Below are positions 1 to 64,000 of a stretch of 64,000 bases of DNA, piece by piece. The translations under genes and the position numbers were made by a program. Origin of the DNA: Escherichia coli (GTDB taxonomy: Bacteria; Pseudomonadota; Gammaproteobacteria; Enterobacterales; Enterobacteriaceae); NCBI RefSeq assembly GCF_003334305.1, contig NZ_QOWS01000006.1, one strand, 5' to 3'. The notes under the pieces were generated by a model. That model ran no database searches. It was given only the letters and a program-made list of their open reading frames with translations, and was not told where the DNA came from. Positions within the stretch are counted from its first letter, which is position 1, and each line of letters opens with the position of its first letter.

Positions 1-28134: not shown

Positions 28135-29892
28135 TTACCTTTCCTGTCGCCTTGCTCCGCGCTCAGAGAGACGTTCGCGTACTGCTGACCGTTGCTCGTT
28201 ATTCAGCCTGACAGTATGGTTACTGTCGTTTAGACGTTGTGGGCGGCTCTCCTGAACTTTTTCCCGAAAAACCTGACGTTGTTCAGGTGATGCCGATTGT
28301 ATACGCTGGCGGGCGTTATCACGTTGCTGTTGGTTCAGTGGGCGCTGCTGTACTTTTTCCTTAAACACCTGGCGCTGCTCAGGCGAGGCTGACTGAATAC
28401 GCTCACGCGCTGCGTCTCTTCGCTGCTGGATCTGTGGGTTAGTCTGCATTTTCTCGCGGACTGCCTGGCGCTGCTCAGGCGAGGCCGACTGATAACGCTG
28501 ACGAGCGGCGTCCTTTTGTTGCTGGGTCAGTGGTTGGCGACGGCTGAAGTCGCGGAAGTCGTCATAGCTCCCATAGTTTTCAGCTTCATTAAACCGCTGT
28601 GCCGCTGCCTGACGTTGGGTATCTCGTGTAATGACGGGGGCGGCGTGTGTTCGTTGCTGAAACTGACTTGCTGCCGCCTGACGCTGGCTGTCGCGTGTTG
28701 GAGCAGGTAGCTGCGTGGCGCTCATTCCGCCGTTGACATCGGTTTGATGAAACCGCTTTGCCATATCCTGATCATGATAGGGCACACCATTACGGTAGTT
28801 TGGATTGTGCCGCCATGCCATATTCTTATCAGTAAGATGCTCACCGGTGATACGGTTGAAATTGTTGACGTCGATATTGATGTTGTCGCCGTTGTGTTGC
28901 CAGCCATTACCGTCACGATGACCGCCATCGTGGTGATGATAATCATCATCGTCATGATGATGATGGTCATGATCGTCGTCATCCCAGTCGATGCTGCTGA
29001 ATAGTGCGTACGTGGTAGCAACACCCATGCTATAGCCGAATCCGCGCACAAAGCTGTCAATAAACGGTTCTCCGGCTGGTGGTGGCAGATAAACCGGCGG
29101 ATACGCAGTATTGGCCCAGTTCCCGTAAACCACGGTTGGGTTGTAGTTGGGAATATAGACCACATCAGGATTGGCGGGCTCAATGGAAATGACGGTTGTT
29201 GCAGGCTCTGTAATGACGGGGCTGGCAGTTAAAACGGTATTGGATGGTATGACGGGTGCCGTGACTGTCTGTTTTACCGGTACAGCTTTCTTCGTTGTGG
29301 TAATAACTTTTTGTTCGGTTGATGACTTCAGCGAACCGGTTTGTTGCGCCAGTTGCCGCAATCGCTGTACCGAGTCCATCACGTCCTGCGGCTGCGCCAG
29401 AAAAGCATCGCCCAGGTTTTGCACCCATTGCGGGTTTTCGCCCATCAATGCCATCAATTGTGGAAAGGCCACCAGTGATTTAACGCTGGCGTCCCACGGC
29501 TGGTCAGATACCGCCTGAATAGCAGCATCGCCTTGTTTAAGTGGATTATCGTGCGACCATTGCACTGCTTGAGCAACGTTTGCCGGATAGGTTGATGCCA
29601 TTAACACTTGTGAAAGCAGAGAATCGGGGTACAGCGCGACAGGCGCAACCCATTGATCGATTTGTGCAGTGCTGAATGCGGATTTGACGACGGCGGGCGT
29701 TACGGGCGGTGCGGAAACCGTTGCAGGAAGCGTAACTGCGGTGATGTCAGGCGCAGTCTGTTGTGTCGATTGCGGTTCCACAGGCGCTTCCACTGTGCGG
29801 CTTTTTATATATAGCCCGGTAGAGGCGGCACAAAGCCCGGCACTGCAAATTAGCGCCAGCACATGGGGTTTAAACGGCAAAGTCATTTTCAT
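28135..29892 (-). CDS. yacH: secreted DUF3300-family protein with His/Asp-rich tract and C-terminal tandem repeats
   Basis: 585-aa ORF with signal-peptide-like N-terminus; central DDDHDHHHHDDDDYHHHDGGHRDG tract; three ~31-aa repeats (A-R-Q/E-R-I/Y-Q-S-A-S-P-E-Q-R-Q...). Family assignment from memory. Confidence 0.85.
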   Translation of the reverse strand: MKMTLPFKPHVLALICSAGLCAASTGLYIKSRTVEAPVEPQSTQQTAPDITAVTLPATVSAPPVTPAVVKSAFSTAQIDQWVAPVALYPDSLLSQVLMASTYPANVAQAVQWSHDNPLKQGDAAIQAVSDQPWDASVKSLVAFPQLMALMGENPQWVQNLGDAFLAQPQDVMDSVQRLRQLAQQTGSLKSSTEQKVITTTKKAVPVKQTVTAPVIPSNTVLTASPVITEPATTVISIEPANPDVVYIPNYNPTVVYGNWANTAYPPVYLPPPAGEPFIDSFVRGFGYSMGVATTYALFSSIDWDDDDHDHHHHDDDDYHHHDGGHRDGNGWQHNGDNINIDVNNFNRITGEHLTDKNMAWRHNPNYRNGVPYHDQDMAKRFHQTDVNGGMSATQLPAPTRDSQRQAAASQFQQRTHAAPVITRDTQRQAAAQRFNEAENYGSYDDFRDFSRRQPLTQQQKDAARQRYQSASPEQRQAVREKMQTNPQIQQRRDAARERIQSASPEQRQVFKEKVQQRPLNQQQRDNARQRIQSASPEQRQVFREKVQESRPQRLNDSNHTVRLNNEQRSAVRERLSERGARRQER

Positions 29893-30246
29893 AATTCGGA
29901 TCTCAAGGAAATCGCAATGGTCGGCGAACTGCCACCCGCAGGTGCTGTGAATCCGAGTATAAAGAGGCGGTAGTTTAAATTTTGACTAATCTTGGGATTC
30001 GTTGAGAAAGGTGATTATCACCATGCGAATTAACGAAGTTTTTACGGAGGGAAACAATCTCTAGACCATCCTTAACGATTCAGCCACTTTTTTATGTTGC
30101 TTTTTTGTAAACAGATTAACACATCGTCAAAATCCTGCTATTCTGCCCGTTGCGGTACTGGGCATTTACCCTACAAACTGCTGTCTCACAGGAGCGTGAA
30201 GAGAATCGCCTGCCGCACTATGACAATGAGAGCGAGGAGAACCGTC

Positions 30247-32844
30247 GTGCTAGAAGAATACCGTAAGCACGTAGCTGAGCGTGCCGCTGAGGGGATTGCG
30301 CCCAAACCCCTGGATGCAAACCAAATGGCCGCACTTGTAGAGCTGCTGAAAAACCCGCCCGCGGGCGAAGAAGAATTCCTGTTAGATCTGTTAACCAACC
30401 GTGTTCCCCCAGGCGTCGATGAAGCCGCCTATGTCAAAGCAGGCTTCCTGGCTGCTATCGCGAAAGGCGAAGCCAAATCCCCTCTGCTGACTCCGGAAAA
30501 AGCCATCGAACTGCTGGGCACCATGCAGGGTGGTTACAACATTCATCCGCTGATCGACGCGCTGGATGATGCCAAACTGGCACCTATTGCTGCCAAAGCA
30601 CTTTCTCACACGCTGCTGATGTTCGATAACTTCTATGACGTAGAAGAGAAAGCGAAAGCAGGCAACGAATATGCGAAGCAGGTTATGCAGTCCTGGGCGG
30701 ATGCCGAATGGTTCCTGAATCGCCCGGCGCTGGCTGAAAAACTGACCGTTACCGTCTTCAAAGTCACTGGCGAAACTAACACCGATGACCTTTCTCCGGC
30801 ACCGGATGCGTGGTCACGCCCGGATATCCCACTGCACGCGCTGGCGATGCTGAAAAACGCCCGTGAAGGTATTGAGCCAGACCAGCCTGGTGTTGTTGGT
30901 CCGATCAAGCAAATCGAAGCTCTGCAACAGAAAGGTTTCCCGCTGGCGTACGTCGGTGACGTTGTGGGTACGGGTTCTTCGCGTAAATCCGCCACTAACT
31001 CCGTTCTGTGGTTTATGGGCGATGATATTCCACATGTGCCGAACAAACGCGGCGGTGGTTTGTGCCTCGGCGGTAAAATTGCACCCATCTTCTTTAACAC
31101 GATGGAAGACGCGGGTGCACTGCCAATCGAAGTCGACGTCTCTAACCTGAACATGGGCGACGTGATTGACGTTTACCCGTACAAAGGTGAAGTGCGTAAC
31201 CACGAAACCGGCGAACTGCTGGCGACCTTCGAACTGAAAACCGACGTGCTGATTGATGAAGTGCGTGCTGGTGGCCGTATTCCGCTGATTATCGGGCGTG
31301 GCCTGACCACCAAAGCGCGTGAAGCACTTGGTCTGCCGCACAGTGATGTGTTCCGTCAGGCGAAAGATGTCGCTGAGAGCGATCGCGGCTTCTCGCTGGC
31401 GCAAAAAATGGTAGGCCGTGCCTGTGGCGTGAAAGGCATTCGTCCGGGCGCGTACTGTGAACCGAAAATGACTTCTGTAGGTTCCCAGGACACCACCGGC
31501 CCGATGACCCGTGATGAACTGAAAGACCTGGCGTGCCTGGGCTTCTCGGCTGACCTGGTGATGCAGTCTTTCTGCCACACCGCGGCGTATCCGAAGCCAG
31601 TTGACGTGAACACGCACCACACGCTGCCGGACTTCATTATGAACCGTGGCGGTGTGTCGCTGCGTCCGGGTGACGGCGTCATTCACTCCTGGCTGAACCG
31701 TATGCTGCTGCCGGATACCGTCGGTACCGGTGGTGATTCCCATACCCGTTTCCCGATCGGTATCTCTTTCCCGGCGGGTTCTGGTCTGGTGGCATTTGCA
31801 GCCGCAACAGGCGTAATGCCGCTGGATATGCCGGAATCCGTTCTGGTGCGCTTCAAAGGCAAAATGCAGCCGGGCATCACCCTGCGCGATCTGGTACACG
31901 CGATCCCGCTGTATGCGATCAAACAAGGTCTGCTGACCGTTGAGAAGAAAGGCAAGAAAAACATCTTCTCTGGTCGCATTCTGGAAATTGAAGGTCTGCC
32001 GGATCTGAAAGTTGAGCAGGCATTTGAACTGACCGATGCGTCCGCTGAGCGTTCTGCCGCTGGTTGTACTATCAAGCTGAACAAAGAACCGATCATCGAA
32101 TACCTGAACTCTAACATCGTCCTGCTGAAGTGGATGATCGCGGAAGGTTATGGCGATCGTCGTACCCTCGAACGTCGTATTCAGGGCATGGAAAAATGGC
32201 TGGCGAATCCTGAGCTGCTGGAAGCCGATGCAGATGCGGAATACGCGGCAGTGATTGACATCGATCTGGCGGATATTAAAGAGCCAATCCTGTGTGCTCC
32301 GAACGACCCGGATGACGCGCGTCCGCTGTCTGCGGTACAGGGCGAGAAGATCGACGAAGTATTTATCGGTTCTTGCATGACTAACATCGGTCACTTCCGT
32401 GCTGCGGGTAAACTGCTGGATGCGCATAAAGGCCAGTTGCCGACCCGCCTGTGGGTGGCACCGCCAACCCGTATGGATGCCGCGCAGTTGACCGAAGAAG
32501 GCTACTATAGCGTCTTCGGTAAGAGCGGTGCGCGTATCGAGATCCCTGGCTGTTCCCTGTGTATGGGTAACCAGGCGCGTGTAGCAGACGGTGCGACGGT
32601 GGTTTCCACCTCTACCCGTAACTTCCCGAACCGTCTGGGGACTGGCGCGAATGTCTTCCTGGCTTCTGCAGAACTGGCGGCTGTTGCGGCGCTGATTGGC
32701 AAACTGCCGACGCCGGAAGAGTACCAGACCTACGTTGCGCAAGTAGATAAAACTGCCGTTGATACTTATCGTTATCTGAACTTCAACCAGCTTTCTCAGT
32801 ACACCGAAAAAGCCGATGGGGTGATTTTCCAGACTGCGGTGTAA
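30247..32844 (+). CDS. acnB: aconitate hydratase B / 2-methylisocitrate dehydratase, GTG start
   Basis: ORF-track extended by 51 codons; native N-terminus [23 protein letters not shown] begins at the GTG at 30247, giving 865 aa. Confidence 0.95.
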
Positions 32845-32880
32845 TAAGTAAGCGCACGCGCTGCGCATAAACGACACAAT

Positions 32881-32912
32881 GCCCGGTGAATGAGATTCCC
32901 GGGCATTTTTTA
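32881..32912 (+). terminator. stem-loop plus T-run downstream of acnB
   Basis: GCCCGG-tgaatgagattc-CCGGGC followed by ATTTTTTATTT. Confidence 0.65.
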
Positions 32913-33018
32913 TTTCTAAACCATCGCCGTTCCGCTGTTTTTCTCCGGTAAGGCTGCGATAATTACATCAATGGCGCAATGCGATTTCGGCGCATTGCCG
33001 GGAGCAGAGGAACACACT

Positions 33019-33381
33019 ATGGATTACGAATTTCTGCGCGATATTACCGGAGTGGTAAAGGTGCGTATGTCCATGGGGCATGAAGTGGTCGGGCACTGGT
33101 TTAATGAAGAGGTGAAAGAAAACCTGGCCTTGCTTGATGAAGTGGAACAAGCAGCGCACGCACTGAAAGGTAGCGAACGGTCCTGGCAACGGGCAGGGCA
33201 TGAATACACCCTGTGGATGGACGGTGAAGAGGTGATGGTTCGCGCCAATCAACTGGAATTCGCTGGCGATGAAATGGAAGAGGGGATGAACTACTACGAC
33301 GAAGAAAGCCTGTCGCTATGCGGCGTTGAGGATTTTCTGCAGGTCGTGGCGGCTTACCGCAATTTCGTGCAGCAGAAGTAA
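33019..33381 (+). CDS. yacL: UPF0231 family protein YacL
   Basis: ORF-track extended; native start [23 protein letters not shown] gives 120 aa. Confidence 0.88.
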
Positions 33382-33386
33382 ATAAA

Positions 33387-33415
33387 TCTGGCGGAGCCTG
33401 GGAGCTCCGCCAGAG
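33387..33415. terminator. hairpin between convergent yacL and speD
   Basis: TCTGGCGGAGC-ctggga-GCTCCGCCAGA, 11-bp stem. Confidence 0.55.
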
Positions 33416-33418
33416 CCG

Positions 33419-34213
33419 TTAAACAGCTGGCATATTGCGCCCGTAATAAATCTCGCGCATTTCTTTCCACAGCGCAGCGGTAATTTCCTGGCGCTCGCTG
33501 TCGGTTAAATCTTCCGGTTTGGTGTGGAACATGTAGTGCTTAAGGTCGAACTCTTTAAGCAACATCTTGGTATGGAAGATATTTTCCTGATAGACGTTCA
33601 CATCCACCATGTCATACAGCGCCTTCATATCGTCAGACATAAAGTTCTGAATCGAATTAATCTCATGGTCGATAAAGTGCTTCATACCGTTAATGTCGCG
33701 GGTAAAACCGCGCACGCGATAATCAATGGTTACGATATCGGACTCAAGCTGGTGGATCAGGTAATTCAGCGCCTTCAGCGGAGAAATCACGCCGCAGGTA
33801 GAGACTTCAATATCGGCGCGGAAGGTACATAAACCGCCTTCAGGATGACTTTCCGGGTAGGTATGTACGCAAATATGACTTTTATCGAGATGGGCAACGA
33901 CCGTTTCTGGCAGTGGGCCGGGGTGTTCTGTTTTGTCGATGAGTTTCGGGTCGACCGGTTCTTCACTCACCAGAATAGTGACGCTGGCACCCTGTGGTTC
34001 GTAATCCTGGCGGGCGATGTTAAGAATATTGGCCCCGATAATGGAACAGGTTTCTGACAGGATTTCGGTCAGACGGTTGGCATTATAGAGTTCATCGATA
34101 TAAGCAATATAACCGTCGCGCTCTTCGGCAGTTTTGGCGTAGCAGATATCGTAAATACAAAAACTCAGACTTTTGGTCAGATTATTAAAGCCATGCAGTT
34201 TCAGTTTTTTCAA
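33419..34213 (-). CDS. speD: S-adenosylmethionine decarboxylase proenzyme
   Basis: 264-aa ORF ([26 protein letters not shown]...); autoprocessing Ser of the pyruvoyl enzyme expected in the ...KS/LSF region. Confidence 0.95.
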
Positions 34214-34228
34214 TTTCTTATCTTCTCC

Positions 34229-35095
34229 TTAGGACGGCTGTGAAGCCAGTGCGTCTTGCAGATACTGAGGTAAGGCAAAAGCTGCCGTATGGATTGCCGG
34301 ATTGTAATAACGGCATTTCAGGCCAGAGGCGAGAAAACGCGCCTGAATAATTTCGGTTGAGAGATGGCGTAAGGCGTCGTTATCTGTCGCCCATGCAAAA
34401 GTCATGATACCGCCGTAATAGGTCGGGATCGCCGCCTGATAAAAGCCAACGTCGCTGAAGTAATGGCTGAGTTTGCGATGGCTGTCGATGGCTTCTTCCT
34501 GCTGTAAAAAGCAGACGCCGTTTTGTGCGACGAAGATACCGCCAGGATTCAGGCAACGTTTGCAGCCTTCATAAAATGCCGAAGTGAAAAGGCTTTCGCC
34601 GGGACCGATAGGATCGGTGCAGTCGGAGATAATGACATCAAAGGTCTGGCTGGTTTGATTAACGAAATTGACGCCATCGTCGATCACCAGCTTAAAGCGC
34701 GGATCGTCGTAGCTACCGGCGTTATGGTTGGGTAGATACTGACGGCAGAACGATACGACACCCGCATCGATTTCCACCATCGTGATTGACTCAACGTTTT
34801 TATGTCGGGTTACTTCACGCAGCATGGCACCGTCGCCGCCGCCGATAATCAGCACATGTTTCGCGTGACCATGGGCCAGTAGCGGAACATGGGTCATCAT
34901 CTCATGATAGATAAACTCGTCGCGCTCGGTGGTTTGTACTACGCCATCCAGCGCCATTACGCGACCAAATGCAGCGTTCTCAAAAATGATCAGATCCTGG
35001 TGATCGGTCTTTTCATGATACAGAACGTTATCTACCGCAAAGTACTGCCCAAACTGGTCGTGTAGCGTTTCATGCCACTGTTTTTTTTCGGCCAT
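34229..35095 (-). CDS. speE: spermidine synthase
   Basis: 288-aa ORF with aminopropyltransferase motifs ([15 protein letters not shown]); operon with speD. Confidence 0.96.
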
Positions 35096-35200
35096 GGGTT
35101 GATACCTCCTTTGTTAACACCCGTAAAAAAAGGGCGCAACATAATAGCTAACATTGACCGCGGATGCACGGTCAATATTTCTACAAAAAGGTATCAGGGA

Positions 35201-35548
35201 TTATTTGACGTAGGCAAGCAGGCTTAAGGAATCGCGGGCCAGGGCTTTGCATTTTTTAGCGACGGGAATGCCAATGCCGCTGAGATCGCGGTAGCTGTCT
35301 TCACCGAGGGCTTTCATGTCGAAGGTGTCGTAATTACTGAGATCCCACTGGTTTTGCTGGGCGAAAAAGACCAGTGCGCGACGAATTTGCCCGTTAGGTA
35401 AGTTCTGGTAACCACAATCGTTCTTCAGAAAGACAAAAACTGCCGTTAAATCGGCCATATCTTCGGCTTCAGACTCGCTGAGTGCGTAACTGTTTGCGCA
35501 AACGGCCATCAGGCTGCCGAATAACACTGTTCTGAAAAACGTCTTCAT
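35201..35548 (-). CDS. yacC: periplasmic PulS/OutS-like (pilotin family) protein YacC
   Basis: ORF-track extended; native start MKTFFRTVLFGSLMAVCANSYA (signal peptide) gives 115 aa; family assignment from memory. Confidence 0.8.
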   Translation of the reverse strand: MKTFFRTVLFGSLMAVCANSYALSESEAEDMADLTAVFVFLKNDCGYQNLPNGQIRRALVFFAQQNQWDLSNYDTFDMKALGEDSYRDLSGIGIPVAKKCKALARDSLSLLAYVK

Positions 35549-35641
35549 TGCTTCTACCAGGGGCTTAAAGAAGATAAACGTTAGCACACTGCGAGCGAGG
35601 CGACGACCATTATTGTCGATTAAATTGTGTCTGCGGCTTGA

Positions 35642-35660
35642 CCTTCCCGTAAGGGGAAGG
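35642..35660 (+). promoter_or_regulatory. CueR (MerR-family) operator in cueO promoter
   Basis: Perfect dyad CCTTCCC-gtaag-GGGAAGG sitting between a TTGACC -35-like hexamer (35638..35643) and TATGCT -10-like hexamer, with a long MerR-type spacer; about 55 nt upstream of the cueO ATG. Confidence 0.8.
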
Positions 35661-35713
35661 ACTATGCTCAACGTTTGATTTTGTTTCGCCTGCTTAAGAA
35701 TAAGGAAATAACT

Positions 35714-37264
35714 ATGCAACGTCGTGATTTCTTAAAATATTCCGTCGCGCTGGGTGTGGCTTCAGCCTTGCCGCTGTGGAGCCGCGCAGTCTTTGCGGCG
35801 GAACGCCCAACGTTACCGATCCCTGATTTGCTCACGACCGATGCCCGTAATCGCATTCAGTTAACTATTGGCGCAGGTCAGTCTACCTTTGGCGAGAAAA
35901 CTGCAACTACCTGGGGCTATAACGGCAATCTGCTGGGGCCGGCGGTGAAATTACAGCGCGGCAAAGCGGTAACGGTTGATATCTATAACCAACTGACGGA
36001 AGAGACGACGTTGCACTGGCACGGGCTGGAAGTACCGGGTGAAGTCGACGGCGGCCCGCAGGGAATTATTCTGCCAGGTGGCAAGCGCTCGGTGACGTTG
36101 AACGTTGATCAACCTGCCGCTACTTGCTGGTTCCATCCACATCAACATGGCAAGACCGGGCGACAGGTGGCGATGGGGTTGGCTGGGCTGGTGGTAATTG
36201 AAGATGACGAGATCCTGAAATTAATGCTGCCAAAACAGTGGGGTATCGATGATGTTCCGGTGATTGTTCAGGATAAAAAATTTAACGCTGATGGGCAGAT
36301 TGATTATCAACTGGATGTGATGACCGCCGCCGTGGGCTGGTTTGGCGATACGCTGCTGACCAACGGTGCAATCTACCCACAACACGCTGCCCCGCGTGGT
36401 TGGCTGCGCCTGCGTTTGCTCAATGGCTGTAATGCCCGCTCGCTCAATTTCGCCACCAGCGACAATCGCCCGCTGTATGTGATTGCCAGCGACGGTGGTC
36501 TGCTACCTGAACCGGTGAAGGTGAGCGAGCTGCCGGTGCTGATGGGCGAGCGTTTTGAAGTGCTGGTGGAGGTTAACGACAACAAACCCTTTGACCTGGT
36601 GACGCTACCGGTCAGCCAGATGGGGATGGCGATTGCGCCGTTTGACAAGCCGCATCCGGTAATGCGGATTCAGCCGATTGCTATTAGTGCCTCCGGTGCT
36701 TTGCCAGACACATTAAGTAGCCTGCCTGCGTTACCTTCGCTGGAAGGGCTGACGGTACGCAAGCTGCAACTTTCTATGGACCCGATGCTCGATATGATGG
36801 GTATGCAGATGCTAATGGAGAAATATGGCGATCAGGCGATGGCTGGAATGGATCACAGCCAGATGATGGGCCATATGGGGCACGGTAATATGAATCATAT
36901 GAACCACGGCGGGAAGTTCGATTTCCACCATGCCAATAAAATCAACGGTCAGGCGTTTGATATGAATAAGCCGATGTTTGCGGCGGCGAAAGGGCAGTAC
37001 GAACGTTGGGTTATCTCTGGCGTGGGCGACATGATGCTGCATCCGTTCCATATTCACGGCACCCAGTTCCGTATCTTGTCAGAAAATGGCAAACCGCCAG
37101 CGGCTCATCGCGCGGGCTGGAAAGATACCGTTAAGGTAGAAGGCAATGTCAGTGAAGTGCTGGTGAAGTTTAATCACGACGCACCGAAAGAACATGCTTA
37201 TATGGCGCACTGCCATCTGCTGGAGCATGAAGATACGGGGATGATGTTAGGGTTTACGGTATAA
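35714..37264 (+). CDS. cueO: multicopper oxidase CueO (cuprous oxidase), Tat-secreted
   Basis: ORF-track extended; native start [28 protein letters not shown] (twin-arginine signal) gives 516 aa; Met-rich insert [46 protein letters not shown]; copper ligands [13 protein letters not shown]. Confidence 0.96.
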
Positions 37265-37283
37265 AAAGACCGTATTCGGAAAT

Positions 37284-37305
37284 ATGCCCGGATTTCTCCG
37301 GGCAT
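37284..37305. terminator. hairpin between convergent cueO and gcd
   Basis: ATGCCCGG-atttct-CCGGGCAT. Confidence 0.6.
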
Positions 37306-37310
37306 TATGG

Positions 37311-64000: not shown

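What the first reader, a model, noticed from the sequence alone, without database searches (positions are those of the whole stretch)
28135..29892. yacH: secreted protein with a His/Asp-rich tract and three ~94-nt tandem repeats
The last third of yacH (plus-strand about 28220..28500) holds three near-identical ~94-nt units encoding ~31-aa repeats (ARQRIQSASPEQRQVFKEKVQ...), and the middle (about 28911..28990) encodes DDDHDHHHHDDDDYHHHDGGH, a plausible metal-binding tract. The ORF here is 585 aa; my recollection is that the K-12 protein is about 617 aa, a difference of roughly one repeat unit, which would indicate in-frame repeat copy-number variation. Function is essentially unknown.
Basis: partly seen in the sequence, partly recalled or inferred. 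Interest (0 to 1): 0.5.

Follow-up and report, generated by a model that had tools for sequence, protein, structure and literature searches.

The report
Length-variable repeats in E. coli yacH
The gene is yacH, a poorly understood E. coli envelope protein. Its tail holds three 32-residue repeats (K-12 has four, other strains two to five) and it has a His/Asp-rich loop that also varies in length, which is an ordinary kind of in-frame repeat polymorphism in a gene of unknown function.

Summary
Window 28135..29892 (- strand) is yacH, 585 aa, a DUF3300 protein lying between lpdA and acnB. The repeats are real, but the period is 96 nt (32 codons, in frame), not 94. The units lie at 28408-28503, 28312-28407 and 28216-28311. 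They are only 50-69% identical at the DNA level and share a conserved R-x-R-(Y/I)-QSASPEQRQ core. The His/Asp tract, DDDDHDHHHHDDDDYHHHDGGH, is at 28918-28983.

K-12-derived strains carry a 617-aa allele. The difference from the window is exactly one 32-aa unit inside the repeat block. Across E. coli I found alleles with 2, 3, 4 and 5 units. In spread samples of 5,426 complete genomes, 3-unit and 4-unit alleles are about equally common. His/Asp tracts range from 9 to 30 residues. Both features vary among alleles with nearly identical flanks, so the changes are recurrent. The closest 4-unit allele differs from the window by a clean 96-nt indel, as expected for unequal crossover or slippage at a shared 22-nt core.

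dN/dS is about 0.13, so the gene is under purifying selection and is not decaying. In relatives such as Klebsiella, yacH is followed by a DUF2950 gene, which E. coli lacks. No solved structure resembles the protein. Its function remains unknown, though published data link it to the envelope and to cationic peptides.

The parts
28135..29892 (-). yacH coding sequence, 585 aa plus stop; the 3-unit 'MVT' allele
   Evidence: ORF listed. 100% identical to RefSeq yacH of strain H15. Pfam DUF3300 match with E=1.1e-78.
29806..29862 (-). The only hydrophobic segment of the protein (aa 11-29, VLALICSAGLCAASTGLYI): a Sec signal peptide or an uncleaved N-terminal membrane anchor
   Evidence: Hydropathy scan. 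AF2 predicts helix 9-22. Homologues outside Enterobacterales carry AxA signal peptides.
28894..29670 (-). Pfam DUF3300 (PF11737) match, aa 75-333. It comprises an all-helical N module (aa 73-190), a T/P/V-rich linker, and a conserved P/Y-rich module (aa 235-303)
28918..28983 (-). His/Asp tract DDDDHDHHHHDDDDYHHHDGGH (aa 304-325), encoded by GAY/CAY triplet runs. Length-polymorphic, 9-30 residues among E. coli alleles
   Evidence: Disordered in AF2 (pLDDT < 50). The equivalent loop is about 4 residues in most of the family.
28708..28917 (-). Conserved module 3 (aa 326-395, containing NINIDVNNFN and W-x-HNP-x-YR-x-GVPY), shared across the family
   Evidence: Family consensus. AF2 pLDDT up to 94. 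dN/dS <= 0.03 against the divergent clade allele.
28591..28698 (-). Degenerate 23-aa (69-nt) direct repeat, TRDSQRQAAASQFQQ / TRDTQRQAAAQRFNE, in the Q/R-rich region upstream of the main block
   Evidence: the repeat finder family D2, 74% identity. A rare allele carries a 23-aa tandem duplication here (P0025).
28408..28503 (-). Repeat unit 1, type M: RQRYQSASPEQRQAVREKMQTNPQIQQRRDAA (aa 464-495)
   Evidence: This is the unit type that is duplicated in 4- and 5-unit alleles.
28312..28407 (-). Repeat unit 2, type V: RERIQSASPEQRQVFKEKVQQRPLNQQQRDNA (aa 496-527)
   Evidence: Absent from the B2-type 3-unit allele 'MMT' (UTI89).
28216..28311 (-). Repeat unit 3, type T (terminal): RQRIQSASPEQRQVFREKVQESRPQRLNDSNH (aa 528-559)
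28464..28485 (-). 22-nt exact core GCCTCGCCTGAGCAGCGCCAGG in unit 1. An identical copy lies in unit 2 at 28368-28389. It is the likely site of misalignment for unit gain or loss
   Evidence: Longest exact match between units. The structure of the extra unit in L002 fits a crossover at this core.
28138..28215 (-). Basic C-terminal tail (aa 560-585) containing a degenerate partial unit, LNNEQRSAVRERL
   Evidence: The motif LNN-x-QR-x-AV is conserved in relatives.
28094..28125 (.). Bidirectional intrinsic terminator hairpin (A7-GCGGC...GCCGC-T7) shared by the convergent lpdA and yacH genes
   Evidence: Read directly from the sequence. Only sub-threshold Rfam hits fall here.
29893..30246 (.). 354-nt divergent yacH-acnB control region. 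It holds a CpxR-box-like GTAAAAACTTCGTTAA at 30030-30045 on the yacH strand
   Evidence: CpxR regulation of yacH is published (PMC9600279). An RpoF holoenzyme binding site is reported in this spacer (PMC5493296).

Best explanation
SHOWN. The locus is yacH. It encodes a DUF3300 protein made up of:
- one N-terminal hydrophobic export or anchor segment;
- a conserved DUF3300 core;
- a disordered His/Asp loop;
- a basic, Q/R-rich C-terminal tail.
The tail contains 32-aa units, each predicted to form a helix-turn-helix hairpin made of two roughly 16-aa '(S/T)P-x-Q-R/Q-Q' half-units.

The window carries the 3-unit allele (M-V-T). K-12 carries M-M-V-T. Other E. coli carry V-T, M-M-T or M-M-M-V-T.

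INFERRED (mechanism of length change). Units are gained and lost in frame by misaligned pairing, either unequal recombination or replication slippage. This occurs between units that share a 22-nt exact core, or up to 78 nt between duplicated M units. The His/Asp tract changes length by slippage in its GAY/CAY triplet runs. Both kinds of change recur on near-identical allele backgrounds. The amino-acid sequence is under purifying selection, so the protein is functional and tolerates different lengths.

INFERRED, WITH LOWER CONFIDENCE (function). The bulk of YacH faces the periplasm. The cationic helical repeat array (about +3 per unit) acts as a length-tolerant spacer or interaction surface, and the acidic His-rich loop acts as a low-affinity cation- or pH-responsive element. 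The protein takes part in envelope physiology that affects susceptibility to polycationic peptides. In Escherichia it works without the DUF2950 partner that accompanies DUF3300 genes elsewhere.
For: Identity and anatomy.

Exact one-unit difference from K-12.

Allele series with 2-5 units and His/Asp tracts of 9-30 residues.

Frequencies: in two spread samples of the 5,426 complete genomes, 4-unit:3-unit counts were 33:25 of 60 and 17:22 of 40. One 2-unit allele was also sampled.

Mechanism: the window and its closest 4-unit relative, L002, differ by a clean 96-nt indel plus 9 substitutions. The extra L002 unit is the V-unit 5' 18 nt joined to the M-unit 3' 78 nt. That is the product expected from a crossover at the shared 22-nt core.

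Recurrence: clusters of alleles whose 441 flanking residues differ by <= 1 residue per link contain 2-, 3-, 4- and 5-unit forms and many His/Asp lengths.

Selection: dN/dS is 0.13-0.15 overall and 0.07-0.14 in the repeat block. The gene is present at >= 80% coverage in 5,416 of 5,426 genomes.

Family context: most of the 103 long homologues inspected have signal peptides and low-complexity Q/R/A/E tails, and at least three carry their own lineage-specific repeats.

Partner gene: DUF3300 is followed directly by DUF2950 in six of the eight non-E. coli contexts examined. These include Klebsiella pneumoniae, where the order is acnB-DUF3300-DUF2950-hyp-lpdA (also PMC4653623). The partner is absent from the window.

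Published phenotypes: CpxR-regulated, and the delta-yacH strain survives protamine better (PMC9600279). Expression is lower in a rob mutant (PMC7537768). Expression is induced by a cathelicidin in UTI89 (PMC6737244).
Against: - The direction of each event (gain or loss) and the pathway (RecA-dependent or slippage) cannot be read from sequence.
- Allele frequencies come from 100 sampled rows, not from all genomes. The non-redundant protein set over-represents rare variants.
- Export and topology were not tested with a dedicated predictor or by experiment. The enterobacterial N-terminus lacks a clear AxA cleavage site.
- The functional part rests on one knockout phenotype and on transcriptomics from other laboratories.
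- No sequence or fold relative of known function was found.
- The His/Asp loop is absent from one close relative (P0127) and from most of the family, so it is not needed for the core function.
Confidence: 0.75

Rival explanations
1. The 585 versus 617 aa difference is an assembly or annotation artefact, caused by a collapsed or expanded repeat, rather than a real allele difference.
For: Tandem repeats are a classic source of assembly collapse. Some database proteins have odd lengths caused by different start calls (P0020, P0100).
Against: The unit is only 96 nt, and units within the 3-unit allele are 50-69% identical, so they assemble easily. Both lengths recur in thousands of complete genomes, with consistent unit composition. 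Alleles have distinct unit types (MVT versus MMT), which collapse cannot produce.
Confidence: 0.02
2. After losing its DUF2950 partner, E. coli yacH is a decaying gene under relaxed selection, and the indels are neutral debris on the way to a pseudogene.
For: - Orphan status.
- Many in-frame indels, including sporadic tandem duplications of 16-45 aa.
- An IS1 insertion in one strain.
- The knockout is viable and even survives protamine better (PMC9600279).
- In Salmonella Typhimurium an 8-bp deletion in the His/Asp-coding tract makes yacH a pseudogene in several strains (PMC3391293, PMC10048834).
Against: dN/dS is 0.13-0.15, with 0.00-0.15 in the DUF3300 modules and 0.07-0.14 in the repeats. 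The gene is retained in essentially all 5,426 genomes. All E. coli length variants seen are multiples of 3. The cryptic-clade allele (74% aa identity) still keeps the same architecture.
Confidence: 0.08
3. Repeat number and His/Asp length are kept polymorphic by selection, for example to tune interaction with host cationic peptides, metals or phage. On this view they are adaptive variation rather than neutral length drift.
For: 3- and 4-unit alleles are both at intermediate frequency. Changes recur on near-identical backgrounds. Each unit adds about +3 charge. There are published links to protamine, cecropin A and cathelicidin (PMC9600279, PMC6737244).
Against: No association with host, pathotype or phenotype was tested. 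Intermediate frequencies and recurrence are also what neutral high-rate indels would give. There is no sign of elevated dN/dS in the repeats.
Confidence: 0.1
4. The His/Asp tract is a genuine divalent-metal (Zn/Ni/Cu) binding site that is central to YacH function.
For: The composition is 9 His and 10 Asp in 22 residues. The only PDB sequence matches are His-tags and the His-rich loop of ZnuA, and these are composition-level only, E = 0.17-9.6. About half of family members have at least one His right after the conserved Trp.
Against: It is an insertion into a loop that is about 4 residues in most of the family, and it is missing from relative P0127. Its length varies from 9 to 30 residues within E. 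coli. It is predicted disordered. It therefore fits a dispensable, low-specificity cation or pH-sensitive loop better than a defined site.
Confidence: 0.3

Closest known systems
Pfam DUF3300 (PF11737) family, which includes E. coli K-12 YacH (b0117)
   Same: Full-length match to the family model (positions 2-227 of 227, E=1e-78). Same gene and same position (lpdA-yacH-acnB) as K-12. About 97% amino-acid identity outside the one-unit indel.
   Different: One fewer repeat unit than K-12. Compared with most family members it has an expanded His/Asp loop (22 versus about 4 residues) and an Escherichia-specific array of 32-aa units.
DUF3300-DUF2950 two-gene module of Proteobacteria, described as 'universally co-localized' and signal-peptide bearing in rhizobia (PMC4653623)
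   Same: The DUF3300 half is orthologous. In Klebsiella pneumoniae the pair sits in the same acnB-lpdA gap.
   Different: E. coli has no DUF2950 gene or remnant there. The yacH-lpdA gap is 70 nt, and tblastn of the window finds nothing at E < 0.5. The E. coli protein therefore acts alone or with an unknown partner.
Coding VNTRs (minisatellite-size in-frame repeats) of E. coli/Shigella used in MLVA typing, e.g. the Gorge panel locus ms11, which also has a 96-bp unit
   Same: Head-to-tail in-frame units of about 100 nt whose copy number differs between strains. The presumed mechanism is the same: slippage or unequal recombination.
   Different: This is not the ms11 locus. Neither ms11 primer occurs in the window, even allowing 3 mismatches. 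I found no paper describing yacH as a VNTR.
Periplasmic LTXXQ-motif helical proteins CpxP / Spy / ZraP (Pfam PF07813 and related)
   Same: Resemblance only. Both have repeated '(L/S)(T/S)PEQ(R/Q/K)' helix-start motifs in basic helical hairpins, are exported, and have a link to the Cpx response (motif similarity is from my own knowledge; Cpx regulation from PMC9600279).
   Different: There is no detectable homology. No LTXXQ Pfam hit at E <= 10. No PDB sequence hit for the tail at E <= 10, although CpxP, Spy and ZraP structures are in the PDB. The domain context is different.
His-rich low-complexity loops of metal-handling proteins such as ZnuA
   Same: A disordered stretch dominated by His and Asp in an exported protein.
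   Different: The match is compositional only (E=9.6). Metal binding is untested. Here the tract is hypervariable in length.

Membership tests
DUF3300 (PF11737) | Significant full-length match to the Pfam HMM | tested here: met
   E=1.1e-78, score 264, model positions 2-227 of 227, residues 75-333. 9,577 representative relatives at E <= 1e-3.
DUF3300 (PF11737) | N-terminal export signal (the family is predicted to be secreted or periplasmic) | tested here: inconclusive
   A single hydrophobic segment at aa 11-29, followed by K/R, with no clear AxA site. Most homologues have classic signal peptides. No signal-peptide predictor or experiment was available.
DUF3300-DUF2950 operon | A DUF2950 gene immediately downstream of the DUF3300 gene | tested here: not met
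   The gene next to yacH is the convergent lpdA, 70 nt away. tblastn with Klebsiella DUF2950 finds nothing in the 64-kb window. The partner is present in L012-L016, L019 and L021.
Coding VNTR / in-frame minisatellite | Head-to-tail units whose length is a multiple of 3 | tested here: met
   Period 96 nt = 32 codons. SPEQR motifs are spaced exactly 32 aa apart.
Coding VNTR / in-frame minisatellite | Copy number differs among strains of the species, with otherwise collinear flanks | tested here: met
   2, 3, 4 and 5 units occur in E. coli alleles. There is a clean 96-nt indel relative to L002. Variation occurs within near-identical flank clusters.
Phase-variable contingency locus | Repeat changes shift the reading frame or promoter spacing and switch expression on and off | tested here: not met
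   All E. coli length variants examined are multiples of 3 and keep the ORF open. The only frameshift found is the published Salmonella 8-bp deletion (PMC3391293).
CpxP/Spy LTXXQ family | Significant sequence match to the family profile or to solved members | tested here: not met
   No Pfam hit other than DUF3300 and an insignificant DUF1104 hit (E=2.4). The tail finds no PDB chain at E <= 10.
MLVA locus ms11 (96-bp unit) | Published primer sites flank the array | tested here: not met
   Both primers are absent from the window at <= 3 mismatches. Primers taken from PMC8215070 and PMC4644529.
His-rich metal-binding segment | Demonstrated binding of divalent metal ions | not testable with these tools
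   Only composition and composition-level PDB hits are available.

The most novel reading that the evidence does not exclude
YacH is the surviving half of a widespread, uncharacterised periplasmic two-protein system (DUF3300 plus DUF2950). On this reading, Escherichia lost the partner and compensated by amplifying a cationic helical-hairpin array and an acidic His-rich loop. The recurrent in-frame length changes would then be selected to tune envelope interaction with host polycationic peptides or metal ions. That would make yacH a natural 'allelic series' locus for envelope charge or spacing rather than a neutral VNTR.
Probability: 0.1. Interest if true: 0.6.

Novelty: new member of a known kind. 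Interest (0 to 1): 0.3.

Why it matters
yacH belongs to the E. coli 'y-ome' of genes with no known function. The DUF3300 family is very large (about 9,600 clusters at 50% identity) and has no characterised member and no solved structure.

Natural alleles differ only by 2-5 repeat units or by a 9-30 residue His/Asp loop, while the protein sequence is under purifying selection. This gives a ready-made allelic series for testing what the tail and the loop do.

The loss of the DUF2950 partner in Escherichia points to an experiment in which the Klebsiella partner is added back.

In practice, the locus is a simple, PCR-sizeable polymorphism that splits E. coli roughly in half. It also explains why yacH protein lengths differ between reference strains.

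The polymorphism itself is an ordinary kind of repeat variation and does not reveal a new mechanism.

Tried and rejected
- **MLVA locus ms11.** It has the same 96-bp unit, but its primers are not in the window, so it is a different locus.
- **Homology of the tail to CpxP/Spy/ZraP LTXXQ proteins.** No Pfam or PDB sequence support. I kept it only as a motif-level resemblance.
- **Function from curated families.** NCBIfam and PADLOC gave no hits.
- **PDB sequence search with the whole protein.** Only His-tags and the ZnuA His-rich loop matched, by composition.
- **Partner protein.** DUF2950 from Klebsiella has no PDB sequence relative and left no remnant in the window.
- **Hidden RNA or other feature on either strand.** Rfam at E <= 1 gave only two sub-threshold hits on the terminator hairpin. 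The promoter and terminator consensus scan was no richer than shuffled sequence. The antisense ORFs are mechanical and have no support.
- **Plasmid collection search.** It only returned misfiled chromosomes and chromid copies in rhizobia and Cupriavidus.
- **Pseudogenisation after partner loss.** Rejected as the main reading because dN/dS is about 0.13.
Full report
**What is there.**
The ORF at window 28135..29892 on the minus strand encodes 585 aa. It lies between lpdA (26577..28064, +) and acnB. From RefSeq synteny the true acnB start is the GTG at 30247. The sequence is 100% identical to the annotated yacH of E. coli strain H15, and a match is found in all 5,426 complete E. coli genomes. 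Pfam gives a full-length DUF3300 match at residues 75-333 with E=1.1e-78. NCBIfam and PADLOC give nothing.

**Checking the observation: the repeats.**
- Tandem Repeats Finder reports a 96-nt period, 2.9 copies and 72% matches at 28252-28533.
- The repeat finder gives three 96-nt copies spaced 96 nt apart.
- In protein register the units are aa 464-495, 496-527 and 528-559, which correspond to window 28408-28503, 28312-28407 and 28216-28311.
- At a lag of exactly 32 residues, 44 of 64 positions are identical. Composition-preserving codon shuffles give 14.9 +/- 1.2, with a maximum of 20.

The repeats are therefore real and in frame. The unit is 96 nt (not about 94), and the copies are not near-identical. 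Pairwise identity is 50-69% at the DNA level. The conserved core is R-x-R-(Y/I)-QSASPEQRQ, and the second half of each unit is diverged. I call the three unit types M (AVREKMQTNPQ...), V (VFKEKVQQRPL...) and T (VFREKVQESRPQ...). A half-unit precedes the block and a degenerate partial unit (LNNEQRSAVRERL) follows it.

**Checking the observation: the His/Asp tract.**
The tract DDDDHDHHHHDDDDYHHHDGGH occupies aa 304-325, window 28918-28983. It is encoded by runs of GAY and CAY triplets.

**The copy-number claim.**
K-12-derived strains (XL10-Gold, EPI300) carry an 1854-nt, 617-aa yacH. Alignment places one 32-aa gap inside the repeat block and nowhere else. K-12 is M-M-V-T and the window is M-V-T.

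Other E. coli alleles:

| Architecture | Length | Example |
|---|---|---|
| V-T | 553 aa | strain 158274-3 |
| M-M-T | 585 aa | UTI89 and relatives; a different 3-unit composition from the window |
| M-M-M-V-T | 648 aa | P0001 |

Two 'spread' samples of the 5,426 genomes gave the following counts:

| Sample | 4-unit | 3-unit | 2-unit | Divergent |
|---|---|---|---|---|
| 60 rows | 33 | 25 | 1 | 1 |
| 40 rows | 17 | 22 | 0 | 1 |

The two main classes are thus about equally common. Some rows were assigned to a class by inference from one verified example of the same hit pattern (H32, H96).

The His/Asp tract is also length-polymorphic. Lengths of 9, 14, 17, 20-25 and 30 residues were seen. Each change is a gain or loss of whole triplets or of a 24- or 39-nt block.

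Rare alleles carry other in-frame tandem duplications of 16, 17, 19, 23 and 45 aa elsewhere in the gene. One strain has an IS1 insertion.

**How the length changes arise.**
The closest 4-unit relative of the window is L002. It has 9 substitutions across the gene and differs by a clean 96-nt indel. Its first M unit is identical to the window's M unit. Its extra unit consists of the first 18 nt of the V unit joined to the last 78 nt of the M unit. This is the product expected if misaligned copies exchange within the 22-nt exact core GCCTCGCCTGAGCAGCGCCAGG, which M and V share (window 28464-28485 and 28368-28389). The reverse event is a deletion between 78-nt identical stretches.

In K-12 the two M units are only 91% identical. 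The K-12 four-unit state therefore has a different or older history.

When alleles are grouped by near-identical flanks (<= 1 difference per link over 441 residues), single groups contain 2-, 3-, 4- and 5-unit forms and many His/Asp lengths. This indicates recurrent events.

From established knowledge of tandem-repeat instability in E. coli, both replication slippage and unequal sister-chromatid exchange can produce such products. Sequence alone cannot tell which one acted.

**Is the gene decaying?**
No. Nei-Gojobori dN/dS between the window allele and the K-12, UTI89 and FDAARGOS_1265 alleles is 0.13-0.15 overall. It is 0.00-0.15 in the DUF3300 modules and 0.07-0.14 in the repeat block. All E. 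coli length variants keep the frame.

dS varies strongly along the gene, from 0.03 to 0.76. This suggests mosaic alleles produced by recombination.

In Salmonella Typhimurium, published comparisons report an 8-bp deletion (GATCATCA) in the His/Asp-coding tract. It truncates YacH in 14028s, UK-1, SL1344 and D23580 relative to LT2 (PMC3391293, PMC10048834). The same low-complexity DNA can therefore also inactivate the gene.

**The protein.**
- There is one hydrophobic segment, aa 11-29.
- AlphaFold2 with a 104-sequence alignment gives mean pLDDT 73.9.
- It predicts a very confident all-helical N module (aa 73-190, pLDDT > 95; 94.3 when modelled alone), disordered T/P/V-rich linkers, confident P/Y-rich and 'NINIDV...HNP' modules, and a disordered His/Asp loop.
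- Each 32-aa unit is predicted as two helices of about 13 residues (helices 457-469, 472-484, 486-501, 504-515, 522-532 and 536-548).
- The repeat block carries a net charge of +10, and the His/Asp tract a net charge of -10.

**Family context.**
The DUF3300 family is very large, with 9,577 representatives at E <= 1e-3. Most members have classic signal peptides and a low-complexity Q/R/A/E-rich tail. That tail sometimes carries its own lineage-specific tandem repeats, seen in P0129, P0223 and P0127.

The Klebsiella orthologue has roughly 17-aa (S/T)P-x-QQQ-x-RR half-units in place of the Escherichia 32-aa units.

The loop after the conserved Trp303 is about 4 residues in most members. It is expanded to 25-35 His/Asp-rich residues only in enterobacterial relatives.

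In six of the eight non-E. coli contexts examined, the DUF3300 gene is followed directly by a DUF2950 gene. In Klebsiella pneumoniae the pair sits in the same acnB-lpdA gap. A rhizobial genomics paper calls the pair 'universally co-localized' and notes signal peptides on both proteins (PMC4653623). E. coli, including the divergent clade allele L006, has only a 70-nt terminator-bearing gap between yacH and lpdA, with no DUF2950 remnant. E. coli YacH is thus an orphan half of that module.

**Published functional hints.**
- yacH is CpxR-regulated. Its mRNA falls with protamine, and a delta-yacH strain survives protamine better (PMC9600279, which also cites repression by cecropin A).
- It is down-regulated in a rob mutant (PMC7537768).
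- It is induced by a cathelicidin peptide in UTI89 (PMC6737244).
- The yacH-acnB spacer binds RpoF holoenzyme in vitro (PMC5493296).
- The single CpxR-box-like match in the whole window lies 138-153 nt upstream of the yacH start. On its own this is weak, because 0.8 matches are expected by chance.

**Verdict.**
The feature is an in-frame coding minisatellite plus a triplet-repeat His/Asp loop, in a known but uncharacterised exported DUF3300 protein. Both vary recurrently in length among E. coli strains under purifying selection on the sequence.

I found no paper describing this polymorphism. It is also not the 96-bp MLVA locus ms11. The kind of variation is ordinary. The mechanistic reading of the protein's function, as a periplasm-facing envelope protein with a cationic helical spacer and an acidic His-rich loop, is an inference and remains untested.

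Noticed in passing
window 28065-28134: The convergent lpdA/yacH gap holds a small hairpin (GCCGGAACATCCGGC, 28075-28089). It also holds an A7-GCGGC...GCCGC-T7 hairpin (28094-28125) that looks like a shared bidirectional intrinsic terminator. The consensus terminator scan did not list it, and only sub-threshold Rfam hits (AgrB, BASRCI414) fall on it.
   Followed up: partly
window 30030-30045 (- strand): GTAAAAACTTCGTTAA is the only GTAAA-N4-7-GTWAA (CpxR-box-like) match in the 64-kb window. It lies 138-153 nt upstream of the yacH start codon in the yacH-acnB divergent spacer. About 0.8 matches are expected by chance, so it is only suggestive, but it fits the published CpxR regulation.
   Followed up: partly
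window 30094-30246: The mechanical ORF for acnB starts at 30094 (916 aa). RefSeq synteny puts the real start at the GTG at 30247 (865 aa), so the yacH-acnB spacer is 354 nt.
   Followed up: yes
L021 (Klebsiella pneumoniae CP125156.1) 4007-6761; also L012-L016, L019: In Klebsiella the acnB-lpdA gap holds DUF3300, DUF2950 (with a clear signal peptide) and a 94-aa secreted-looking hypothetical gene. E. coli keeps only the DUF3300 gene. Two other enterobacteria-like relatives (P0124, P0127) also lack the partner, so loss appears to be repeated.
   Followed up: partly
L011 (E. coli SW071611) 301-2931: An IS1A element is inserted 78 nt into yacH, splitting it into two annotated pseudogene fragments. 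This was the only disrupted copy among the 100 sampled rows.
   Followed up: no
window 28135-29892 compared with L010/L003 alleles: Synonymous divergence between E. coli yacH alleles is strongly mosaic. dS is 0.03-0.05 in some segments and 0.37-0.76 in linker 2, the DUF3300 C module and the repeat block. This suggests intragenic recombination between old allele lineages. Overall nucleotide divergence of up to about 8-10% is high for a gene whose neighbour lpdA encodes an identical protein in every strain examined.
   Followed up: partly
P0025, P0033, P0039, P0021, P0002 (E. coli alleles): Rare alleles carry single in-frame tandem duplications of 23, 19, 16, 17 and 45 aa at different places. 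Two of them fall inside the otherwise conserved DUF3300 N module and module 3. There are also small 4-5 aa deletions, and one of these (P0074, 581 aa) was seen on 249 contigs.
   Followed up: no
AFDB50 hits (Klebsiella, Salmonella entries of 277-307 aa): Several database YacH homologues from Salmonella and Klebsiella end near residue 280-307, about where the His/Asp tract lies. This is consistent with recurrent frameshifts in that tract, like the published Salmonella 8-bp deletion. Some of these entries are labelled as fragments, so this is unverified.
   Followed up: no

What the first reader, a model, noticed from the sequence alone, without database searches (positions are those of the whole stretch)
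35201..35548. yacC: orphan pilotin-like periplasmic protein next to speE
This is a small signal-peptide protein of the PulS/OutS (secretin pilotin) family with no secretin in the window. It could be a remnant of, or a trans-acting factor for, a type II secretion or type IV pilus system encoded elsewhere (compare hofBC-ppdD in this window).
Basis: inference. Interest (0 to 1): 0.3.

Follow-up and report, generated by a model that had tools for sequence, protein, structure and literature searches.

The report
yacC: known soluble pilotin-like paralogue
This is the well-known E. coli core gene yacC, a small periplasmic protein that shares ancestry and fold with the lipoproteins that pilot type II secretion pores to the outer membrane but lacks their lipid anchor and pore-binding residues, so it is an ordinary, already-annotated gene whose real partner is still unknown.

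Summary
The ORF is real: window 35201-35548 (-) encodes the 115-aa E. coli YacC, between speE and cueO. Homology to PulS/OutS pilotins is confirmed. Pfam PF09691 matches at E=3e-9. An AlphaFold model (mature domain pLDDT >90) has exactly the four solved T2SS pilotins as its top four PDB matches. This is not new: NCBI names it 'YacC family pilotin-like protein' (NF037975, 197 bits), and Dunstan et al. 2013 showed YacC is dispensable for GspD-beta assembly in EPEC.

It fails the defining pilotin features:
- 0 of 125 YacC-clade proteins have a lipobox; a signal-peptidase-I site is conserved instead.
- The anchor-to-domain linker is absent.
- Seven pilotin-invariant residues, including secretin contacts, are replaced, six by clade-conserved residues.
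- It scores below the GspS equivalog cut-off.

It is not a remnant. dN/dS is 0.05, it is present in 5426/5426 E. coli genomes (gspD-alpha in 3133), and it coexists with genuine pulS in Klebsiella. No secretin lies near it in the window or in 86 related loci. HofQ and GspD-alpha lack the pilotin-docking helix.

Best reading: a soluble, neofunctionalised periplasmic paralogue with an unknown ligand. Already known; low interest.

The parts
35201..35548 (-). yacC coding sequence (115 codons plus TAA stop)
   Evidence: ORF and translation; NF037975, 196.8 bits, covers 1-115/115; PGAP annotates 'yacC: YacC family pilotin-like protein' at this spot in 5426/5426 genomes; dN/dS 0.051.
35483..35548 (-). 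Sec-type signal peptide, residues 1-22 (MKTFFRTVLFGSLMAVCANSYA), with an S-Y-A|L signal peptidase I site and no lipobox
   Evidence: S-Y-A before L23 in 117/125 clade members; Cys17 is Ser in 101/125; 0/125 have [LVI][ASTVI][GAS]C. Read from sequence and conservation; no dedicated signal-peptide predictor was available.
35204..35482 (-). Mature domain, residues 23-115: predicted four-helix PulS/OutS fold (helices 25-44, 52-65, 78-90, 96-114)
   Evidence: AF2, pLDDT >90 over the domain; Foldseek top 4 = OutS 3utk, PulS 6hcg_P and 4a56, GspS 3sol; prob 1.00; TM 0.71-0.78; next hit prob 0.08; PF09691, residues 24-105.
35414..35416 (-). Codon of Cys45, which aligns with OutS Cys61 (disulfide partner 1)
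   Evidence: invariant in 125/125 clade members. The OutS C61-C115 disulfide is described in PMC3276575.
35249..35251 (-). Codon of Cys100, which aligns with OutS Cys115 (disulfide partner 2)
   Evidence: conserved in 123/125 clade members.
35578..35606 (-). Candidate yacC promoter: -35-like TCGTCG (35606-35601), 17-nt spacer, TG-n-TAACGT extended -10 (hexamer 35583-35578), 29 nt before the ATG. Inferred, not mapped.
   Evidence: Conserved block in a 13-genus alignment of the cueO-yacC intergenic region; coordinates. The simple consensus scan did not flag it.
35549..35558 (-). Conserved leader GGTAGAAGCA immediately upstream of the ATG (probable ribosome-binding region)
35642..35660 (.). Context, not part of yacC: CueR operator palindrome CCTTCC-N7-GGAAGG within the divergent cueO promoter. 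It shares the 165-bp intergenic region with yacC.
   Evidence: Sequence; conserved across genera; 'yacC-yacK divergon' with a CueR site in PMC1526738.

Best explanation
The feature is yacC, a core Enterobacterales gene for a small Sec-exported protein. It is a paralogue of the T2SS pilotin lipoproteins PulS/OutS/EtpO (GspS) but is no longer a pilotin.

Shown:
- It keeps the disulfide-stapled four-helix pilotin fold.
- Its signal peptide ends in a conserved signal-peptidase-I site and has no lipobox.
- It lacks the 12-21-residue tether that follows the lipid anchor in real pilotins.
- Residues on the concave face that grip the secretin S-domain helix in OutS are replaced by a different set that is itself conserved: D30, D33, I92, K99, L103, L110. 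Helix 1 becomes strongly acidic.

Inferred: mature YacC is a soluble periplasmic protein that cannot travel the Lol pathway, so it cannot ferry anything to the outer membrane. It most likely uses the remodelled concave face to bind a short helical or disordered segment of some other envelope protein, acting as a small chaperone or adaptor. That partner is not a T2SS secretin tail. It is expressed from its own promoter, back-to-back with cueO, independently of any secretion-system locus.
For: Identity and reality:
-.

Homology and fold:
- Pfam PF09691 E=3e-9.
- OutS and PulS are the best PDB sequence hits.
- The AF2 model has the four solved pilotins as its only confident structural matches.
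- AFDB50 shows only YacC-family proteins, then GspS-family proteins, all from Enterobacterales.

Not a lipoprotein:
- 0/125 clade members have a lipobox, E. coli Cys17 is Ser in 101/125, and SYA|L is conserved in 117/125.
- By contrast, 10/10 true pilotins have a lipobox plus a 12-21-aa linker.

Remodelled binding face:
- Pilotin-invariant Q46, S49, R63, S97, D107, F118 and F125 become D30, D33, Y47, G82, I92, L103 and L110. Helix-1 charge is -5 versus +1 to +2.

Separate family:
- TIGR01004 (GspS) scores 38.5 bits against a cut-off of 75, while NF037975 scores 196.8.

Independence from secretins:
- yacC is in 5426/5426 E. coli genomes; gspD-alpha is in 3133/5426.
- There is no secretin or PulS within +/-8 kb in 80 Enterobacteriaceae loci, nor in 6 divergent contexts.
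- YacC coexists with genuine pulS in K. pneumoniae.
- HofQ has no S-domain, and GspD-alpha lacks the amphipathic docking helix.

Experiments in the literature:
- A yacC deletion and YacC co-expression have no effect on GspD-beta assembly, outer-membrane targeting or SslE secretion (PMC3542185).
- GspD-alpha stays on the inner membrane in E. coli cells, which carry yacC (PMC10329019; yacC in all 5426 complete genomes).

Functional constraint:
- dN/dS is 0.026 for the mature domain.
Against: - No partner is identified. The 'binds another envelope client' step is inference from fold and surface conservation only.
- A K. pneumoniae Tn5 insertion in the yacC orthologue (KPN_00130) abolished outer-membrane PulA, like a pulC mutant (PMC4505419). 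Taken at face value, this argues for a T2SS role with Klebsiella-type secretins.
- Several shared concave-face residues are retained (L34, A36, L41, L89), so some helix-binding capacity like that of pilotins is not excluded.
- Solubility and non-lipidation were read from sequence and conservation, not measured. Several databases still call it a 'putative lipoprotein'.
- The AF2 chimera docking test had low power: the positive-control tail reached only pLDDT 55-66.
Confidence: 0.6

Rival explanations
1. YacC is a soluble, trans-acting accessory factor for Klebsiella-type T2SS secretins (PulD; GspD-alpha in E. coli). For example, it could be a periplasmic holdase that protects the secretin tail before hand-off to the lipidated pilotin or to GspAB.
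For: - The K. pneumoniae yacC::Tn5 mutant lacks outer-membrane PulA and phenocopies pulC and pulA in NF-kB assays.
- Dunstan et al. tested only the Vibrio-type GspD-beta.
- The K-12 gsp locus has no gspS of its own.
- YacC retains the pilotin fold and part of the hydrophobic groove.
- In Klebsiella, yacC lies only about 19 kb from the pul cluster.
Against: - The Tn5 mutant was not complemented. In K. pneumoniae the insertion lies upstream of two same-strand genes, a lipoprotein and a periplasmic FKBP-type chaperone-like protein, and of speED, so polarity is plausible.
- yacC is universal in E. coli, whereas gspD-alpha is present in 58% of genomes.
- EPEC has yacC but reportedly no second T2SS secretin.
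- The secretin-contact residues that are invariant in pilotins are replaced.
- The GspD-alpha tail lacks the docking helix.
- GspD-alpha is not delivered to the outer membrane in E. coli cells, which carry yacC.
- In the AF2 chimera only one of two PulD tails gained any confidence (weak evidence).
Confidence: 0.13
2. YacC works with its invariant divergent neighbour CueO, or more generally in periplasmic copper or envelope-stress physiology. The pilotin ancestry would then be irrelevant to its present role.
For: - cueO is divergent and 100-200 bp upstream in 79/80 Enterobacteriaceae loci, and present in 80/80. It is also there in members at 38% and 51% identity.
- The shared intergenic region carries the CueR operator.
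- The two most divergent members sit next to rcsF, which encodes an envelope-stress sensor lipoprotein.
- YacC protein levels change with gentamicin and with antibiofilm drugs.
Against: - cueO is absent next to yacC in two lineages that keep yacC-speED, and in the rcsF-linked ones.
- Synteny within one bacterial order is weak evidence.
- yacC has its own conserved promoter block, distinct from the CueR site.
- The only conserved cysteines are the structural disulfide pair, and I saw no obvious metal-binding motif in the sequence.
- None of the papers I read reports yacC in the CueR regulon.
Confidence: 0.1
3. YacC is a decaying or functionless remnant of a pilotin, left behind after loss of a T2SS.
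For: - It is an orphan with no adjacent secretion genes.
- The hrpB|mrcB junction, which holds the pul cluster in Klebsiella, is empty in this window.
- No phenotype was seen in EPEC secretion assays.
Against: - dN/dS is 0.05 overall and 0.026 for the mature part, similar to speD, gcd and yacL.
- The gene is intact in 5426/5426 E. coli genomes and in 319 species.
- The protein is detected in proteomes.
- It coexists with intact pulS and pulD in Klebsiella.
- The replaced surface residues are themselves conserved in the clade.
- Mild Tn-seq fitness effects are reported in Salmonella.
Confidence: 0.03
4. YacC is the pilotin or assembly factor for the Hof/Ppd type IV pilus and DNA-uptake secretin HofQ, as the reader suggested from hofBC-ppdD being in the window.
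For: - hofC-hofB-ppdD are in the same 64-kb window, at about 13.4-16.4 kb.
- HofQ is the only secretin that, like yacC, belongs to the E. coli core genome (my own knowledge; not tested here).
Against: - 19 kb of unrelated housekeeping genes separate them.
- hofQ is at a distant locus with hofMNOP.
- HofQ ends 3 residues after the secretin core, so it has no S-domain for a PulS-type protein to bind.
- YacC is not lipidated.
- Known type IV pilus pilotins (PilF/PilW/Tgl) are TPR lipoproteins of an unrelated fold (my own knowledge).
Confidence: 0.03

Closest known systems
YacC family pilotin-like protein (NCBIfam NF037975; E. coli b0122, UniProt-style name 'Uncharacterized protein YacC')
   Same: This is that protein. 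It gives a full-length match of 196.8 bits against a cut-off of 80. RefSeq annotates it identically at this locus in all complete E. coli genomes. It has the same cueO-yacC-speE synteny.
   Different: Nothing differs. The window copy is 100% identical to many deposited genomes.
PulS / OutS / EtpO (GspS) T2SS pilotin lipoproteins (Pfam PF09691, TIGR01004; PDB 4A56, 6HCG, 3UTK, 4K0U, 3SOL)
   Same: - Common ancestry: Pfam E=3e-9; 19-26% identity in alignment A1, 21-28% in the structural alignments.
- The same four-helix fold, with the helix1-helix4 disulfide (C45-C100 aligns with OutS C61-C115).
- Shared scaffold and groove residues: L34, A36, L41, L89.
- Both clades are restricted to Enterobacterales.
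   Different: - No lipobox or lipid anchor, and no tether.
- Score below the GspS equivalog cut-off.
- Seven pilotin-invariant residues are replaced. Among them are secretin contacts Q46, S49, F118 and F125, the D107 helix cap, and the mutation-sensitive R63 and S97.
- Acidic helix 1.
- Never encoded in or beside a T2SS cluster.
- Not required for secretin assembly where tested.
AspS / GspS-beta (YghG), the pilotin of Vibrio-type T2SS secretins
   Same: It is the protein that actually performs the pilotin job for the T2SS-beta of pathogenic E. coli, the role once suspected for YacC.
   Different: AspS has an unrelated fold and sequence, is a lipoprotein, and is encoded inside the gsp-beta operon (PMC3542185). 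YacC has none of these properties.

Membership tests
PulS/OutS (GspS) T2SS pilotin lipoproteins | Significant sequence match to the PulS_OutS domain (Pfam PF09691) | tested here: met
   i-E 3e-9, 37.4 bits, residues 24-105 against model positions 23-103 of 110. OutS E~3e-5, PulS E 0.0066 by phmmer.
PulS/OutS (GspS) T2SS pilotin lipoproteins | Score above the curated equivalog cut-off of TIGR01004 (functional GspS) | tested here: not met
   38.5 bits against a cut-off of 75.
PulS/OutS (GspS) T2SS pilotin lipoproteins | Four-helix nested fold with a bent helix 4, stapled by a helix1-helix4 disulfide | tested here: met
   Predicted, not solved. TM 0.71-0.78 and rmsd 2.4-3.2 A to 3utk, 6hcg_P, 4a56 and 3sol, with no other confident hit. 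C45 and C100 are conserved in 125/125 and 123/125 members.
PulS/OutS (GspS) T2SS pilotin lipoproteins | N-terminal lipobox with a lipidated Cys (needed for Lol-dependent transport to the outer membrane; OutS Cys21 is essential) | tested here: not met
   0/125 YacC-clade proteins have a lipobox, Cys17 is Ser in 101/125, and the SPase I site SYA|L is conserved; 10/10 true pilotins have a lipobox.
PulS/OutS (GspS) T2SS pilotin lipoproteins | Flexible tether of about 12-21 residues between the lipid anchor and the helical domain | tested here: not met
   pilotins have a 12-21 aa tether. In YacC helix 1 starts 2-3 residues after the predicted cleavage site.
PulS/OutS (GspS) T2SS pilotin lipoproteins | Conserved residues that contact the secretin S-domain helix or are mutation-sensitive (OutS Q46, S49, A53, R63, S97, L100, D107, Q114, F118, M122, F125) | tested here: not met
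   Q46>D, S49>D, R63>Y, S97>G, L100>S, D107>I, Q114>K, F118>L, M122>S, F125>L. Most replacements are invariant or nearly so within the YacC clade. Only L50, A52, L57 and L104 are retained.
PulS/OutS (GspS) T2SS pilotin lipoproteins | Encoded within or beside a T2SS cluster, or co-distributed with a Klebsiella-type secretin that carries a docking helix | tested here: not met
   none in the window; 0/86 contexts; 5426 versus 3133 genomes; HofQ and GspD-alpha lack the docking helix.
PulS/OutS (GspS) T2SS pilotin lipoproteins | Required for outer-membrane targeting or multimerisation of a cognate secretin | not testable with these tools
   Literature only. Negative for GspD-beta in EPEC and BL21 (PMC3542185). 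An uncomplemented positive hint for PulA localisation in K. pneumoniae (PMC4505419).
YacC family pilotin-like protein (NF037975) | Full-length HMM match above the curated cut-off | tested here: met
   196.8 bits against 80, covering 1-115 of 115.
YacC family pilotin-like protein (NF037975) | Clade signature: SPase I signal peptide, mature N-terminus L-[ST]-E-x-EAED, C45/C100, and I92 and K99 invariant in the 14-sequence YacC clade of A1 | tested here: met
YacC family pilotin-like protein (NF037975) | Conserved chromosomal position: divergent from cueO and upstream of speED | tested here: met
   (window); cueO in 80/80 loci and speE in 67/80; speED linkage is kept down to 38% identity.

The most novel reading that the evidence does not exclude
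YacC is a lipid-free, neofunctionalised descendant of a secretin pilotin. On this reading it has become a dedicated soluble periplasmic chaperone or adaptor for a non-secretin envelope client, or a soluble co-factor that only Klebsiella-type T2SSs need. That would be an example of a secretion-system assembly factor being recruited into core envelope physiology across Enterobacterales.
Probability: 0.3. Interest if true: 0.4.

Novelty: already known. Interest (0 to 1): 0.14.

Why it matters
It matters little beyond tidying annotation. The gene, its PulS/OutS ancestry and its orphan status are already recorded in Pfam, NCBIfam and RefSeq and in Dunstan et al. 2013, who also showed experimentally that it is not the pilotin of the EPEC T2SS.

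This re-examination adds three modest points:
- The 'putative or chaperone lipoprotein' label that persists in several databases and papers is contradicted by family-wide absence of a lipobox.
- The secretin-gripping surface has been systematically replaced, and the replacement is itself conserved. Together with strong purifying selection, this argues for a new but unknown binding function rather than decay.
- The only published evidence for a T2SS role, a Klebsiella Tn5 mutant, may be explained by polarity on previously unremarked neighbouring genes.

YacC remains a small, highly conserved y-ome protein. Finding its partner would be a tractable but niche question.

Tried and rejected
1. Longer ORF (172 aa from TTG 35719, or the 128-aa version many gene callers report). 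Rejected: the upstream stretch is not conserved across genera, and the family model is 115 aa.

2. E. coli Cys17 as a lipidation site ('MAVC'). Rejected: Val at -1 is non-canonical, and the Cys is Ser in 101/125 relatives.

3. Weak hits of YacC to giant repeat proteins (P0129, P0155, P0157, P0162). I inspected them; they are summed repeat or low-complexity artefacts.

4. AF2 'two-tail' chimera (PulS-linker-PulD tail-linker-YacC-linker-PulD tail), meant to ask whether YacC can accept the pilotin ligand. Both domains folded. Only one tail helix rose above pLDDT 50 (55-66); the other stayed at 36-39. No coordinates were available, and the positive control was only modest, so I count this as inconclusive.

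5. Literature search for the speED promoter. It was useless because 'speED' matches 'speed'.

6. First attempt at the genome scan, with the full 13-sequence clade alignment. It failed because the alignment had no conserved stretch. It was repeated with 8 closer sequences, so the 80 loci returned are all Enterobacteriaceae at 89% identity or more. More distant contexts come from six individual look-ups.

7. The 136-aa lipoprotein next to Klebsiella yacC as a hidden PulS/YacC paralogue. hhalign probability is 3%, and there is no significant Pfam, NCBIfam or PADLOC match. Rejected at this sensitivity.

8. Consensus promoter and terminator scan around yacC. It found no sigma-70 hit and no minus-strand terminator. 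The promoter proposal therefore rests on conservation only.

9. Cianciotto & White 2017, which I wanted for the statement that Salmonella lacks a T2SS, is not held in the library. That statement therefore remains my own knowledge and is untested here.
Full report
**1. Observation**

Window 35201-35548 (minus strand) holds an ATG-initiated ORF of 115 codons plus TAA: MKTFFRTVLFGSLMAVCANSYALSESEAED...LLAYVK. The mechanical ORF list extends it to a TTG at 35719. Nucleotide conservation across 13 genera begins only at 'GGTAGAAGCA-ATG', and the NCBIfam family model spans exactly 115 positions.

The flanking genes are speE-speD (downstream, same strand) and cueO (divergent, upstream). The whole 64-kb window is collinear with, and 99.97-99.98% identical to, E. 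coli strain H15. That record's annotation runs murC-ddlB-ftsQAZ-lpxC-secMA...guaC-hofC-hofB(gspE)-ppdD-nadC...acnB-yacL-speD-speE-yacC-cueO-gcd...yad fimbrial operon...hrpB-mrcB. No secretin is present; htrE is a chaperone-usher usher, not a secretin.

**2. Is it a real gene?**

Yes.
- The 3.1-kb region is in 5426 of 5426 complete E. coli genomes, and PGAP calls the gene 'yacC: YacC family pilotin-like protein'.
- 319 species-representative genomes encode a relative.
- Relatives across Enterobacteriaceae are 85-99% identical.
- Against K. pneumoniae, Nei-Gojobori dN/dS is 0.051 for the whole gene and 0.026 for the mature part. The neighbours give speD 0.016, yacL 0.040, gcd 0.053 and cueO 0.075. 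dS is near saturation, so these ratios are approximate.
- The protein has been quantified in E. coli proteomes (PMC5604497; PMC7580552).

**3. Is it PulS/OutS-like?**

Yes, by homology and by fold.
- Pfam PF09691 (T2SS_PulS_OutS) matches residues 24-105 with E=3e-9.
- phmmer against PDB sequences finds OutS (E~3e-5) and PulS (E 0.0066).
- An AlphaFold2 model built on a 24-sequence alignment has pLDDT >90 over the mature domain, with four helices at 25-44, 52-65, 78-90 and 96-114.
- Foldseek against the PDB returns the four solved T2SS pilotins as its top four hits: OutS 3utk, PulS 6hcg_P and 4a56, and EHEC GspS 3sol. All have probability 1.00, target-normalised TM 0.71-0.78 and rmsd 2.4-3.2 A. 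The next hit has probability 0.08.
- AFDB50 shows only YacC-family proteins and then GspS-family proteins, all from Enterobacterales.

**4. Is it a pilotin?**

The defining features fail.

(a) Lipid anchor. True pilotins carry canonical lipoboxes (OutS LAAC, PulS LSGC, EtpO ISGC; 10 of 10 in my set), followed by a 12-21-residue tether. In 125 near-full-length YacC-clade proteins none has a lipobox. The E. coli Cys17 is Ser in 101. A signal-peptidase-I site, S-Y-A|L, is conserved in 117, directly before the conserved mature N-terminus L-[ST]-E-x-EAED.

(b) Curated threshold. The GspS equivalog model TIGR01004 scores 38.5 bits against a cut-off of 75. The separate YacC model NF037975 scores 196.8 bits against 80.

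(c) Secretin-binding surface. Gu et al. 2012 (PMC3276575) list the OutS residues that contact the OutD S-domain helix or are needed for targeting. In a joint alignment of 14 YacC-clade proteins and 10 pilotins:
- The scaffold is shared: C61/C115 align with C45/C100, L50 with L34, A52 with A36, L57 with L41, and L104 with L89.
- The pilotin-invariant Q46, S49, R63, S97, D107 (helix cap), F118 and F125 become D30, D33, Y47, G82, I92, L103 and L110.
- L100, Q114 and M122 become S85, K99 and S107.
- Most replacements are themselves invariant or nearly so within the YacC clade, and helix 1 changes from net +1 or +2 to -5.

This is the pattern of a re-purposed surface, not a decaying one.

(d) Context and distribution.
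- gspD-alpha, the only Klebsiella-type secretin on the E. coli chromosome, is in 3133 of 5426 genomes, against 5426 for yacC. Its locus has no gspS.
- In 80 Enterobacteriaceae loci there is no secretin or PulS homologue within +/-8 kb. cueO is present in 80 of 80, divergent and 100-200 bp away in 79. speE is downstream on the same strand in 67 of 80.
- Six more divergent members (27-63% identity) are likewise free of T2SS genes. Four keep yacC-speE-speD, and two sit between a GATase gene and rcsF.
- K. pneumoniae has both a genuine pulS, in the pul cluster between mrcB and hrpB, and yacC about 19 kb away. The two are therefore coexisting paralogues.

(e) Candidate partners elsewhere in E. coli.
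- HofQ ends 3 residues after the secretin core and has no S-domain.
- The GspD-alpha tail aligns with PulD only up to the point where PulD's amphipathic pilotin-binding helix begins (TQAFRQVSAAIDAF, hydrophobic moment 0.55). The best 14-residue window in GspD-alpha reaches 0.21 and contains a proline.

**5. Experimental literature**

Dunstan et al. 2013 (PMC3542185) found YacC with a PulS-OutS HMM in EPEC and placed it as a distinct group related to the pilotins. They showed three things:
- A yacC deletion does not affect SslE secretion.
- It does not affect GspD(beta) multimerisation kinetics or outer-membrane localisation.
- Co-expressing YacC does not help GspD targeting.

They concluded that YacC either pilots an unrelated secretin or does something fundamentally different.

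Yu et al. 2023 (PMC10329019) found that K-12 GspD-alpha remains on the inner membrane in E. coli cells. All complete E. coli genomes carry yacC. Their model uses GspAB and peptidoglycan pore size, not a pilotin.

The one contrary hint is Tomas et al. 2015 (PMC4505419). A K. pneumoniae Tn5 insertion in the 'C-terminal of ECs0126' (KPN_00130, the yacC orthologue) lacked outer-membrane PulA and behaved like pulC and pulA mutants. That mutant was not complemented.

I found that K. pneumoniae carries two extra same-strand genes between yacC and speE. One is a 136-aa canonical lipoprotein of unknown family. The other is a 619-aa signal-peptide protein with a long coiled coil and an FkpA-like FKBP_N/FKBP_C module. 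A polar effect on these genes is therefore a plausible alternative explanation of the phenotype.

Salmonella carries yacC (STM0167; 95% identical in subsp. arizonae) and shows mild Tn-seq effects. From my own knowledge, Salmonella enterica is generally described as lacking a T2SS; I could not verify that here.

**6. Docking test (inconclusive)**

I used the second structure job for a built-in-control chimera: PulS - linker - PulD tail - linker - K. pneumoniae YacC - linker - PulD tail.
- Both domains folded: PulS block pLDDT 82-92, YacC 83-89.
- One tail helix (residues 152-165) rose to block means of 66 and 55.
- The second copy (362-375) stayed at 39 and 36.

This fits one binding site rather than two. 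But the control signal is modest and no coordinates were available, so I give it little weight.

**7. Regulation (inferred)**

The 165-bp cueO-yacC intergenic region contains the CueR operator and cueO promoter (35642-35660). It also contains a separately conserved block on the yacC strand: TCGTCG, 17 nt, then TG-n-TAACGT (35606-35578), 29 nt upstream of the ATG. I read this as yacC's own extended -10 promoter. The simple consensus scan did not flag it.

The yacC-speE spacer carries a conserved inverted repeat and promoter-like block next to speE. Some genera have variable insertions between the yacC stop and that block. This suggests that speED has its own promoter and that yacC is monocistronic.

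**8. Mechanism and verdict**

Most likely (about 0.6): YacC is a Sec-exported, signal-peptidase-I-processed, soluble periplasmic protein with a disulfide-stapled pilotin fold. Its concave face has been rebuilt to bind a different, still unknown envelope ligand. Without a lipid anchor it cannot act as a Lol-borne pilot.
- Shown: homology, fold, absence of a lipobox, surface replacement, purifying selection, and independence from secretins.
- Inferred: solubility and the ligand-binding role.

Rivals:
- A soluble accessory factor for Klebsiella-type T2SS: about 0.13.
- A role linked to CueO or envelope stress: about 0.1.
- A functionless remnant: about 0.03.
- A HofQ/type IV pilus pilotin: about 0.03.

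Novelty is 'already known' and interest is low.

Noticed in passing
window 63059-63253: The 195-bp hrpB|mrcB intergenic gap contains GC-rich imperfect palindromes (CTCCCTGTGGGAGAGGGCCGGGGTGAGGGC ... CCCTCAAGGGAGAGGGG). In K. pneumoniae the same junction holds the entire ~17-kb pul T2SS cluster, including pulS and pulD. The E. coli window therefore carries the 'empty site' of that island, about 28 kb from yacC.
   Followed up: partly
L091:8596-10862 (K. pneumoniae ATCC 13883); also L012:27814-29061: There is a Klebsiella-specific 2.65-kb insertion between yacC and speE. It carries a 136-aa canonical lipoprotein (LVAGC|S, two further Cys, no family match) and a 619-aa Sec-exported protein with a coiled coil and an FkpA-like FKBP domain. 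Only 1 of 67 Enterobacteriaceae loci with speE has this insertion. In strain 176 the large gene is broken and an ISKpn18 follows. The insertion could explain the published yacC::Tn5 phenotype through polarity.
   Followed up: partly
window 35154-35175 (minus strand), in the yacC-speE spacer: A conserved inverted repeat, TTGACCG-N8-CGGTCAA, is followed by the conserved sequence TGTTAGCTAT(T/G)ATG and a strong Shine-Dalgarno before speE. This is probably the speED promoter/operator region. The 129-nt stretch spanning the spacer folds strongly (-41.5 kcal/mol). Some genera have 60-130-nt insertions between the yacC stop and this block.
   Followed up: partly
L005:9137-10028 and L006:1627-2573: The two most divergent YacC-like proteins (27% and 35% identity) both lie between a class-I glutamine amidotransferase gene and rcsF, the outer-membrane lipoprotein stress sensor. 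They are not next to cueO or speED.
   Followed up: no
L017, L018, L021, L030-L032, L034, L035, L040, L085: In about 10 species, mostly Citrobacter (e.g. C. braakii, C. werkmanii, C. youngae), no speE is found within 4.8-8 kb downstream of yacC, although cueO is retained. speED is either lost or displaced there.
   Followed up: no
L083: An assembly labelled Chryseobacterium sp. 18061 carries a typical Enterobacteriaceae cueO-yacC locus at 90% identity. It is probably a mislabelled or contaminated assembly.
   Followed up: no
window 35549-35587 (N-terminal extension called by other pipelines): Many metagenome and genome gene callers report YacC as 128 aa or longer, with a non-conserved N-terminal extension. 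Several databases and papers label it a 'putative or chaperone lipoprotein'. Both look like annotation artefacts.
   Followed up: yes
window 13367-16394: hofC (13367-14569), hofB (annotated gspE by PGAP; 14559-15944) and ppdD (15954-16394) are all on the minus strand and intact. Their secretin hofQ lies at a distant locus with hofMNOP and has no S-domain.
   Followed up: partly

Follow-up and report, generated by a model that had tools for sequence, protein, structure and literature searches.

Organization of the yacC–cueO Region

We analyzed a 64-kb stretch of the Escherichia coli chromosome (hereafter the window; coordinates count from its first letter), in which the listing of open reading frames gives the gene order speD-speE-yacC | cueO-gcd. 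The cueO coding sequence occupies positions 35714–37264 of the plus strand and encodes a multicopper oxidase with a twin-arginine signal peptide (MQRRDFLK...), as supported by the open reading frame listing and by RefSeq annotation at 100% identity. The yacC coding sequence (35201–35548, minus strand; 115 aa) runs divergently from it and was identified by the open reading frame listing, by annotation, and by tblastn. The yacC ATG (35548, minus strand) and the cueO ATG (35714) enclose an intergenic region of exactly 165 nt, 35549–35713. Around the operator described below, a 701-bp stretch matches many complete E. coli genomes at 100% identity, and these annotate the two genes as "yacC: YacC family pilotin-like protein" and "cueO: multicopper oxidase CueO." Given this annotation at 100% identity, the gene controlled from the intergenic region belongs to copper homeostasis.

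The 165-nt region is 100% identical to a record of K-12 MG1655, and we transferred published positions with a constant offset (window = MG1655 − 101,369) anchored at the cueO ATG, MG1655 137,083. A Shine–Dalgarno-like AAGGAA at 35702–35707 (plus strand) ends 6 nt before the cueO ATG and is kept in Escherichia albertii and Citrobacter. The gene for the copper-responsive regulator considered here, cueR, lies outside the 64-kb window, some 377 kb away in MG1655; at the species level, it is present in 5,425 of 5,426 complete E. coli genomes.

The cueO Promoter and Its Operator

The central feature of the region is a 32-bp element at 35638–35669, which reads TTGACCTTCCCGTAAGGGGAAGGACTATGCTC. It begins with the hexamer TTGACC (35638–35643, plus strand), the same −35 as in the copA promoter, and contains a second hexamer, TATGCT (35663–35668, plus strand), as the −10. 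The latter is kept or nearly so in the cueO promoters of E. albertii, Citrobacter, Yersinia, Pantoea, and Rahnella. The spacer between the hexamers (35644–35662, plus strand) has a measured length of 19 bp. Within it lies a perfect inverted repeat, the unstranded CueR operator at 35642–35660, consisting of the arms CCTTCCC (35642–35648) and GGGAAGG (35654–35660) around the center GTAAG. The arms are 100% complementary and 5 nt apart, and the operator shares 2 bp with the −35 hexamer.

A sequence-only reading of the window had described this element as a textbook CueR-type operator, with a perfect 7-5-7 dyad placed in an elongated spacer between −35-like and −10-like hexamers. The dyad was confirmed at 35642–35660, and the coordinates and counts of that reading are all correct; the elongation of the spacer is equally real, its length being 19 bp and not 17 bp, and the mapped transcription start at 35674 fits the use of TATGCT. 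The assignment to the CueR type is borne out by the exact match to the CueR box, the register shared with copA, the annotation of the downstream gene as cueO, and the published literature. A standard sigma-70 scan of 35450–35800 allowing spacers of 16–18 nt found no promoter; as the hexamers lie 19 bp apart, the blank result is expected and does not count as evidence against the promoter.

Mapped Transcription Starts and the Divergent yacC Promoter

Two published start-site tables allowed us to place the transcription starts. The start expected for the CueR-type promoter is found on the plus strand at 35674 (MG1655 137,043) in the Cappable-seq table of PMC4782308, with a signal of 6.4. It is located 6 nt past TATGCT, the distance expected for a promoter of this type. 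A minor upstream start at 35633 (MG1655 137,002; plus strand) is listed independently in PMC3415461 and PMC4782308, in the latter with a signal of 1.8 vs. 6.4 for 137,043. This start is positioned 5 nt before the cueO −35 and has a poor −35 of its own, and a transcript initiated there would cross the operator and carry the dyad as a hairpin. The start-site experiments are not described as copper-induced, and the table of PMC3415461 gives solely the upstream start 35633 for cueO. For Klebsiella pneumoniae, the same study maps a cueO start 6 nt downstream of the −10 in a TTGACC–19 bp–TAAGCT promoter (PMC3415461). The right operator arm is degenerate in that genome, reading GGTAGGG instead of GGGAAGG (NC_009648, approximately 155,560–155,598). 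Since a start is mapped there, the orthologous cueO promoter is also used in K. pneumoniae despite the degenerate arm.

The sequence-only reading had further supposed that the same 165 nt must hold the promoter of yacC, and the data agree. The start-site table of PMC3415461 places the yacC start on the minus strand at 35571 (MG1655 136,940), 23 nt upstream of the yacC ATG. From this start, we placed an extended −10 element, TGcTAACGT, at 35578–35586 (minus strand; −15 to −7), with TAACGT at −12 to −7, TG at −15/−14, and a poor −35. In a cross-genus alignment, the block taaacgttagcac at this promoter is kept across Escherichia, Citrobacter, Pantoea, and Rahnella. The mapped start and the conserved extended −10 together establish the divergent yacC promoter as a separate extended −10 promoter that does not overlap the operator, the two starts lying 103 bp apart.

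Position 136,940 also precedes the start codon of speE (136,464) by 476 nt. The promoter of the speED operon was reportedly mapped by Xie, Tabor and Tabor in 1989 about 475 bp upstream of speE, in agreement with this start. The region additionally contains two AACGTT palindromes 93 bp apart, one at 35577–35582 overlapping the yacC −10 and the other at 35670–35675 overlapping the cueO start site. As the second copy is not kept in Citrobacter, the pair is probably a coincidence.

Conservation within E. coli and across Genera

The 32-bp element is held by 5,416 of 5,426 E. coli genomes and is 100% identical in 5,413 of the 5,416 matching records. The one single-base variant that we inspected in the surrounding 61 bp affects position 35636, outside the element. 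The uniformity extends to the whole 165-nt yacC–cueO region, which is at least 99% identical in 5,367 of 5,432 matching E. coli records, whereas the 701-bp stretch including the coding flanks reaches this level in just 1,782 of 5,432; the intergenic region is thus the more uniform of the two. With the entire 165 nt near-invariant, the within-species comparison cannot mark the operator as specially constrained.

For a comparison across species, we scanned representative genomes with the pattern TTGACCTTCC-N7-GGAAGG, retrieved at least 120 loci, and classified them by tblastn with CueO, YacC, CopA, and CueR and by record titles. Because the loci were retrieved by the operator sequence, they form a biased sample that is mute on how often cueO orthologues go without the box. 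Among the matches listed, the divergent yacC/cueO pair together with the operator was found in E. albertii, Citrobacter werkmanii, Yersinia artesiana, Pantoea sp. IMH, and Rahnella bruchi. In each of these five, the cueO operator has arms of 7 bp and a −10-like hexamer at 19 bp; the center varies (gtaag, tcaag, gttag, or cttag).

The same arrangement extends beyond cueO. Among the matches listed, we compared 124 operator sites from other genomes at the 19-bp spacing. In the −10 hexamer, position 2 is A at 118 of the 124 sites, and T occupies position 1 at 80 sites and position 6 at 83. Judging from this −10 pattern in the 124 listed sites, the CueR box is nearly always embedded in a promoter with a 19-bp spacer. 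The exact TTGACCTTCC-N7-GGAAGG box, again followed by a −10 at 19-bp spacing, was likewise found immediately before cueR-like MerR genes of gut Clostridia, Lachnospiraceae, and Faecalibacterium (14 loci among the matches listed), and the operator–promoter design accordingly reaches well past Proteobacteria.

Insertions of IS10/ISVsa5 at the cueO Promoter

Some E. coli records match just part of the cueO promoter, and among these are cases of ISVsa5 insertion. In strain ES4, an ISVsa5 element of the IS4 family (IS10-like) separates the cueO −10 from the start site, with the 9-bp sequence TGCTCAACG duplicated on its two sides. The same junction and the same TGCTCAACG duplication are present at the native cueO locus of YPE10, 210205630, and 2017-19-1CC. 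The 9-bp target corresponds to the unstranded positions 35665–35673, and the window itself carries no insertion. An insertion at 35665–35673 cuts cueO off from the CueR promoter.

In total, the ISVsa5–cueO junction was found in 17 records, representing 16 of 5,426 E. coli genomes, and in 10 PLSDB plasmids from E. coli and Escherichia fergusonii; many of the carriers come from pig, pork, and farm sources. The cueO alleles of the insertion strains differ at up to 46 of 1,551 nt (up to 3%), which suggests either more than one insertion event or spread via recombination. A composite unit of the form ISVsa5–cueO–truncated gcd–ISVsa5, whose second ISVsa5 copy sits inside gcd, is found on the plasmids pTBE6_2 (255 kb) and pE6474.2 (IncY, 98 kb); strain CP61_Sichuan carries it on the chromosome, at a non-native site.

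The insertion sequence adjoins cueO with the end closest to the start of its transposase. IS10 is said to have an outward promoter at this end (Simons and coworkers, 1983), and with that end facing cueO, the gene may be under the IS10 outward promoter and expressed independently of CueR. A literature search on ISVsa5/IS10 insertion at the cueO promoter found no paper describing it. Taken as a whole, we offer a tentative reading, which we consider possible but hold with less than even confidence: TGCTCAACG would be a recurrent IS10/ISVsa5 target whose occupation uncouples cueO from CueR and has given rise to a composite transposon, with selection, by copper feed additives for instance, favoring both the escape and the mobilization. 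If true, it could help to explain how genes for copper tolerance slip out of regulatory control and are spread by plasmids among E. coli associated with livestock.

Alternative Explanations for the Dyad

A palindrome of this kind could be a chance or structural feature without regulatory function, such as a hairpin or what is left of a terminator. Perfect 7-5-7 inverted repeats are indeed common in the 64-kb window, with 18 observed against approximately 3.9 expected under uniform base composition (the 18 repeats are probably terminators or REP-like elements), and symmetry by itself is therefore weak evidence. The sequence of the arms is far more telling: the CueR core CCTTCC-N7-GGAAGG has a single exact match in 64 kb and none in 100 dinucleotide-preserving shuffles. 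The exact search was used in place of one allowing up to two mismatches, which gave 2 matches against 1.7 expected and was uninformative. A terminator scan of the operator region found none, and no T-run follows the dyad; the register at copA is identical, the dyad is kept upstream of cueO in other genera while the central 5 nt vary, and the literature assigns it to CueR (PMC8169799, PMC1526738, PMC9396075). We give an accidental origin practically no credence. An additional role of the dyad in RNA, or as a roadblock, is also conceivable, as transcripts from the upstream start at 35633, seen in two datasets, would carry a 7-bp hairpin and bound CueR could block their synthesis. The predicted fold of 35633–35730 does include the CCUUCCC/GGGAAGG hairpin, but it is no more stable than those of shuffled sequences (z = −0.70) and matches no Rfam family. 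The start itself is weak with a poor −35, no U-run follows the hairpin, and the DNA-level explanation covers all of the conservation observed. We thus rejected the RNA-level reading as the main explanation, given the lack of an Rfam match and the z value of the fold, and find even a secondary role of this kind unlikely.

The operator could alternatively be used mainly by another regulator of the MerR family, of the ZntR, SoxR, or GolS type. Coinage-metal paralogues such as Salmonella GolS bind very similar boxes (PMC11672702, PMC7911910). The seventh arm pair is split among the 124 listed sites between C/G (27) and A/T (32), but the C/G form is the one seen here and is common to all six divergent yacC/cueO pairs examined. 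Perez Audero et al. (2010) reportedly found C/G at the seventh pair to be the form preferred by CueR. E. coli K-12 is not known to have GolS. Promoters of ZntR differ in the repeat and have a 20-bp spacer (PMC7911910), and the CueR-specific DNA-binding signal in cells is lost upon deletion of PcopA and PcueO (PMC9396075). The induction of PcueO by copper is also reported to disappear when cueR is deleted. Main use by a different family member is, on this evidence, very improbable, and CueR remains the regulator to which we assign the site.

Regulation of cueO by CueR

We are highly confident that the element at 35638–35669 is the CueR operator–promoter of cueO, built on the MerR plan. The operator is already known as one of the two canonical targets of CueR, and nothing in our results contradicts this explanation. 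CueR binding, copper induction, and the structural mechanism are taken from later papers' accounts of cueO regulation; our analyses contribute the anatomy of the element, the register shared with copA, the mapped start, the evidence that the element is conserved both among E. coli genomes and between genera, and the finding that the species carries cueR. A text search of the literature with the exact operator sequence matched no paper.

The published evidence is direct on several points. The CueR core is given as CCTTCC-N7-GGAAGG, and CueR controls copA and cueO via promoters with 19-bp spacers (PMC8169799). The yacC–yacK divergon was already listed with a CueR site and a 19-nt spacer in a 2006 study that cites Outten et al. 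2000 (PMC1526738). A PcueO-lacZ fusion is copper-induced, PcopA and PcueO are the CueR target promoters, and deletion of both abolishes the CueR-specific DNA binding in cells (PMC9396075); a single-molecule study likewise treated PcueO as a CueR operator site and deleted it (PMC4507017). By cryo-EM, the CueR dimer occupies the spacer from the side of the DNA that faces away from RNA polymerase and realigns the −35 and −10 by bending and undertwisting, while one CueR DNA-binding domain also contacts the non-conserved region of sigma-70 (PMC8169799). The sequence-only reading had proposed that cueO is copper-induced by DNA untwisting, and the induction is supported by these sources (PMC1526738, PMC9396075, PMC8169799). 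Of its wording, the undertwisting stands, and it is refined to bending or kinking together with undertwisting, plus the contact between CueR and the sigma-70 non-conserved region.

On this model, cueO is transcribed from a sigma-70 promoter whose −35 (TTGACC) is good and whose −10 (TATGCT) is fair, but whose 19-bp spacing is 2 bp too long and puts the hexamers out of helical phase. As the spacing is over-long and out of phase, RNA polymerase alone would use the promoter poorly. A CueR dimer would bind CCTTCCC-N5-GGGAAGG inside the spacer, on the DNA face opposite RNA polymerase, and in the absence of Cu(I) would keep the DNA in a repressed shape. Upon binding Cu(I), or Ag(I) or Au(I), CueR would kink and undertwist the center of the operator, and the spacer, thereby shortened and re-phased, would let sigma-70 reach both hexamers. 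Transcription would then proceed from approximately 35674 and yield the periplasmic multicopper oxidase CueO. For two decades, PcueO has served both as a model and as a component of copper biosensors, and its identification here carries little weight as a discovery.

Comparison with Known Systems

The published E. coli cueO (yacK) promoter is the same locus as the one described here and shows no difference from it, the window representing another E. coli strain. The closest relative is the promoter of copA. We read the copA–cueR region of MG1655 and found the copA promoter to be TTGACC-TTCCCCTTGCTGGAAGGTT-TAACCT with a 19-bp spacer. When the two promoters are aligned, CTTGACCTTCCC and GGAAGG fall in the same columns, and the operator is therefore placed identically with respect to the −35 and −10 in both. 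The comparison with the copA dyad, which the sequence-only reading had put forward as a check, bears that reading out: both promoters have TTGACC as the −35, CCTTCC-N7-GGAAGG at an equal offset and overlapping the −35, and a 19-bp spacer, and both drive a copper-homeostasis gene. Minor differences remain, beginning with the seventh arm pair, which is C...G in cueO, giving perfectly symmetric arms of 7 bp, and C...T in copA, leaving symmetric arms of only 6 bp. The two −10 hexamers, TATGCT (cueO) and TAACCT (copA), are not the same either, nor are the operator centers, and the 39-nt leader of cueO is a further difference.

More distantly, the MerR-controlled mer promoter of Tn21 and the ZntR-controlled zntA promoter share with cueO a dyad operator in an over-long spacer and activation by DNA distortion. 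They differ from cueO in the sequence of the repeats and in the metals to which they respond, and the spacer of zntA is 20 bp long.

Follow-up and report, generated by a model that had tools for sequence, protein, structure and literature searches.

The question raised by this locus is what a methionine-dominated tract inside a periplasmic multicopper oxidase contributes to the enzyme, and whether it is, as the original prediction had it, a candidate Cu(I)-binding lid over the substrate site and a likely hotspot for length variation. E. coli defends itself against copper with three systems, of which CueO is one, and since Met-rich tracts are found in numerous proteins that handle copper, the workings of such a tract are of general interest. 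The Met-rich segment may be similar to PcoA, to CopA and to the "Mets motifs" of Ctr1 and CusF.

The tract lies in a gene on the plus strand (35714..37264) of the 64,000-nucleotide stretch of Escherichia coli DNA analysed here, hereafter the window. The gene encodes 516 amino acids followed by a stop codon, and the open reading frame list, alignment to PDB entries, Pfam and annotation identify it as cueO, coding for a periplasmic multicopper oxidase. Residues 1–516 of the product align end to end with the PDB CueO chains 5b7e and 7f0v, and identity to the E. coli CueO entries of the PDB (5b7e and 7f0v; mature chains 1kv7, 3od3 and others) is 99% over 516 residues. It departs from them at three positions only (G61E, P120L and S191N), none of which falls in the Met-rich segment, and both E61 and N191 are seen again in other database sequences of the alignment. 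The Pfam matches Cu-oxidase_3 (PF07732, residues 55–165, E-value 1e-30), Cu-oxidase (PF00394, residues 221–293, E-value 1e-4) and Cu-oxidase_2 (PF07731, residues 399–516, E-value 2.5e-23), together with the beta-rich three-domain pattern of the AlphaFold model, reveal the three cupredoxin domains of a multicopper oxidase. A Tat signal peptide spans residues 1–28 (35714..35797, plus strand), with a Pfam TAT_signal match at residues 1–20 and the motif RRDFLK, and the mature protein begins at A29, given that residue 1 of PDB chain 1kv7_A aligns with residue 29 of the product and that the crystallised chains comprise 488 residues. The mechanical open reading frame list had placed the start at the TTG at 35675; this start was dropped, as the ATG at 35714 fits the PDB sequences and the Tat signal.

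The surroundings of the gene point in the same direction. On the opposite strand, cueO is flanked by speE and yacC upstream and by gcd downstream, and the order speE-yacC-cueO-gcd matches that of E. coli K-12. The gene carries the cueO annotation in all 100 E. coli genome rows listed, and the name is also given in Citrobacter. Upstream of the coding sequence, a promoter with a candidate CueR-type operator of the MerR family (35638..35668, plus strand) was read from the sequence by pattern match. It features the hexamers TTGACC (35638–35643) and TATGCT (35663–35668), separated by a 19-bp spacer, and within it the inverted repeat CCTTCCC (35642–35648) / GGGAAGG (35654–35660), with five nucleotides between its arms. 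We take this palindrome at 35642–35660 to be the CueR box, that is, the operator of cueO. Promoters of the MerR family typically have long spacers. Judged from the sequence, the assignment of the gene as cueO is correct, and nothing found here contradicts its identity.

The Met/His-rich segment, as delimited by translation, composition and shuffles, comprises the 46 residues 355–400 (36776..36913, plus strand). The peptide of about 45 residues quoted in the original prediction is reproduced exactly at these residues, and its Met-dominated character is real; the interval 36775–36915 given for it, in turn, is 1–2 nt off the codon boundaries, since reading from 36775 is out of frame and meets a stop codon. 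The segment contains 14 Met, 8 Gly and 5 His, with Met and His together accounting for 19 of its 46 residues (41%), against 3.2% Met and 3.8% His in the remainder of the product, and it holds six M-x-x-M and four M-x-x-x-M motifs. The binomial tail for at least 14 Met in a 46-residue segment is about 1e-10, and none of 20,000 whole-protein shuffles placed 14 Met in any 46-residue stretch (mean maximum 6.3; top value 12). At the DNA level, the predicted density of ATG and CAT holds for one trinucleotide and fails for the other. The 138-nt segment has 15 ATG, where 2.4 would be expected from the window-wide rate, and is the densest in ATG of the whole 64-kb window, but its CAT count of 2 is in line with an expectation of 2.1, since CAC serves for three of the five His.

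Several observations delimit the segment against the rest of the fold. No Pfam model covers residues 294–398, save for weak, low-scoring Cu-oxidase (PF00394) matches, and with other multicopper oxidases (FtsP/SufI, laccases), phmmer alignments in many cases break off at about residues 341–358. The first aligned stretch of the engineered deletion variant 2yxv likewise reaches only residue 356. Alignment breaks at about residues 341–358 are the pattern expected of an insert into a common fold. All 46 residues of the segment are identical to those of the crystallised CueO sequence; position 391 is G here and D in the 90%-identity cluster representative.

Within the segment, two halves can be distinguished. 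The first, delimited by ligand residues, AlphaFold and alignment, comprises residues 355–379 (36776..36850, plus strand), with 9 Met and no His, and will be called here the helix half. The second, delimited by composition, pLDDT and alignment, comprises residues 380–400 (36851..36913, plus strand), with 5 residues each of Met, His and Gly, and constitutes a flexible loop. An AlphaFold2 model built from a 65-sequence alignment (mean pLDDT 91, pTM 0.89) places a helix at residues 357–375, with block pLDDT values of 89–91 for residues 351–370, and assigns low confidence to the loop, where block pLDDT falls to 57 (residues 381–390) and 47 (residues 391–400) and residues 394–399 are below 50. Crystallography has located the Met-rich helix at residues 357–369, followed by a disordered loop (PMC6155172) that is without electron density in most CueO crystals and complete only in 3OD3 (PMC6155172; PMC12041951). 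The predicted helix and low-confidence loop thus agree with the crystallographic reports.

The published copper ligands fall into place on this arrangement. In E. coli CueO, the Cu5 site is formed by M355 and D360 of the segment and by D439 and M441 of the cupredoxin core, and two further sites lie entirely inside the segment, Cu6 with ligands M358 and M362 and Cu7 with ligands M364, M368 and M376 (PMC11494321). All published ligand residues for Cu5, Cu6, Cu7, the T1 copper and the trinuclear centre (eight His) are present in the product. The codons for D439-M440-M441 lie at 37028..37036 (plus strand), and the Cu5 ligands D439 and M441 that they encode face the Met-rich helix; the T1 ligands H443, C500, H505 and M510 and the trinuclear-centre ligands H446, H448, H499 and H501 are encoded within 37040..37243 (plus strand). 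H443, H446, H448, C500, H501 and H505 show no variation across the 65-sequence alignment, and most columns of the helix half are invariant across 13 Escherichia and Citrobacter sequences. For the five His residues of the loop, no assigned role was found in the literature consulted on the CueO Met-rich domain.

The Met-rich segment of CueO is already known, with published accounts of its composition, its structure and copper sites, the phenotypes of its deletion and its variability between species. As the segment of the published protein is identical to the one in the window, and the two proteins are 99% identical overall, the cuprous oxidase activity of this product would by analogy be modulated by the segment. 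In the published enzyme, the segment covers the T1 copper and hinders bulky substrates (PMC6155172; PMC11494321), and this bears on whether the segment is mainly a steric gate that keeps organic substrates from T1, with its Met and His residues mattering little for copper handling. Deletion of the Met-rich segment raised phenol oxidase activity 33-fold (PMC11494321), a shift of the helix and the neighbouring loop in the G304K mutant exposes T1 and brings a gain of laccase activity (PMC6155172), and mutants in the Cu6 and Cu7 ligands behave like wild type (PMC11494321), all as a gate would have it. A purely steric gate, however, has no need for 30% Met, yet the enrichment is extreme, and the Met count scales with insert length across the family, as detailed below. 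Furthermore, M355 and D360 of the segment are themselves direct Cu5 ligands, and deletion variants drop to 10–20% of wild type in the oxidation of Cu(I)-BCA, a cost of 80–90% of that activity, but oxidise unchelated Cu(I) at about the wild-type level (PMC11494321). Conversely, the CueO of Hafnia alvei, with more Met and 22 additional residues in its loop, is better at oxidising chelated Cu(I) (PMC12041951). A purely steric function hence appears unlikely.

The same body of work identifies Cu5, where helix and cupredoxin core meet, as the sole substrate site for Cu(I) oxidation. It describes the Met-rich domain as inessential for this oxidation and as facilitating the recruitment of Cu(I) from strong chelators, in the view of its authors through transient complexes formed by the many methionines (2024 work, PMC11494321). 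Another reading has the segment serve as a stoichiometric copper sponge, each molecule of which would hold several ions of Cu(I) or Cu(II) and protect the periplasm independently of catalysis. Extra copper is found at Cu6 and Cu7 in Cu(I)-soaked crystals (PMC11494321), and the His-rich loop could bind Cu(II), but ICP-OES revealed no further bound Cu(I) once unbound copper had been removed, which points to transient binding (PMC11494321), and under anaerobic copper stress it is catalytic activity that matters, not the copper-binding capacity of the Met-rich domain (PMC12510620). A lack of protection by catalytically dead CueO with its segment intact, at physiological levels of expression, has also largely been reported. 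Storage of this kind is extremely unlikely. A role mainly in maturation, in which scarce copper would be caught for the metallation of apo-CueO around Tat export, or in docking with a periplasmic partner such as CusF or CopA that hands over Cu(I), fares little better and must be deemed highly improbable. The authors of PMC11494321 raise the possibility, and the nearly intact in vivo copper resistance of deletion strains under the conditions tested leaves room for a role under other conditions, but the same authors argue against a partner role from the fact that deletion barely alters resistance (PMC11494321). Deletion variants, moreover, still mature into active, copper-loaded enzymes (2yxv and 8r4h structures), and direct evidence for maturation or docking was not found in the literature search.

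On these grounds, the segment is very probably the known Met-rich insert in domain 3 of CueO, a cuprous oxidase of the periplasm that belongs to the CueR regulon; the insert is composed of a conserved helix and a flexible loop and combines the function of a lid with that of Cu(I) recruitment. This reading joins the identity, composition, ligand residues, pattern of order and disorder and length pattern established here with copper binding, a lid effect and recruitment taken from publications. The Cu(I)-binding lid over the substrate site put forward in the original prediction is in this respect upheld, through the presence of the ligands, the 99% identity and the published lid role, but with the qualification that the domain is inessential and that Cu6 and Cu7 are dispensable. 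In mechanistic terms, the amphipathic Met-rich helix (residues ~357–375) would pack over T1, with M355 and D360 completing Cu5 together with D439 and M441, and helix and loop would jointly shield T1, so that bulky phenolic substrates are kept out and the enzyme is specific for Cu(I). The many solvent-exposed thioethers would bind Cu(I) weakly and transiently, taking it from strong chelators and handing it on to Cu5, where the copper would be oxidised, its electron travelling to T1 and on to the trinuclear centre, at which O2 would be reduced. The insert would hence accelerate oxidation and be inessential for it. Loop length would differ by species, through changes in the copy number of short in-frame repeats in Citrobacter, and be fixed in E. 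coli. How much recruitment counts for physiologically is uncertain: deletion strains keep almost wild-type copper resistance, and the anaerobic requirement is for catalysis (PMC11494321; PMC12510620).

The prediction of a hotspot for length variation can be addressed at two scales, and the outcome differs between them: it is borne out between orthologues, in the loop half only, and does not hold within E. coli. Alignment of CueO orthologues found the insert to be neither absent nor invariant, and according to the literature the segment does not lie far from the copper sites. Among the 120 best database matches, protein sizes are 516 residues in Escherichia, 519 and 521 in C. amalonaticus, and 536, 539 and 544 residues, the 539-residue form accounting for 110 clusters, from C. 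freundii and C. portucalensis. Counted from S354 up to the residue that precedes the FDFH motif, the length is 48 residues here and 51, 53, 68, 71 or 76 in Citrobacter, whose loops are thus 3–28 residues longer than that of E. coli. In the 13-sequence alignment, all Citrobacter insertions map between H387-M388 and H390, in the loop half, and the helix half is nearly invariant; differences in segment length between orthologues are hence confined to the loop. Its Met/His/Gly/Asn character is kept in every Escherichia and Citrobacter variant, and the insertions add Met and His.

At the nucleotide level, the C. freundii genes for the 539- and 544-residue proteins differ by exactly one 15-nt unit, GGCAATATGAATCAT, which encodes GNMNH and sits in a tandem array scored by Tandem Repeats Finder (TRF) at 3.0 and 4.0 copies, that is, 3 or 4 copies of a unit with consensus CAATATGAACCACGG. 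We infer replication slippage as the probable source of length variation in Citrobacter. The 544-residue variant has been recorded from several sources and contigs, which makes an assembly error unlikely. Two shorter proteins, P0008 (471 residues) and P0010 (470 residues), were considered as natural losses of the insert and rejected, their gaps lying in domain 2 and their Met-rich segments being intact; each occurs on a single contig (6.1 and 2.0 kb, respectively), and both may be artefacts of assembly or gene calling. A further sequence, P0002, in which 47 internal residues are duplicated and the C-terminus is truncated, is equally suspect.

In the wider family, the equivalents of the stretch from K350 to F404 range from 5 to 77 residues, with a median of 10 and 55 in this window, across 119 full-length representatives of 50%-identity clusters in a rough automatic alignment with uncertain anchor columns, where many members are probably not CueO orthologues. 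In this same single alignment of 119 representatives, Met count and insert length are correlated (r = 0.81).

Within E. coli, the picture is one of constancy. Of 5426 complete E. coli genomes, 5425 gave a match to a 391-nt query and 5418 to one of 100 nt with the loop at its centre; in these nucleotide searches, no length change in the segment was seen across ~5400 complete E. coli genomes. Matched length equalled query length in all 100 of 100 evenly sampled genome rows, and among the 5425 records matched by the 100-nt loop query, even the weakest was 94.9% identical with no indel, which excludes indels of roughly at least 9 nt in the matching genomes; the searches are sensitive to indels of at least ~9 nt, and rare indels of one or two codons could escape them. 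The most divergent E. coli match (strain L37, 83.5% identity) was considered as a length variant and set aside, since it is annotated as a pseudogene of cueO and carries both a frameshift and an internal stop. TRF found no tandem array in 36600–37100 even at a minimum score of 30, and slippage-prone DNA is not a feature of cueO in this window.

Length patterns of this kind invite the suggestion that the loop half is neutral, low-complexity sequence drifting by slippage, with selection acting on the helix half only. Close relatives do have loops of different length, and in Citrobacter the steps are whole repeat units; the loop is disordered both in crystals and in the AlphaFold model, and no residue that PMC11494321 names as a ligand of Cu5, Cu6 or Cu7 lies in it. 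Neutral drift, however, sits poorly with a composition retained in all Escherichia and Citrobacter variants through insertions that themselves bring Met and His, with a length fixed across ~5400 E. coli genomes and with the correlation between the longer Hafnia loop and higher activity on chelated Cu(I); on balance, we consider it improbable. Slightly better placed, and still no more than speculative, is the idea of the loop half as an evolvable dial, whose length and Met/His content would be set by slippage of in-frame repeats in certain genera, Citrobacter among them, and fixed in E. coli, tuning the stripping of Cu(I) to the chelators found in the niche of each species, with the loop His residues possibly having a role of their own, for instance in the release or hand-off of Cu(II). 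The Hafnia study already leans this way, and the idea, if true, would represent a modest extension of it and would not open a new field. The lid and recruitment functions, shared between a conserved helix and a loop of species-specific length, are the reading retained here.

Set against previous CueO studies (Roberts 2002/2003; Kataoka 2007; Singh 2011; Cortes 2015; Contaldo 2024/2025), the present analysis makes three small additions: the restriction of length variation to the loop next to a conserved helix, the difference of a single 15-nt unit between C. freundii genes and the fixed length across ~5400 E. coli genomes.

The closest known system is the CueO of E. coli K-12 (YacK; PDB 1KV7, 1N68, 3OD3 and 3NT0; deletion variant 2YXV), which represents the same gene with the same segment and which the window also matches in gene neighbourhood and in the sequence elements of a putative CueR-type promoter. 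The CueO proteins of Hafnia alvei (PDB 8R4F; PMC12041951) and Citrobacter (519–544 residues) carry the insert at the same position in domain 3, with the helix and the Cu5 ligands conserved, and, as in E. coli, a disordered Met/His/Gly-rich loop follows the helix. Their loops differ in being longer, and the E. coli segment, unlike that of C. freundii, is without a tandem array detectable by TRF. Beyond CueO, the multicopper oxidase of Thermus thermophilus is likewise Met-rich near the T1 copper of a three-domain enzyme linked to copper handling, but there the element is a hairpin, and upon its deletion phenol oxidase activity did not rise and electrochemical cuprous oxidase activity did not fall (PMC11494321). 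The laccases of lactic acid bacteria (PMC12723717) differ in location, bearing their Met/His-rich sequence near T1 as C-terminal tails, and the inserts reviewed by Roulling et al. 2022 (cited in PMC11494321) share with the CueO segment a Met-rich character near T1 and differ from it in their points of insertion.

Alignment of the window CueO with the crystallised K-12-type sequence reveals three substitutions, G61E, P120L and S191N, at codons occupying window positions 35894-35896, 36071-36073 and 36284-36286, respectively. E61 and N191 are also carried by other database sequences (P0002, P0003 and P0010). L120, on the other hand, finds no match in any aligned homologue, and the proline that it replaces forms part of a conserved GIIPPGG stretch in domain 1 of the protein.

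Large internal rearrangements in domain 2 are seen in three E. coli-like CueO entries of the database, with P0002 combining a 47-residue duplication with a truncated C-terminus, and P0008 and P0010 presenting deletions of 45-46 residues. The Met-rich segment (residues 355-400) is intact in all three. Since each of these entries is known from one contig only (7.5, 6.1 and 2.0 kb for P0002, P0008 and P0010, respectively), their rearrangements may be artefacts. A different type of alteration is documented in E. coli strain L37 (NZ_CP034589.1), a complete genome in which cueO (positions 1447-2979 of the extracted locus) is annotated as a pseudogene, frameshifted and with an internal stop, and shows just 83.5% identity across the aligned part. 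The genes flanking this pseudogene (speE, yacC and gcd) are intact, and its state could reflect either real decay or a low-quality assembly. Among the 5426 complete E. coli genomes surveyed, 10 of the places matching a cueO fragment fall in plasmid-classed records, and there are genomes with as many as three matching places; such matches could correspond to large chromid-like plasmids, duplications or misassemblies.

Upstream of cueO, the promoter (window 35638-35668) features TTGACC and TATGCT hexamers at a spacing of 19 bp, and a perfect 7-bp inverted repeat (CCTTCCC/GGGAAGG) lies between them, a pattern that we take to agree with the operator of CueR, a MerR-family regulator.

Four RNA families match elsewhere in the window at Rfam gathering level, and no tRNA genes were found across its entire 64 kb. 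The STnc40 match (9921-9990, + strand, 82 bits) lies at the end of a 901-aa ORF, the naRNA4/CssrE match (10394-10471, + strand, 78 bits) is intergenic, and the tp2 match (21746-21859, - strand, 103 bits) sits immediately upstream of an 887-aa ORF at 21862. The match to PssrA (RF02797; 4185-4274, + strand, 105 bits) overlaps both the end of a 420-aa ORF (2943-4205) and the beginning of the ORF that follows it (4266-5417); the location of these two ORFs suggests that they are ftsA and ftsZ. PssrA stands for plasmid-encoded Shigella sRNA A, and it is odd that a family so named should match a chromosomal cell-division intergenic region.

In the two Citrobacter freundii cueO loci (L002 and L003), the loop-coding region (about 1656-1772) contains, in addition to the 15-nt tandem array, a second small repeat, GGCAACATG, present in 2 copies. 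The gene downstream of cueO in L002 has no Pfam annotation. In L003, the 3' neighbour of cueO is a + strand methyl-accepting chemotaxis gene with TarH, HAMP and MCPsignal domains, whereas in E. coli this position is taken by gcd, in the opposite orientation.
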